Source: a candidate division FCPU426 bacterium (GTDB lineage Bacteria; Oederibacteriota; Muellerivitia; Muellerivitales; Muellerivitaceae). From it: a stretch of 64,000 bases of DNA. The translations under genes were made by a program, and so were the position numbers. Location: the NCBI GenBank assembly GCA_963719085.1, contig CAVRAL010000001.1, forward strand, positions 1,216,001 to 1,280,000, in the 5' to 3' direction. The notes beneath the pieces are model-generated. The model did no database searches and was not told the DNA's origin. It saw only the letters and a list, made by a program, of their open reading frames with translations. Positions 1 through 64,000 of the stretch are shown in pieces; position 1 is the stretch's first letter, and each line of letters begins with the position of its first letter.

Positions 1-138
1 CAAAAAAGCCCAGGCGACCGCGGCCGCGATGTAAAACCAGACCGCGCTAAAAAAGAAACCGCCCCAGGCGGTGCAGGCCCCCAGCGCGGCGAAAAGGAGT
101 CCTTGCCGCCAAAAGGCCTGTCGGAATTCAAATCGCAT
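1..138 (-). CDS. Partial membrane protein running off the window edge
   Basis: ATG at 138 just after the PilZ gene stop; open frame MRFEFRQAFWRQGLLFAALGACTAWGGFFFSAVWFYIAAAVAWAFF, hydrophobic. Confidence 0.5.
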   Translation of the reverse strand, partial: MRFEFRQAFWRQGLLFAALGACTAWGGFFFSAVWFYIAAAVAWAFL

Positions 139-143
139 GAATT

Positions 144-512
144 TCAGCTGCCGCTTTTCGTAAGATAGGATTTCAACGACTCCACATCGTCCTCGCGCAT
201 GGCTAAAAAGTGGAGGCCGCCGCCGGTTTCGTTGGCCCAAACCACCTCGGCGAAGGCCGAGATCAGCACCGGATGGTTGGGGATCGAGATGTCGAGACGC
301 AATATGCTGCCCACCTTCAAAACCTGCTCCGCCACGATGTAAAGCCCGCCCAAACTCACGTCCATGGTGCTGGTGCTTTGTTCCCTTTTGCGGCGTTCAA
401 ACACCGAATCGAGTTCTTTTTGATCCTCAATCAAGCGGTACTTCACCGGAATCTTGATGGAAACCCGGGGAAAAATCCTTTTTTCGATGAACATATTGGC
501 ATCGGGGGACAT
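144..512 (-). CDS. PilZ-domain c-di-GMP-binding protein
   Basis: RxxxR (EKRIFPR) and DxSxGG (DVSLGG) motifs; AEVVW and GGLHF strands. Confidence 0.85.
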   Translation of the reverse strand: MSPDANMFIEKRIFPRVSIKIPVKYRLIEDQKELDSVFERRKREQSTSTMDVSLGGLYIVAEQVLKVGSILRLDISIPNHPVLISAFAEVVWANETGGGLHFLAMREDDVESLKSYLTKSGS

Positions 513-530
513 GACTCGCTCCTTCTTGGT

Positions 531-1535
531 TTATAGGTCAAAAGGTCGATAAGTGACGGACAAAAAGAAAAGAAAACCGAAATCCGGCCGGGGCACCACG
601 AACTCGGTCGGGAAGAAATCCAATTTCCCTTCCACCGTGAATTGGGGGTCCACCCTCACCGTCAATCCACCGCCCGAGTAAAAAAGCTGATCCGCGTAAT
701 GTCCTTGGTCATAAGAAAGCGGGATTTGATTCCAGAGCATAGTCCCGATTTTTCGCATCCGAAACTCGTAAAAAAGGGTCACCATGCGTTGGGCCCTCTC
801 AAAAGCTAAAAACTCAATACGACCCAATGCCTGAAACTCATCCGGCCACTGAAAGACCCCGGCACCCAAATAAGGGTCAGAGGAACCCAATTGCAAAGGC
901 AATGAACGTTGGTAGTGTACGCTTTCAAAAAGCGAAAATCTACCCAGTTGTTGGCGCAGGATAAGGCCCAAAGATCCTTCTGGAGTTCCTTTTCCCGTGG
1001 AGAGGATGGGAGTGAGTGTCGGTCCGAAAGGACTGGTTCCGGTGGCGAAGCGCCACCATCCATCCAAGCCGAAGTAATTGCCGCCGGACCTCTTCCCCGA
1101 CAAAAGATAGGTCGCGCCTACTTCCAAATCGCCCAGGGTTTGACTGCTTTGGGTCACGTTGGTTAAATCCTCGAACGCGTTCGCCTCGAAAGGAAGCGAA
1201 AGCCGAAGCTGAATGTCTTCGGTCGGCCAAGCGCTGACCTGAAAACCGTATTCAATGCCGCGAAGCGAATAAACCAGCGAAGCGCCGGGGGTTACGGCCG
1301 GATCGGATAACCTCAAAACACCGGTAAAAAAAAAGTCCGGAAGGCCCGAGCTGGCCAAATAAAAACTGGGCTCTTCATAGCGGTAAATGGAAAAGGAAAA
1401 ATCATCCTGGTTGAAATTCTCAAAGGGGATGGTATCCATCTGGGTCGCCTGAATGGGAGGCGCGGCGCCGGCCCCCAGAAGCCCGATCAGACTCAAGGCC
1501 GCCAAGCCGATCCTGAATCCCCGGGTCGGTCTCAC
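531..1535 (-). CDS. Putative outer-membrane beta-barrel protein
   Basis: Signal peptide, amphipathic strands, GDLEVG and ATG..PF segments, aromatic C-terminal strand (FLSVTYRPFDL). Confidence 0.5.
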   Translation of the reverse strand: MRPTRGFRIGLAALSLIGLLGAGAAPPIQATQMDTIPFENFNQDDFSFSIYRYEEPSFYLASSGLPDFFFTGVLRLSDPAVTPGASLVYSLRGIEYGFQVSAWPTEDIQLRLSLPFEANAFEDLTNVTQSSQTLGDLEVGATYLLSGKRSGGNYFGLDGWWRFATGTSPFGPTLTPILSTGKGTPEGSLGLILRQQLGRFSLFESVHYQRSLPLQLGSSDPYLGAGVFQWPDEFQALGRIEFLAFERAQRMVTLFYEFRMRKIGTMLWNQIPLSYDQGHYADQLFYSGGGLTVRVDPQFTVEGKLDFFPTEFVVPRPDFGFLFFLSVTYRPFDL

Positions 1536-1547
1536 GATGAATTCGAT

Positions 1548-2132
1548 TTAGAAATGGTAAGAAAGTGAAGCGCTGGCCATCGGTTGAAGCCCCAGCGAAA
1601 GGGACACGTAATGGCGCCGGTTGTAATCCACCGCCCCATCCAGGGCGTCCTCAATGCCAAAACCATAAGCCGCCAAAGTCAGAAGGCCAAAAAGCGAACC
1701 CTTTTGCTCATCCTTGGCGATCACATCGCCCGGGCTGTTGGGGTTGGGTATCAGTTGAAGACTTTCGATGGTCTGCCAAAGCGATACCCCAAAAACGGCG
1801 GCAAAGGCCACGCCCTTCAGGGGGTCGTCGTCATAAACTTGTCCGGCCCCCGGTATCAACAGGGAAAAAACCGCCGCCGTCGTGGGATCTTTACGGTGAA
1901 TTCCGGGTTCAGGCGTAGGGGTGGCGGTCGCGATTCCCACATAGGGGGCGACCACGGGAGTCGGAGTGGCGGTTAAAACATCATTGGAGTCGCTGGGGAC
2001 CATCACTTCCGGGGCCGCCACCGGAGTCGGGGTTTGGGTGCCGCTGGGATTCCAAAAGGAAGGGGCCGCGTGGAGCGCCGAAACACCGATAAAAAAAGCG
2101 AAAACACCCGGGACAAAAATTTTTTCTTTCAT
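1548..2132 (-). CDS. Exported/membrane protein with T/P linker and TM2/DUF5683-like motif
   Basis: Signal peptide, TPTP linker, KDPTTAAVFSLLIPGAGQVY motif, C-terminal SLSYHF. Confidence 0.65.
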   Translation of the reverse strand: MKEKIFVPGVFAFFIGVSALHAAPSFWNPSGTQTPTPVAAPEVMVPSDSNDVLTATPTPVVAPYVGIATATPTPEPGIHRKDPTTAAVFSLLIPGAGQVYDDDPLKGVAFAAVFGVSLWQTIESLQLIPNPNSPGDVIAKDEQKGSLFGLLTLAAYGFGIEDALDGAVDYNRRHYVSLSLGLQPMASASLSYHF

Positions 2133-2138
2133 GCGGCT

Positions 2139-2167
2139 AAGGTATCTCCCCGCTTCCAGCCTGTCAA
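2139..2167 (-). promoter_or_regulatory. sigma70-type promoter, likely leaderless
   Basis: TTGACA-17 nt-TACCTT ending 6 nt before ATG 2132; no SD sequence. Confidence 0.55.
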
Positions 2168-2215
2168 GTTAACAGGATAAAGGCGCTTGTCGCGCCAAGG
2201 CGCGGCGCCCCGCCC

Positions 2216-3799
2216 TTAAAACCGGATGAATTTCAGCTCTTGGATATCGGGAATCTGCCTTAATTCCTGCATGACCTTCTCAGGAACCTCGCTGTCCACG
2301 TTGACCATGGCGATGGCGTTCCCGCCCACCTTTTGCCGTCCCACGTAAAGTCCCGCGATGTTGACGTTGTTGCTCCCCAGCACGGTGCCGAGTTTCCCCA
2401 CGATGCCCGGCTTATCGTGATGGGCCATCCAGATCATGTTCCCTTCAGGCGAAAAGTCGGTGTTGTTCCCGTCCAGGCTCACGATGCGGGTCTCTCGTTT
2501 CCCAAAGACCGTCCCCGTGATGACATGGGTGTTTTTCTCGTTCTTCACCGTCACTTGAATCAAGGAGGAGTAATCCCGGGCCACATTGTTCACGGTTTCC
2601 GAGATGCCGTAGCCCTTTTCCTTGGCCATAAACAAAGCGTTCACGTAATTAACCGAGTGGCTCATGCCTTTTTGAAGAATTCCCTTCACCAAGCTCAATG
2701 TCAAGGGTTTGGGATCATACTTGGCGATCTCCCCCGTGTATTCCACGTGGATGTCCTTAATGTAGGACTCGGCCAATTGGGAGTGGAATGAGCCGATTTT
2801 CTCCACCAATTCCAGGTAGGGCCGGAGTTCTTCCAAAATTTTCGGGTCAATCGACGGCATATTGACCGCGTTGCGGACCCGTCCGCCCCGCAAGGCCTCC
2901 ACAATCTGCTCGGCCACCACCACCGCCACATTGACCTGGGCTTCCTGCGTCGCCGCGCCCAAGTGGGGCACGCAAACCACGTTGTCCAAGGTCAAAAGCG
3001 GGTTATCGAAAGGAGGTTCCTTTTCAAAAACGTCCAGGGCCGCTCCGGCGACCTTGCCGCTTTTCAGGCCGTCATACAAAGCCGTCTCGTCGATGATGCC
3101 GCCGCGCGCGCAGTTGACCAGCCGCACGCCGTTTTTCATGGCCGCGATCTGCTTGGCGCCCAACAAACCCTTGGTCTCGTTGGTGAGAGGCGTGTGGACC
3201 GTGATAAAGTCCGAACGCTTAATGACATCTTCCAAGGTCACGATCTCAAACTCATGCCCCTTGGCCGTGGCGGGATCAATGAAGGGATCATAGGCAATGA
3301 CGCGCATGCCCAGCCCGATGGCCTTGCGGGCCACGTTGCTGCCGATACGGCCCAATCCCACTACCCCCAAAATTTTGTCGTTCAATTCGCAGCCGATAAA
3401 CTTACTGCGTTCCCACTTTTTCTCTTTCAGCGATTGCTGGGCTTGGGGAATTTGGCGGGCCATCGCCATCAGCATCGCCACGGTGTGCTCGGAGGTGGAG
3501 ATGGTGTTTCCATCGGGCGTATTCATCACAATAATGCCCTTTTTGGTGGCCGAGGGAAGATCCACATTGTCGACGCCGACACCCGCGCGCCCGATGACCT
3601 TCATTTTGGTGGCCGCTTCAATGAGTTCCGCCGTGGCCGTGGTGCCGCTGCGGATCACCCAAGCGTCGTATTCGGGCAGGATGGCTTTGAGCTCGGCGGG
3701 AGTCTTGTTGAACTTTTCGTCCGCCTGGATATCTTTTTCCTTCTTAAAAACATCCATCCCCAAATCGGACAACTTGTCGGTGATTAAAATCTTGAACAT
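2216..3799 (-). CDS. serA: D-3-phosphoglycerate dehydrogenase, long form with ASB and ACT domains
   Basis: GRAGVGVDNVD, GLGRIG, NCARGGIIDE, PHLGA motifs; C-terminal ACT (DKPGIVG...NVNIA). Confidence 0.97.
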   Translation of the reverse strand: MFKILITDKLSDLGMDVFKKEKDIQADEKFNKTPAELKAILPEYDAWVIRSGTTATAELIEAATKMKVIGRAGVGVDNVDLPSATKKGIIVMNTPDGNTISTSEHTVAMLMAMARQIPQAQQSLKEKKWERSKFIGCELNDKILGVVGLGRIGSNVARKAIGLGMRVIAYDPFIDPATAKGHEFEIVTLEDVIKRSDFITVHTPLTNETKGLLGAKQIAAMKNGVRLVNCARGGIIDETALYDGLKSGKVAGAALDVFEKEPPFDNPLLTLDNVVCVPHLGAATQEAQVNVAVVVAEQIVEALRGGRVRNAVNMPSIDPKILEELRPYLELVEKIGSFHSQLAESYIKDIHVEYTGEIAKYDPKPLTLSLVKGILQKGMSHSVNYVNALFMAKEKGYGISETVNNVARDYSSLIQVTVKNEKNTHVITGTVFGKRETRIVSLDGNNTDFSPEGNMIWMAHHDKPGIVGKLGTVLGSNNVNIAGLYVGRQKVGGNAIAMVNVDSEVPEKVMQELRQIPDIQELKFIRF

Positions 3800-3834
3800 T
3801 TTTCCCCCATTTAATTAATAAGCCAAAAAGAGTT

Positions 3835-3928
3835 TTTCACCACCAAGGCGCCAAGACACCAAGGAAGACAAAGCCTCAAGACAAATTGGTTTCAGACTTC
3901 TTGGTGCCTTGGTGTCTTGGTGGTGAAA
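3835..3928. repeat. Palindromic REP-like element, three 8-bp units per arm
   Basis: Left TTTCAC-CACCAAGG-CGCCAAGA-CACCAAGG; right arm reverse complement TTTCAC-CACCAAGA-CACCAAGG-CACCAAGA. Confidence 0.85.
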
Positions 3929-3943
3929 GGCGCCGATAGATGC

Positions 3944-5098
3944 CTATAGATTCTCGGCCAGGATAATTTCCTCAACAGCCTTCACGCCGGCTCCCAAGGG
4001 AACCTTGTGTCCCAGCTTGGTCAAGACCATCTCGCAAACCGCCATGCCCAGAATAATGTCCGAGCCATCCACGTAGCCCAAGTGGCCGATGCGGAATACT
4101 TTTCCCTTCACCTTGCCCTGGCCCCCGGCGATGCTCATGCCGTAAACGTCCCGGAAAGTTTTGTTGACGGCCCCGCTGTCGATTCCTTCGGGCGCCAAAA
4201 CCGCCGTCAAAGCCGGCGACGGCGCCGTGGGCGCGAAAAGTTTCAAGCCGATCGCCTGAACGCCTGTCCGCATAGCCTTGGCCAAAGCCTCATGCCTTTG
4301 CCAGACCTTTTCCATGCCTTCCGCTTGGATGAGCTCCAAAGCTTTTCGCAACTGGATGATCAATGAGATCGCCGGGGTCCATGGCGTGTCCGGCATGGTT
4401 CCTTCGGTGAGTTTTTTCAAGGCTTTGTCGTAGCTGAAATAGTAGCGGGGATTTTTGGCGGCCTTGGATTTCTCCACGCCCGCGGGTGATAAGGCCACAA
4501 AAGACAATCCCGGCGGAATCATGAAGCCCTTTTGAGCGCCCGACAAAACCAGGTCCACGCCCCAGGCGTCCATTTCCAACGGCGCCGCGCCTAAGCCTGA
4601 AATAGCGTCCACCACGATCACCGCCCCGGCCTCATGGGCCACTTGGGTCAGTGTTTTAATGTCGTTCACCACTCCTGTGGAAGTCTCATTTAAAGTCGTG
4701 AAAACCAGCTTCACGTCCGGATTGGCCTTCAAGCGTTTGCGCACTTCCTCCGGGTCAACCGCCTTACCCCACTCGCTCTCATATAGGTCAGCCTGTACTT
4801 GGTACACCTGGCAGATTTCTTTCCAACGGTTCCCGAAATGCCCCGAAGAGGCCACCAAAACCTTCTCGCCGGGCGAAGTCATGTTAGCCACCGCCGATTC
4901 CATCGCGCCGGTTCCGACCGAAGCGAAGGTCATGACAGGCTGTTTCGTCCTAAAAAAGGCCTGCAAACCGTCATTCGCGTCCTTAAAGATGGCCTGAAAC
5001 TGCGGCGTGCGGTGATGGATAATTGGAAGGCCGCCCTCGGCTAAAACTTCAGCCGGAATAGGGGTGGGCCCCGGGGCCATTAAGTACTTTTTTCGCAT
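3944..5098 (-). CDS. Class V PLP aminotransferase (serine-pyruvate/alanine-glyoxylate family), probably acting as phosphoserine aminotransferase
   Basis: PGPTP, GTGAME, NETSTGV, VDAIS, SGAQKG (PLP lysine), FRIGHLG; directly upstream of serA. Confidence 0.9.
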   Translation of the reverse strand: MRKKYLMAPGPTPIPAEVLAEGGLPIIHHRTPQFQAIFKDANDGLQAFFRTKQPVMTFASVGTGAMESAVANMTSPGEKVLVASSGHFGNRWKEICQVYQVQADLYESEWGKAVDPEEVRKRLKANPDVKLVFTTLNETSTGVVNDIKTLTQVAHEAGAVIVVDAISGLGAAPLEMDAWGVDLVLSGAQKGFMIPPGLSFVALSPAGVEKSKAAKNPRYYFSYDKALKKLTEGTMPDTPWTPAISLIIQLRKALELIQAEGMEKVWQRHEALAKAMRTGVQAIGLKLFAPTAPSPALTAVLAPEGIDSGAVNKTFRDVYGMSIAGGQGKVKGKVFRIGHLGYVDGSDIILGMAVCEMVLTKLGHKVPLGAGVKAVEEIILAENL

Positions 5099-5155
5099 GA
5101 AAAACCCTCTTTTGAAATGGACTGTGGGATTGGAAAGGCGTTGAAAAGCCGGATC

Positions 5156-5235
5156 TTGTGATTTTTTTCACAAAGTGGAAAGTAGTATAAGTTTCACGAA
5201 GAAGCTGTCAAGAGACTTTGTGAAAAGTTTCACAA
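5156..5235 (-). promoter_or_regulatory. sigma70 promoter flanked by two Rex/CRP-type operators
   Basis: TTGTGATTTTTTTCACAA (5156-5173) and TTGTGAAAAGTTTCACAA (5218-5235); minus-strand TTGACA (5211-5206)-16 nt-TATACT (5189-5184). Confidence 0.75.
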
Positions 5236-5260
5236 GGAATTTACAAAGGACGCCTAGGGC

Positions 5261-6100
5261 TTAAGCCCTCAAAAACTCGAGGGTAAAATCGGCCGTTGGC
5301 CCTGGTTTTTCAAAGGGAACCAAGTGCCCCGCCCCGGCCACCACCTTAAAAACCGCGGAAGGATCGGCCTTTTGAAAAGCGGCCTCACTTTCGGCCGTAA
5401 AGGTGTTGGACTCCGCGCCCCGAATGACCAAACACGGCACCTTCAATCGCGCCGCCGCCTTCCAAACGTTCGTGGGAATGGTTTGGTAAATCTTCGCTTC
5501 CCATTCGGGAGGATAAACCAATCTTACTCCCCCTTGGAGATCCGGCGCGGTCATGCTTTTGGCGTAATCCTCGACAACTTCCGGGTCCCAAGTCCGAAAC
5601 AAAGGTTTGGACTTAAAACTTTCAAGCGCCGCCTCCAGACTGTCCCAATGGCGCCGGCGCCGAAGAGCTCCCGCCACCAAATCGGGGCGAAATTCCAAAC
5701 CTAATTTTTTCATCCACCAAACTTTTATTAAAAGAGGCGGCGGAAGCATGGTCGGGTCGATTAAAACAATCCGGCTGAACCGCTCCGGCTCTTTCAAGGC
5801 GGCGTTTAGGGTGAGAACAGCGCCCAAGCTATGGCCCACGCCGATTATTTTTCCCCCCGGGGCGCGAAGGTCCAGGGATCCAAGCGCCGAAAGAAGATCA
5901 TCGGTCAACAAAGACCAGTCCCGGAGGGCTTTCGCTGGAGGGCATCCCGGCCACAAAGGCCGCGCGGGAAAAGCCAGGCCCTGATAAAAATTAAGAAAAG
6001 GTTTAAAAAAAGATCGGTAGGTAAGCGGGGGAAAACCATTGGCGTGGGCTAAATGAATGAGGGGTTTATCCGAGGGCGCGTTAAATTGAAAAAAATCCAT
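5261..6100 (-). CDS. Alpha/beta hydrolase
   Basis: HANG oxyanion motif, GHSLG nucleophile elbow, GAGHLVP catalytic His. Confidence 0.9.
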   Translation of the reverse strand: MDFFQFNAPSDKPLIHLAHANGFPPLTYRSFFKPFLNFYQGLAFPARPLWPGCPPAKALRDWSLLTDDLLSALGSLDLRAPGGKIIGVGHSLGAVLTLNAALKEPERFSRIVLIDPTMLPPPLLIKVWWMKKLGLEFRPDLVAGALRRRRHWDSLEAALESFKSKPLFRTWDPEVVEDYAKSMTAPDLQGGVRLVYPPEWEAKIYQTIPTNVWKAAARLKVPCLVIRGAESNTFTAESEAAFQKADPSAVFKVVAGAGHLVPFEKPGPTADFTLEFLRA

Positions 6101-6120
6101 GGGAGCCGTTACTCAGGCCG

Positions 6121-7383
<1,263 letters not shown>

Positions 7384-7391
7384 AAACGCCC

Positions 7392-7994
7392 TTACTTGTC
7401 CTTTTTAACTTCCGGCCGCTTCATGATCACTTCGTCCACCAAGCCATAGGTCTTTGACTCTTCCGCGGACATGAAATAGTCCCGCTCGACGTCCTTCTCG
7501 ATTTTATCAAGCGATTGGCCCGTGTGGTGGGAAAGAATTTCGTTCAATTGCTTCTTGGTTTTCATGATTTCCTGGGCTTGAATCTGGATATCAGTGGCTT
7601 GGCCCTGGGCCCCGCCGGACGGCTGGTGGATCATCACCCGCGCGTTGGGCAGGCAAAAACGCTTGCCTTTGGCGCCCGCGGCCAAAAGCACCGCGCCCAT
7701 GCTGGCCGCTTGGCCCATGCAGATGGTGGAAACCGGGGCCTTCAAAAACTGGATGGTGTCATAAATCGCCAGCCCCGCCGAGACCACGCCGCCCGGGCTA
7801 TTGACGTAAAGGCTGATGTCCTTATCCGGGTCTTCCGAGTCCAAAAAGAGAAGCTGGGCGATGATGATGTTCGCCACGTCATCATTGATGGGCGTGCCCA
7901 AAACAATAATACGGTCCTTCAACAACCTCGAGTAAATGTCATAGGCCCGCTCGCCGCGGTTCGTCTGTTCCACCACCATTGGAATCAGCCCCAT
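7392..7994 (-). CDS. clpP: Clp protease proteolytic subunit
   Basis: [27 protein letters not shown]. Confidence 0.99.
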
Positions 7995-8074
7995 AAAAAG
8001 CCTCCCTCGTCGTTTGTTAAGTCCCGTACAAGCTAAGAAGAAACCGTTCTAAAATTCAAGCCGTGTCCTAAAAA

Positions 8075-9361
8075 TCAGGCTTTTTCAACTTTGGCTTCGG
8101 ACACCAAAAAATCCAGGGTCTTCTCATAGCGGATCCAATCTTGGATCGATTCCTGGTTCCCCTGCTGCTGGATATAGCGCTTCACCGTGTCTGGCGGCTG
8201 GTTCACGTTTTTGGCGACCTTCTCCACATAAGCGTCGAAATCCACGGGTTCGGTATGGATATGTTCCTTATCCGATATCTTCTCCACGATTAAAGCCATC
8301 TGCACGTTGCGGGCCGCGACAGGCCGGAGCTTTTCCACGAATTCTTTCTTTTGCTCCTCGCTCAAATTGTTCACGTCGATGCCTTGGGACTGCATGCGCT
8401 CGGCGCCCTGCTGCACCAGGCGTTGCTGCTCCATATCAATCAAAGAATCCGGGATGTCAAAAACATGGTCCTTGATCAATTGGTCCGCGATCTGGTCCGT
8501 CGACTTCATGCGTTGCTCGGCCCCGCGGTGCGCCTTGATATCTTGCTCGATCTTTTGGCGAAGTTCCGCTACCGTTTCGACGCCGCCCACTTCCTTGGCG
8601 AAGTCATTGTCCACCATAGGAAGCTTCTTTTCTTTTACCTCATGTACCATCACGGTGAACTCGGAGTTTTTTCCGGCCACTTCTTTGCCGAAGTAATCAT
8701 CCGGAAACTTCATGGGGAAAGTTTTACTCTCGCCCTTTTTCATGCCCATTAAGGCCGCCTCAAATTCCTTCATCATGTTGCCGCCGCCCAAAACCACCGG
8801 GTAACGGGTGGCCTTACCGCCCTTAAAAGGCTTGCCGTCGATTTTGCCGTCAAAATCCACCACTACCATGTCGTCTTTTTGCGCCGCCCGGCCCTCTTCC
8901 GCCGGGACAAACTGGGCTCCGCGCTCGCGCAAATCGTTCAAGGTCTTATCCACGTCCGCTTCCCCAATCGGCGTCTCGTCTTTTTTAATCTTGATACCTT
9001 TATAATTTTTCAGCTCAAAAAAGGGCTTTACTTCCACCCGGGCGATAAATTTCAGGGGCGCGCCTTCCTCAAAATTAAGCTCCGTGATCCGGGGTTGGGC
9101 CACCGGATTGAGCTTTTGGTCCTTGATGGCCTCGCGGAAAAACTCCGGCAGTTCGTATTGGAGGACTTGGTCCCGGACGTTGGATTTGTATTCTTTTTTA
9201 ATCACGTCCATCGGCACTTTTCCCTTTCGGAAACCCGGCAGCTTGGCCTCCTGGGAAATACGGCTATAAATGGCGTCCACCCGGGTTTGGACCCGGTCTG
9301 CCGGCACTTCCACCTGCACGTCTTTGGTACAACCTGTCACTGAATTCACGCTGACTTTCAC
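8075..9361 (-). CDS. tig: Trigger factor
   Basis: PGFRKGKVP ribosome-binding motif, FKBP domain; tig-clpP-clpX order. Confidence 0.97.
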   Translation of the reverse strand: MKVSVNSVTGCTKDVQVEVPADRVQTRVDAIYSRISQEAKLPGFRKGKVPMDVIKKEYKSNVRDQVLQYELPEFFREAIKDQKLNPVAQPRITELNFEEGAPLKFIARVEVKPFFELKNYKGIKIKKDETPIGEADVDKTLNDLRERGAQFVPAEEGRAAQKDDMVVVDFDGKIDGKPFKGGKATRYPVVLGGGNMMKEFEAALMGMKKGESKTFPMKFPDDYFGKEVAGKNSEFTVMVHEVKEKKLPMVDNDFAKEVGGVETVAELRQKIEQDIKAHRGAEQRMKSTDQIADQLIKDHVFDIPDSLIDMEQQRLVQQGAERMQSQGIDVNNLSEEQKKEFVEKLRPVAARNVQMALIVEKISDKEHIHTEPVDFDAYVEKVAKNVNQPPDTVKRYIQQQGNQESIQDWIRYEKTLDFLVSEAKVEKA

Positions 9362-9432
9362 AAGAGCTCCTTAAAAAGTTGGGTTGAATTGAAGCGTTTC
9401 CCATTTCCCAATTGAAAACAGGATATTTCATA

Positions 9433-9517
9433 TGGTGCGAGAGGGGGGAGTCGAACCCCCATGGGTTTCCCCGCCAGATCCTAAGTCTGGTGCGTCTGCC
9501 AGTTTCGCCACCCTCGC
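9433..9517 (-). tRNA. tRNA-Leu(TAG)
   Basis: GCGAGGG acceptor stem start, anticodon arm CCAGA-CTTAGGA-TCTGG, long variable arm, GGTTCGACTCC T arm, encoded CCA; upstream of tig. Confidence 0.95.
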
Positions 9518-9669
9518 TCGCCCCGGGCAAAAGGGCCCTTATCTTAATGAGGCCTTCCCTCAACGTCAATTTACAGCCCGTTTATTTTCCCATGAAATCC
9601 CAGGTTTTGGCTCGTCTATCCTGGGGAAAATCCTTGGATTCCTTCCCCGCTACCAGGTAAAGTCTGATC

Positions 9670-11250
9670 ATGAGCCAACCCCTCCCTCAGGAGACCGACC
9701 TTCTCATTATCGGCGGCGGCATCAACGGCGCGGGCCTGGCGGCCCTTGCCTCCCACTCCGGCCTTTCCGTCGTCCTTTTGGAAAAAGGCGACTTCGCTTC
9801 CGGGACTTCCAGCAAGTCCACCAAACTGGTTCATGGCGGCATCCGTTATCTGGAACAAGCCAATTTCTCGTTGGTTTTCGAGGCCCTTCATGAGCGAAGC
9901 CATTTGTTGAACCTAGCGCCGCACCTGGTCCATCCGCTGGCCTTTCTTTTGCCCGTCTATAAAGGAGATCAAAGACCGCCTTGGATGCTCAAGATCGGCC
10001 TGTGGCTTTACGACCTTCTGGCCGGCGCGCACAACATCGCCCGGCACCAATGGTTTCCCCCCCAAGCCGCCCTGGCCATGGCGCCCACCCTCCGCTCCGA
10101 GGGACTGTTAGGCTGCGGCCTTTACTACGACGCTCAAGTCAACGACGCGCGGTTGGTGCTTGAAAACATCCTGGCCGCCGAGGAAGCCGGCGCCGTCTGC
10201 CTGAATGACCATCAAGTGCTTTCGGCGCGGGAAACAAACTTAGGCTCGACCGAAATCCGTTTTCAAGACCTGGCCACCGGAAAAGAAAGCGCGCTCTTGG
10301 CCCGGTGCGTGGTCAACGCCTCCGGACCCTGGGCCAACCAAACCGACAAGTTTTTTCACGCCGGGGCCAAACCCCTGGTCCGGCCCACCCGGGGCACCCA
10401 TTTGGTCGTGAAAGAAGTATTGGGTGAAAAGGCCCTGCTCATCACCACCCGGCGAGACAAAAGGGTCATCTTCGTCATTCCTTGGCGGGGCTTTAGTTTG
10501 GTCGGCACCACGGATATCGATGATCCGCGCGACCCGGATCAAACCAAACCCGACAACGCCGAGATCGATTATTTGCTTACGGAGGCGGCCCGGCTTTTCC
10601 CGGGTCAAACTTGGGACCGTTCCAAAGTTTTAGCGGTCTTCACGGGACTGAGGCCATTGGCTTGGGCCGAAGCCGATCACGCCTCTTCCGTGTCCCGGGA
10701 AGACAAGATTTTGCGCGCGCAAAACAAGATTACCATCGTCGGCGGAAAACTGACCACTTATCGGGCCATGGCCGAAAAAGGCTTAAAGGCCGCGATCTCG
10801 ATTTTGGGCAAGCGTATTCAACAAAAAAACTTTAGCCTGCCCGGCGCGCCCGCGTCCTCGTGGAAAGTTTTTTTAGAAACGGAGGTTTCCCAGTGGCCGG
10901 ACCGATACGGTATCAGCGCGGCCCAAGCCGATCACCTGGCTCGCCTTTACGGTCAAAAAGGCGAGGCGGTCCTGGAACTCACCCGAAAAGATTCCCGGCT
11001 TTTGGAAAAATTACACCCCGAACGCCCCGAGATACTGGCGCAAGCGGCTTACGCGGTTGATCATGAAAAAGCGCTTCATCTTTCGGATGTCCTGCTTCGC
11101 CGGCTGGAGATCGGCTATACGCCCTATCATTGGGGCGAGGCCAGTGAAAAAGTAAGCGCTTTTATGGCGAAAAAACTGGGATGGGACTCTAAAACCTTGT
11201 CGCACGAATTAACCGTCTATAAAAATCTTTTGCTTCCCGCCGTTCAATAA
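9670..11250 (+). CDS. glpD: FAD-dependent glycerol-3-phosphate dehydrogenase
   Basis: GGGING, SGTSSKSTKLVHGGIRYLE, GLRPL, GGKLTTYR. Confidence 0.93.
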   Translation: MSQPLPQETDLLIIGGGINGAGLAALASHSGLSVVLLEKGDFASGTSSKSTKLVHGGIRYLEQANFSLVFEALHERSHLLNLAPHLVHPLAFLLPVYKGDQRPPWMLKIGLWLYDLLAGAHNIARHQWFPPQAALAMAPTLRSEGLLGCGLYYDAQVNDARLVLENILAAEEAGAVCLNDHQVLSARETNLGSTEIRFQDLATGKESALLARCVVNASGPWANQTDKFFHAGAKPLVRPTRGTHLVVKEVLGEKALLITTRRDKRVIFVIPWRGFSLVGTTDIDDPRDPDQTKPDNAEIDYLLTEAARLFPGQTWDRSKVLAVFTGLRPLAWAEADHASSVSREDKILRAQNKITIVGGKLTTYRAMAEKGLKAAISILGKRIQQKNFSLPGAPASSWKVFLETEVSQWPDRYGISAAQADHLARLYGQKGEAVLELTRKDSRLLEKLHPERPEILAQAAYAVDHEKALHLSDVLLRRLEIGYTPYHWGEASEKVSAFMAKKLGWDSKTLSHELTVYKNLLLPAVQ

Positions 11251-11361
11251 TTCCGGACACCCGAAACCTTTTTTCAAAACAAAACAGGCCTTGTTATTTA
11301 ATGGCGTTTTAACTACCCTTCTAAATGAGACAGCAAAAGACAGCCAAACCGGAGGATTTCC

Positions 11362-12288
11362 ATGGAAAAAGTCGTCATCATCGGCTCAGGCCCCGCGGGC
11401 TACACGGCGGCCCTTTACGCGTCGCGGGCCAATTTAAGCCCCTTGCTCATCGACGGTCCCCAACCGGGCGGCCAATTGACGACCACCACCTCCGTTGAGA
11501 ATTTCCCGGGCTTCCCCGAGGGAATCCAAGGCCCCGAATTGATGGAGCGCATGAAGGCGCAAGCCGCCACTTTTGGCACCCGCTACAAAGTGGGGCTGGT
11601 GACGAAGGTCGATTTTTCCAAACGTCCTTTCAAGTTATGGGTGGATGAAAAAGAACTCATTGAAGCCGAAGCGGTGATCGTGGCCACTGGAGCCACGGCC
11701 AAGTACGGCGGGGTTCCCCGGGAAATGGAAATGATCGGGCACGGCGTTTCCGCCTGCGCCACTTGCGACGGTTTCTTTTTCAAAAACCAGGAAATCGCCG
11801 TCGTCGGCGGCGGGGACTCGGCCATGGAAGAAGCGAACTTTTTAACCCGTTTCGCCAAAAGCGTGACGCTGGTGCACCGCCGGGAAGAATTCCGCGCCTC
11901 CAAGGTTATGCTCAAGCGCGCCCAAGAGAACCCCAAGATCAAGTGGATGCTCAACAGCGCCATCACGGAAATCGTGGGAGCGCATACGGTGGAAGCCTTG
12001 AAGATTAAGGACCTGAAGAGCAACGAGGAAAAAGCCTATCCCTTTACCGGGCTCTTTTTCGCCATCGGGCACACACCCAACACCGGCATCTTTAAAGGCC
12101 AGTTAGACATGGATGAGGTCGGCTATTTGAAACTCCCGAATCCGCCCAAGACCATCACCAATATCCCGGGCGTTTTCGCCGCCGGTGACGTGGCGGACCA
12201 TTACTACCGGCAAGCCATTTCCGCGGCGGGAATGGGCTGCATGGCGGCCATCGAGGCGGAACGGTGGCTGGAAGCGCAAGGCGAATAA
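11362..12288 (+). CDS. trxB: Thioredoxin reductase
   Basis: GSGPAG, CATCDG, GGGDSA, AAGDV, RQAI. Confidence 0.98.
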
Positions 12289-12308
12289 AAGCGAAGACTC
12301 AACCGCTT

Positions 12309-13580
12309 TTACATGGTTCCGGGGATCTGCTGTAAATACTCGGTGTTAATGTCCACGCAAAGCACGAAGCTTTTTTCATCGGTGCTTTTGAACAACCTGG
12401 AAAAAGTGACGCAAAGGCTCCCGGACGACATGGAGATATAGGGATCCGTGATGTAGGTGGCCTTTTTCATCCCGCCTTCGGTCAGCATGTAAAAGTAATC
12501 CCGAAGCGTATGGTCGCTGCCCCGCATGGCTGGATTAAAAATCATCCGGTTCTTGTGAAAAAGCTGCCGGTCGCCAAAAACCGTTTCGGTCAGCTGGAAG
12601 CCGTTCTCATCCAATACATAAAAACCTTCCACCAAAGGGAAAAAGCGGACCAACCCCAATAATTTCGACTCAAAATGCTCGCTGCTGGTTTTGGAAAGCT
12701 CCGCCTGAATCTCCCGGGTCATCATCTCGTATTTGCGCAGGTTAAACCGCCGGACATTGAGCCGCTGGATCACCTTGTCCTTATAGCTGCTGGTGAGCTG
12801 GACCAGATGCCGCTCGACCGAAGCGTCGGAGATAAGATCATGTCGTTGGGGCTGGGCGAAGTAATAACCTTGGGCCATATCCACGCCCATTTCCAGGGCC
12901 ACGCCCGCTTCCCGGTCCGTTTCAATGCCCTCGGCCACAATCAAAGCGCCGATTTTGCGCGCCAAACCGACCAGTGACTTGAAGACTTCCTGTTTATAAA
13001 AGTTCTCGGAGATATCTTGAACCAGATATCGGTCGATTTTGAGGATGTCGGGTTTAAGCAGCGGGATCCGGTTCAAATTGGAATGCCCCGCCCCCACGTC
13101 ATCCAACGCGATCAGGAATCCATAGTCCCGATAGGTCTTGATGAATTTTTCAAGGGCCTCTATCTCTTCCACGTTCGACTCAATAATCTCAATGATGATG
13201 CTTTGGGGATTCAATCCCGCTTCTTGCACTTGATTCATGATATTGCCCGAGCCCTGCACGCCTTGATCCAGTACGGAAGCCTCAAAATTGACCGACAAGA
13301 GCCTTTCCGGGCGGCGGGTTTGGATGGATTGAAAAGCCTCGAAAACTTTTTTGCGGCACAGGCGGTCCAGCGCCAAGGTCGAGCCTTCGGCAGCGGCCCG
13401 GGCGAAGAGATCCAGCGGCGCGATCATCTTCCGGGTGGCGGGTGCCACGCCCCGGACCAAACCTTCGTAGCCGACAATGGAATTGTTTTTAACTGAGACG
13501 ATGGGCTGAAAATACGGGAGAAGATGTTCGCCTTCGATAATTTCGGAAAGATCAAACCCTGAATCCGACGCGGTGTCCAT
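12309..13580 (-). CDS. EAL-domain phosphodiesterase with C-terminal YkuI_C/Cache-like domain
   Basis: FQPIV, EGLVR, SVN, EIIE, DDVGAGHS, KID, EGIE, QGYY; start moved to ATG 13580 because a sigma54 promoter lies just upstream. Confidence 0.88.
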   Translation of the reverse strand: MDTASDSGFDLSEIIEGEHLLPYFQPIVSVKNNSIVGYEGLVRGVAPATRKMIAPLDLFARAAAEGSTLALDRLCRKKVFEAFQSIQTRRPERLLSVNFEASVLDQGVQGSGNIMNQVQEAGLNPQSIIIEIIESNVEEIEALEKFIKTYRDYGFLIALDDVGAGHSNLNRIPLLKPDILKIDRYLVQDISENFYKQEVFKSLVGLARKIGALIVAEGIETDREAGVALEMGVDMAQGYYFAQPQRHDLISDASVERHLVQLTSSYKDKVIQRLNVRRFNLRKYEMMTREIQAELSKTSSEHFESKLLGLVRFFPLVEGFYVLDENGFQLTETVFGDRQLFHKNRMIFNPAMRGSDHTLRDYFYMLTEGGMKKATYITDPYISMSSGSLCVTFSRLFKSTDEKSFVLCVDINTEYLQQIPGTM

Positions 13581-13640
13581 GAGCGAGCCTTTTCTCAAGT
13601 GGTGATGCTCCCTTTTTGTTGCAAACAAAACCCGAATGTC

Positions 13641-13655
13641 GCAACAACTGTGCCA
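13641..13655 (-). promoter_or_regulatory. sigma54 -24/-12 promoter
   Basis: TGGCAC-AGTTG-TTGC, full consensus, 60 nt upstream of ATG 13580. Confidence 0.8.
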
Positions 13656-13952
13656 TTTTGGGATTAAACGAAAATTAAGGTGAATTTACCGTTAAAAACA
13701 AAAAAGCCCCAACAAAAATCTCCATTTGGGAAGACTTGCGACACTTTTGTAGGCGGCTCCTAGAATTTCAAACTCCTCGCGCAAGTTCAAGTTAAATGCG
13801 GGGAAAAATCAGATTTTCCATTCTTTTTTGCGCCAAGAATTTTATGGATGTTTCGCCTTTAAATTTCGATTCTTCTTGAGAAATACGGCGATTACTTTTC
13901 ACCTGACAAAAAAATAGGTAAAGGAACAACCTGTCGGTTTAAGGGTATGAAT

Positions 13953-13967
13953 TGGCACATCCCTTGC
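13953..13967 (+). promoter_or_regulatory. sigma54 -24/-12 promoter
   Basis: TGGCAC-ATCCC-TTGC, full consensus, ahead of GGAGG RBS and ATG 14000. Confidence 0.8.
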
Positions 13968-13999
13968 TTTACCCAGTGATATCCAAATGGGGAGGGCTT

Positions 14000-15268
14000 A
14001 TGGAAACCGAAATTCTAGCCGAAAAGGGAAAAAGTCCAATGTCCGAAACCGACTTGATCGCTTTGATCGAACAAAAAAGTGTGGCCGCTTTTTACCAGCC
14101 CCTTATTTCCATCAAAAAAAAATCCGTGGTCGGAATTGAGTCCGTGGGCCGCGGCATTGATCCGGAAAACCGCCGGCTCATTGAACCCGATGAGCTTTAC
14201 CCCATCTCCTTCGAAAAAAACAAGGCGCTGGACCTGGACCGGCTTTTCAGGCTCAAGGGTTTGGAAGGCTACGCCGAGATCGAAGCCAAGATCCCGGGGT
14301 TGATTCTCTTTTTAAATTTAGAATCGGGCATCCTCACCGATGAAGTGGTGGGGTCGGGACACTTGCTCAAAATAGTCCGCCAGTTAGGCTTAAATCCCAG
14401 CCTGATCACCATTGAGTTGTCCCAATCCGCCGGTATGGACCTGAACTCGGTCAAACGCTTCGCGGAGATTCACCGGGAAAGTGGTTTTCTCATCGGTTTG
14501 GAAGACATCACCGCCAACCGCATCTGCCTGGACCAGATTTTGCACATCTCTCCCGACGTCATTAAGATTAACGCCAGCATCGTCAACGGACTTTCGAAAG
14601 ATCCCTATAAACGGGAAGACTTTAAGACCATCCTCAACTTGAGCCGAAAGATCGGTTGCCTGATCGTGGCCAACGGAGTGGAAAACGAGGAAGACGCCTT
14701 GGTGGCCCTGGAGTTAGGCGCGGACATGCTTCAAGGCAGTTATTTCTCCAAACCCCAGCGCACGGAAAACTCCAGCATTTTGGGGCTCAAGGCCCGCATC
14801 GTATTTGTCGCCTCACGCTATAAGCGGATCCTGACCGATAAGATCAACAAGGACAAGGACCGCCGGACCCGCTACCTGGCCATCGTGTCGGAGATTTTCG
14901 ACAGCTTGGAAAACGAATCGGAGGATTACGAGAAAAAGTTCGAGGATTTCCTGGGCCGCTATCCCCAAATTGAGTGTCTTTATTTATTGGATCAGGACGG
15001 GGTCCAGGTCAGCGAAACGGTTTTCAACAGCCGCAAGGTCTCCGAGCGGAAAAAATACCTTTTTCAACCCGCGCCCAAAATGACCGACCACTCTTTAAAA
15101 GAATATTATTATTCGCTCATTTACAACGGGTTGGAACGTTACGTCACCGAGCCTTATATTTCCCTGGCCTCGGGCAACCTTTGCGTGACAGTGTCGGGCA
15201 CATTCAAGGATTCGGCGAGCCAAAAGATGCACGTGCTTTGCATGGACATCGACATCATGCGGGTGTAA
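14000..15268 (+). CDS. Degenerate EAL-domain protein with YkuI_C/Cache-like domain
   Basis: Paralog of 12309-13580; ESV for EAL, EDITANRI for DDxGxGxS, ANGVE for AEGVE; shared EPYISLASGNLCVTVS tail. Confidence 0.85.
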   Translation: METEILAEKGKSPMSETDLIALIEQKSVAAFYQPLISIKKKSVVGIESVGRGIDPENRRLIEPDELYPISFEKNKALDLDRLFRLKGLEGYAEIEAKIPGLILFLNLESGILTDEVVGSGHLLKIVRQLGLNPSLITIELSQSAGMDLNSVKRFAEIHRESGFLIGLEDITANRICLDQILHISPDVIKINASIVNGLSKDPYKREDFKTILNLSRKIGCLIVANGVENEEDALVALELGADMLQGSYFSKPQRTENSSILGLKARIVFVASRYKRILTDKINKDKDRRTRYLAIVSEIFDSLENESEDYEKKFEDFLGRYPQIECLYLLDQDGVQVSETVFNSRKVSERKKYLFQPAPKMTDHSLKEYYYSLIYNGLERYVTEPYISLASGNLCVTVSGTFKDSASQKMHVLCMDIDIMRV

Positions 15269-15278
15269 AAACAGCGCG

Positions 15279-15369
15279 TTTACATTGATCACAAATGATG
15301 AAGGCTGATGGGTAAAACCATTCTGCCGACTGCCTCATCATTCTTTCATCAGTCTCCATCATTGTTAAA
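15279..15369. repeat. Palindromic REP-like element, three ~10-bp units per arm (empty copy)
   Basis: Left TTTACATTGAT-CACAAATGAT-GAAGGCTGAT; right ATCATTCTTTC-ATCAGTCTCC-ATCATTGTTAAA; between convergent genes. Confidence 0.65.
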
Positions 15370-15374
15370 TCTTT

Positions 15375-16157
15375 TTATTTAAGGGCCTTCAAAATCGCGG
15401 CGTGCACCAGGCCGTTGCTGGAGACGGCGTTTCCGCCCTCAATCGTCTTGCGGCCAGATAGATCGGTGAATTGCCCCCCCGCTTCTTCCACGCAAATTTT
15501 GATCGCGGCCACGTCGTAGGGCTCCACCACCGGTTCCACCACCGCCTCCGCTTTTCCTTGGATCACCAAAGAATGGCCGTAACAGTCCCCAAAACCCCGG
15601 TCGTCGTAGCATTGGGCGATTAAATCCGTGAGTTTTTTCCGGTAAGTCATCGGAACCAGCCGCAGGCCCCCGTAAGTCAGGGTGCCGCCCCTTAAATCCG
15701 GTATCTTGGAGACATGGGTCCGTTTCCCATTCACGTAACAGCCCTGCCCCTTGGCCGCCCAAACGGTCATTGGAAGCGCGGGATGGTGAATGACCCCCGC
15801 CACCACTTCCCCCCGGTATTCCAAACCGATGAGGGTGCCCCAAAAAGGAATTCCCCGGATGAATTGCCGGGTGCCGTCCACCGGGTCAATCCACCAGCGA
15901 AACTCCGACTTTTGTTTCTTATCCCAGCCAAATTCCTCGCCGCATAATTGGTGATCCGGAAATTTTTTACCGAGAATCGCCCGAATCACCTGCTCGGCTT
16001 CCCGATCTGCCCGGGTCACGGGAGAGCGGTCGATTTTTTTAATGACCGGCACATTTTTCTGAAAATAATGGAGGGCTTTTTGGCCGCCTTTTTGGGCCGC
16101 CAGTCTGGCCGCCGCCAGATATTGATGGAGTCGCTTGGAAGTTAAAGAAGCCGCCAT
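15375..16157 (-). CDS. hisN: Histidinol-phosphate phosphatase, inositol monophosphatase family
   Basis: SPVTRAD, GEEFG, WWIDPVDGT, RGFGDCYG, YDVAA; start at ATG 16157 after GAGGA. Confidence 0.8.
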   Translation of the reverse strand: MAASLTSKRLHQYLAAARLAAQKGGQKALHYFQKNVPVIKKIDRSPVTRADREAEQVIRAILGKKFPDHQLCGEEFGWDKKQKSEFRWWIDPVDGTRQFIRGIPFWGTLIGLEYRGEVVAGVIHHPALPMTVWAAKGQGCYVNGKRTHVSKIPDLRGGTLTYGGLRLVPMTYRKKLTDLIAQCYDDRGFGDCYGHSLVIQGKAEAVVEPVVEPYDVAAIKICVEEAGGQFTDLSGRKTIEGGNAVSSNGLVHAAILKALK

Positions 16158-16217
16158 GAAGTCCTCGATCGCTTGGAATGGCGGCCATTCTACACTTGGG
16201 CTCAAGCCGCCCCAAAC

Positions 16218-16243
16218 AAAAAAGGCCCCTGGGGGGGCCTTTT
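16218..16243 (-). terminator. Intrinsic terminator
   Basis: AAAAAAGGCCCC-TGGG-GGGGCCTTTT hairpin downstream of the 16284 gene. Confidence 0.6.
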
Positions 16244-16283
16244 CATCAAATCTGATTCTTTCAAGAACCTGAACGACAGTCCA

Positions 16284-16694
16284 TTACATCATCGGTTTGA
16301 CGGACCAATGAATCGGCTTATTTCCATCCGCGGCCACCAGCGCGGCCTTGGACGGAATCAAGGCGTCGGTTCCGTAGAGATCGCCCGTAATTTCAACCGT
16401 CTTACCCACCAGATTGGCGAAATTAGCCGCGGGAAAAAGCAGGACGTAAACCCGCCCCTTCACCAAAAGACCGGCGGGGCTTCCCAGGTTCAAGCAAGCT
16501 TTCCCGCAGGATTTCATCCCCATATGGTCGTCACCCGAGTCTCCGTCATCAAAATAGCAGGCCAAATCAATGATCGTCCCTTGAAGCGTCACGGTCGTCG
16601 GTTTGGCGGCCTTCATATCCATTGAATCGGCTTGGACCGCTGAACGCGCCGTCAGCCAGCCTAAAATCAAAAACAAGACCGTCAGTTTTCGCAT
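16284..16694 (-). CDS. Exported small protein with Cys/His motif
   Basis: Signal peptide; DLACY...H...CGKAC...GSPAG motif. Confidence 0.7.
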   Translation of the reverse strand: MRKLTVLFLILGWLTARSAVQADSMDMKAAKPTTVTLQGTIIDLACYFDDGDSGDDHMGMKSCGKACLNLGSPAGLLVKGRVYVLLFPAANFANLVGKTVEITGDLYGTDALIPSKAALVAADGNKPIHWSVKPMM

Positions 16695-16782
16695 CAAATC
16701 CTCCTGGAATTAATCCTTCGGTTTAAATAGCGCTTATCACCCCGAAAGGTTTCAAAAAGAGAACCAAGCGCCTAAGAACCTT

Positions 16783-16956
16783 TTTAGCATGGATAAAAGC
16801 GGATGAACGCTGATAAAAAATGACCCAATATTATATTTTCGAAAATCCATGTTTATCTGCATCCGCGCCGCTCTTCCATATAGGTGTCAAGGGAGAGCGG
16901 CATTGTCCCGGGCCTCCTTAACTCTTCTATGGGGTCCCGGGGCATCACTGCTCAAA
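16783..16956. repeat. 10-bp-unit REP-like element carrying a 79-bp insert (16865-16943), copy A
   Basis: Left CATGGAT-AAAAGCGGAT-GAACGCTGAT; right ATCCATGTTT-ATCTGCATCC-[insert]-ATCACTGCTC; insert 64/79 identical, gap-free, to 21430-21508. Confidence 0.8.
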
Positions 16957-16980
16957 TGCCTTTTAGTTTTGTCAGAAGTT

Positions 16981-17460
16981 TTAAGTTAATTTTAAAATCC
17001 ACTCCCGGGCTGCCGGAAATTCGGCCAAAAGCTTTTCGGATGGCGCCAGCTCAAAATCCTCAAAATCAAACCCGGGAGCCACCGTGGTTCCCATCAAAGC
17101 GTAGTTCCCGCCCTCATTTAAAAAACCCCCGAACCAGGTTCCCGCCGGAATCACCAATTGAAGAGCTTGGTCTTGGTCGATGGCGGGCCCCAAAACTTTA
17201 GTTTCCGATTTACCGCCGTCGCGCAATAAAATCCAAGTCACCGGATCCCCCAAATAAAAATGGAAAATCTCATCCGACGCGAGCCGATGGAATTTTGACC
17301 GGGCTCCCGGAACCAAAAGATAATAGATGCAGGTGGAAAAAGAACGGCTCGCCCCTTCCCGAAGAGGGATGAGGCCCGAACTGCGGTAAGACTCGCGGTA
17401 GTAGCCCCCTTCCGGATGGGGCTTCAGGTCAAATGATCGAATGATCTGGTCGAGGGTCAT
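16981..17460 (-). CDS. Cupin, DUF985/Cupin_5 family
   Basis: L.PHPEGGYYRE, IYYLL, FHRL.SDE.FHFY.GDP, VAPGFDFEDF; ATG 17460 after AGGAGG. Confidence 0.9.
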   Translation of the reverse strand: MTLDQIIRSFDLKPHPEGGYYRESYRSSGLIPLREGASRSFSTCIYYLLVPGARSKFHRLASDEIFHFYLGDPVTWILLRDGGKSETKVLGPAIDQDQALQLVIPAGTWFGGFLNEGGNYALMGTTVAPGFDFEDFELAPSEKLLAEFPAAREWILKLT

Positions 17461-17476
17461 GAAACCAACCTCCTTC

Positions 17477-17514
17477 AAAAAAAAAACGGACGGCCTCAAT
17501 CTAAAGGCCGTCCG
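17477..17514 (-). terminator. Intrinsic terminator after the FKBP gene
   Basis: CGGACGGCCT-8 nt-AGGCCGTCCG stem followed by 10 T on the minus strand. Confidence 0.75.
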
Positions 17515-17529
17515 CGCGCGGCTTTTAGC

Positions 17530-18009
17530 TTATTGAGCGCCTAAGAGCTGCACATCAAAAACCAAGGTGGCATTGGGGGGAATCACGCCGCCGGCTCCCT
17601 GCGAACCGTAGCCCAAATTCGCCGGGATCGTCAGCTTGCGCTTCTCGCCGATCTTCATTCCCGCCACGCCCTCATCCCATCCTTTAATCACTTGGCCCGC
17701 GCCCAGGGTAAATTGAAAAGGCTGTCCCCGGTCCACTGAGCTGTCAAACTTGGTTCCGTCGGTCAGCCAACCCGTGTAATGCACCGTCACTAATTGTCCC
17801 GCCTTCGCCACCGCGCCATCGCCGGGCTGAAGGATTTGATATTGAAGCCCTGAGGCCGTTGTAATCACGTTCGCGTCCGGTGTAGCCGCCATGGTCGTCA
17901 CTCCCGTATTCATCGTTTGATTTTGAACTTCCTTCTTATTACAAGCCATCATCGTCGTCAAAAACCCCGCCACCAAACCCATCGTCATAAAGGATCGAAA
18001 TCCCCGCAT
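17530..18009 (-). CDS. FKBP-type peptidyl-prolyl isomerase, probable lipoprotein
   Basis: [33 protein letters not shown]; lipobox-like MMAC; ATG 18009 after GGGAGG. Confidence 0.93.
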
Positions 18010-18172
18010 CGGAACCTCCCTAAAATCATTTCTCAAATAAACCGCGCCAAAGTATACAAGACAGACGGCTTCTTTTTCATCCACCCAATAAAAAAGGCCT
18101 CCAATCAGATCGAGAAAATCCAATGGAAGCCTGATCAAACTTAAAATTTAAGCGCCGGACACAATGGACCCA

Positions 18173-18387
18173 GGCCCAACCTATCCTAGCTGACACGGGA
18201 TGGCCATGACTTAGGAGGATGCCGCCACCCTTATATTATTTGTCACATCATGAACACCAGCCACATGTTGGGCCAAACTAACCGGGGCCCAACATATCCT
18301 TGGCTGACACGGGATGGCCATGACTTAAGAGGATGCCGCCACCCTTATATTATTTGTCACATCATGAACACCAGCCACATGTTGGGC
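18173..18387. repeat. Tandem direct repeat, 101/102 bp (18173-18273 and 18286-18387), duplicating the BON gene 3' end
   Basis: Near-identical copies, each starting GGCCCAAC and ending ATGTTGGGC. Confidence 0.9.
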
Positions 18388-18555
18388 GGCGCTAAAAGCG
18401 GCCCGTTTGTCCTCGAAATCCTCCGCCGTTCCCGACAAAGTCACATGCCCTCCTCGAGCGGAAACATGCGCGTTCGAGCAAAAAGGCCTTATTTCCCGAG
18501 CCACCACGGCTTCCAACTCGACGTCTTTCGGATCTGAAGCGTATGGACTGTTCAT
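18325..18555 (-). CDS. Single BON-domain protein
   Basis: G.VTLSG...A...A..V.GV..V.N.I.V BON pattern; AGGAGG RBS. Confidence 0.85.
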   Translation of the reverse strand: MNSPYASDPKDVELEAVVAREIRPFCSNAHVSARGGHVTLSGTAEDFEDKRAAFSAAQHVAGVHDVTNNIRVAASS

Positions 18556-18658
18556 CGCGTCCTCCTATCACTTGAGCTTAGTTTAAGCATACGCCCCTTT
18601 TCCCGGCCTTTCAAAGGTCCTCGATTACCCCGCAGTGTCCCCACCCCGATTCGCCAAG

Positions 18659-18687
18659 TTGACACAACTTACACCCCTCCTTAAGAT
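18659..18687 (+). promoter_or_regulatory. sigma70 promoter of the ABC operon
   Basis: TTGACA-17 nt-TAAGAT ending 11 nt before ATG 18699. Confidence 0.65.
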
Positions 18688-18698
18688 GCACGGCTTAT

Positions 18699-19724
18699 AT
18701 GGAAAACGCCCTTCAAGTTGAAAATTTATCCAAAAGCTACGAACGAAAAATCCGTAAACCCGGACTTTGGGGTTCTCTACAGGGATTGGTCTCCACCGCC
18801 TCCGAGCAAGTTCACGCCGTGCAAGGCGTTTCCTTTACCTTAAAACGGGGAGAACGGGTCGGCCTTATCGGTGAAAATGGCGCGGGCAAATCGACCACAT
18901 TGAAAATGTTGACCGGCATTTTGGTTCCCACCGGCGGACGCCTGGAAGTTTTAGGCCGCGTCCCTTGGAAAGAACGCCGTCAATTGGCCTTGAACATCGG
19001 CGTGGTTTTCGGCCAGCGCCCCCAGTTGCTTTGGGACATTCCAGTCCGGGAAACGTTTGAGCTGCTCAAGACCATGTACCGCATCCCCCCGTCGGTTTAT
19101 GACGTTGTCTACAAAGAGGCCATCCAACGTTTAAGATTGGAACCGCTGTTAGGCACCCCCGTGCGCCATCTTTCCCTCGGCCAGCGCATGCGCTGTGACC
19201 TGGCCGCCGCCTTGCTTCACGCGCCGGCCGTGGCGTTTCTCGACGAGCCCACAATTGGCTTGGACCTTTCGGTCAAGGAACAGGTCCGGGAATTTATCAC
19301 GGACATCCAAGCGAAGTTCGGCATCACGCTTCTCATCACCACCCACGACTTAAAAGACATCACCGAAACCTGCGACCGGCTTTTACTGCTGGATAAGGGA
19401 AAACTTTTATTCGACGGCTCCATCAAAGCCTTCGAGCAAAAATACGCCAATGACCGGAGGATTGTGGCGGAGGTGCAGCGGCTTTTGGACGCCGATTTAT
19501 TGGAGCGGTTAAAAAAGGACGTGGCCGCGCTGGGGGGCAAAGTCACGGAAGCCGAAGGCCACCGGATCGTGGTGGAACACGGCGAAGAAAGCGCGGCCCC
19601 CGCCCTCATCCAGCTATTGCTGCAACGCCTGCCGGTGGTGGATATTAATTTGGAAAAGACCGACATCGAAACCATCGTCACGCGCATTTACCGCCCGGCC
19701 GAATCCGAAAGCCGGACTTCGTGA
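18699..19724 (+). CDS. ABC-2 type exporter ATP-binding protein
   Basis: GENGAGKST, LSLGQRMR, FLDEPT, TTHD. Confidence 0.93.
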   Translation: MENALQVENLSKSYERKIRKPGLWGSLQGLVSTASEQVHAVQGVSFTLKRGERVGLIGENGAGKSTTLKMLTGILVPTGGRLEVLGRVPWKERRQLALNIGVVFGQRPQLLWDIPVRETFELLKTMYRIPPSVYDVVYKEAIQRLRLEPLLGTPVRHLSLGQRMRCDLAAALLHAPAVAFLDEPTIGLDLSVKEQVREFITDIQAKFGITLLITTHDLKDITETCDRLLLLDKGKLLFDGSIKAFEQKYANDRRIVAEVQRLLDADLLERLKKDVAALGGKVTEAEGHRIVVEHGEESAAPALIQLLLQRLPVVDINLEKTDIETIVTRIYRPAESESRTS

Positions 19725-20551
19725 AAGCCCTGGCCGCCCCCTTAAACTTTCGGGAAAGCGCCGCCGGCTATCGGGCCCTGCTGAACCGGGCCTTGAAGGC
19801 CAACTTCGCCTATAAGGGCTCGACCTTGATCGGGCTTTTCACCGCGGCCTTGACCTACGCCATTACACTGTTGGTCTGGCGTCATGTTTACGCGCAAAAG
19901 GGCGGAACCCTTTCGATCTCCTCCGAGCAAATGTTCGCCTACCTGGCCCTGGCTTTTTGTCTGAACTATGCCTTGACCATCAATATTGACCAGCGGGTCG
20001 GCCAGCGCATCCGCTTGGGGCTCATCGCCACCGATCTTTTGAAACCCCTGGACTTCCAAATGTCGCAGGCCATGCAATCCTTGAGCGACTGCCTTTTTAA
20101 CGGTCTGGTCGGAGCCATGGTTTTCGCCACGGCTTACCTTTTTTTAGGAAAAAGCCTCTTTCCGCAAAGTTGGGAGTCGTTTCTTTTTTTCATCCCCAGC
20201 CTGATCCTGGCTTTTTGGATCCAATATTCGCTGGTTTTTATTTTCATTCAAGGCGCCTTCTACACTTACAGCGGCTACGGAATCTTTTCATCCCGGATCG
20301 CCTTGCACCAAACTTTTTCCGGACTTCAAGCGCCTCTCATTCTTTATCCGCCGGTTTTGCGGACCGTCGGTGATTGGCTTCCCTTCCAACACATTATTTA
20401 CACTCCGATCACGCTTTATATGGGCCGGGCCGCGGGACTGGAAGCTTGGCGGCTTTTGGGTTGGCAGGCGCTTTGGGCCGCGGGGCTTTATTTCATCGGC
20501 CAATGGGTGATGAAAAAGGCGCTCTCCCAGCTTGAAATTCAGGGGGGCTGA
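19721..20551 (+). CDS. ABC-2 permease, DUF990/ABC2_membrane_6 type
   Basis: About 6 TM helices, G.IATDLLKP, LPF..I.Y.P, C-terminal QGG; overlaps ATPase stop. Confidence 0.88.
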   Translation: MKALAAPLNFRESAAGYRALLNRALKANFAYKGSTLIGLFTAALTYAITLLVWRHVYAQKGGTLSISSEQMFAYLALAFCLNYALTINIDQRVGQRIRLGLIATDLLKPLDFQMSQAMQSLSDCLFNGLVGAMVFATAYLFLGKSLFPQSWESFLFFIPSLILAFWIQYSLVFIFIQGAFYTYSGYGIFSSRIALHQTFSGLQAPLILYPPVLRTVGDWLPFQHIIYTPITLYMGRAAGLEAWRLLGWQALWAAGLYFIGQWVMKKALSQLEIQGG

Positions 20552-20552
20552 C

Positions 20553-21335
20553 ATGGGCGAATGGAAGGTCTATTGGATGACTTTCAAGGTCTCCCTCCAG
20601 GCCAAGCTCGAGTATAAACTCGACTTCCTCATCGGACTTGTCACGTCCACCATGCTGCAATTGGCGGCCTTGGGATTTTTATGGGTGATCTTCCATCAAA
20701 CTTCCACGCTGCAGGGCTGGAACCAGACCCAAGTGGTTTTTCTATTCGGCCTGACGGCGACAGCCTTGGGACTTTCGGAACTTTTTTTCAACCACATTTG
20801 GATGGTGCCTTACTACATCGTGGTGGGAGACTTGGACCGGTTACTGGTCTATCCGGTTCGATCGCTTCCTTTTCTGCTCATCTCGCGCCCCGAACTTCAT
20901 TCCTTCGGCAACATGGCCACCGGACTTGTCTTGACCTTCGGCGCGCTTTGGAAATTGCATTTACCTTGGATGGATTGGGTCCTGGTGCCCCTTTGGGCCT
21001 TCAGTGGATGTCTCATCTATACATCCGCCTTGGTCGTCTTTTCGAGCCTGTCGTTCCGGTTCGTCGGGCCCTTCAGCTACAGTCTGATGATCCCCCACAC
21101 TTTGCTTCAGGCCAGCCGTTACCCCCTAAGCATTTATCCCGCGTGGGTGCATTACAGCCTGTTGGTCTTGGTTCCCTTCGGCGCCTTTAATTACCTGCCG
21201 GGCAATTGGGTTTTCGGAAATATCCCCTCACCCCTGGGCGCCTTAGCCGCTCCGGTAGCCGCGCTGATTTCGATGGCGGCCGCCCAATGGTTTTGGAACA
21301 AAGGCCTGGAGCAATATCAAAGCACGGGTTCCTAA
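20553..21335 (+). CDS. ABC-2 permease, DUF990 type, second subunit
   Basis: GDLDRLLVYPV, YPLSIYP, C-terminal YQSTGS; ATG 20553. Confidence 0.88.
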   Translation: MGEWKVYWMTFKVSLQAKLEYKLDFLIGLVTSTMLQLAALGFLWVIFHQTSTLQGWNQTQVVFLFGLTATALGLSELFFNHIWMVPYYIVVGDLDRLLVYPVRSLPFLLISRPELHSFGNMATGLVLTFGALWKLHLPWMDWVLVPLWAFSGCLIYTSALVVFSSLSFRFVGPFSYSLMIPHTLLQASRYPLSIYPAWVHYSLLVLVPFGAFNYLPGNWVFGNIPSPLGALAAPVAALISMAAAQWFWNKGLEQYQSTGS

Positions 21336-21360
21336 AACAGGGTCTTAAAGAAAAAGAAAT

Positions 21361-21519
21361 TTTCACAATGATGAGCGCGGATAAACGGCGATAAATCCAA
21401 CTTTTGATTCATCTTTCCAATCAGCGTTCGCGCCGCTCTTCCATATCGTAGTCAGGGGAGAGCGGCATTGTCCCATGCGTCTTTAACTTGCATATGGAAT
21501 CCCGGGACATCATCGCTAA
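21361..21519. repeat. 10-bp-unit REP-like element carrying a 79-bp insert (21430-21508), copy B
   Basis: Left TTTCACAATGAT-GAGCGCGGAT-AAACGGCGAT; right ATCTTTCCA-ATCAGCGTTC-[insert]-ATCATCGCTAA. Confidence 0.8.
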
Positions 21520-21577
21520 TTGCTTTTGTCGTTTGAACCCTACACAAAAATCCGTCTATGTGAATAAATTTGGTTTT

Positions 21578-22336
21578 TTACGAAGCGGGCTGAATCACCA
21601 AACGGTCCGACATGGTCTTGCCCCCGGCCTTGAGGACCACCGAATAGATTCCGGGGGGAACCGGACGGCCCGATTCGTCCATTCCATCCCAATCAATCTC
21701 ATGAATCCCCTTCTGCCACTCCCCCTCATAAAGACGGCGGATCGGAGTTCCGTCCGCGCCCGCCACCGAGAGCGTCACGGATTGTTTTTGCTCGGATTCA
21801 ATCGAGAGATAAATCCGGTCACCTTCCTGAAAAACCAATTCTTTACCCGCCGCCGAAAGACTAGGAGAGACGCCGATGGCGTCCTCCCGGACCGCGGGCG
21901 TCAAGAGGGCCCGCACCATGACTTGCCGAATCGGGGCGCTCAAGGGCTTTGGTTCCGGACGGAAATTCTCGCGCGAAACCTTCACGCGAGCCGGCTTGTG
22001 TCGCAAGGTTTGTTTCGCCCAATCCCCCAAAAGAAAAAGAAACCCTAAAGCCGCCAATCCCATCAATCCCAAACCAATCCAAGGCCGAAATTTGAATAGT
22101 ATGGATTTCCAGGAAACCCCGGATCGTGCGGCGCCCGGCTTAGGCTCGGGTGCGGTTAAACCCTTTTGCGCGGGCGGCTCGTCCCGTATATGGCGGAAAG
22201 CTTTTTGGACCGCCTCAGTCACTTCATTTGAAAAAGAGGGATCTTTACGGGTCAGGCGCTCGAATTCCCGGCGGGCTTCGGGACTGAGACTGCCTTCAAG
22301 GTAGAGTTGAATCAAAGTTTCTCGGGGCCAAGGCAT
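21578..22336 (-). CDS. Anti-sigma-like membrane protein with C-terminal FlgD-Ig domain (orphan)
   Basis: LIQLYLEGSLSPEARREFE anti-sigma-type helix, one TM, then IRRLYEG...WDGMDESGRPVPPGIY; same layout as 59714-60370. Confidence 0.7.
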   Translation of the reverse strand: MPWPRETLIQLYLEGSLSPEARREFERLTRKDPSFSNEVTEAVQKAFRHIRDEPPAQKGLTAPEPKPGAARSGVSWKSILFKFRPWIGLGLMGLAALGFLFLLGDWAKQTLRHKPARVKVSRENFRPEPKPLSAPIRQVMVRALLTPAVREDAIGVSPSLSAAGKELVFQEGDRIYLSIESEQKQSVTLSVAGADGTPIRRLYEGEWQKGIHEIDWDGMDESGRPVPPGIYSVVLKAGGKTMSDRLVIQPAS

Positions 22337-22376
22337 GGAATTATTATAGTGGGATTTTCCGCCGCCCCAAACTCCG

Positions 22377-22399
22377 AAAACGCCCAGGGGCGTTTTTTT
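22377..22399. terminator. Hairpin terminator at the flgE-like stop
   Basis: AAAACGCCC-AGG-GGGCGTTTT. Confidence 0.55.
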
Positions 22400-24266
22400 A
22401 AGCGGCTGAAATTTGTCCCAAGGCGGCCAAAGTTTGAAGCGTGCTATTAATCGTGCTCACCATGCGGGCATTGGCCTCAAAACTGCGCTGGGCCAGGATC
22501 ATGTTGGATAATTCCACGGTCAAGTCCACATTGGAGTTTTCCAAAGCGCCACCCAGGATGGTCCCCAGCCCTTCTTTGCCGGCCACCGTCTCTTCCATCG
22601 TGCCCGAACTCGACGAAGGGGTGAAATAACCGTTGCCCACTTGTTCCAACCCTTCCGGATTATTCACGGTGGCCATGGCTAGTTGGGCCAGCGCCTTAAT
22701 CTGGCCGTTGGTGAAAGTTCCCTGGATGGTCCCGGTTTTGTCCACCGCCAGGCTTTCCAAAGTTCCGTCGGCGTATCCGTTTTGGGAGACCGCGTGCGCG
22801 GTAAATTGCGGGACGTAGGTATTGATTCCATTGACATTTTGATAGCCGCCTTCGGCGTCGCTGATAAGGCCATCCCGTCTTCCCAAACCCAGTATTCCAA
22901 AGGTCCCGAAATTAAGCTTTACCGCCAATACCTCAGCGCCCTGGGTCGGCAAGGGAGAGACCGGGGGAAATTGGTTTAAAACCGGAAGATAAAGCGTGGG
23001 CATGTCCATAAAGTTTCCATTGGGAAGCCCCGGCGGCGACGGCGGCCCCACGATACCCCCGCTGGAAGCCAGCGATCCATCGGTGTTGAACCAAATAAAA
23101 TCCCCGGCCGCTTGCTCTCCCGGAACCCCCTTGTCATATCCGGTGACCCCGCCCATGACGCCCTCCCAAATGCCGGTTCCACCGATTAAATTCGCGGTCG
23201 AGACCGGTTTGCCTCCGGTCGTATCAAAAGCGTACCAGGCGTAACAAGCCTGGCTGGGCCCCTGCGGGGCGTTTTGAGTCAGGCTGTTGACTTGATAAAA
23301 CTGAACCGTGATCTGGTAAGGATTCCCCAAAGAGTCATAAACCGTTTCCTCGGTCTGGGTGGCCGGGGGAACCGGCGGCTGTTGTTCCCAAGCGTAGTTC
23401 CCCGCGTTGGCCTGGACGTCGGCCAAATCAATGATCCCGTTATCCAAGGGAACCGGAGTGTTCGTGCCGGGAGCGGGCAGGGATAGGTTCGCCACTTGGG
23501 ACAGCGCGAAACCCCCGCCCGCCACCGGCTGGGTGGTCATCCGCGTGGTATCGATTCCATTGGGCGGGGGAATCTGGGCCAGCATCAAACCCACCGGCAA
23601 GGTAAATCCAGCCGGCGGGTCCAAATTAAAAACATTGGCTTGCTGGAACGAATCCAGGTTGCCTTGGAAATTTACCTGGGTCGTGGCCTTCGGGGGGATT
23701 GTCATCGAGGGATTGATGTTGATGTTGGTGATATCGGCCGGATTGGTATCATTCAAGGTCAAATCGGCGTTGGTGATGACCGCCGGTTGTCCCGGCACGT
23801 TGGAAAAACTGTTGATGACCGTTTTACTGTATTGAAGCGTCGCGTTGAATCCCTGGATTAATCCTCCGTTGTTGTCCACCAGGTTCCCTTCACTGTCGAG
23901 CGAAAGGTCCCCGTCCCGGGTCAAAAAGGTTTGGTCTCCCTGCTTGGCCACCAGAAATCCGTTTCCCTGGATGGCCACATCCAAATCCCGGCCGGTGGTT
24001 AGGATATTGCCTTGGCTGAACAAACTATCGATCTGGGCCAATCCGGAACCCAATCCGATTTGCTGGGGATTAGTCCCTCCCAATCCATCGGAAGGATTGT
24101 CGGCCGCGCCGGAAGAGATCGCTTGACCGAAGGAATTCAAAAACTCCGCGCGGCTGGTTTTATAGCCAATCGTGCTGACATTGGAAATATTATTTCCAAT
24201 CACGTCCAGCCAAGTGCTGTCGTTGCGCAAACCGGAAATCGCGCTATAAAGACCCTCAAGACCCAT
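22398..24266 (-). CDS. flgE: Flagellar hook FlgE-like protein with long Pro/Gly-rich inserts
   Basis: SGL...LDVIGNNISNV.T.GYK, DVAIQGNGF, TRDG, VYDSLG, LENSNVDLTVELSNMILAQRSFEANAR. Confidence 0.85.
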   Translation of the reverse strand: MGLEGLYSAISGLRNDSTWLDVIGNNISNVSTIGYKTSRAEFLNSFGQAISSGAADNPSDGLGGTNPQQIGLGSGLAQIDSLFSQGNILTTGRDLDVAIQGNGFLVAKQGDQTFLTRDGDLSLDSEGNLVDNNGGLIQGFNATLQYSKTVINSFSNVPGQPAVITNADLTLNDTNPADITNININPSMTIPPKATTQVNFQGNLDSFQQANVFNLDPPAGFTLPVGLMLAQIPPPNGIDTTRMTTQPVAGGGFALSQVANLSLPAPGTNTPVPLDNGIIDLADVQANAGNYAWEQQPPVPPATQTEETVYDSLGNPYQITVQFYQVNSLTQNAPQGPSQACYAWYAFDTTGGKPVSTANLIGGTGIWEGVMGGVTGYDKGVPGEQAAGDFIWFNTDGSLASSGGIVGPPSPPGLPNGNFMDMPTLYLPVLNQFPPVSPLPTQGAEVLAVKLNFGTFGILGLGRRDGLISDAEGGYQNVNGINTYVPQFTAHAVSQNGYADGTLESLAVDKTGTIQGTFTNGQIKALAQLAMATVNNPEGLEQVGNGYFTPSSSSGTMEETVAGKEGLGTILGGALENSNVDLTVELSNMILAQRSFEANARMVSTINSTLQTLAALGQISAA

Positions 24267-24573
24267 GCTTCTTTTCCTAAGGCCAAAGTAATGGATAAAG
24301 TCCTAACTCCTAACGGCTTTCCGGGAGAAAACCATAGGCGTTTCGCCACAATTTATGGGCTTTTGTATCTTTTAGGTAAAATGGGGATAAATTGAAAAAG
24401 GCCCTAAACAAAGGGCTTTGGTTAATTTGAAAGGTGACTTATTTGTGGAAAGAGCGCCCGAAGGATTCCCGCGGGATTTTCCAGGATTAAAGCGGGAGTG
24501 GCGCTAAATAAAAAGCCCCGAAACCGGAAGATTTCGAGGCGGATTTAAGCTTGGCACAAATCAAAACCAGGAT

Positions 24574-25059
24574 TTAAACCGAACTCGCCTTTACTTTATT
24601 TCGGTATTCGGGGCCGACTTGAACCACCCCTTTGCAATTGGCCGCCCCGCACATGCATTTAAACTCATAGCTCCAGTTCCCCACGTCATCGGTTTCTTTA
24701 TAGTTCCAACTCACTTCCTCTTCTTGGGGAATGTCCCGGATCGCCTTGAGCACAATGCCGTTTACGACCTTCGCGCTCGGATCGCAGGAATGATTGATGA
24801 AGCAAAGCGGGTCGCAGCCATTTTCATAGTCATGCAGCATGATAAAACCCGGATAAATATACATGGCGTGATCCACATTTAACTTATCGGCGGGAACCGT
24901 GCGGATCAACTCGTCCAGCTTCGCCTCCGGGATCACGATTCCGCCGAACACACCGATGACATCCCCGGCTTTGATCGGCTTCACGGCGTATACGCCTTTG
25001 CCTTCCATCCCGCTTTTTCTGACTTCCACGCTATCGCTGACCCAGGGTTGTATCTTCAT
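24574..25059 (-). CDS. SET-domain methyltransferase with post-SET motif
   Basis: G.GVYA...I..G, FINHSCDP, A.RDI...EEVSWNY, CMCGAANCKG. Confidence 0.9.
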   Translation of the reverse strand: MKIQPWVSDSVEVRKSGMEGKGVYAVKPIKAGDVIGVFGGIVIPEAKLDELIRTVPADKLNVDHAMYIYPGFIMLHDYENGCDPLCFINHSCDPSAKVVNGIVLKAIRDIPQEEEVSWNYKETDDVGNWSYEFKCMCGAANCKGVVQVGPEYRNKVKASSV

Positions 25060-25301
25060 GGCTTTAAGTGAACCGTCCTTCGAAATGAGTGACCAGAGGG
25101 CCGGCCTTCAGGGCTCTTCCCTTAACTGGAATGGGAAAGATTCTATCCAAAAGCTTTTCGGAATAAAGCGATTCTTGAGGATTTTTAGGGCCCTTTTAAA
25201 GGCGATTTAGGCTTTCGGGCCGTAAGCGGAATAAAGAGTTTCCACCTAGCCCCTCCTTTGCTAGTCTTCCTCGTCGCCCTTATTTCGATCAAGGACCCCT
25301 C

Positions 25302-25913
25302 ATGCACCTCCCCGGACTTTTTCAATCCATCGATTGGAACCTTTTCGTTTCCACTTTTTTCATCATCGGCCTGGCGGAGCTGCCGGACAAAACCGCCCTG
25401 GCCACGGTCTTGATGGCCAGCCGCCATCATCCCGCCGCCGTGTTCCTGGGTGTGGCCGGCGCTTTTCTGGTGCAAACCCTGGTGGCGGTGCTTTTTGGGA
25501 ATGTTTTGAATTTGCTTCCCCACTGGATCGTCCAATTGCTGGCGGCATTGATGTTCCTGGGATTCGCGGCGGTCAGTTGGATTCAATCCACCAAGCCCGA
25601 GGAAAAATTGAGGGGCGCTTCCGCCACGAAGGCCCAGTCCTTTTACAAAACAATCGCCTCGGCTTTTTTGGTGATCTTCATCGCGGAATGGGGCGACCTC
25701 ACCCAATTGGCCACCTGCGCGCTGGTCGCCAAAACCCACCAGACCCTCACCATTTTCCTGGCGGCGGTCTCCGGGCTTTGGGCCGCGACAGCGTTGACCG
25801 TGTGGCTCGGCCTGCGGGCGAAAAACTTTATTAAGCCCAAGCCTTTGCAGCGCGCCGCCGCCGCGGTCTTCGCCCTCGTCGGGCTTTATATGTTATGGCG
25901 CTTAAAAACCTAA
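25302..25913 (+). CDS. TMEM165/GDT1 (UPF0016) cation transporter
   Basis: Two signature repeats AELPDKT and AEWGDLTQ. Confidence 0.9.
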   Translation: MHLPGLFQSIDWNLFVSTFFIIGLAELPDKTALATVLMASRHHPAAVFLGVAGAFLVQTLVAVLFGNVLNLLPHWIVQLLAALMFLGFAAVSWIQSTKPEEKLRGASATKAQSFYKTIASAFLVIFIAEWGDLTQLATCALVAKTHQTLTIFLAAVSGLWAATALTVWLGLRAKNFIKPKPLQRAAAAVFALVGLYMLWRLKT

Positions 25914-25929
25914 GGCCCGGCCTTGTAAA

Positions 25930-26394
25930 TTAGAGGTGACAGGAGCCCAATCCCCGCTTGGCCAAGTATTGCTGATGATAATCCTCCGCCTTCCAAAAGG
26001 TCTCGGCGGGCACCACCTGAGTGACAATCGGATTGCGGAAATTTTTCTGGGCTTTTTCTTTGGAAGCCTTGGCGATTTTTTCCTGTTCGGCCGAGTGAAA
26101 AAAAACCGCCGAACGGTATTGGGAACCCACGTCCGGCCCCTGCCGGTTGAGCGTGGTGGGATTATGCGATTTCCAAAAAAGATCCAGCAACTGATCATAA
26201 GAAACCAGTTGGGGATCATAGGTCACTTCCACTACTTCGGCGTGACCCGTCTCGTCGGTGCAAACATCCTTATAAGTGGGGCGATCTTTAACTCCACCCT
26301 CGTAACCCACCGCCGTGGAAGCGACGCCTTTTAATTGACGGAAAGCTTCTTCCACGCCCCAAAAACATCCCGCTCCAAAAGTCGCTTTTTCCAT
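25930..26394 (-). CDS. msrA: Peptide methionine sulfoxide reductase A
   Basis: [28 protein letters not shown]. Confidence 0.98.
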
Positions 26395-26562
26395 GGCATC
26401 CTCCCTAAAATTTCATCCGCCCTCACATTACCGCTTCCTATTTAAAAAGGTTACCCCCTCACCGGCCGGAATTTCACGAAAGAGGGGAAGACGAAAAATA
26501 AAAGGAGCGGTATAATCCTAAAGATTTAATCGGTTAAACCCATTCAAAGCCGGAACCAAACC

Positions 26563-28185
26563 TTGATGCGTTCATCCCTATCCAAAGCCTTCACCCTCAG
26601 CCTTTGTGTCACGGGTTTATCCATCACCTTCTCATTTCCTTCAAACCTTTTGGCCCAATGCACGCCCACCTCGGCCGTCATCTGCGCCAATGGCGACGAC
26701 TTAATGTCGGTGTGGATCAATAATTATGGACCCATCAATTTTACTTTTTGCTACTACACGAATAATTGCGTTCCCCAATGTTTCAGCCTTCCGGTTTCGA
26801 TTTTAAGCCAAACCAACAACTTCGTCGCGGCCCAGATCACCAATAACGCTCCCACCCAAAGTTACGGCACCTATCTGCTGGATGTTTCCTGTTCCGGCGG
26901 AAACCACGCTTATGTCACCAACGCGGACGGCAACACCACCCTTTTTTACGACCCCACGGGAACCAACCCACCCCCGAACGACGGCGGAGGCCTGGCCTGG
27001 ACCGACCCGGCTTATTCCTACGGCGTCACTTGGGGGCCCGCCGCCGCGGTGACCACTTTCGTACAGGGAAAATTATTAGTCGACCCCCTGACCGGCACTT
27101 ATATCCCCCCGACGGCGCAGAACGCGCAAGCCTACGCGCCGCTGGGCACCGAGGTCGCTTATCTACGGCAATCTTTTCCCATTACGGTGGTTCATCCGCC
27201 CCCGGCGGATCCGATTTTCACCGTTTCCCAAACCATCCTGGGCCTGAGTTCGGGCGTCAGCACCCAACCCATCACTTACGTGGATACGATCTGCGATACC
27301 GGCGGCTTCACCGCCGACGCGGTGACCCTCACCGATATTTTGGACTCCGACTTAAGTTACGCCGGGCCCTATGGACCCTTCAACGGAATTAATTTCACCG
27401 GATCCGGACCCAACGCTCAATTCGATTTTCCGGCCACCCTTTGGTCCAACGGCGAATGCCAGTCGGTGACCTTTTACGGCGTTAATTATAGTTTTAACTC
27501 GGCGCAAAATTGCCATGTGGCCGGCAATGCCGGGTCCGTCACTTACACCGTGAACGCCGGTGTCACGGCCGGCGCCTTTACGGGTGTTCCCGCCACCTTT
27601 TATTGTCCTGGAACCCCGACCTCCACTTTCACCCCGGCCCCCACGTCAACCGCGACGTCCACCCGCACCCCCACTCCCACCCAAACGCCTCAGTTCACGC
27701 CGACCTGGACCTTGTCCCCCACCATTACCCTGACGCCGACCATTACTCTTTCCGCGACCTTCACCCAAACACCCACCCAAACCCGGACGCCGACCCAAAC
27801 CTTTACCTTTACGCCCACCCCTACCATCACCGCGACCCCCACGATCACGAACACCCCGACCATTACCCTGACCCCGACCATCACGGACACCCCGGGTCCC
27901 ATTACTTTTTATATTTCAAAAAACGTGATCACTTCCAGCTCGGATCCGGTTTCAATTTATGTCAGCTACCAAGTGCCGGGCGTTTACGGCCTGAAAATTT
28001 ACAACTCAGCCGGCGAGTTCATTGACGACCTGACAAACTCAGGCACCAACCCCACCGGGCTCTCCCATACTTTTTCCTGGGACGGGTCCAATTACCTCAA
28101 GCAAAAATGCGCCAGCGGCATTTACATCATTTATTACTTGCAACCGCAAAAGGTGAGCGAAGCGAAGATCCTTTTATTACGGTGA
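26563..28185 (+). CDS. Secreted Cys-rich protein with DUF11-like Ig segment, T/P linker and FlgD-Ig/T9SS-like C-terminal domain
   Basis: Signal peptide; ITY...I...G...A..VTLTD.L; T/P tract; KIYNSAGE...WDG...ASGIY...KILLLR. Confidence 0.75.
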
Positions 28186-28360
28186 CCCGAACTGGACAGT
28201 TTGGGCGCTTGTCCGAGACGGCAAAGAAGTCAGACTTATTACAAAAAAGTTCAAAAATTGAACAAACGCCGACCTCAGGCCAATTGAAGCGGTTAACTTG
28301 TTTTATTCCAAAATTAAGCTCAGGCCATCATATTAACGATAAATAGATATCGCCCTTTAA

Positions 28361-28375
28361 AGGCACGGAAATTGC
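28361..28375 (+). promoter_or_regulatory. Probable sigma54 promoter of the expansin-like gene
   Basis: AGGCAC-GGAAA-TTGC, one mismatch to consensus. Confidence 0.55.
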
Positions 28376-28519
28376 CCTAAAATACCTATAAACCTACTCG
28401 AACACCCACTTAAAGCCCGTAATAAAGTACGGAAAATTAATCACTTTTATGGTCTTTGGGCCGTTTGCTTGATAACGTTTCAAGTTGTTTCATCACTCAG
28501 GAGCCCTCGATTGAATTCG

Positions 28520-31500
28520 ATGGAAAAAACTAACCGAATTCGCGCCCGCTTCCAGTCCACCTTATCTTTGGTGGCCCTCGCGTTTCTATTGCTTCCTTCT
28601 AAGACGCTTGCCGCCGCCATCAACTACACCGGAACTTCTTACTGTCCGACCTACACAACCTTTACCGTAAGTGAACAAGAAACCGCCTATGACTTGAATA
28701 CTTCCAGCCCGACTACTTTGGGCGCATGCGGCGTTAATGAGAAAATGTTTGACTCGACCCATTATGCCGCCATTGAACCGGGCGATTGGGAAAACGGAGC
28801 GGCTTGCGGCGCATGCGCGGTTTTAAATTACAACACCCACGCGACCACCGTCATGATCGTGGATGAATGCGCGACTTGCGGAAACGGCTCCCATCATCTT
28901 GACCTTTCCTACACCGCCTACGGGGAGTTGGTCGGCTCCCCTGGTTGCGCCACCCCGACCGGTAGCGGCGGCGGCGTGAATACCGGCGGTTGTCCCGCCG
29001 CGCCAGGCGCCAACAGCACCACTTGGCATTTCATTCAATGCCCCCTTACCGGGGAAGCCGCCATCACCAACAGCAACGCCAGCGGTGATATCAGCTATAT
29101 CTTTAAGGACGGCTCATCGGCTGGTTGGCATCCCATTGAGTTCTGGGACACCCTTTTCCCTATTGCCTCAGTGGCGGTCGGAACCTCCTCAACCTCCTTC
29201 ACTAACGTTGCCCGCGACACCGGCGACACCCTTCCCGAATATTGGGGAGGCACCGGCGACCCCAGCAATGGCGACGGCACCCTTTACTACAAGATCACGG
29301 ACGACCGCGGCAATTCGGTGACTCTCGGCCCCATTACGGCCGCTTCCCCCGTCCGAAATTCAAACAACTCGTTCGTCCAGTTCGGATCCACCAGCATCCA
29401 ACTTCCCGCCTGCGTCACGGGCCCCACGAATACCTTCACGGTCACGCCGATTCCGGGAACTCCCACGAACACCCCAACCATCACCCGGACCTTCACCCCC
29501 ACCGCGACCATCACTCCCATCTCGGGTTGCGAAACATTCCTCTACAACGGAACGGCGCCCACCGCCAAAGCCAACGTCTCCACCAACCAGAATAACCTAA
29601 CCATCACCGAAACCACCGGCGCCGCCTATACCGCCGGAGGGGACACCGATGGCCTGAACCTGGCCGTCAACGTCGCCGCCAATACCTACTACGCCCTCAT
29701 GCAGCTCAACTGGTCGAATTACGCCAACGCCAAAACCATCAACTTATCGAATTACTCCGTGGTGCAATTTGACATCGACAACACCACCGCCGCGGCGTCG
29801 CCCATGACTTATACAGTCTCCCTCTCGGATTACACGGGAGCCGGAACCGGAGCTCCCGGCACCACCCAGTCCAATCCGGTCACGGTCGTGGTCACGGGAA
29901 CCGGATGGCAAACCATCAGCCTGCCCACATCCTCCTTTATGACGGGCGGGGCCAGCTATACCACCGCCAATGTCGGCGAGATTGATTTGGAACTGCTTAC
30001 CTCCGCCGCCGCCGAGACCGCCACGGTTTATTTTGACAGTCTGGGTTTTTACGGCGCCTGCGCCACCCCGACCCCCACGCCCACCGTCACTCGAACGAGG
30101 ACTCCCACTCCCACGCCGACCCAGACCAGCACGGTGACCGCTACCTTCACGCCCACCCAGTCCTTTACCATCACCCCAACCCGCACACCGACGCTCAGCC
30201 CCACGCAAACGTCCACCTTTACGCAAACTTTCACGCTGACGCAAACCGCCACCAAGACCTTTACCGGAACTCCCACGAATACTTTGACCGCCACTTCCAC
30301 CCGCACTCAAACCTCAACCCCCACGATCACGGACACTCCCGTGCCGGGCGCCACCAGCACTTTCACCGCGACCGTGACCTCAACCTTCACCACGACCTCG
30401 ACCCGGACCACTACCCCTACCGCCACCATTACCAACACCCCCGTCCCGGGAGCCACCAGTACCTTTACCGGAACCGCCACGACGACCTTCACCCAAACCT
30501 TGACCAAAACCCCGACCGCCACTCGTACCGCCACCTCCACGTCCACTCCAACGAACACCTCCACGCCTTTGTTCACCTTCACCGCCACCCAGACACCCCT
30601 GTTCAGCTATACGCCGACCTTCACCCCGACCATTACCCCGACCCCCACCATCACCGACACTTTCACGTCAACCTTTACAGCCACACCCTCCGGAACCCCC
30701 ACCAATACCGCGACGGTCACCGCCACTCAAACTTCGACCCATACGCCGACCATCACCTTGACGCCCACTCAAACCTTTACTCCGACCGCCACCGGCACGG
30801 GGACCTCTACCTGGACGCCAACTTTCAGCCCCACGTCGACTCAAACCCCGACTTTCACCAAAACCCCGACCAACAGCTTTACACCCACCTTCACCCTGAC
30901 CCCCACCAACACCTATACCCCAACCTTTACCCCCACGATGACCTTCACGCCGGTTCCGGCCTCGGTTAATGTTTCTACCGGCCCTTCGAATCCGCCGAAT
31001 AGCGGTTCCATCCCGGGCGCCGCCAATGTTTCGGTGATGCAATTGCAAGCCACCAATACCAACGCCGAGGCCGCGACCCTGACCGGTGTGACCTTGACGG
31101 CGTCGGGAACCGGAAATTCCAACAACGGCGTCCAGGTTTACATCTATTTGGATAATTCCGGCGATGGTACGGTGGGATCCGGCACGACCCTTTTGGCTAC
31201 GGGAACCTACGCGGGAAACACCCTGACCCTGACCTTCAACCAACCGCTTCCCGCTTCTTCCACGGTCAAATTGCTGATCGCCTACACCTTCTCGGGAACC
31301 GCCACGGCCGGCACCTATCAAGCCGCCGTCAACCTGAACTCGAATATCACCGGTACCACCGCCGGATCCAACGTCGCCATCCAGGTCACGGGCGCCCCGG
31401 TTTTAAGCTCGGTCGTCACGATCGCCGAGCCAACGGCCACCTCCACCGCTACGGCGACCCCGACAGCCACTTGGACGCCGACAATTACCTTTACGCCTGT

Positions 31501-31786
31501 GCCTTCCACCTTCTTCATCTCGGAAAACGTGATCACGCCGACCTCTGGTCCGGTTTCGATTTATGTCAGCTTCCCGGAAGCCGGTAAGTACGAGATGAAG
31601 ATCTACAACTCAAACGGGGAATTCATTAAAGATTTGGGTCAGGGCGTCAGTTCGGGCGTCAACAGCTATTCCTTCTCCTGGGCCGGCACCAATTACTTGA
31701 ACCAACCCTGCGCCAGCGGCATTTATATCATTTATTTCCTTCAGCCTTTGGGCGTCAAAGAAGCCAAAATCCTCCTGATCCGCTGA
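28520..31786 (+). CDS. Multimodular expansin-like protein: DPBB + CBM63-like, CBM-like sandwich, long Thr tract, Ig-like domain, C-terminal sorting-like domain
   Basis: [42 protein letters not shown]; tail ASGIY...KILLIR; start at ATG 28520. Confidence 0.85.
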
Positions 31787-31886
31787 CCCAGCCGTTTTTC
31801 GTTTTCGTCTTTCCCCCGCTTGAAACCAAGGTTCATCCCTGTCATTCTCGTTTAAACCTTTCCATCAATTTGTGAGGAGCCCCGCC

Positions 31887-32873
<987 letters not shown>

Positions 32874-33427
32874 AAGCCGCTTCAGAGACGTCCACTTTTC
32901 CTCGAAAGACGTGAAAAAGGATCCGTCACGGATCCCTTAAAAAGCCTTTTAGGGACCCGGCTCCCCGGCCTTTTTTAAGCCCCAGTCCTTAAGTTGTTAT
33001 TCATCAGGCGGAATAAAAGAACCGTTGAATAGGCCCTTGGACGGGACTAAGTTCCACCGTGAATATTAAATTTTCCGGAAGAAGATTGGGTCTTTTAGGC
33101 GTTTTTGCATTTGAAGGCATTTTTTTTGAATGATTTTTAAAGGTCGCAAGCATCGAGACCCGCGGCCTTTTTGCTTTTCACGCTCTTGAACGACCTTTTT
33201 TCTTACCCCTTGCTCCAATGAAACAATCGCCCGAGAGCTTCTCAAACTCCGTTGAGCCTCGGAGGCCTCTGTTCGGCGAAGACCGGAGACCCTCGGCGAT
33301 CGTTCGCGAAGGCTGGTCCAGATGACAATTCGATCCAGCGTCGCATTTTAAAAGGGTTTTTAACTTGTTTCAGAGGTCCACTTGAAGACCTCAAGTAAAT
33401 CTTCGGGGTTGAAAGTCGGCCTTCGAA

Positions 33428-34171
33428 TCAACCTTTTGTCAAAACTTCCTTCAGGGACCGCCAATGAGACCCCATCGGGTGCCGCCAATAACGCCCTCGT
33501 TTCCAAAAAACCCGAAAGCCTCGCGCCGAAGGCTTACTGGTGATGACCCGGCACTTCTCGCCTACCACCTCGAACGCCGCGCAGTTGTCCAAAGCGATCG
33601 CCATACCCGGAAAAAACCGGGTCATCCGTTTAAGCTCAGGCTCCCGGTCCTTTTCCACGTTGTAGTGGGGGCAAACCATGGCGTCCAGAAGCCCTAAGCC
33701 CGTCACCTTGATCAGTTTCGCCTTTGGGTTTTTATATTTACGGGAATCCGAATTCCCTAAGCGGAACCAGCAGAGGGCGCCGGCGCTCGTCCCGCAAAGG
33801 ACCTTTCCCCGGTTTCCCGCTTGAATGAGAAGCCGGTCGAGCCCCAGCCTTTTCCACAGTCCCATCATTTTCAGGGTGTTGCCCCCGCCCACATAAATGA
33901 TATCCGCGCGGGCGACCCTTTTTTGAATCACGCGAAAGGCTGGCGGCGCCTTCCAAAGAAGGAGGCTTTCCACCCAGCAGCCTAATTTTCGAAAATGGGC
34001 CTCCACGGCCCGGACATAGGCCCTATCATCGCCGCTGGCCGTGGGCAGAAACAAGAGATGCGGATGGACTTTCCCGCTGAGCTTTAGAATTTCCCGGCTG
34101 ATGGGGGTCACTTCGGGCTTGGCGGCGCCAAAACCAACGCTTCCACCGCCGATGGCGATTATTTTTCGCAT
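33428..34171 (-). CDS. Peptidase E / S51 family
   Basis: IAIGGG, FLPTASGD, YVGGGNT, GTSAGA, CPHY. Confidence 0.9.
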   Translation of the reverse strand: MRKIIAIGGGSVGFGAAKPEVTPISREILKLSGKVHPHLLFLPTASGDDRAYVRAVEAHFRKLGCWVESLLLWKAPPAFRVIQKRVARADIIYVGGGNTLKMMGLWKRLGLDRLLIQAGNRGKVLCGTSAGALCWFRLGNSDSRKYKNPKAKLIKVTGLGLLDAMVCPHYNVEKDREPELKRMTRFFPGMAIALDNCAAFEVVGEKCRVITSKPSARGFRVFWKRGRYWRHPMGSHWRSLKEVLTKG

Positions 34172-34179
34172 AAGCCTCT

Positions 34180-34617
34180 TTAAGCGTTGGGCTTTTGCGA
34201 CCGACGCCAGCGGAGCCAATAGGGCCACCCCAGAGTGAACAGGGACAAAAGGACCGCGAAAAGGGAGAGACTATCTGAAAAGGTCCAGCCTTCCGCGGGG
34301 GCCCAGGGACCGGCGCGTTTAATGCGGTTCACAAATTCCCTCAAATCGGGATTATGGGGATTCAGTTTGAGGCTCAGTTCCATGTCCAGCAGGGCTTCGG
34401 TACGGTTCGAGGACTGGTAATAGGCCTCCCCCATAAATTGATAGGCCTGCCAATAGTCGGGCCGCTCCTGCAAAGCCGCCTGAAAATACTGGATGGCTTT
34501 TTCATTGTCCCCCTGTTTAAAAAGACCGAGCCCCGCGTTGAAATAATCCTCGGCCATGCCCGCGAAGGCCGCCGACGGAAGGCCGATCAAGATCAGAAAT
34601 CCCAATATCTTTTTCAT
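34180..34617 (-). CDS. Exported TPR protein with C-terminal membrane anchor
   Basis: Signal peptide, two TPR repeats, C-terminal TM followed by basic residues. Confidence 0.75.
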   Translation of the reverse strand: MKKILGFLILIGLPSAAFAGMAEDYFNAGLGLFKQGDNEKAIQYFQAALQERPDYWQAYQFMGEAYYQSSNRTEALLDMELSLKLNPHNPDLREFVNRIKRAGPWAPAEGWTFSDSLSLFAVLLSLFTLGWPYWLRWRRSQKPNA

Positions 34618-34702
34618 GTCAACCCCATGATTAAATTTGAAAAACAACGTGACGATTATAAGGATTTGGCCTTTTGTTGGGGAAGAAAGTCGTCGGGGAG
34701 AG

Positions 34703-35188
34703 TCAGTGTTCGGCCAGGACCTTTTCCACGTCCGGCGCGATGGCTTCCGGCGTGTCCGTGGGCGCGTAGCGGCGCAGGGGCTGCCCCTTTGGGTCCACCA
34801 GAAACTTGGTGAAGTTCCATGGGAGGTCCTCCGTCCCCGCGATTCCAGGCAAGGCCCGCTTCAAATAAGCGTAAAGGGGATGGGCGGAGTCGCCGTTCAC
34901 GTCAATTTTGCTGAAAAGCGGAAAGGTAACCCCATAGTTTAAGTCGCAAAAGCTTTGGATTTCGTCCTCCGAACCCGGTTCCTGGGCCCCGAACTGGTTG
35001 CAGGGAAACCCTAAAATCTCAAAACCTTGGGACCGGAGTTTTTGATAAAGCGCCTCCAGCCCCCGGTATTGGGGCGTAAAGCCGCAGTGGCTGGCCACAT
35101 TCACGATCAAAAGAACCTTGCCCTGATAATCCGACAGCTTGACTTCTGTTCCCTTGATCGATCGAACCTTGTAATCGTAAACGCTCAT
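34703..35188 (-). CDS. Cys-type glutathione peroxidase
   Basis: VNVASHCGFT, FPCNQF, WNFTKFL. Confidence 0.95.
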   Translation of the reverse strand: MSVYDYKVRSIKGTEVKLSDYQGKVLLIVNVASHCGFTPQYRGLEALYQKLRSQGFEILGFPCNQFGAQEPGSEDEIQSFCDLNYGVTFPLFSKIDVNGDSAHPLYAYLKRALPGIAGTEDLPWNFTKFLVDPKGQPLRRYAPTDTPEAIAPDVEKVLAEH

Positions 35189-35209
35189 GGAAGACTCCTC
35201 GCCTAAAAA

Positions 35210-36931
35210 TCAGTCGACGGCCAATGGAATCGATAAGGTAAAACAGGAACCCTTGCCCTTTTCACTCTCCACCCAAATATCGCCCTGCTGGGCCTTCATA
35301 AAATTCTTAGCCACATAAAGCCCCAGACCGGCGCCGGCCCGGGAAGCTTCGGTGCCTAAAACCCTTTTCTGGGAAAAAAGCTGGGCCAAGGCGGCGTCGC
35401 TCATTCCGGTGCCCGTATCGGCGATCTTGAGTTCCACCTGACCCTTCACCACCCGGGCCGAAAGGGTGATGCCGCCCTTGTCGGTAAACTTAAGCGCGTT
35501 ACTCACCAAATTCCTCAACGTTTCCACTAATTTATCCCGGTCGGCCGTCACAAACACACCATAAGGCACGCCTTCTTTGGACAGGCTCAGGCCCTTGCGC
35601 TGAATGGTTCTTTCGTAATCCCGCAGGGCCATTTGAACCACCGCGGCGATCTCGCATTTTTCCAAATTAACCGCCACGAGCCCCCGGTCAATTTTAGAAA
35701 GACTTAAAAGATCCGAGATCAGGCGGAAGTTGTCCATGCCGATCTCCCGCATATCCATCAAATAGTCTTTTTGCCTGGCATTCAAGGGTCCGGCTAGACC
35801 GTCCACCATGTTCTCGATATAGCCGTTGATTTCCGCCACCGGGGTCTTGAGTTGGTGGGACACGATGGAGATCAGGCTGTATTTCATCTCCTCGATTTGT
35901 TTGCGCTCCGTGATGTCGCCAAATACCGACATGGCGTATAAAATTTCGCCGTTCACATCCCGTACCGGCGTGCCCCAAACCTGCAAAGGAACCACGGTCC
36001 CATCGGGCCGATGGACTTCCACGTCCTCAATTGAGGTGCTCTCCCCTTGCCAGGCCCGGACGATGGCCAGCTTTTCTTCCGGATACAGTTCTTTCGTTCC
36101 TTGCCGGTAGGCCTGTAAAAATAAAGCCGTGGAATCCCGGACTTCCCCTACGATGGTTCGGCCTAAAAGTTCTTTCCCTTTCCGGTTCAGGTAATAGGGC
36201 TGTTGGTTTTTGTCGACGATCAAAATACCCAGGGGAACCGCCTCCAGGAACTGAAAAAGCCGATGCTCATTCAACATGAGCATTTTCTGAAACTCGGCCC
36301 TTTTACCCGTCTCCCGCAGGACCATCCGGAAGGCCAACGCGCAAATCAATAGAGCCGCCGCCCCGCTGGCCAAGATGATCGCCAGAACACGGCCGGTGTC
36401 GGCTTCCTCGACTCTTTTACGTCGATCCAAAAGGTTTCGTTCCAAATCAACCACCGACCGGACAGACTCATCGATCTTTTGCGTTAGTTTTAAATTGTCC
36501 AGACTGTTGGAAAGATCAAACGCCTTTTTGAATTTCCCTTTGCCGCACAGGTCAATCCCCGCTTGGATATCCGCCATCCTTTGCCGAACCAGGACCTCGA
36601 CCTGGGCTAAGTTCTCTATTTGCTCCGAATTATCCGCGACCAAACTTTTAACCTCGGTCAAATCGGCCAGGGTGATCCCGGCGCCGGCCCGGTAGCGTTT
36701 CAAATCCTCGGGGTCCCGAAGCAAAAGATAGGCCCGGTATTGGACCAAGGCCTTGCGCAAATCCAAGACGATCCGCTGGGTCCCATCAATGACCGTCATC
36801 GAATGGCGCACCCACCTGGTGGAGTCTTCCAATCGGGTGATGCTGATATAAGAAAGGCAGCTGATTAAAAAAAGCGCCAGGAGGGATCCGCTAAAACCCA
36901 GGATGATTTTACGTCGAATAGTGAGCGTCAT
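35210..36931 (-). CDS. CHASE3-PAS sensor histidine kinase
   Basis: TM-CHASE3-TM, PAS/PAC (DITERK), SHQLKTP, NALKFT, DTG.G, GLGL; no response regulator adjacent. Confidence 0.92.
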   Translation of the reverse strand: MTLTIRRKIILGFSGSLLALFLISCLSYISITRLEDSTRWVRHSMTVIDGTQRIVLDLRKALVQYRAYLLLRDPEDLKRYRAGAGITLADLTEVKSLVADNSEQIENLAQVEVLVRQRMADIQAGIDLCGKGKFKKAFDLSNSLDNLKLTQKIDESVRSVVDLERNLLDRRKRVEEADTGRVLAIILASGAAALLICALAFRMVLRETGKRAEFQKMLMLNEHRLFQFLEAVPLGILIVDKNQQPYYLNRKGKELLGRTIVGEVRDSTALFLQAYRQGTKELYPEEKLAIVRAWQGESTSIEDVEVHRPDGTVVPLQVWGTPVRDVNGEILYAMSVFGDITERKQIEEMKYSLISIVSHQLKTPVAEINGYIENMVDGLAGPLNARQKDYLMDMREIGMDNFRLISDLLSLSKIDRGLVAVNLEKCEIAAVVQMALRDYERTIQRKGLSLSKEGVPYGVFVTADRDKLVETLRNLVSNALKFTDKGGITLSARVVKGQVELKIADTGTGMSDAALAQLFSQKRVLGTEASRAGAGLGLYVAKNFMKAQQGDIWVESEKGKGSCFTLSIPLAVD

Positions 36932-37157
36932 GACTTCCTTTAGGTGTCGGTTGATATTACCGCATTCTATCAAACCCCATCCTGGCTTAAAAAACTCAAT
37001 CAAAAGACAAAACAGCCGATTTCATGGGGTTTAGCCCCGGTTTTGAAATACCCCTATCGCGGCCCCAAGCACGCCCCGAATTTTGATTAGACAAAAAACA
37101 ATGGATGCGGATCTATCCCACGAGTCTTGGAGCTTAAACTTTTTCAGGAGGATGAGG

Positions 37158-37391
37158 ATGCGACAAACGGACTATGTTTGGGGAATTTTCGGGGCCGCCC
37201 TTTTATCCATACCCTTTGGATTGATTTGGAACCACTTGGCGCCCCTTTACTTTTATCAACTGCCGGCGCTTTATCAACGGCTTCCCTTTTGGCATTGGAT
37301 GGGGCTTTTCGTCTTAGTGGCCATTCTGCGGACCCTGTTGTTTCCAGTCGGCCCGCCCGTCTGGGACTTTAAAAAACGCTTCAAGGACTGA
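37158..37391 (+). CDS. Small two-TM membrane protein
   Basis: ATG after GGAGG/GAGG; two hydrophobic segments. Confidence 0.5.
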   Translation: MRQTDYVWGIFGAALLSIPFGLIWNHLAPLYFYQLPALYQRLPFWHWMGLFVLVAILRTLLFPVGPPVWDFKKRFKD

Positions 37392-39486
37392 CACTCGGCC
37401 TTAAATCATACAAAACAAGTGAATTGTTTCGGCGTCCCCCACCGGTCCATCCGCCCGTCGCCGTCTCAATCGCCCGCGGGGATTGGGTCAAACGCCGGGA
37501 TGGTGGATCCGACCACCAAAGGGATTTTTTAACCGGCTTTCCATGCGCCTTCGCCCATCGGACGATGTCCGCTTGAAACCCGCCGCGAGGGCCGCCCCAA
37601 CCCGCCGGCCTTCCGGCCGGGTGAACCCTTCGTCCGCCGGAACCCGATTCCTGGATCAATAGGTATCGCAAATCACCGTCCCGGACCATTTGGGCGAATT
37701 GGGCGGCGGTCACAATCGGATCCGATCCCATGAACCCGCCTAATGCCACAAGGGGCTTCCCGGTTTGTATGATGATCGACGATATCAGCTGGCTGTTCGG
37801 GGCCGCCAGGAGGTATTTTTCACCCCGAGCGCGGGCCTCGAGAAACGCCAATAATTTCCCTGAATTCATCACGCGCCTAAACCCCGTGCGCGCGCCCTCT
37901 CCCGTCAAGAGATCGGGATTGGCCTCCACCGAGTTCCCGTCCCCCACAACCGGCGTCAAAGCCCATAAAGCCGGACAGATCAAAAGCCCGACCAGCGACA
38001 TCGCGAAAAAAACCGCGGCCCAAGAACGAAAAAGACCGATTCGAACCGAATGGGAAACCCATAAACCCGCCACCGCGATTCCCACCAGGATCCAGACCAT
38101 CGGGAGAATCAAACCCCGCCAATCCGGGTACTGGACCACGATGAAGCTTTGCCAAGCCGCCGTCAACGCTAAAACCGCCGTCAAAATGCCATTCGACTTT
38201 TTCCCCCCGGTTCGACACTCTTTCCAAAAAGCCCAGGCTCCAATCCCCGTCAAAGCCGCCGTGGCCGGCATCAGCAAGACCAAATAATAAGTATGCATGG
38301 CGCCTTGCATAAAACTCAAAACCAGCGCGTAGGCCGACAGCCAACCCACCCACAACCCCAAGGCCTGGTGCGCCGGCGCCCATCGAAGCTTTTGCGCGGA
38401 TCGGGCTTGCCGGAAAGCCGCCCCAAGGCCGGCCAATCCCAAGGGTAGAAGCCAAGCAAACTGCCCCGCCATTTGTTTTTCGGTCAACCGAAAGGGTCCC
38501 GGATCGCCGGCGCCCATCCCCATTCTTCCGTTTCTCTCCCGTCCCGGCGCCCCGGCAATTCCCGCCGCGGTGGAAACCCCGGCTTGATCCGCCCCGCTTT
38601 TCTCCAGTGGACCCGGATCTTTGCCGAAGCCCCGGCCCCGGTTCAGTAATCTTTGAAAGCCGTTCCAGCCCAAAGAAAGCCCAATCATGGAATTGTCGCG
38701 GCTGCTTCCCACATAGGGCCTTTGGGAAGGGGGGGTTAAATCCACGGCCAGGGGCCAAGACAGGGACACAAAAGCCAAAACTAGCGACGCGATTAACAAA
38801 TGTCCCGTCCGCCGCTTCCAACCGAGCGGCGCGGTGAAAAAATAAAGCGCGTAAAAAACAGGCAAAATAATAAAAGCGGCCATCATCTTGGTGTTGAACC
38901 CCACTCCCGCCAAAGCCATGGCCGCCAACAGATATTTCAACTCCCCTTTTTCGAACGCCAAGCTCATGGCCCCGGCCGATAAAAGCAGGACCAAAATTAA
39001 ACAGCTATCCACGTTATTGTAACGGTCCACGGCCACGCAAACCGGTCCCAGGGCCATCACTAACGCGGCCAGAAGGGCGGCCCCGGCCTCAAAGCGCCTG
39101 CGAACTAATCCATAAACCAAAGCCACCGAGGCGCATCCTTCCAATACTTGGGGCAAGATCAGGCTGAAACCCGAGTAGCCCAACCACCGCGCGCTGAGTG
39201 CCTGGAGCCAAAGCGCCACCGGCGGCTTGTCCACCGACACGAAACCCGCGGGATCAAACGAGACAAAGAAAAAATTATGCCAGCTCATCAGCATGCTGCG
39301 AACGGCCGCCGCGTAATAAGGATTCCCGGTTCCATTTTGGGAGAGATTCCAAAACCGTAAAAAAGCCGCCAATAGCAGGATCAGAACCAGCGCGGTTTTC
39401 TCGGCAAGGGTGGAAAAACCGGGGGTGGACCCGGGTTCACTCTTGGCGGGTTCGACAAAAAGAGACGTGGAGACGGTTGATTCCAT
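37381..39486 (-). CDS. GT-C fold glycosyltransferase (PMT_2/ArnT/YkcB-like)
   Basis: N.YYAAAV.SM..SWHNFFF.SFDP.GFVSVDKPP, R.NN.D, GFNTKM, RPYVGSS..NS, GGF.GSDP; Gly-rich inserts. Confidence 0.88.
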   Translation of the reverse strand: MESTVSTSLFVEPAKSEPGSTPGFSTLAEKTALVLILLLAAFLRFWNLSQNGTGNPYYAAAVRSMLMSWHNFFFVSFDPAGFVSVDKPPVALWLQALSARWLGYSGFSLILPQVLEGCASVALVYGLVRRRFEAGAALLAALVMALGPVCVAVDRYNNVDSCLILVLLLSAGAMSLAFEKGELKYLLAAMALAGVGFNTKMMAAFIILPVFYALYFFTAPLGWKRRTGHLLIASLVLAFVSLSWPLAVDLTPPSQRPYVGSSRDNSMIGLSLGWNGFQRLLNRGRGFGKDPGPLEKSGADQAGVSTAAGIAGAPGRERNGRMGMGAGDPGPFRLTEKQMAGQFAWLLPLGLAGLGAAFRQARSAQKLRWAPAHQALGLWVGWLSAYALVLSFMQGAMHTYYLVLLMPATAALTGIGAWAFWKECRTGGKKSNGILTAVLALTAAWQSFIVVQYPDWRGLILPMVWILVGIAVAGLWVSHSVRIGLFRSWAAVFFAMSLVGLLICPALWALTPVVGDGNSVEANPDLLTGEGARTGFRRVMNSGKLLAFLEARARGEKYLLAAPNSQLISSIIIQTGKPLVALGGFMGSDPIVTAAQFAQMVRDGDLRYLLIQESGSGGRRVHPAGRPAGWGGPRGGFQADIVRWAKAHGKPVKKSLWWSDPPSRRLTQSPRAIETATGGWTGGGRRNNSLVLYDLRPSVSP

Positions 39487-39667
39487 GGCCCTATAGACGC
39501 CGATCTCCCGCGCTTTGTGTCTTCCATCCCCACGCCCGGTTTGTACGTCCAACCGGTCGGGAACCTTTTGTCTTTGGGCCCGTTCCCACCGGCGAAACTT
39601 TTAAGAAGCCGCTCACGTCTAACCATCGAGTGGTAAAAAAAATCATCTTTTTCAACGGAGGTCGTTC

Positions 39668-40264
39668 ATGAAAAAATTAACCGGGTTTCTACTGGCAGGA
39701 AGCTTAACCTTTGGTCTTCCTTTTTTGGCTTTGGCCCAAGATCAAGACACCGCGCCCACGGATACGGCGGCGGCAGCCCAATCGGCCCCCGACCATCCTT
39801 CCAAGGGCCATTGGGATAACGCCCGCCACGGCGGCTGGAAAGGCCAAGACCGCTTCAAAGAAAAATACGCGCTGACGGACGATCAATCCGCCAAGCTCAA
39901 AGATCTTTTCAAATCACACCGGGAAGAAATGAGGCCCTTGAGGGAAAAAATGAGGGTCGAGATCGACACCCTGCGACTCGACGTTGATTCAAACGCCTCC
40001 GAGTCCCAATTGAAGGCCGCTTTGGATAAACTCTCGGCGGATAAAAAGACCTTGGAAGCTTCCAATGAGAGCTTCAAGGGAAAATTGCGGGCCATCCTGA
40101 CCCCCAAGCAACAGGCCCAAATGCTATTGGCGATGGGAGGCCGTTTCCAAGGCGGCTGGGGAGGTCATTTCCGGGGAGGCCGGGGCGCCATGGGACAGGG
40201 TTTCGGGCAGGACAAGCCTTCGGATGACGCTCAATCGCCGGCCGACACTTCCACCCAACCGTAA
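39668..40264 (+). CDS. Spy/CpxP-family periplasmic protein
   Basis: Signal peptide; LTDDQ and LTPKQ (LTxxQ) motifs. Confidence 0.85.
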   Translation: MKKLTGFLLAGSLTFGLPFLALAQDQDTAPTDTAAAAQSAPDHPSKGHWDNARHGGWKGQDRFKEKYALTDDQSAKLKDLFKSHREEMRPLREKMRVEIDTLRLDVDSNASESQLKAALDKLSADKKTLEASNESFKGKLRAILTPKQQAQMLLAMGGRFQGGWGGHFRGGRGAMGQGFGQDKPSDDAQSPADTSTQP

Positions 40265-40280
40265 TCCACACTCCAGCGGC

Positions 40281-40316
40281 GGCCCGTCGTATTTTTTACG
40301 GCGGGCCTTTTTTATT
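40281..40316 (+). terminator. Intrinsic terminator
   Basis: GCCCGTCGTA-TTTTT-TACGGCGGGC stem followed by a T tract. Confidence 0.7.
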
Positions 40317-40423
40317 TCCCCATCCACCACCCCGGCCGCGAAATTCAATTTTCAACCGTTTTTAGGCTTGTTTTTGGCCCGAAGGCCCTTATCCTTACCC
40401 TTCCATTTCCATCAAGGACCTTT

Positions 40424-42259
40424 ATGAGTATCCTGCTGAGCTGTCAAAATCTTTCCAAAAGCTACGGCCACCGGCCCCTATTTGAAAACCTATCCTTCGG
40501 CCTTTTCGAGGGCGAACGAACCGGCCTCATCGGTCCCAACGGCTCAGGGAAGTCGACCCTCATTAAGATACTAGCCGGACTGGAAAAATCGGACTCCGGC
40601 GTGCTTTCGGTCCGCAAAGGTCTTCGGGTCGGCTATTTGGCCCAACAGGATCATTTCGCCGAGGAAGCGGAAGGGTTGGATGTGCAAGGCGCCCTTCGCC
40701 GCGCGCTGGAAGGGCTGGGGTTGGAAGATTATGAGATCGACATTCGGGTGGACTCGGGGCTGGAAGACGCGGGTTTCACCGATCCCACCCAGTTGGTTTC
40801 CAAACTTTCAGGCGGTTGGCGCAAGCGGCTGGCGATTTTAGCCCAAGTTTTGCGCGAGCCCGACCTGCTTTTGCTTGATGAGCCCACCAACCACCTGGAC
40901 CTGGAAGCCGTGCTTTGGCTTGAGAACTACATGGAAACCCTGAACTTCTCCTTCCTCGTGGTCACCCATGACCGCCGTTTTCTGGAAAAGGTCGCCAACC
41001 GGATCATCGAGCTGAACAAGCAATATCCGGAAGGGTACTTCAGCAACTCCGGGAACTACAGCCAGTTTCTCGAGAAGCGGGAAAATCTTTTTAACTCCCA
41101 GGCCCAACGGGAAGACACCGTGGCCAATACCGTGCGCCGGGAAATCGAGTGGCTGCGCCGGGGCCCCAAGGCCCGCCAAACCAAACAACAGGCCCGCATC
41201 GACCGGGCCGGGGATTTGATGGGCGAGTTGGACGAGTTGAAGTACCGCAATTCCCAGGGTAAAAATGTCGATATCGACTTTTCGGGAAGCGGCCGGCAAA
41301 CCCAGCGCCTGGTGGCCGCCGATAAGGTGGTCAAAAGCCTGGGCGGGCGCAAGCTCTTCGGGCCGCTGGATCTTTTAATGACTCCCGGCGACAAGCTGGG
41401 CCTTTTAGGTTCCAACGGCAGCGGCAAAAGCACCCTGTTAAAACTATTGGCCGCGAAAATCCAGCCCGATTCGGGCACAGTCAAACAAGCCGATAAATTA
41501 CGCATCGTGATGTTCGACCAGCACCGGGACCAGCTGGAGCTGGACCAGCCCTTGCGCAAAGCGCTTTGCGAAAGCGGCGATTATGTACATTACAAGGGCC
41601 AGCCCATCCATGTGGCCAGCTGGGCCGCCCGCTTCCTGTTCTCCAAAGATCAATTGGACCGGCGCCTGCGGGAATTCTCCGGCGGCGAGCAGTCCCGCGT
41701 CCTGATCGCGCGGCTGATGCTCAAGCCCGCCGATCTTCTTTTCCTGGACGAACCCACGAACGACTTGGATATTCCCTCCTTGGAAGTCTTGGAGCAAAGC
41801 CTGACCGAATTCCCCGGAGCCTTGGTGCTGGTCACCCACGACCGTTATCTTTTGGACCGGGTCAGCAAAAATATTTTGGCCCTGGACGGCAAGGGCAACG
41901 CTGACTTTTTCGCCGATTTGGCCCAATGGGAAGCGTTTAGGGAAAATGAGATCGCCAAAGAAAAGAACAAGGGCAAGAGCCCGGCACCGGTGACCGCCGT
42001 GGCTTCCCCGGTTTCGGCGCCCCAAAAGAGCGCCCTCACCGCGAAGGAAGAAAAAGAACTGAAGGGCATGGACGCTTCCCTGCAAGCCGCCGAGACGGCC
42101 TTGAAAGCCGCCAAGGCCAAACTGGAAGACCCGTCGATTGCCGCCAACGTTTCCAAGCTATTGGAAAACCAAAAAGCCGTTGACGCCGAAAAAGCCAAAT
42201 TGGAAACCTTGATGAAACGCTGGGAAGAATTGGAAGCCAAGAAAAGCCAAAACGCCTAA
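40424..42259 (+). CDS. uup: ABC-F family ATPase, Uup-like
   Basis: Two ABC domains, EWLRRGPKAR.TKQ.ARI linker, C-terminal coiled coil ending RWEELE. Confidence 0.85.
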   Translation: MSILLSCQNLSKSYGHRPLFENLSFGLFEGERTGLIGPNGSGKSTLIKILAGLEKSDSGVLSVRKGLRVGYLAQQDHFAEEAEGLDVQGALRRALEGLGLEDYEIDIRVDSGLEDAGFTDPTQLVSKLSGGWRKRLAILAQVLREPDLLLLDEPTNHLDLEAVLWLENYMETLNFSFLVVTHDRRFLEKVANRIIELNKQYPEGYFSNSGNYSQFLEKRENLFNSQAQREDTVANTVRREIEWLRRGPKARQTKQQARIDRAGDLMGELDELKYRNSQGKNVDIDFSGSGRQTQRLVAADKVVKSLGGRKLFGPLDLLMTPGDKLGLLGSNGSGKSTLLKLLAAKIQPDSGTVKQADKLRIVMFDQHRDQLELDQPLRKALCESGDYVHYKGQPIHVASWAARFLFSKDQLDRRLREFSGGEQSRVLIARLMLKPADLLFLDEPTNDLDIPSLEVLEQSLTEFPGALVLVTHDRYLLDRVSKNILALDGKGNADFFADLAQWEAFRENEIAKEKNKGKSPAPVTAVASPVSAPQKSALTAKEEKELKGMDASLQAAETALKAAKAKLEDPSIAANVSKLLENQKAVDAEKAKLETLMKRWEELEAKKSQNA

Positions 42260-42316
42260 GCCACAAACCCCGCGGCCGCCGGCGGAAACAAACACCGGCC
42301 CATGACGCCACCCGAA

Positions 42317-42371
42317 GAAAGTCCGCCCGGGAAAACCCAGGGAGACGGCGTTTGGATTTTCCCGGACTTTC
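42317..42371. terminator. Long imperfect hairpin between convergent genes
   Basis: GAAAGTCCG..CGGGAAAA pairs with TTTTCCCGGACTTTC. Confidence 0.5.
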
Positions 42372-42378
42372 CCAAAAA

Positions 42379-42774
42379 CTAGGATTTAAACAATCCTTTG
42401 TAATATTTGTCCCAGTTGGCCCAAGCCAGGAAGATGGCCAAGATCACGTTCAAAATCGCGATCGGAAGACCCGACGGTTCCAAGAAACTATGGAACAATA
42501 AAATATTGACGATAATCGGGGCTAAAACCAAAAGCACCACCGGGGTGAATTGGTTGAGGATCAACAGCAATCCCATCGCCCCCTCCAAACCCTTCAGGAA
42601 TGGGAAAAAGTAACCGGAAGCCTTCAGCCCCGCGGCGAATTGTCCCATGGGCGTTGTGGTGTCAAAGGGCGGGATCTTCATGAAAAAATAACCCCAACCG
42701 AACACCAAAAAGATCAGCCCTAATAAAATCCTAGCTGCCGCCACCGCCACTCGAACCGCTTTCCCTTCTTTCAT
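42379..42774 (-). CDS. DoxX-family membrane protein
   Basis: RILLGLIFLVFG, SGY.FP.LK..E...G.LL, LAPIIVNILLFH; ATG 42774 after AGGAGG. Confidence 0.85.
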   Translation of the reverse strand: MKEGKAVRVAVAAARILLGLIFLVFGWGYFFMKIPPFDTTTPMGQFAAGLKASGYFFPFLKGLEGAMGLLLILNQFTPVVLLVLAPIIVNILLFHSFLEPSGLPIAILNVILAIFLAWANWDKYYKGLFKS

Positions 42775-42791
42775 CACCCGCCTCCTTAGAT

Positions 42792-43196
42792 TTAATCCTT
42801 TTCCTTCAGATAAAGAAATCCACCCAACCAGGCGCAAGGCAGAGCGGAAACCAACAAAACAATCGAATACCAGTGGGGCCCCAGCGGCGGGACGTGATTC
42901 CAGGTGGCCAAAGTGCCCGCCAATCCCAAAAAGAATCCCAGCGCCCCGATCACCAACGCGTGTTCCAAGGGTTTGTTCGGGGCCAGCCGCGCCGCCCAAT
43001 AACAGCCGACGACATTGAATCCCAGGCGGTAAACCGTCGGCACCCAAAAAAGGTCATCGTCCATCGGCTGGCCCCAAGGCGGAAACACGCCCAGGCGGTG
43101 CAACATTTCATCGGTTCCCAAGGACAAAACAGCGCCCGTTAAGAACCCGGCCAAGATCGCCCCCGCGCTGGGCCAAAAGTTTCCGCTTTTTTCCAT
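42792..43196 (-). CDS. Four-TM hypothetical membrane protein
   Basis: Four hydrophobic segments, ARLAP..P..HA and GP.WY motifs; within operon. Confidence 0.75.
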   Translation of the reverse strand: MEKSGNFWPSAGAILAGFLTGAVLSLGTDEMLHRLGVFPPWGQPMDDDLFWVPTVYRLGFNVVGCYWAARLAPNKPLEHALVIGALGFFLGLAGTLATWNHVPPLGPHWYSIVLLVSALPCAWLGGFLYLKEKD

Positions 43197-43206
43197 CAAG
43201 CCCGCC

Positions 43207-43749
43207 TTATTTCTTTCCGGCTTCGGCCAAGGCCTTCAACTGCGACAGTCCCCGCTCAAAATCCGGGGCCAACATCTTGTCCGTGTCGCAAACCATATGG
43301 AAGGCTTTCTCCGGTAGGTTCAGGGGCCCGCTCATGGACCAGGTCACTTGGGTTTCCTTGCCTTGTCCCCCGGGAGTGAAGGTAAACTCGGCCAGGTCAT
43401 TTCCCTTCATGGGTTTGAGGAATTCCAGTTGAATGTCGATCAGGCTCGAAGGTATGGACTTGATCAATGTCATCTTGCCTGATCCTACCTTGCCGTTGCC
43501 CGACCAAGCATAAGAAGCCCCCACTCCCGAAACCGGACCGTCATAGGCGGCCTGCATGCCCGGATCCATCTTGGCCCAAGGCGACCAGTCTTCCCAGATA
43601 TGAAAGTCATTCACCAGCTTAAAGCAGGCTTCGGGCTTGGCCTCCACCGTGATGGACCTTGAAAAAATGAATTGAGACGGCTGGAACGAAGCCACCAACA
43701 GGAATATGGCCACCGCGGCCGCCAAACCACCCAAAATCTTCCAAACCAT
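43207..43749 (-). CDS. SRPBCC (polyketide cyclase-like) protein with N-terminal anchor
   Basis: V.DF..W..WSPW...DP, GVGA.Y.W.GN..VG.G.M, DFE.GL..LK. Confidence 0.88.
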   Translation of the reverse strand: MVWKILGGLAAAVAIFLLVASFQPSQFIFSRSITVEAKPEACFKLVNDFHIWEDWSPWAKMDPGMQAAYDGPVSGVGASYAWSGNGKVGSGKMTLIKSIPSSLIDIQLEFLKPMKGNDLAEFTFTPGGQGKETQVTWSMSGPLNLPEKAFHMVCDTDKMLAPDFERGLSQLKALAEAGKK

Positions 43750-43814
43750 GAGAACCCTCCCAAATTGCCACATATTATTCGCGTTTAGGCCCAAATGCAC
43801 CAGCGGCGCTTAGA

Positions 43815-44303
43815 TTACCCGATCTTGGCCAAATACTCCGCCAAATTGTCCAGTGTCATGTTCGTCCCCGGCCCCATTCCTTCCAGCATGGGCTCACAGC
43901 CCGGGTTGGCCTTTAAGACCTTCACACTCAACACCAATCCCGTCTCGGCGCCCCGATCCTCCAGCTCCACGGTCTGCCGAATCAAAAAAAATGGATTTCC
44001 TTTTGGGTCCGTCGCCGAGGCATCCATGACCAACCGGCGCGGCGGATCCACTTCCCGGTAGACGGTCACGCAATGGTGTTCCCACCCTTCCGGCGCGCGA
44101 AAGGTATAGCGCCAAAAACCGCCGGGCCGCAGGTCCACCTCGCAATGGGGCACTGTAAAGGGCTTGGGCGCCCACCAGTGGGCCAAATGTTCCGCCCGGG
44201 TAAAAACCTCGAAGACCAAGGCCCGGGGCGCCCGGACGGTGCGCTTCAACACTAAATCCTTGGAATGTTTCTTTCCCTCAAAATCCCCTATTTCCACCGT
44301 CAT
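43815..44303 (-). CDS. SRPBCC/AHSA1 protein
   Basis: R...APR.LVF..FT..EHL..WW, DLRPGG.WRY. Confidence 0.88.
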   Translation of the reverse strand: MTVEIGDFEGKKHSKDLVLKRTVRAPRALVFEVFTRAEHLAHWWAPKPFTVPHCEVDLRPGGFWRYTFRAPEGWEHHCVTVYREVDPPRRLVMDASATDPKGNPFFLIRQTVELEDRGAETGLVLSVKVLKANPGCEPMLEGMGPGTNMTLDNLAEYLAKIG

Positions 44304-44317
44304 CGAAATCCTCCCGG

Positions 44318-44830
44318 CTATTTTTTTGCCTTCGCGGCTTTTTGGAGACCCGCGATGTCCAACTTGCCCATGCCCATCATGACCGTCATCACTCGTTGGG
44401 CCTTCGCCCGGTCCCTGTCCCCCAGCAGACGGCTTAAGAGCGCCGGTACGATTTGCCACGAGAGACCGTAGCGGTCTTGCAGCCAGCCGCAACGGTCCTT
44501 CCGTCCGCCCTCGGAAAGTTTCTCCCAGAGCCGGTCGACTTCCGTCTGGTTCTTACAGTCGACGAACAAGGAAATGGCCGGGGTGAATTGGAAGTGTGGC
44601 CCGCCGTTGAGCGCCATGAAGTCCTGTCCTTCCAGGCGGAAGGTCACCGACATTACGCTTCCCGAGGGGCCCGGTCCCGCGTCACCATAGCGGGTCAGAC
44701 CCGTCACTTTCGAGTTTTTGAAGAGCGACACGTAAAAACGCGCCGCCTCCTCGGCCTGGGAGTCAAACCACAGAAAGGGCGTGATCTTTCGGCCGGGTCG
44801 GGCCGCTGGATTCTTGGCTTTGACACTCAT
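44318..44830 (-). CDS. VOC/PhnB-like protein
   Basis: KITPFLWFD.QAEEAA.FY, ALNGGP.F.FTPAIS, CGWL.DRYGLSWQIVP. Confidence 0.92.
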   Translation of the reverse strand: MSVKAKNPAARPGRKITPFLWFDSQAEEAARFYVSLFKNSKVTGLTRYGDAGPGPSGSVMSVTFRLEGQDFMALNGGPHFQFTPAISLFVDCKNQTEVDRLWEKLSEGGRKDRCGWLQDRYGLSWQIVPALLSRLLGDRDRAKAQRVMTVMMGMGKLDIAGLQKAAKAKK

Positions 44831-45789
44831 GACTTTGCCCCCAAGTAATCTTCCAACGCATCAAAGGAACCGGTCCAACCGCCGGTCATGCCCGCGCGGG
44901 CCTTGACGAAGGTCTCGATCTCCACCGAGCTTGGGTTATCCGTCGGTTCCCAAGTCAGCGTCACCCGGCTCTGGTTTGGCCCCTCGGCGGTAAAAACCAC
45001 GGTCGTCAACAGGGTCTGGGGCCAAGTCGCCGACATGGGATGGCGGGAAACTTTGCCCTCGGCGTCGCAAAATTGCTGGGTATAGACCAGGCGGCTGGGC
45101 CTTTGGATCTCCAGATATTTTGTTTTCCCGTACATCGCCGGGCCGCCGGTCTCGGCGGACATGGAATAAAAGCCCTCGCCTCCCGGCCGCAGGTCCACCC
45201 GGATGAATTTCATGGTGAACCCCTTGGGCGCCATCCAAAGGGCCACCTGGTCCGGCTGGGTCCAGGCGTCGAAGAGTGTCTCCAGGGGGACCTGGAAGGA
45301 GCGATTGATGAAAAAGACTTCCTTTTTTGAGGAGTCTTTTTCCAAGTATTCGGCCAAGCGATCCCAGGTGGAATTGCCGTTGGCTTTTTTGATGATTTGG
45401 CGGGTCTGTTCAGCCGCCTCAGGAGTGGGAAGGGCCATGGTCATGTCCATGTGGGTCTTGCCGCCGATTTCCTTGAAAAGGACCGTGACCCGAAAGAGGG
45501 GCTTTTGCTCGTCATTGCCGCCGTGGTCATAGACCATCTTGGCGTAATTCTCGACTTCCAAATATCGGGTTTTGTTGACGTAGTCCACGCCATCGGGGCC
45601 GTGCATGGTGTAATGCCAATGGCCGCCGGCGCGGATGTCCTTGCTGTGGCTGGTAATGGTGAAGCCTCGGGGCCCCCACCATTGGGCGACTTGGTCAGGC
45701 TCGATCCAGGCGTCCCAAACCATCTTGACGGGCGCGTCATAAACCCGGATCAGTTTTATCTCATTGGACTTATTTTTTGTGGCGGACAT
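44827..45789 (-). CDS. Tandem SRPBCC/AHSA1 protein
   Basis: Two AHSA1 repeats (WWGPRGF and WMAPKGF). Confidence 0.9.
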   Translation of the reverse strand: MSATKNKSNEIKLIRVYDAPVKMVWDAWIEPDQVAQWWGPRGFTITSHSKDIRAGGHWHYTMHGPDGVDYVNKTRYLEVENYAKMVYDHGGNDEQKPLFRVTVLFKEIGGKTHMDMTMALPTPEAAEQTRQIIKKANGNSTWDRLAEYLEKDSSKKEVFFINRSFQVPLETLFDAWTQPDQVALWMAPKGFTMKFIRVDLRPGGEGFYSMSAETGGPAMYGKTKYLEIQRPSRLVYTQQFCDAEGKVSRHPMSATWPQTLLTTVVFTAEGPNQSRVTLTWEPTDNPSSVEIETFVKARAGMTGGWTGSFDALEDYLGAKS

Positions 45790-46132
45790 TTTCCTTCTCC
45801 TTTTGCTTTAATTCCTTCAGGTAGGCGTCCAAGCGGTCCAACCGGTCTTCCCAAAGTTGTCGGTGGTGTTCCAACCATTCGGCCGCGTCCTTGATGGGTT
45901 GGGTCTTCAGCCGGCAAGGCCGGCTTTGGGCCACCCGGCCCCGCTCAATCAACCCGCTTCGCTCCAATACTTTTAGATGCTTGGAAATGGCGGGCAGGCT
46001 CATCTTGAAGGGCTTGGCTAATTCCTGGACCGAGGCTTCCCCCTTGGTCAGGCGGGCCACCATGGCCCGGCGGGTGGGGTCGGCCAGGGCCGAAAAGGTC
46101 TCGCTGAGTTGATCGGGTGTGGCGACGGACAT
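45770..46132 (-). CDS. ArsR/SmtB-family repressor
   Basis: FSALADPTRR, MSLPAISKHLKVLE.SGLI, WE.RLDRL..YL. Confidence 0.95.
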   Translation of the reverse strand: MSVATPDQLSETFSALADPTRRAMVARLTKGEASVQELAKPFKMSLPAISKHLKVLERSGLIERGRVAQSRPCRLKTQPIKDAAEWLEHHRQLWEDRLDRLDAYLKELKQKEKENVRHKK

Positions 46133-46136
46133 ATAG

Positions 46137-46195
46137 TTAACCTTTCAGTTACTTAACCTATTGGTTATATACAATCCCGCGCCCCATTTTGTCAA
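46137..46195 (-). promoter_or_regulatory. Promoter and tandem ArsR operators
   Basis: TTGACA (46195-46190); tandem palindromes TTAACCTTTCAGTTA (46137-46151) and TTAACCTATTGGTTA (46153-46167). Confidence 0.7.
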
Positions 46196-46218
46196 CCCTG
46201 AATTTCAGGAAAGAAAAT

Positions 46219-46254
46219 AAAAAAAGCCTTGGAACCAATGGGTCTCCAAGGCTT
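46219..46254 (-). terminator. Intrinsic terminator after the S8 protease gene
   Basis: AAGCCTTGGA...TCCAAGGCTT stem with T tract on the minus strand. Confidence 0.7.
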
Positions 46255-46275
46255 CCGTCATCTCTCATCCCGGCT

Positions 46276-49164
46276 TCAACGCAGGACTAAGACCTTGAGA
46301 ATTTGACTGAAGGACTGGCTCCCTTTCACGCGGACCCTCAGGTAATAAAGTCCGTTAGCCACCGGCAGGTCCTCGTGATCCCGCAGGTTCCAACTCAGAG
46401 TGGTCTTTCCGGAAATTGGGAAGCTTGCGCAGCCGATCTTCCGGAAAGCGGTGGTGAAAACGTCAAAAGACAAAACCGCGTTTCCCGGCGCCTGAACGTC
46501 AAAATAAACATTCCCTCCCGTCGAAACCGGGTTGGGATAAGGGGGTCCCAGGGTGACTTCGACAGGCCCCAGGGTGGGACTGGGTGTGGGGCTCATGGTA
46601 ATGGTGGGGGTTGGGCTGACGGTCGGCGACGAAGTCATAGTGGGTGAAAACGTTAGGGTCGGCGTCAAGCTGGGGGTCGGGGTCCACGTGGCCGTAGGGC
46701 TTAAGGTAATCGTGGGGGTCGCCGTCGGGGTAAAGGTCGGGGTCCCTGTCGGCGTCAAGGTGGACAAGGCGCAGCAATTCGAGGTATAGGAGCCGGAAGC
46801 GCCCACGGACCAAACCTGTCCCTCATAGGAAAGGCTCACTTGCGCGAATTGGGAAACCGGACCAAAGGGCGTTTGCGCCAGGGTTTGGGTCCAATTGGCC
46901 CCGTCCTGGGAAACCCAAACATCCGAGACCGGCCCCGAAGCCGTTTGGCCCCCCATCACCCAAATGGAGTTCGCGCAAACCACCGCCAGGTGATAGGCCC
47001 GGGGGGAAAAAATCGCTCCCGGAGTCGTGGGATTGGATTGGGTCCAATTGATTCCATCTCCCGTCGACCATACGTCATTGGTCACTCCCCCGGCGGTTTG
47101 GCCTCCCAAAACCCATAACCGGTTGTTGAAGGCCACCACCGCCAATCCTTTGCGGGCTGAAAAAGGCGGCGTAGCCGCGGCGCTCCAAGAGGAACCGTCC
47201 GAAGAACTCCAAGCGTCATTGGTCAAGCCCGAGGCGGTTTGTCCGCACAACACCCATAAATTATTTTGGAAAACCGCCGATCCGAAATCCAACCGGCCGG
47301 CGAATCCCGCGTTGGAAGTTCCCAAGTTGTAGTGGAAGCCGTCGAATGAAAACCAAGTATCGTTTTGGTAAGTCGCGCCGTTCAAAAGCCCGCCCAACAC
47401 CCAAATGTAATTTTTAAAAGCCGCCACGTTATAGTGGATTCGGTTCAACAAAGGCGCTTGCGAGGTGCCGAACAGGCTCCAACCCATCGCGGGAATCCAA
47501 TGGGCGATCGTGATGGGATTGCTTAGGGCTCCTCCGCCTAACTCAAAAGGCCGGGGACCATTGCCGTCCCCCACGTCAAAAACCGCTCCGCCCACCGATT
47601 GCAGGTCGTAAGTGGTTTGAGGCGACCAAAAAGCCCCCGGTTGGGACAGGCAGGCCGCCGGGGTGGGCGTGGCGGTCGCCGGAAAAGGCGTGGGCGTGAT
47701 CGTTAAGGCGGGCTGGGCGCCCAAGGCCAAAGCGGATAAAACCGCCGCGTTCAAATCGAGCCGACCCCAACCACTGGTCTGGTTGTAGGTCCCCGGGGCG
47801 CCGATAATTTGGTGGGCCGTATTTTCCAGTATCTGAACCACCTGGGTGTTGGCCAAAGTCGGATTCAGGGCGAAAAGCAGGGCCGCCGCGCCCGCCACCA
47901 TGGGCGCGGCCAGCGAAGTCCCCGAAGCCACGGCGTAATTGTTGTCGCAGGGATCAACTTGAAAGGCCGTATCCACCGTCGGCGAGGGGCAATTGAGGAT
48001 GCAGCCAAAAAAATTATCAGCGGTATCAAAAGTATTGAAGAGGCTGACCAGCGCTCCGCCGGGCGCCACCATTCCCATGCCGGCTCCCGTTTGGGTGTAA
48101 GAAGTCACCGTATCGGCGGGTCCCACCGCGCCGACGCCAATCACGCCGGGAAAGGCCGCCGGATAACTTAAAGGCACCCCGTTGCCGGCGTTTCCAACCG
48201 CCGCCACCACCACGCAGCCCTGATTCAGCGCGAAGGTGACCGCTTGTCCTTCCAAGGGATCATTGGCGGTAGTCCCCAAAGACATATTGATGACCTTGGC
48301 TCCATGGAGCACGGCGTAATAAATCCCCTCGACCACCGTACCCGTGGTGAGCGAGCCCGTGGAATCGGCCCCCTTCACCGGCATGATCTTCACCAATCCC
48401 GGATAGCCGGCCACCCCCACCGTGCCGCCATTGAAACTACCGGCGGGAACCGTCCCCGCGGTACAAGCGTTTGTTCCGCCCGCGTTGTTCCACTGGGCCG
48501 CTAAAATGCCGGCCACCATGGTTCCATGGCCGTGATTGTCCACCGTATCGGTGGTATCCCCGCCCCAATCGCCGGAAGAGTTATAACCGGGGATAAAAAG
48601 CGAGGACGGAAGATCCGGATGCCGGGTTTGGGAATAGTCCGAGGCCACTCCCGAATCCAAAACCGCCACCGTCACCGGGTTGGCCGACGGACAAGCCAAA
48701 TTAGCCCCCAGTTGAGCCCAAGCCGACGGCGCGTTCACGAGAAGATAGGGCCAATTGACATTTCCGTTGCCGGTGACCACGCCGCAAGCCGGGCTGGGAA
48801 TAACGCCGGAGGTAAAGTAGGCGTCGGAGGCGGCGGCCGGAGGCGCGCAGCTTTGAAACAATTGATAGCGATAATCAGGCTGGGCCAGCGCCACGTCCCC
48901 GAGTGCCTTGACCAGTGCCAAGGCCCTTGGCACTGTCATCCCGCTCTTAAGATAGACTTGAAGAACGTCGGAGCGAAACGCGAGCGGCTGGTAAGTTCCC
49001 AAAAGGGACTGAACGCGGCCTAGGTCCAATGAGGAACCGTTCGGCTTGAATTGAACCAGGATTTCATCGGGCAAATAGGCGTCGGAAGTTGAAACCGCCG
49101 CGGCCGACGGCCAAGCCAGTGACAAGGTCAGCAGGATCAAAGCGAACCGGAGGATGAATACCAT
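46276..49164 (-). CDS. Secreted S8 subtilase with Kelch-like repeats, T/P linker and C-terminal sorting-like domain
   Basis: [24 protein letters not shown] triad; repeats F.N.LWVLGG...NDVW.S.DG..W; tail YPNP...ANGLYY...KVLVLR. Confidence 0.9.
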
Positions 49165-49628
49165 AGGTGGCCAAATACCTTATTTGAAATAGGGAACCCT
49201 TTTAGGACCCGGCGATCAATATAAGGTCAATAATACCACTTTATCGCGGCCACACCCGCGGCAGATCCCGATCATTTGAAAATTAAACCCAAGGTTTGAA
49301 TTGGGCTGACTCCGTGAAAACAGGCCCCAGGCCATCTCAAAATAGGGCGATCGATATCTTAATCTTACGAAAAAAATCTTCCATCGCTTTTCCCCAAAAG
49401 TAAGTCGGGATCAAAAGCAATGTCAGGATTCCCTCCGAGCTCCACTTGGAAAACCGGGCGGCCTCCGAAAAGCCAATGCTTCCTATCCCAAAACACCAAA
49501 CAGCGGAAAACAATGAAAAACATCGCGGACCCACAATCCGGTATTTTTTTCCCCGCATTCCCGACAATCGATAAACGCCATCCATCGTCCCCAAGAACGC
49601 GGTTGAGTAAAAACCGCGAGGCTTTATT

Positions 49629-50147
49629 TTATTGATTTTTAACCGGGTTGAAAAGCAGCTGGCCGTAAGTGCCGTTTTTCGAGACGTCTTCGGAAGGCGC
49701 GGAATAGGCGCTCAGGAGAATCTGCCCCGCCCGATTCACTTGAAGGCTCTCCAAGAGGCGGTCGTAATCCGAATAGTGAAAAAACAGGCAGATCATCTTG
49801 CCCACGAGCTCATCCGCTTCCAGGCCGGCCTTAGCCAAGTCGCCCACCTTATCGTCGAAAAAAATCAAAAGCCCCACCGGCTGGTATTTTCCGTCCTGGT
49901 AGTTTAAAAGCGTGATCGAAGCCTTCACCTGATCAAACGAATGGTCGGGCGAAACGACGTAACGATAATCCGTGAGGGCGCTTCCCATTTTTACCTGCCA
50001 GGCGTTGAAGGCGCTCTGGGCCAGCACCGAAACCGATCGGGCGCCATTGCCTTCCAGCGGCGCGGAACCGGTCGCGAGCGGGGCCGCCTGAACTTTACCA
50101 GCCAAAAGCAGGAAAAAAATCGAGAAAATCAAAAGAATGTGTTTCAT
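49629..50147 (-). CDS. Exported hypothetical protein
   Basis: Signal peptide ending VQA; GAAGG RBS. Confidence 0.65.
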   Translation of the reverse strand: MKHILLIFSIFFLLLAGKVQAAPLATGSAPLEGNGARSVSVLAQSAFNAWQVKMGSALTDYRYVVSPDHSFDQVKASITLLNYQDGKYQPVGLLIFFDDKVGDLAKAGLEADELVGKMICLFFHYSDYDRLLESLQVNRAGQILLSAYSAPSEDVSKNGTYGQLLFNPVKNQ

Positions 50148-50296
50148 GATTACCTTCTTTTAGTTTGATGAATCCTTGCCTATGGTACCCTCCCCGATAA
50201 TTTTCCCCCACATCGATCTTCGCGTCTTTTTGATCGGTTTTTATCCCAAACACCTGAAAAACCAGGGATTGAGCATGGGGAAATAACGCCTAAAAC

Positions 50297-50332
50297 AAAA
50301 AAGCCCTTAAACATTTCTGTTTAAGGGCTTTT
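50297..50332. terminator. Intrinsic terminator after the GH30 gene
   Basis: AAAAGCCCTTAAACA-TTTC-TGTTTAAGGGCTTTT perfect stem. Confidence 0.8.
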
Positions 50333-50369
50333 AACTATTGGGCGGAGTTTTAAATCCGCCCGCTTCTTT

Positions 50370-53300
50370 TTATTTTACGATCGCGACTTTCACGGTCGAG
50401 GTGCTGGACTGAACCCCGGACTTCACCGTCACCGTCACGATATACAGCCCGCTGGACAAGGACTGGTTTTCCAAGTTCCGCTCGTTCCAGTAGAGGCTGT
50501 GGCCCGAGGACTCGAAACTGGTCTCCTCCACGGTCTTCACCCAGACCAATTGTCCGTCCAAGCTGTAAGCCCGGAAGGTCAGGACCCCGCTCGGATCAAT
50601 TCCCGGCGATGTGCTGACGGCTTTCGCCCCGATCGAGGAGGCGCTTCCGGTCACATTCACCGACAGGTTCACTCCGTTCCCCGTGGAAGGGTTCGGGAAT
50701 GCCACCACATTGGCCGTCTGCGCGGCCGGAGCCGTCACAACCGGTTCCTGTCCCCAAATCAGCGATCCGTTCAGATATCCGGTGATTTTGGTCGACAAGG
50801 TGAAGCTGGTCGAAGCCGTGTAGCTCCAGTCGTTATTCTGAAGCATGTTGCTCCAATCGCTCTTGTTGAAACGGCTTTGGATTTGCACGCTCTGGCCCGG
50901 CTGCAGCGTCAGGTTCCCCGCGAACTTATAGCTCACGTAATCGGTCTGGCCACCCAAAGTCGTGGCCACCACCGAGGTCAGCACATCCGCCGTGACCGTG
51001 CTTCCCGCGGGCATCCATCCCGCCCAGTCCACCCAGGTTTGGATCGATTGGCCCGTGCAGTCGCAGTTGAACCAGTAGCGCACTTCCACATTATTCAGGT
51101 TCAAAGGCGCCGTCCCCGTGTTCTTCACCTCAATCTGGGGATGGGGGCTGTTGGTGGTATTCGCCGTGACTCCCGACAACAAATACACCGTCAAGGATCC
51201 CGTGCCCGTAGGCGTATTCGTCGGAACCAAGGTGGGCGTCGAAGTCGGCGGCAAAGTCGCCGTCGAAGTCGGGGGCACCGGCGTATTCGTCTTAGTCGGA
51301 GTCGCCGTCGCGGTCGGAGGAACCGCGGTGGCTGTCCAAGTCTTCGTCGCTGAGGCGGTCGACGTGACCGTTAAAGTCGCGGTCGGAGGCACCGGCGTCG
51401 AAGTAAAGGTCGGCGGAACCGGGGTGTTCGTCGCCGTTGCCGGAACCATTGTCAGCGTCCCAATCGGCGTATCCGTCGTCGTGGGCGGCACGCTCGTGTC
51501 CGTCGGACTAGCGGTCGGCGTCAAAGTCGCCGTCAGAGTCGGCGGCACCGGCGTATTTGTCTTAGTCGCGGTTGCCGTCGACGTCAAAGTTGGAGGCACT
51601 GGCGTGGCTGTCGCTGAGGCGGTCGCGGTGGCCGTCGGGCTGGCAGTCGATGTACGGGTCGGTGTGGCGAGTGCCGGCTGCGGAATCAACTGCAAGGCCT
51701 CCACCATCGCGCTCGTGTCCGTACTGCTGGTCCCCAAGAACTGAATGGTGACCGCTCCCGCGCTGGGGGAGATATTGTTGATCACCTCGTTCAAGGCCTT
51801 ATTCGCGCCCACTTGGGCGAAAACATCCAGGTTCGTTAAAACCGTGACCCCGTTTACGGCAACATCGAACACCCGGTCGCCGACCGCCTCATCGCCCGAA
51901 TAGGTCTCGGCGAAAAGCAGGGTGGCTTGATAGCTCCCGGTCGGAACATGAAACACGTAGCTGAAATTGGAGCCGTAACGCTGGGTGTCATAAAGCGTCG
52001 AATCGTTGGTTCCCGCGATCGTCCCGCCTTCAGCGATGGTGCTGCCCGCCGTAAATTGGGTATCGGCCGACCAAGCGTTCCCGAGCGAATCGGTATAAGC
52101 CGGGCCGCCCGCGTTCACGCGCCAGGTGGAGGCGATAATCGGGGCCGGCGTGTTGGTAAAAGTCGCGGTTGGGGTTGGAGGAACCGCCGTAGCCGTCCTC
52201 GTTGGCGTGGCCGGCAAGGGTGTGGACGTCGAGGTGGCAACCGAGCCACCGTTGTTGACGGCCACAAAACTCGTCACACTGGAACCGGTCAAGCTATAGG
52301 TGAAGGAATTTCCCGACACCGGCACAGCCGACTTCTGGACTAGGTTGTTGCTGCCGTCGGTCACCCAGGGGATGACGGACGTGACATTGACCCCGTTCAG
52401 GCTGAAGGTCTGGCTGGTGGTCGAGCTGTTGTTGTTGATGGCCACGAAAACGATGGTCTGCGGTGAAGACGTATTGGTGTTCTTGAAGGCGCTGACCAAG
52501 ACGCCGGAAGTCGGGCTCGCGGTCGCCCCCATGCGGTAGTATCCGGGACGGATGAACTTGCTGTAATTACCAAGAACATAGGCCTTGATGGTCAGGGTGT
52601 TGTTGCTGATCAGGTCGGTAAGCCACCAATAGTGAAAAGCGTTCATGCCGGAATTGACCAGAGAGCTTTGGATCCAACCCGCCTCCTGCAGGGCTCCCGG
52701 AATATCGGTGGTATTCCCCGACATCTCGGTTTCCCACCATTCCTGGTTCGTCACATGGGTGAAGCCAAAGGAAGCCAGGGGCGCCGGATTCGGGGTGCCA
52801 TAAAGATGGGTTCCGATAATGCCGATCATGGGGGCCACGGTCGCATCGTCCATGGCGGTCGCGGCCAGGTTCATGCCGTCGGTATTGTCGGGCTCAGGAA
52901 GCATGATTTTGGTCGAAAGACCCGCGTTTTGGATGGCGTTATGGAAAGCCTGCGCGTAAACATCAAACTGGCCGGCCGTCCAAAGACAGGCTTCGTAAGT
53001 CGGGTTAAAGTTCGGCTCATTCTGGATGGAAAGGGCGTAAAGGTTGATCCCGTGGCTTTGGCAATACTGGATGAACGAGACTTGGTAAGAGGCCAATCCC
53101 GTGTCGGCGCTGTTGGGGGATCCGGAGCTGGCGCCCAGGAAAGTATCGTTGCTGGCGCCGCCATCGACGTTGTCATTGGCCTTGTATTGGGCCGGGGGGG
53201 ACCACTCGGTAGCCCATAAAAGCACGTTGGGATTGACCGAATGGGCCGTCACGAGACTATTCACTTCCGACGAGAAGTTATTGGTGGGATCGATCCGGGC

Positions 53301-53537
53301 CCGCAGGGAGCTAAGCCCGATATGCCCGTTCACGTTGTCGTCGGCGAACAGGGCTTGGCCCTGGCTTCCGATGGCGCTCCAGGCGCTGGAGGCCCCGATG
53401 CAATGGATGAATTGGTTGGTTTGGGTGGCGTCCACCGTACAGGTGCCCGCCCACGCTTTCGAAAAACTCGCTAAAACCAGAAGTAAAAAAGACGCGGTAA
53501 AAATTTTTTTTATTTTCAAAACAGACCTCCATCTCAA
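50370..53537 (-). CDS. GH30 xylanase-like enzyme + malectin + T/P linker + CBM3 + C-terminal sorting-like domain
   Basis: WSPPA..K.N, ALSIQNEP (acid/base), W.TE (nucleophile), SKFIRPGY.R; RVNAGG...FAE.Y...R.FDV; VRYWF...K.DWSN..Q.NDWSY; FPNP...GLY...KVAIVK. Confidence 0.9.
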   Translation of the reverse strand: MRWRSVLKIKKIFTASFLLLVLASFSKAWAGTCTVDATQTNQFIHCIGASSAWSAIGSQGQALFADDNVNGHIGLSSLRARIDPTNNFSSEVNSLVTAHSVNPNVLLWATEWSPPAQYKANDNVDGGASNDTFLGASSGSPNSADTGLASYQVSFIQYCQSHGINLYALSIQNEPNFNPTYEACLWTAGQFDVYAQAFHNAIQNAGLSTKIMLPEPDNTDGMNLAATAMDDATVAPMIGIIGTHLYGTPNPAPLASFGFTHVTNQEWWETEMSGNTTDIPGALQEAGWIQSSLVNSGMNAFHYWWLTDLISNNTLTIKAYVLGNYSKFIRPGYYRMGATASPTSGVLVSAFKNTNTSSPQTIVFVAINNNSSTTSQTFSLNGVNVTSVIPWVTDGSNNLVQKSAVPVSGNSFTYSLTGSSVTSFVAVNNGGSVATSTSTPLPATPTRTATAVPPTPTATFTNTPAPIIASTWRVNAGGPAYTDSLGNAWSADTQFTAGSTIAEGGTIAGTNDSTLYDTQRYGSNFSYVFHVPTGSYQATLLFAETYSGDEAVGDRVFDVAVNGVTVLTNLDVFAQVGANKALNEVINNISPSAGAVTIQFLGTSSTDTSAMVEALQLIPQPALATPTRTSTASPTATATASATATPVPPTLTSTATATKTNTPVPPTLTATLTPTASPTDTSVPPTTTDTPIGTLTMVPATATNTPVPPTFTSTPVPPTATLTVTSTASATKTWTATAVPPTATATPTKTNTPVPPTSTATLPPTSTPTLVPTNTPTGTGSLTVYLLSGVTANTTNSPHPQIEVKNTGTAPLNLNNVEVRYWFNCDCTGQSIQTWVDWAGWMPAGSTVTADVLTSVVATTLGGQTDYVSYKFAGNLTLQPGQSVQIQSRFNKSDWSNMLQNNDWSYTASTSFTLSTKITGYLNGSLIWGQEPVVTAPAAQTANVVAFPNPSTGNGVNLSVNVTGSASSIGAKAVSTSPGIDPSGVLTFRAYSLDGQLVWVKTVEETSFESSGHSLYWNERNLENQSLSSGLYIVTVTVKSGVQSSTSTVKVAIVK

Positions 53538-55614
53538 ATTACGGCGCCGGATAAATCAGCCTTAACCAGCAATGCCCGTTGCTTCCCTACCCCAACCACT
53601 TTCCCCCATCATCAAAAAATGAATCACCTCAAAATCAGGACCTTCGTGCCAGCCGTACTGCTCTGGCCTTTTGATTTCACCGTCACCGTCACGTAATAAA
53701 CCCCATTGGCCAAAGACGCCCCGGCCAAATCCCTCTCATCCCAATAAATCACATGGTTCCCCGACGAGCCCAAACTGGCCCCGGTCACCGTGGTGGTCCA
53801 GATCTGCCGGCTCGCCAGCGTGAACACCCGGAATGTCACCTGCGCGTCCGGATCCACCACCGTGGGCGAGCCCACTTCCTGCGCGGACGCCCCCGAGGCG
53901 CCCGCGCCAGCGGTCAAGTTGACCGAGAGGTTGACCCCGCTCCCCGTGGAGGGATTCGGAAAAGCCACCACGCTGGCTGACTTCAAGGCCGAAGTCACGG
54001 CGGTCGGTTCTTGCCCCCACACCAGTACCCCGCCCAAATACACCGTGATTTTGGTCGTCTGGGTAAAACTGGTGTCCGCCGCGTAGCTCCAGTCGTTGCT
54101 CTGGGTCATGTTGCTGTAATCGCTCTTGTTGAACCGGCCTTGCACCTCAATAAACTGACCCGGTTGCAATACCAAGTTCCCGGAAAACTTGTAGCTGATG
54201 TAGTCGGTCTGCCCACCCAGAGTCGTGGGTTGAACCGTCGTCTGGACATCCCCCGTGACCGAAGTCCCGGCGGGCATAAGTCCGGCCCAGTCGACCCAAG
54301 ACTGCAGGCTTTGGCCCGTGCAGTCGCAATTGAACCAGTAGCGCACTTCCACGTTGTTTAGGTTCAAAGGCGCCGTCCCTGTGTTTTTAACCTCAATCTG
54401 GGGATGGGGGCTGTTGGTGGTATTCGCCGTGACCCCCGACAACAAATACACCGTCAAGGATCCCGCGCCGGCGGGAGTCGCCGTATTCGTCGGCGCCAGA
54501 GTGGGCGTTGAAGTCCACGTCGCTGACGCGGTCGGCGGCACTGGGGTCCTAGTTAAAGTAGCCGTGCTGGTGGATGTCGGAGGCACCGCGGTCGCGGTCC
54601 AAGTCTTCGTGAAGGTATTCGTGGGTGTCGCTGTCACAGTCGATGTCACCGTTGAGGTCGCGGTCGGCGGCACCGGAGTATGGGTCGCCGTGAACGTGGG
54701 CGGCAATGGGGTATTCGTCAAAGTTGGCGGCACCGGGCTCGAGGTCCAGGTAGGCGTATCTGACGCCGATGCCGAAGCTGTAGGCGAGGCAGTTTCGGAG
54801 GCGGTGGTCGTGACCACTAAAGTAGCGGTGCTGGTAACGGTCGGCGGCAAGGTCGCCGTCAGAGTCGGCGGCAAAGTCGCCGTCGAAGTCGGCGGCACCG
54901 GCGTATTTGTCCTAGTCGCGGTCGACGTCAATGAAGCCGTCGACGTTAAAGTCGGAGGTATCGGCGTAGCCGTCAAAGACGGCGTGGCCGTTTTCGTTGC
55001 CGTAGCCGTAGCCGAGGCGGTTGGGGTAGACGTCGCGCTAGCCGTCGCTGTGCGGGTCGGCGTGGCGAGCGCCGGCTGCGGAATCAACTGCAAGGCCTCC
55101 ACCACGGCGCTCGTATCCGGGCTGTTCGTGCCGATGAATTGGATCGTCACCGCTCCCGCGCTGGGAGCGATGTTATTGAGTACTTCGTTCAGGGCCTTGT
55201 TCCCTCCCACTTGGGCGAAAATATCCAGGTTCGAGATGACCGTCACCCCGTTCACGAGAACGTTGAAAATACGGTCCCCAGCCGCCATATCACCCGAATA
55301 GGTTTCGGCGAAAAGTAAGGTCGCCTGATAGGTTCCGGTTGGAACATGGAAGATGTAGCTGAAATTCGAGCCATAGCGCTGGGTGTCATAAAGCGTGGAA
55401 TCGTTGGTTCCCGCGATCGTCCCGCCTTCGGCGATGGTGCTGCCCGCCGTAAATTGGGTATCGGCCGACCAAGCGTTCCCGAGTGAATCGGTATAAGCCG
55501 GGCCGCCCGCGTTCACGCGCCAAGTGGAGGCGATAATCGGGGCCGGTGTGCTGGTGAAAGTCGCCGTTGGAGTAGGAGGAACCGCCGTAGCCGTCCTCGT
55601 TGGCGTGGCCGGCA
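50743..55614. repeat. Two modules duplicated between GH30 and GH62 genes: 51655-52216 / 55053-55614 (malectin) and 50743-51202 / 54006-54465 (CBM3)
   Basis: Constant offsets 3398 and 3263 at both ends of each block; long identical DNA runs. Confidence 0.85.
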
Positions 55615-56683
55615 CGGGCGTCGGGGTAGTTGCCTTGTTCGCCTTGGAGGTCGCCAAGCCAAGCTGCCAGGGAATTAAGTTGTAGGAACTGGCCCCATTA
55701 TTGGGATTGTCGCCCTGGTAGAGAAAGGTCAGGTTGTTGAGGTTGATGGAATCGGTCTGGTCATCGCCGTCAATGACCGCCCCGCCGCTGCTGAAGTCCG
55801 AGGTCCAGTTCGAGACGCCGGAATTAAAGGTGACATTGTGCGAACCCAGAAAAGGGGTGTTGAGGTTCGCCGTATTGCCCAGCGGCGTCCAGGTTCCGCC
55901 CAGGCTGGTGGCGGTCAAGGCGCGGAAGAAGCGGTGGCCGTCGCTGCCGATGCACTCAATGTCGGCCAGATAGCCCCCGCCATTTTCCACAGTATAAACA
56001 TTGTCCGCCTCAAAGAGATTGAACTCCGTATCCGTGTAGACGATGACAGGCGTGTTAAATCCATTGGGAAAGTTCGCGAGCGAAGTTGAGCTACGGTAGA
56101 AGTTCCCGTTGTCCCCGCAGAAGAACAGGTAGGCGTTGGTGGAATCGCAGATGACCCAGAAATCTATCCAATTGCTCACGCTCGAGGGCTGAGACGCGAA
56201 GAAATTCTTAGGCGTCGTCCAATTTTGGGGCTGGGTCGGGTCGCTATTGGTGGAGTACTGGGGTTGTCCGCTCTGAAAGATCAGGTACCATTTGTTCTGG
56301 GGGGCGAAATAAAAAACTTGGGGCGCGGTGTGATAGCCCGAGAAACCGGCGGTGTTGTCCATGAAATAAGGCGTGGCGGCGCCGGCCTGGCTCCAATCGC
56401 TGAAGTGCAGGTATTCCATGCCGTAGTTGCCGGCCGAGTTGACCGAAGAGGCGTAAACGATGTATTGGCCGTTATAGAAGACCGTGGAAGGGTCCTTCAC
56501 GGCGATCATGTTGTGGGTGGAGTCGCTCTTGGGAGTGATGAGGGGGGCGGTCGATGTCCATGAAAAGGAGGTGGGAATGGTCTGGGCGTCGAGCGCGGAA
56601 ACATTCGCCCCGAGTAGTAGGATGATCAGGCTCGGCAGAGCCGCTTTTAAAGATTTCAATTCCATCTCCTCAGTTCTTTTCAC
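53624..56683 (-). CDS. GH62 alpha-L-arabinofuranosidase + malectin + T/P linker + CBM3 + C-terminal sorting-like domain
   Basis: KDPS, APQVFYFAPQNKWYL, WIDFWVICD..NAYLFF..DNG, LFEA..VY, R.FR..TA.SL.G.W, FLYQG; FPNP...ANGVYY...KVLILR; start may be ATG 56665. Confidence 0.9.
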   Translation of the reverse strand: MKRTEEMELKSLKAALPSLIILLLGANVSALDAQTIPTSFSWTSTAPLITPKSDSTHNMIAVKDPSTVFYNGQYIVYASSVNSAGNYGMEYLHFSDWSQAGAATPYFMDNTAGFSGYHTAPQVFYFAPQNKWYLIFQSGQPQYSTNSDPTQPQNWTTPKNFFASQPSSVSNWIDFWVICDSTNAYLFFCGDNGNFYRSSTSLANFPNGFNTPVIVYTDTEFNLFEADNVYTVENGGGYLADIECIGSDGHRFFRALTATSLGGTWTPLGNTANLNTPFLGSHNVTFNSGVSNWTSDFSSGGAVIDGDDQTDSINLNNLTFLYQGDNPNNGASSYNLIPWQLGLATSKANKATTPTPVPATPTRTATAVPPTPTATFTSTPAPIIASTWRVNAGGPAYTDSLGNAWSADTQFTAGSTIAEGGTIAGTNDSTLYDTQRYGSNFSYIFHVPTGTYQATLLFAETYSGDMAAGDRIFNVLVNGVTVISNLDIFAQVGGNKALNEVLNNIAPSAGAVTIQFIGTNSPDTSAVVEALQLIPQPALATPTRTATASATSTPTASATATATKTATPSLTATPIPPTLTSTASLTSTATRTNTPVPPTSTATLPPTLTATLPPTVTSTATLVVTTTASETASPTASASASDTPTWTSSPVPPTLTNTPLPPTFTATHTPVPPTATSTVTSTVTATPTNTFTKTWTATAVPPTSTSTATLTRTPVPPTASATWTSTPTLAPTNTATPAGAGSLTVYLLSGVTANTTNSPHPQIEVKNTGTAPLNLNNVEVRYWFNCDCTGQSLQSWVDWAGLMPAGTSVTGDVQTTVQPTTLGGQTDYISYKFSGNLVLQPGQFIEVQGRFNKSDYSNMTQSNDWSYAADTSFTQTTKITVYLGGVLVWGQEPTAVTSALKSASVVAFPNPSTGSGVNLSVNLTAGAGASGASAQEVGSPTVVDPDAQVTFRVFTLASRQIWTTTVTGASLGSSGNHVIYWDERDLAGASLANGVYYVTVTVKSKGQSSTAGTKVLILR

Positions 56684-56920
56684 TTCTCGATCATGGCCTT
56701 CGAGGTCAGTGATCCAAATCCAAGGTCACCTGGATCCGGTCCTCCAAAAACGGTTTAAAATAAAATTTAAAAGTCAAACTGGGGCCCAACTGACAAAAGC
56801 CCTGACAGAATGGGTTGAGATGGCGGGGGCATGGTTCTGTCCAATAGATGGGTGTTTGGGGAAAAGACTCTATTCCCTAAAAACGATTAAAATTACGGAT
56901 TGAATGGGAAATCGGTAAAC

Positions 56921-58231
56921 CTAAGGGCTTTGCGGGTGGGCGGCTTCGTACTGGTCCAACCAAGCTTTCAACTTCACATCCGACGGGTTCAACCGGTAGG
57001 CCTGCTCCAAACATTGAACCGACAACTGGGTCTTCCCGGCCTTCCAATAAGCCAAGCCTAATTGATGCCAAGCCTCGGCATCCTGGGGATTGTCTTCGGT
57101 GGCTTTCTCGTATTGTTGAATCAAGGCCGCGGCCGCGAAATCCGTCACGGTGGCCGGGCCGCTGGCGGGAACCTCAAATAGCACCTTCACGGAAGATTTG
57201 GCCGGGCCGGGCGTGACCGCGGGCACAGGCGTGGGAACCGGCGTCACGAAAACCGTCACCGCTTTGACCGGAACGGGTGTTGGATTGGGGAAATCATAAG
57301 AAAGGCTGATCCGGTGGGAAGTCCCCAAGTCCCCATAGGGGACAAAAGCGTAATCCAAAGTGAGCGGCTCCAGCCGGATTCCCGCCCCCGCGCTGAAATT
57401 GGTAAAGCCCGAGACTTGGTTGTCCGAAAGCGGAAGTTGATAGCCCAGCCTCAAGAAATAGTTTTTTTGGAATCCCGCCTCGATCCCTCCCTGGAGCCGG
57501 CTCACCCCCTGGGGCTCGTAATCACCCGAGAAAGCCGTCAAAAAAGATAGGTCGCTGTTGAGATGAAAAAGACAGGAAAGGCCGCCTTTCAAATCGCTGG
57601 CGAGGGCTTGACCCGACACGGGCGTCCCAAAGCCGGAATAAACCAGGCCCAACCGAAAATCTTTCTCAGGGATCCACAACAACCCCGCTTCCCCGGCCAG
57701 GCTGGAGTAAAGTGAATCCACTATTTTTTGCTGGGTCCCATAAAGCGCCACGCCCATCGAAAAACCCTTCGCCCATTCCTTTCCCCATCCAATACTCAAT
57801 GCGATGTCGTTATCCAAGTAGGTACCCTGGTCGACCCCTGAGGAATCCCGCGCGTCCAGGGCTCCCCAAAAGACATATTGGAGCGCCCCCGCGAATCCGC
57901 CCAGGCCGCCCGCGGGCAGGCCCACTAAAAGGGTTTCCTCAAAGGTGCTTCCCAAGTAGCTGTTGTGGTTCAAGCTGATGCGGGTGTCGGCCAGGCCCGA
58001 GAGGCCCGCGCTGTTGAAAAACAAGGCCGAGTTATCATCGGCCAGACCCGCGAAAGCGTCCCCCATCGCGTCCGCGCGGGCGGAAGCCCCCAGCGCGCTT
58101 AAGGGCGTTACCAGCGACGCGTTGGGGGAAATTACCTGCCCCCAAACCACCGCGCCGAAAAAAAACAAAAACACTCCCCCGCGTCCCAACGAGACAAAAC
58201 CCGCGCGTAAAAAATAAAAAGAGCGCGTCAT
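56921..58231 (-). CDS. PorV/PorQ-like (UPF0164, FadL-type) outer-membrane barrel fused to Pro linker and TPR
   Basis: G.SARA.AMGDAF.GLADD.SALFFN.AGL; LRLGY; GAG...LDYAFVPYGDLGTSHRISLSY.F; TPR AEAWHQLG..Y. Confidence 0.85.
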   Translation of the reverse strand: MTRSFYFLRAGFVSLGRGGVFLFFFGAVVWGQVISPNASLVTPLSALGASARADAMGDAFAGLADDNSALFFNSAGLSGLADTRISLNHNSYLGSTFEETLLVGLPAGGLGGFAGALQYVFWGALDARDSSGVDQGTYLDNDIALSIGWGKEWAKGFSMGVALYGTQQKIVDSLYSSLAGEAGLLWIPEKDFRLGLVYSGFGTPVSGQALASDLKGGLSCLFHLNSDLSFLTAFSGDYEPQGVSRLQGGIEAGFQKNYFLRLGYQLPLSDNQVSGFTNFSAGAGIRLEPLTLDYAFVPYGDLGTSHRISLSYDFPNPTPVPVKAVTVFVTPVPTPVPAVTPGPAKSSVKVLFEVPASGPATVTDFAAAALIQQYEKATEDNPQDAEAWHQLGLAYWKAGKTQLSVQCLEQAYRLNPSDVKLKAWLDQYEAAHPQSP

Positions 58232-59646
58232 TTTTTCACGGCCAGGATTTGGGTTTGGAACGACTGCGTTTGTCCCGAGTCATAATGAAGGACCACGTGA
58301 TAAAAATAATGGCCGGGCGCGAAGGAACGCACATCCAAGGAACTGGAAGCTTCCCCGGCGGCCTTAGCCTCATTGACCGTGGCCGCCAAGTTGCCCCAGG
58401 CATTCCAAACCTGGATGTCGGCTTTTCCCGGCTGGGCCATGGTGTACACAAAGGTGACCGTGGGACCCGAGGTCGGATTGGAGTAAACGTAAGGCTGGTT
58501 CACCGGCACCGGCGGGGTAGCCACGGGCGTGGGACAAGCGGAACCGATCGCCAGGCTGGCGTAAGCGGCGGTATTTAAATAGTCGTCCTCATTACCGTTA
58601 AGCATCATTTGACCGTCCCGGCAATTGCCCCCGTTGTGGTTGATATCCAATCCCACGTCAAATCCCAGCTCCGTTCCGTCCGAAGGCGTCATCCCCAAGG
58701 TCGTCCAAGGAATGGAGGCTTCCACAATGTACCCGCCCGCGGTCGTTGTGGTTTTCATCACCACGCCGGTTACGCGGCCGTTGCTTTCCACCGGCGTCGT
58801 GTCGCCCCACCGGAAAAAATACTCAAAATCATGGGACGTAATGGTCAGCGACTGGTCATTGGCGGTGTTCAAGTAAAGCTCCACGGTCGAGTTATGCCAA
58901 AGTGTGCCGGTTCCCGTGTTGGTCAATTGACTGTCCGTCACTTGGGCGCCGAGATAAAGGTTGCTGGAGTCCCATAAAAATTTGACCAGCGCCGAGGAGC
59001 CAAAACTCTGCCCGGAAACCGTCTTGGTGACCGAGGCGAAGGGGCTCCCGCTGTTCCAGGCCCAATCATCCAGGATCCCATCCACCACCGCGGTTTGTTG
59101 GCAGGCGTTGAGGATTTGAGGCGTGGGCGTGGGCGCCGGCAACGCGCCGGAAAAAAGATTCTCATGGGGGACGGGGCTCAAAGCTTGGGAAGCGCTTTGC
59201 CATATCAGTTGAATTTGGGGCGTTCCCCCGTTGGCGAAATAATCGACTTCAATCGGAACCTTGGTTCCCGCCGTCATCGGAACGGTTCCCGTAAAGGTCG
59301 ACAAGGTCGTGTTTTCAGTCCACTGGCTCACCAAGACTTGTCCGTTGACGATGACGCTCACCCCGCCATTGACATCCGCCGTGAAGGTGTAAGTCTCGCT
59401 ATAGTCCGCTTCAATTTGGCCGGTCCACTTGACCGAAAAGGCGCTGGGGGAAACCCCGGGATTGGGCGGACACCCTTGCCAAAAATACTCGACCGCGGGA
59501 TCCACTTCCGTCACCACCGCGGTGTTGAAATTGACGCCGTTGTAATAAACCGCTTGAAGGCCGTCCCCGTTGGTTTGGGAAAGTCCGAGGGAAGGAATCA
59601 TGGATAGGAAAAAGACGAGGAAAAACTCAAAACGTTTTAAATCCAT
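58228..59646 (-). CDS. Secreted PA14 + CBM9-like non-catalytic protein with C-terminal sorting-like domain
   Basis: GL...YY...F, FSVKWTGQI...Y.ETYTF, VPIEVDYF (PA14); VDG.LDDW.W, WD..NLY, GY.VE..IPW..LG (CBM9); YSNP...APG.Y; ATG 59646 after GGGAGG; ATGA overlap with barrel gene. Confidence 0.85.
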   Translation of the reverse strand: MDLKRFEFFLVFFLSMIPSLGLSQTNGDGLQAVYYNGVNFNTAVVTEVDPAVEYFWQGCPPNPGVSPSAFSVKWTGQIEADYSETYTFTADVNGGVSVIVNGQVLVSQWTENTTLSTFTGTVPMTAGTKVPIEVDYFANGGTPQIQLIWQSASQALSPVPHENLFSGALPAPTPTPQILNACQQTAVVDGILDDWAWNSGSPFASVTKTVSGQSFGSSALVKFLWDSSNLYLGAQVTDSQLTNTGTGTLWHNSTVELYLNTANDQSLTITSHDFEYFFRWGDTTPVESNGRVTGVVMKTTTTAGGYIVEASIPWTTLGMTPSDGTELGFDVGLDINHNGGNCRDGQMMLNGNEDDYLNTAAYASLAIGSACPTPVATPPVPVNQPYVYSNPTSGPTVTFVYTMAQPGKADIQVWNAWGNLAATVNEAKAAGEASSSLDVRSFAPGHYFYHVVLHYDSGQTQSFQTQILAVKK

Positions 59647-59713
59647 CGCAAGAAAAACCTCCCGAGGAATTAATCTTATTATGCTTCCAGTCGGAAAGTT
59701 AAACCCTAAAAAT

Positions 59714-60370
59714 TTATTTGAGATTGAGGCGGATAGCCTTAGTTTGGTGGGAATCCCCGGTTTGAACGTCAATCCTATAGTTCCCCGCGGGCGCCGGTTC
59801 CCCCGCCGAAAGATTCCCGTCCCACTGGAAAGCCCTTTGGCCCGGCTCCACAAAACCGGTGAATAAGTGCCGTACTTCTTGGCCCGCCGCGTCCAAAACC
59901 CGGACCGTCACCAATGACTTTTCCCGTGTGTCCACTACCACGCTTAATTCCTCGCCTTCCGCCGAAGGAGCGGTTGCTTCGGAGTGAACAGGCGCCGACG
60001 GGGATTTCAGGATGACTTTAGGCTCGAGAACCCGCGAAACAGGCGCCATCGGCGCGAGGGGCTGCGGCGCGGCCGGTTGGACGATTTCAGAAACCGGCCA
60101 GAATTTCCAGACCAACAGACCCACCCCGGCGGCGACCGCCGCCGCCAAGCCCGCCCAACCCAGGGCTCCCAGTTTTCCGGCCGCGGGCGCCCATTTTTGA
60201 AGCGAACCGGGCAATTCGGGCAAAGGCAGTCCCGTCGCCAAATAATGGGTCTCAAGCAAGCCCTCAAAGCGCAAAGCCGAGTCCGGGGATTCTTGCAACA
60301 GCTTCCCCAACAAGTCCGCCTCGGACTCGCTCAGTTCCCGCTCAAAAAACGCTTGGATCAGGTCAACCAT
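59714..60370 (-). CDS. Putative anti-sigma factor with TM and FlgD-Ig C-terminal domain
   Basis: LIQAFFERELSESE helix; TM; Pro linker; VTVRVLDAAGQEVRHL...WDG...G.PAPAGNY; overlaps ECF stop. Confidence 0.78.
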   Translation of the reverse strand: MVDLIQAFFERELSESEADLLGKLLQESPDSALRFEGLLETHYLATGLPLPELPGSLQKWAPAAGKLGALGWAGLAAAVAAGVGLLVWKFWPVSEIVQPAAPQPLAPMAPVSRVLEPKVILKSPSAPVHSEATAPSAEGEELSVVVDTREKSLVTVRVLDAAGQEVRHLFTGFVEPGQRAFQWDGNLSAGEPAPAGNYRIDVQTGDSHQTKAIRLNLK

Positions 60371-60935
60371 TTCGCCCTTCCTCAATCATCTGTTCAACGA
60401 GGATCTTCAAAGCCTTTTTGCACCGCGACAACCGGGACATCACCGTCCCCAGCGGAATCTTCATCGACTTGCCGATCTCGATATAAGTCTTTTCTTCCTT
60501 ATCGCGCAAAATCACGATCTCCCGGCACTCGGCGCCGATCTTGTCCAAGCCTTTGTCGATCAGCTGAAGCTTGGCGGCCTTGTCCTCATCCCGGGACTTT
60601 TGAGCCTCGCCCTCCAGGGACTTATGCCGCAAAAGGTTTTCCAAATCCGCTTCTTCTTGAACCACCATCTTGGCCCGCGACCGGTACCGGTTATAACAAA
60701 GATAGATGCAAATCTGCGTCAACCAAGTGCCCAGCGCCGACCGAAACTCAAAAGCCGGGAGCTTTCGAAAGGCGATCATAAAAGCTTCCTGCACCAGGTC
60801 TTCCGCCTCCGAATCCCGATAGCCTAAGAGAAACACGCAATCCTTATAGAGGCGTTCCCGGTATTGGACGTAGAACTGGGTCTTAGCCGCTTCATCGCCC
60901 TGGAGAATTTTTTGAACCAACTCCCGGTCTTCCAA
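60363..60935 (-). CDS. ECF sigma factor
   Basis: AEDLVQEAF, FEFRS...TWL..I..., REIVILRD..E.TY.EI...M.IPLGTVMSRLSR. Confidence 0.95.
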   Translation of the reverse strand: MEDRELVQKILQGDEAAKTQFYVQYRERLYKDCVFLLGYRDSEAEDLVQEAFMIAFRKLPAFEFRSALGTWLTQICIYLCYNRYRSRAKMVVQEEADLENLLRHKSLEGEAQKSRDEDKAAKLQLIDKGLDKIGAECREIVILRDKEEKTYIEIGKSMKIPLGTVMSRLSRCKKALKILVEQMIEEGRNG

Positions 60936-60986
60936 ACATCCCCCTGAACATTAGCCTTTTGAAGAGGCCTTTTATTCCATTTTAAG

Positions 60987-61140
60987 GTGAAAAAAGTCTT
61001 TTTTCACGCGACTGAGGATGACGTAAAACCCGCCCTTTGCCTAGCTCAAAAATGCCCCAGCGTTAAAACCCAATATTTTTCGGGCAAACAAAAGGGTTTG
61101 AGGAATTAAAACATTCTAAAAAAAGAGGCGGGGTTTTCAA
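60987..61140 (-). promoter_or_regulatory. sigma70 promoter and 21-bp palindrome upstream of the ECF gene
   Basis: TTGAAA (61140-61135)-16 nt-TAGAAT (61118-61113); GTGAAAAAAG-T-CTTTTTTCAC (60987-61007). Confidence 0.5.
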
Positions 61141-61182
61141 CGCGGGAGGGACAAAACAGTCAAACCCATGGCCCAGTGAGGT

Positions 61183-61560
61183 TTATCCCGCCATCAACAA
61201 AACGAGCGGCATCACGAAACCCGCCGCGAGCAATGTCCAGATCACCCATCGGGGGCGGAAGTATTTAAACGCCATCACCAAGCCCAACCCCGTGCTGAAG
61301 ATGAACCCGGCGGACATCAGCAGAACAAATCCTTGGAGGGGCCAAGACGGCCGTGGCTGGGATGAGTCCGGCAATTTTTGATCCTTATGGATCTTCGCCA
61401 TGACCTTAAATATTTCAGGGGCCTGGTAGCCGCCTTTCACATCTTTGTGGAGCCGGAGTGTTTGGAAAGCCCCGGACAGGGTGAAAAAAAGCAAGGCGGG
61501 TGCGAAGAAGCATCCCAAAAGAAGGTGAACGCGGTTCAATCCGATCATTCCGGCTCCCAT
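61183..61560 (-). CDS. Small membrane protein, PepSY-TM-like
   Basis: R.H..LGCFFAP.LLFF.LSG.FQT..LH...IH; three TM segments. Confidence 0.7.
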   Translation of the reverse strand: MGAGMIGLNRVHLLLGCFFAPALLFFTLSGAFQTLRLHKDVKGGYQAPEIFKVMAKIHKDQKLPDSSQPRPSWPLQGFVLLMSAGFIFSTGLGLVMAFKYFRPRWVIWTLLAAGFVMPLVLLMAG

Positions 61561-61591
61561 CGATTAAAAACTCCGCCGCCCGGAATGATTT

Positions 61592-62353
61592 TTAATGGCT
61601 CTTTCGGGCGGCCCGGTGCGGGAAAAAAAGGACAAAAACTAAGATAAAAGCCAGCAGCGCCGCGGAAGCCGAATAACGGCTCAAAGCCAATCCCCCGTGA
61701 GCGATCGGTTTATCTAAAAAGTCGCCCAAGACGGCACCCAAGGGCCGGGTGAGGATGAAAGCCGCCCAAAAAAGAAAGGTTCGGGAAACCTTCGTCCAGT
61801 AATAAAGCCCCGCCAATACCGCTAAAAGCAGGAAGAACAAAACGCCGCCCCCCAGGTAACCCAAACCCGCCGAATCGGCGGTCCAATCCCCCAAGGCCGT
61901 GCCCAAGGTTTGCGAAAACATAATGGTGACCCAATAAAACATTTCAGATTTGGGTTCTTTGACCGTCTCAACCGCCACGGTTCCCAGTGTTCTATACCAA
62001 ATGAAAAGCGACCCCATCAACAGGCCCAAAAGAAGCGCGGAGCCTCCGGCGTAGCCAATCCCTAAGGACCGGTCGGCGAAATCGGCCAAGGTTGTTCCCA
62101 CGGTTGTCGTCGCGATGATCGTAAACCAGTAAATCAAAGGATGAAACCGCTCCGCCTTCATCTGAATGGTGACCGCGATAAGGAAAACAACCGCGAAAAT
62201 AGCCGTTCCCACCAGGTACCCCAGGTTCATCGACATCGAAACGGTATCCCCGCCGGTCTCGCCGAGCGTGGTGGCGGCGATTTTGATGAGCCAAAAAAGA
62301 ATCGTGATCTCGGGAACTTTGCTCAAAACACTTCCGCTTTTATTTTTTTTCAT
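61592..62353 (-). CDS. COG4705/DUF347 membrane protein
   Basis: SKVPEIT..FW..KI.ATTLGETGGD; FSQTLGTALGDW.AD; FW.AFILTRPLGA..GD. Confidence 0.88.
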   Translation of the reverse strand: MKKNKSGSVLSKVPEITILFWLIKIAATTLGETGGDTVSMSMNLGYLVGTAIFAVVFLIAVTIQMKAERFHPLIYWFTIIATTTVGTTLADFADRSLGIGYAGGSALLLGLLMGSLFIWYRTLGTVAVETVKEPKSEMFYWVTIMFSQTLGTALGDWTADSAGLGYLGGGVLFFLLLAVLAGLYYWTKVSRTFLFWAAFILTRPLGAVLGDFLDKPIAHGGLALSRYSASAALLAFILVFVLFFPHRAARKSH

Positions 62354-62455
62354 GTTGATCCAGGAACGCGGGATTTTTTCGAGATTGAACGGCTTAGCTT
62401 AACACGGACTTCCGGGGCCGGCCTTCGCATTCCCATCCTTAAAAAGCCGGTCCAT

Positions 62456-63502
62456 TTATTTCCCGACCACGAGGATATGAAAGGTCCCCGGGACAATTTT
62501 CCGATGGGGTTTTGGATCGTCCTTCGTTGGCGCGGGCGCTTCTTCGCGCTTCGCCGTCGAAAGAAAAACCCGGCCCGTTTTCGAGTCAAACCCCAGGGTT
62601 TTCGCGCCTTCTTCGGTCACCAGGCTTTGCGCCAAGGTGTAGTGATTGGGTGAATCCTCATGGATCACCGTCAAGGTGCCATCCCCGTTGGAGCTGAAAA
62701 TCGTCGATGAGGCCGGGTCGAAATAGGTGCCGTCCACATGGTCGCCAATGGGCAAAGTCTGAATCACCTTCCCGTTCGCGGCGTTCATCACGACCAGAAG
62801 CTTGTTGTGGCAGCCGCTGAAAAGCCGTTTGTTGGCCGTGTCCATCGAAAGTCCGGACGGGGAAACGCCCGGCGCCAAGGGCCAGCGGCGGAGGATCTTC
62901 ATGGTTTTGGAATCGATCTTAAGAATCTCATTTTCACTTTCCAGATTATCAAACAGATGGCCTTTGCCGTCGGAAACAGCCACTTCCGGCGAGCCGCCCA
63001 AGTCCAGGGTCTTCACCACCTTGTCGGTGACGGGGTCAATGACGGTTGCGTTTTTGCTGTCGCCGTCAAAGGTCCAAATTTTCGATGACGCCTTGTCATA
63101 AATAATGACGTCCGCGTCCGGGGAAACCGGTATTTCGGAAACGCGTTTCAAGGTTTTCAAGTCAAAGACCACCACGCTTCCCGGCTCGCCGCTGGTGGCA
63201 TAGCCTTTGCCCAGTTCGTCCAAAACCACCACGCCATGGGGATGGGGGACATTTTCAATGGTTCCCACCAGTTTCAAGCTGTCCGCGTCAAGCACTTGAA
63301 CGCTGTCGTTATGGGTGATAAAAACCCGCCGGCTATCGCCGTCCACCATTAAGAAATCGAACCCGCCGTCGCCGGGCAGGGAAACTTTTTGAAGGATCTT
63401 ATATCCGCCGTCCGCGGCGGCCTCTTGCGCGCGGGCCGCGCCCGACACGCCTGTCCCCGCCGTCAAAACCCCCAACAGCAAAAACAGCTTGAGCTTATTC
63501 AT
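62456..63502 (-). CDS. YncE/YVTN-type beta-propeller protein
   Basis: Signal peptide; repeats V.D..T.K.V..I; GG.D, P.GL.MD...RLF.GC.N, PGTF..LV. Confidence 0.85.
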   Translation of the reverse strand: MNKLKLFLLLGVLTAGTGVSGAARAQEAAADGGYKILQKVSLPGDGGFDFLMVDGDSRRVFITHNDSVQVLDADSLKLVGTIENVPHPHGVVVLDELGKGYATSGEPGSVVVFDLKTLKRVSEIPVSPDADVIIYDKASSKIWTFDGDSKNATVIDPVTDKVVKTLDLGGSPEVAVSDGKGHLFDNLESENEILKIDSKTMKILRRWPLAPGVSPSGLSMDTANKRLFSGCHNKLLVVMNAANGKVIQTLPIGDHVDGTYFDPASSTIFSSNGDGTLTVIHEDSPNHYTLAQSLVTEEGAKTLGFDSKTGRVFLSTAKREEAPAPTKDDPKPHRKIVPGTFHILVVGK

Positions 63503-63567
63503 TCCCGCCTCCGTTTGTAGTGATGAACCTTTTTTCAACCCATCGATTAGACGCCCCGGCCTGATTT

Positions 63568-64000
63568 TCAGGGCGCCGGGTTAAAATCAAAAGCGTTGTC
63601 CAAATTAACCGCCTGGCCGTCCTGGTCATTCAGGGGCGCCAGCCCGAACCGGTTCTCGATAAATTTCAGGATCGACGCCGTGGTATAGGTCGTGTGATCG
63701 ACGTAACCCTTTTTGGCGAAGGGCGAAATGATGATAAAAGGCACCCGGGTGCCCGGACCCCACCGGCCGCCCTTGAGGGGCGCCACATGGTCCCAACGGC
63801 CTCCGTTTTCGTCATAGGTGATCAGCACCGCGCAATCCTTGCCGTATTTGCTTTTCAATATCTTTTCCACCAATTCGGCCGAGTGACGCTGGCCCTGCAT
63901 CAAGGTCGAGTCATGGGGATGCTCATTGTTCGTGCCCATGAATTTCACGAAAGAAACCCGGGGCAATTCCCCTTGGCCGTCCAAGATGGACATCAGCTCC
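63568..64000 (-). CDS. Phosphoesterase (acid phosphatase/phospholipase C family), C-terminal part; 5' end outside window
   Basis: ITYDENGG.WDHV.P, GPGTRVP.IIISPFAKKGYVDHT.Y...SIL.FIE.RF.L. Confidence 0.9.
   Translation of the reverse strand, partial: ELMSILDGQGELPRVSFVKFMGTNNEHPHDSTLMQGQRHSAELVEKILKSKYGKDCAVLITYDENGGRWDHVAPLKGGRWGPGTRVPFIIISPFAKKGYVDHTTYTTASILKFIENRFGLAPLNDQDGQAVNLDNAFDFNPAP

Follow-up and report, generated by a model that had tools for sequence, protein, structure and literature searches.

A putative trans-envelope ECF signalling module with a PorV-family barrel and a PA14-CBM9 surface protein, adjoining GH62 and GH30 genes in a candidate division FCPU426 bacterium

The locus described here lies in a 64,000-nucleotide stretch of contig CAVRAL010000001.1 (hereafter the window). 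Six minus-strand open reading frames were confirmed at 50370..60935 (Table 1). The stop codon of the sigma factor gene (60363-60365) falls within the start of the anti-sigma gene (ATG at 60370), giving an overlap of 8 bp, and the PA14 and barrel genes share the ATGA at 58228-58231; both overlaps were read from the sequence. For the anti-sigma, PA14 and GH62 genes, the likely starts (60370, 59646 and 56665) are not those of the longest open reading frames. According to domain scans, five of the six products carry an Ig-like C-terminus or form a PorV-like barrel. The layout which an earlier note had proposed from the letters alone, i.e., six co-oriented genes with two overlaps and five such products, is thus borne out. 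The terminator consensus scan did not rise above shuffled sequences overall, and it is position that supports the hairpin 3' of the GH30 gene.

Table 1. Genes and predicted sites of the locus, in window coordinates.
Feature	Positions	Strand	Evidence
Predicted autoregulatory ECF promoter, -35 GGAATA / -10 GGCTAAT	60950..60979	-	score 20.7 (matrix trained on other genomes)
ECF sigma factor, 190 aa	60363..60935	-	Sigma70_r2/r4_2, TIGR02937 78.6 bits
Putative anti-sigma factor, 218 aa	59714..60370	-	AF2 model, Foldseek, profile match, hydropathy
Putative surface sensor, 472 aa: signal peptide, PA14, CBM9, type A CTD	58228..59646	-	Pfam/NCBIfam
PorV-family 14-stranded barrel with C-terminal Pro/Thr linker, conserved strand and TPR	56921..58231	-	NF033709
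Tail strand VKVLFEV, candidate contact of the anti-sigma Ig domain	57170..57190	-	pattern phi-x-phi-x-F-x-phi
Predicted enzyme-operon ECF promoter, GGGAATAG...AAACACCCAT	56848..56877	-	score 17.8
GH62 arabinofuranosidase - malectin - CBM3 - CTD	53624..56665	-	Pfam E 6.5e-59; PDB 5b6s E 8e-90
GH30 xylanase - malectin - CBM3 - CTD	50370..53537	-	NF052681 XynC; PDB 5cxp, 4fmv
Terminator-like 15-bp hairpin and T tract, 3' of GH30	50299..50332	-	consensus scan

The sigma factor matches ECF-type models only, and Pfam/NCBIfam scans of the locus detected neither a SigI-type sigma factor nor a member of the RsgI family. It is encoded together with a one-pass membrane protein of 218 residues, to which a putative anti-sigma role is assigned from position and layout; autoregulation is predicted from promoter conservation alone. 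In the AF2 model, three cytoplasmic helices are followed by a transmembrane helix (residues 72-89), a Pro-rich linker and a periplasmic Ig domain, and hydropathy likewise places a single hydrophobic segment from residue 69. FlgD_ig (E 3e-13) is the sole domain found at E<=0.05, so that no FecR-type domain is present at this threshold. Its fold matches are to FlgD and CTD structures, with FlgD ranking first in Foldseek; the Ig domain has a six-stranded CTD/FlgD-like fold with strand 1 missing, and it aligns to the CTD profile from strand 2 on. A locus scan with the single anti-sigma sequence as query gave no matches. The main text and one supplement of Casas-Pastor 2021 on ECF groups mention neither FlgD, Por_Secre, PA14 nor UPF0164.

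PA14 and CBM9 reside on a signal-peptide protein of their own rather than being fused to the anti-sigma factor, and the putative sensor role is separated with them. The CTD of this protein is of type A (TIGR04183, 24.4 bits, cut-off 23); CBM9_1 was also found, and the CBM9 matches the Thermotoga maritima CBM9-2 structure 1i82. The same CTD matches only two paralogous cargos from related gene sets in this genome and not the CTDs of the enzymes.

The fourth gene encodes a barrel of the PorV/PorQ family (NF033709, 99.9 bits, cut-off 90), though not PorV proper (equivalog NF033710, 39 bits, cut-off 250); Pfam/NCBIfam-type scans gave no match to the PorP/SprF family. The AF2 model (pLDDT 87.7) has 14 strands and is plugged, and PorV chains (8gl6_F, 6h3i_F) are its best Foldseek matches (E 1e-14 and 5e-12). 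Profile and fold therefore agree with the PorV-like identity proposed earlier. Whereas PorV proper is a single shared shuttle, the genome holds about 20 paralogous barrels. Between barrel and TPR tail lies a conserved short strand, which is disordered in the monomer model.

The four genes recur as a quartet of ECF sigma factor, anti-sigma factor, type-A-CTD surface protein and barrel. This genome has three copies, with two close paralogs of the sigma factor elsewhere, each inside a quartet, and the relatives contain 59 non-redundant complete quartets in three gene orders. Because the arrangement recurs across the family, it is not due to chance; the expected conservation among genomes holds for gene content, while order varies. 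Quartets that resemble each other in one of the four parts tend to do so in the others (Spearman correlation of pairwise identities 0.68-0.75; maxima under permutation <=0.29). The CTD protein lies at most 300 bp from the barrel, CTD class and barrel vary together (rho 0.75), and 48 of 52 quartet CTDs match TIGR04183 (type A), with two matching TIGR04131 (type B) weakly. Sequence comparison and modelling support joint inheritance of the four genes, and they support a barrel that shuttles CTD proteins in the manner of PorV and has its tail in the periplasm. No description of the module came up in the literature searched, which comprised papers readable without subscription, and the ESM Atlas gave leads below 0.9 only.

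The part that changes among quartets is the passenger of the surface protein, which follows the type of the adjacent enzymes. A DUF11+lectin passenger adjoins PL4/GH53/GH28, PL1+malectin adjoins GH28, and an NHL propeller adjoins giant NHL proteins. PA14/CBM9 is the passenger in 24 of the 59 quartets (including a split gene, L055, with an intact near-copy in L242), and GH30 comes next in 15 of 17 orthologous loci with this passenger, GH62 in one of 17. The Arg that three aligned solved lyases keep two residues ahead of a conserved Pro, and that we take to be the catalytic base of pectate lyase, is missing from all five PL1 passengers. Two observations count against our preferred reading: 14 of the 59 quartets have a signal peptide and CTD only, with no ligand-binding part, and at one locus (L056) PA14+CBM9 is paired with GH44, so that the link to xylan is not strict. 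The xylan-specific system of the earlier note therefore gives way to one member of a module family.

The GH30 protein is closest to the GH30_8-type XynC group (NF052681, E 1e-49, under its cut-off), and its alignments to 5cxp (E 3e-47) and 4fmv (E 1e-43) contain the NEP and ETE catalytic motifs. A consensus GGAATA-N16/17-(C)ACTAAT, the predicted recognition sequence of the sigma factor, precedes both the sigma gene and the GH62-GH30 operon, in agreement with the dependence of the enzymes on this ECF factor that the earlier note had supposed. Among relatives, the motif class lies 5' of the sigma gene in 56 of 57 cases. A site scoring at least 17 stands before the leading enzyme gene at 15 of the 17 orthologous loci, compared with 2 of 790 control regions. 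For this reason, GH62 and GH30 are very likely the regulon of the local ECF factor, as judged from sequence. The exact pattern has 26 matches in 14 of 99 genomes (reversed pattern, 0): 13 before a sigma gene of the family, nine between barrel and GH30, two before stand-alone GH30 genes and two before CTD-cargo operons. The generic matrix at score 14 gave 47 genome-wide matches against 26-39 in three shuffles, which is barely over noise; it is therefore unfit for listing a regulon, and the positional test and exact pattern were used instead. A global CAZyme regulon was rejected, as the site is missing from most other CTD enzymes of the genome.

Export has to be considered separately from regulation. 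Since the CTDs of GH62 and GH30 differ in class from that of the sensor, the barrel probably has no part in their export, and that idea was rejected. A SprA-like gene (1948 aa; TIGR04189, E 8e-35, below the family cut-off) lies away from the locus, and the earlier idea of a secretion locus for the enzymes is not upheld. In this genome the PorU model matches CTD ends only, and GldM has no match, although the controls gave none either. With SprA under its cut-off and PorU and GldM not found, export of the surface protein is presumed. No SusD was detected in the 99% complete genome (the Bacteroides control was positive), which leaves no SusC/SusD pair. The genome holds seven TonB-dependent receptors, none of them in the locus; the gene closest to it begins some 9 kb upstream of the sigma gene, outside the window, with ExbB/ExbD-like genes.

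Taken as a whole, our preferred explanation, to which we assign a probability of roughly 0.6, is that the first four genes encode an ECF signalling module spanning the envelope, with the two hydrolases as its local regulon. On this best reading, cell-surface signalling would proceed from T9SS-type parts and without a TonB-dependent receptor, the relay of the signal being inferred. The PA14-CBM9 protein would be exported by the SprA-like translocon and held through its CTD on its own barrel, much as type B cargo is with PorP/SprF shuttles. The strand and TPR of the tail would bind the strand-deficient Ig domain, possibly donating the missing strand, and thereby stabilise the anti-sigma factor. 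Binding of insoluble (arabino)xylan by the surface protein would disturb this contact, and the anti-sigma factor would then be degraded, with RseP (gene present in the genome) as candidate protease. The freed sigma factor would induce the module together with the exported xylanase and arabinofuranosidase, and paralogous modules may address pectin and other targets through passenger exchange.

The tail strand is the candidate link between the barrel and the anti-sigma factor. Its pattern occurs in 53 of the 59 quartets, and in 17 of 18 barrels adjoining a sigma/anti-sigma pair, compared with 3 of the 47 remaining barrels with long tails, an association which is not phylogenetically independent because most quartet barrels form one clade. 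At one locus (L077) the strand+TPR tail sits on a non-barrel protein next to the same sigma/anti-sigma pair, while two barrels of the same clade (L120 and L121) have CTD cargo but neither tail nor sigma pair. The predicted complex of barrel and anti-sigma factor scored 0.54 versus 0.00 for the best control and 0.00 with the barrel replaced (no interface obtained), a value to be read knowing that 116 of the 157 solved complexes attain the mark, as do 2 of the 215 mismatches, and that scores of 0.60 or less reaching it belong to only 18 solved complexes plus both mismatches. Runs share at least 55% of contacts and the partner pLDDT is 73. Because the anti-sigma domain is CTD-like, the score may reflect likeness to solved PorV-CTD complexes. 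Furthermore, the flexible Pro/Thr linker of 30-100 residues between barrel and tail, and the roughly 9 of 60 anti-sigma loci without a barrel in the flanking stretch examined (some stretches being incomplete), count against the preferred explanation. Computational modelling thus gives weak support to a physical relay from barrel to anti-sigma factor. The split sensor foreseen in the earlier note gains support from passenger swapping, the altered PL1 passengers and the tail strand.

These data can also be read without a relay. The barrel and PA14-CBM9 protein could be an ordinary regulon displaying an adhesin, with the anti-sigma factor alone sensing a periplasmic cue such as an imported oligosaccharide. 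Pairs of cargo and dedicated barrel without any sigma factor are common in this genome, anti-sigma factors without an adjoining barrel exist (e.g., window 21578-22336), and TonB-dependent receptors occur elsewhere in the genome. Nevertheless, the tail strand is confined to anti-sigma-adjacent barrels and travels with the anti-sigma factor onto a non-barrel protein, the quartet stays intact through three rearrangements, and the loci examined have no conserved importer, which together with the missing SusD makes this account improbable. Slightly better placed, but still unlikely, is a feedback on secretion or envelope state, in which the anti-sigma factor reads un-exported CTD or an empty or unassembled barrel and the passenger is merely useful cargo. 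The CTD-only quartets and the CTD-like domain of the anti-sigma factor fit such a feedback, as does the periplasmic binding of the PorA CTD to PorY, which activates PorXY-SigP in the account of PMC12152298. The tracking of enzyme class by the passenger and the PL1 passengers without the Arg argue against it, and up to seven paralogous modules in one genome (G068) are hard to square with one secretion state; for the CTD-only subfamily, secretion feedback may apply. It is very improbable that the barrel is instead a FadL-like channel for small molecules, with the TPR tail as a scaffold for uptake in the periplasm, the role suggested for FadL-like proteins of Treponema: FadL structures come next in Foldseek (E 7e-8), there is a weak UPF0164 match, and three such Treponema proteins bear periplasmic TPR tails (PMC8407342), but PorV chains match far better and the CTD protein keeps its place and class beside the barrel.

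Among the closest known parallels to the preferred reading is the cell-surface signalling of FecA-FecR-FecI, FoxA-FoxR-FoxI and the SusC-linked ECF/FecR systems of Bacteroidota, which likewise combine a periplasmically extended outer-membrane protein, a one-pass anti-sigma factor and an autoregulated ECF sigma factor. In the Fox system, the extension is described as protecting the anti-sigma factor before the signal (PMC11637429). Here, however, a 14-stranded PorV-family barrel replaces the TonB-dependent receptor, a C-terminal strand+TPR the N-terminal signalling domain, and a CTD-like Ig the FecR domain, and the ligand would bind a separate, exchangeable protein without uptake. Clostridial SigI/RsgI systems share the many paralogs, varied sensing domains (PA14, CBM) and matching enzyme regulons, and their sensing domains include inactive enzymes. 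Unlike them, the present module has an ECF sigma factor, no RsgI domain and a putative sensor that is a separate protein, presumably secreted across the outer membrane. In the SigI/RsgI case, the signal is thought to free a non-covalently held beta-strand, with RseP cleavage following (PMC10328401).

Among T9SS-related systems, the type B cargo gene similarly adjoins a dedicated PorP/SprF barrel, which is described as keeping cargo on the surface (PMC12618676, PMC9143113); in the present case the CTD is type A-like, the PorV-family barrel bears a fused tail and is tied to a sigma/anti-sigma pair, and the host lacks detectable PorU and GldM. In Porphyromonas gingivalis PorA-PorXY-SigP, a PorV-bound CTD protein feeds ECF-dependent transcription (PMC7712824, PMC12152298). 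In that system a histidine kinase is bound by the CTD, and regulation acts on the T9SS itself by way of the shared PorV, in contrast to the dedicated barrel, putative anti-sigma factor and predicted enzyme regulons here. Treponema TP0548, TP0859 and TP0865, proposed nutrient importers, also join a 14-stranded barrel to a periplasmic C-terminal TPR bundle, and the parts of PMC8407342 covered describe neither CTD cargo nor a sigma pair.

To our knowledge, the known ways in which Gram-negative bacteria sense polymers outside the cell need a TonB-dependent receptor and usually the import of fragments. A more far-reaching reading, strand donation included, is that the quartets constitute a TonB-independent, two-piece cell-surface signalling family with a T9SS-type shuttle barrel as signal transducer; we hold this as a tentative proposal, with chances a little short of even. 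It would place an exchangeable CTD-tagged sensor outside and a CTD-derived anti-sigma fold, completed by strand donation, inside, so that the cell could register contact with an insoluble polymer through both membranes and take nothing up. Elsewhere in this genome, a two-component system would be coupled in parallel fashion to a PorV-TPR barrel and a PA14-CBM9 protein. The module is small and modular, and it could be tested in parts and reprogrammed as a biosensor by passenger swap. If the reading is true, the anti-sigma factors would make up a new family, for which a promoter is predicted, part of the large set of PorV-family paralogs found outside Bacteroidota would have a non-secretory role, and a lineage without SusD would sense insoluble substrate without import by means of secretion-system parts.

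The six minus-strand genes proposed in the earlier note were found at its coordinates in the window with the domains it had assigned to them, and both gene overlaps were confirmed in the sequence; better starts are given for three of them in the table. GH62 matches solved arabinofuranosidases (E 8e-90, PDB comparison), while the solved structures nearest to GH30 are the GH30 xylanases 5cxp and 4fmv. Both enzymes carry a C-terminal malectin-CBM3-CTD tail (CTD, T9SS-type C-terminal domain) whose DNA is 74% identical across 1.7 kb. The barrel and GH62 genes are separated by 256 bp, and a hairpin lies 3' of GH30. Downstream of the locus is an S8 subtilase gene, in whose upstream region the ECF motif was not found. 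In many secreted proteins (window 56921-59646 and paralogs) the signal peptide is apparently followed by a Gln, much as under the pyroglutamate rule of Bacteroidota.

Coordinates of the features discussed (window positions unless a host contig or fetched locus is named)
Feature	Position	Strand	Remark
Anti-sigma gene	better start 60370	minus	218 aa
PA14-CBM9-CTD protein	better start 59646	minus	472 aa
GH62 gene	better start 56665	minus	
S8 subtilase + Kelch propeller + CTD	46276-49164	minus	
Orphan anti-sigma	21578-22336	minus	N-terminal helices + FlgD-Ig; no adjoining sigma
Flagellar hook FlgE gene	22398-24266		
Second, similar FlgE (host)	C1:546450		
Module copy 2 (host)	C4:1039158-1043670		
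Module copy 3 (host)	C4:937169-941307		gene order rearranged
SprA/Sov-like gene with following fn3/CTD gene (L291)	G000:C1:939018-949364		SprA/Sov-like gene 1948 aa
Second SprA match (host)	C5:154435		weak
Second PA14+CBM9+CTD protein and its operon	G000:C4:1007798-1013197 (L002:12798-18197)		
Sigma/anti-sigma pair, non-barrel protein with strand+TPR tail, TPR + small-barrel protein	L077:4393-7971		

The underlying unit is a four-gene module of ECF sigma, anti-sigma, CTD-tagged cargo (the putative sensor) and tailed PorV-family barrel. The host has two further copies, and copy 2 of the table carries a PL1+malectin passenger and is followed by GH28 within a pectin-rich cluster. Within the phylum, 51 of 99 genomes have a match to the anti-sigma, as do all 30 other genomes of the family; many of the weaker matches cover the Ig domain alone. 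An unfiltered search returned 271 clusters at E<=1e-30, and most of those listed are full-length anti-sigmas. From the best 60 of the listed anti-sigma places and the loci reached via the barrel search, 59 non-redundant complete quartets were obtained, ordered sigma-anti-cargo-barrel (26), cargo-barrel-sigma-anti (21) or sigma-anti-barrel-cargo (12). Between quartets, the identities of one part rise and fall with those of the others (pairwise correlations 0.68-0.75, permutation maxima 0.11-0.29), which shows that the four are inherited together and does not imply contact between them. Among the loci examined, G039 is the only genome outside the family with the sigma/anti-sigma pair (L077, L083). 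Three loci (L183, L202, L215) form a distant fourth subfamily with a longer anti-sigma and a divergent sigma, in which the tail strand is retained as V-x-L/M-x-F-x-V. An orphan anti-sigma of the same family lies directly behind a flagellar hook gene in the window. Look-alike clusters of ~260 aa in the ESM Atlas (scores <0.9) contain Por_Secre_tail in 34% of members (Bacteroidota) or zf-HC2 in 45% (Ignavibacteriota); anti-sigmas with a CTD tail may occur in other lineages too.

The passenger of the cargo is swappable and matched to the type of nearby enzymes. With one split gene reassigned, the 59 cargos comprise PA14+CBM9 (24), PL1+malectin (2), a signal peptide and CTD alone (14) and other domains (19). 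The CTD-only cargos measure 118-160 aa (L067-L070, L075, L078, L086, L089, L092, L094, L096, L097 and others). In the 17 orthologous PA14/CBM9 loci, the module is followed by GH30 (15), GH62 (the window) or another CBM3 protein (one each). Cargos with DUF11 and a lectin domain neighbour PL4, GH53 and GH28, PL1 cargos adjoin GH28, NHL cargos adjoin NHL proteins of 2000+ aa, and GH44 adjoins one divergent PA14/CBM9 cargo. Two residues before a conserved Pro, three aligned solved pectate lyases have an Arg that we take to be the catalytic base; this position is N, S or G in each of the five PL1 cargos seen. As this residue is absent, they look like putative binding-only pseudo-enzymes, which is what sensors would be expected to be. 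The cargo CTD is type A-like (48/52 CTDs) and yet a class of its own: that of the window cargo matches the two paralogous cargos (E 1e-33, 3e-12), not the enzyme CTDs. Because of this distinction, the barrel is most likely dedicated to the adjoining cargo, as in type B cargo/shuttle pairs (PMC12618676, PMC9143113).

The AF2 barrel model has 14 strands (pLDDT 87.7), followed by a disordered linker holding a conserved strand-like motif and then TPR helices; PorV chains are its best structural matches. The C-terminal tail of a barrel with an even strand number is periplasmic, and this one should therefore be too. The anti-sigma model shows three helices, then a TM helix, then an Ig domain of six strands, which aligns with the CTD from strand 2 onward, without the YPNP strand (probability 83%). 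The tail motif occurs in 53 of the 59 quartets. In five genomes with enumerated barrels, 17 of 18 barrels adjoining a sigma/anti-sigma pair have it; of the remaining barrels it is found in 3 of 47 with a long tail and none of 30 with a short one. Because these rows are related, the comparison does not amount to a statistical test. Nature provides two controls: same-clade barrels in L120 and L121 have CTD cargo, no sigma pair and no tail, and in L077 the tail sits on a non-barrel protein directly behind the pair. The next gene in L077 encodes a protein with TPR and a small outer-membrane barrel; the locus is a barrel-free variant of the module in another family. Folded together, barrel, CTD and anti-sigma Ig scored 0.54, against 0.00 for both the best control and a replaced barrel (runs sharing at least 55% of contacts, partner pLDDT 73, no interface given). 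The mark was reached by 116/157 solved complexes and 2/215 mismatches, and 18 solved complexes and both mismatches reached it at 0.60 or under. The prediction lends weak support to a barrel/anti-sigma contact, and its score could be explained by resemblance to solved PorV-CTD complexes.

A GGAATA-N16/17-(C)ACTAAT motif precedes 56 of the 57 sigma genes examined. With a matrix trained solely on sigma-upstream sites of other genomes, 15 of 17 orthologous loci reach a score of at least 17 in the first 300 nt behind the barrel gene, versus 2 of 790 intergenic control regions. The site ahead of the window's enzyme operon scores 17.8, and in L064, one of the two loci below 17, the spacer of the motif is shorter. 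The exact pattern has 26 matches in 14 of 99 genomes, all 14 in the family, and its reverse none; as it was built from these same loci, in-locus matches are circular, and the informative ones lie before stand-alone GH30 genes (two), another family sigma and CTD-cargo operons. On this sequence evidence, the enzymes very likely belong to the sigma's regulon. The regulon looks local, because the generic matrix is close to noise genome-wide and other CTD enzymes of the host mostly lack the site.

The host genome (3.04 Mb, 99% complete) encodes about 20 PorV-family barrels (22 matches), 45 FlgD_ig matches, seven TonB-dependent receptors, RseP and no detected SusD. A SprA/Sov-like gene scores below the family cut-off and is followed by a 1499-aa fn3/CTD protein. 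The PorU model matched only CTD ends in this genome, and the GldM search gave no match, its controls being equally silent. Together, the barrels and SprA-like gene, with PorU and GldM not found, suggest a reduced T9SS-like export system. The closest named barrels come from MAGs of Elusimicrobia, Goldiibacteriota, Firestonebacteria and Aerophobetes, and the host therefore probably belongs outside Bacteroidota.

We favour, with a probability of about 0.6, a mechanism in which the sensor would be exported and kept on its barrel, whose tail would hold and stabilise the anti-sigma; substrate binding would break this hold, and RseP-type proteolysis would free the sigma. Strand donation, signal direction and ligand are what we infer. 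The flexible linker leaves transmission unaccounted for, and our guess would be that an insoluble substrate acts through pulling or clustering. The proposed mechanism has parallels in the contact by which the receptor protects the anti-sigma of the Fox system (PMC11637429) and in the strand-release step of RsgI (PMC10328401). Secretion feedback, for which PorA is a precedent (PMC12152298, PMC7712824), is improbable as a general account and may well apply to the CTD-only copies. Slightly less probable still is that barrel and cargo are independent members of the regulon, and FadL-like uptake by the barrel (PMC8407342) seems very remote.

The same principle of sensing possibly also operates through a two-component system: a second PA14+CBM9+CTD protein of the host shares an operon with a TPR-tailed PorV-family barrel, a HAMP histidine kinase and an OmpR-type regulator. 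The barrel-kinase-regulator order recurs in L233 (Pfam-checked) and, judging from size and N-terminal sequence, in L195 and L211.

By their defining tests, the module falls outside TonB-dependent signalling, SigI/RsgI, type B cargo/shuttle pairs and SusC/D loci, and it would work like a blend of them. No description of it was found in the open-access literature searched; the main text of the ECF reclassification (PMC7826278) contains no FlgD, and one supplement no FlgD, Por_Secre, PA14 or UPF0164. We rate the module as cell-surface signalling made of non-homologous parts. That it is a strand-donating, TonB-free relay is a tentative proposal, at slightly less than even odds; if true, the module would form a class of its own.
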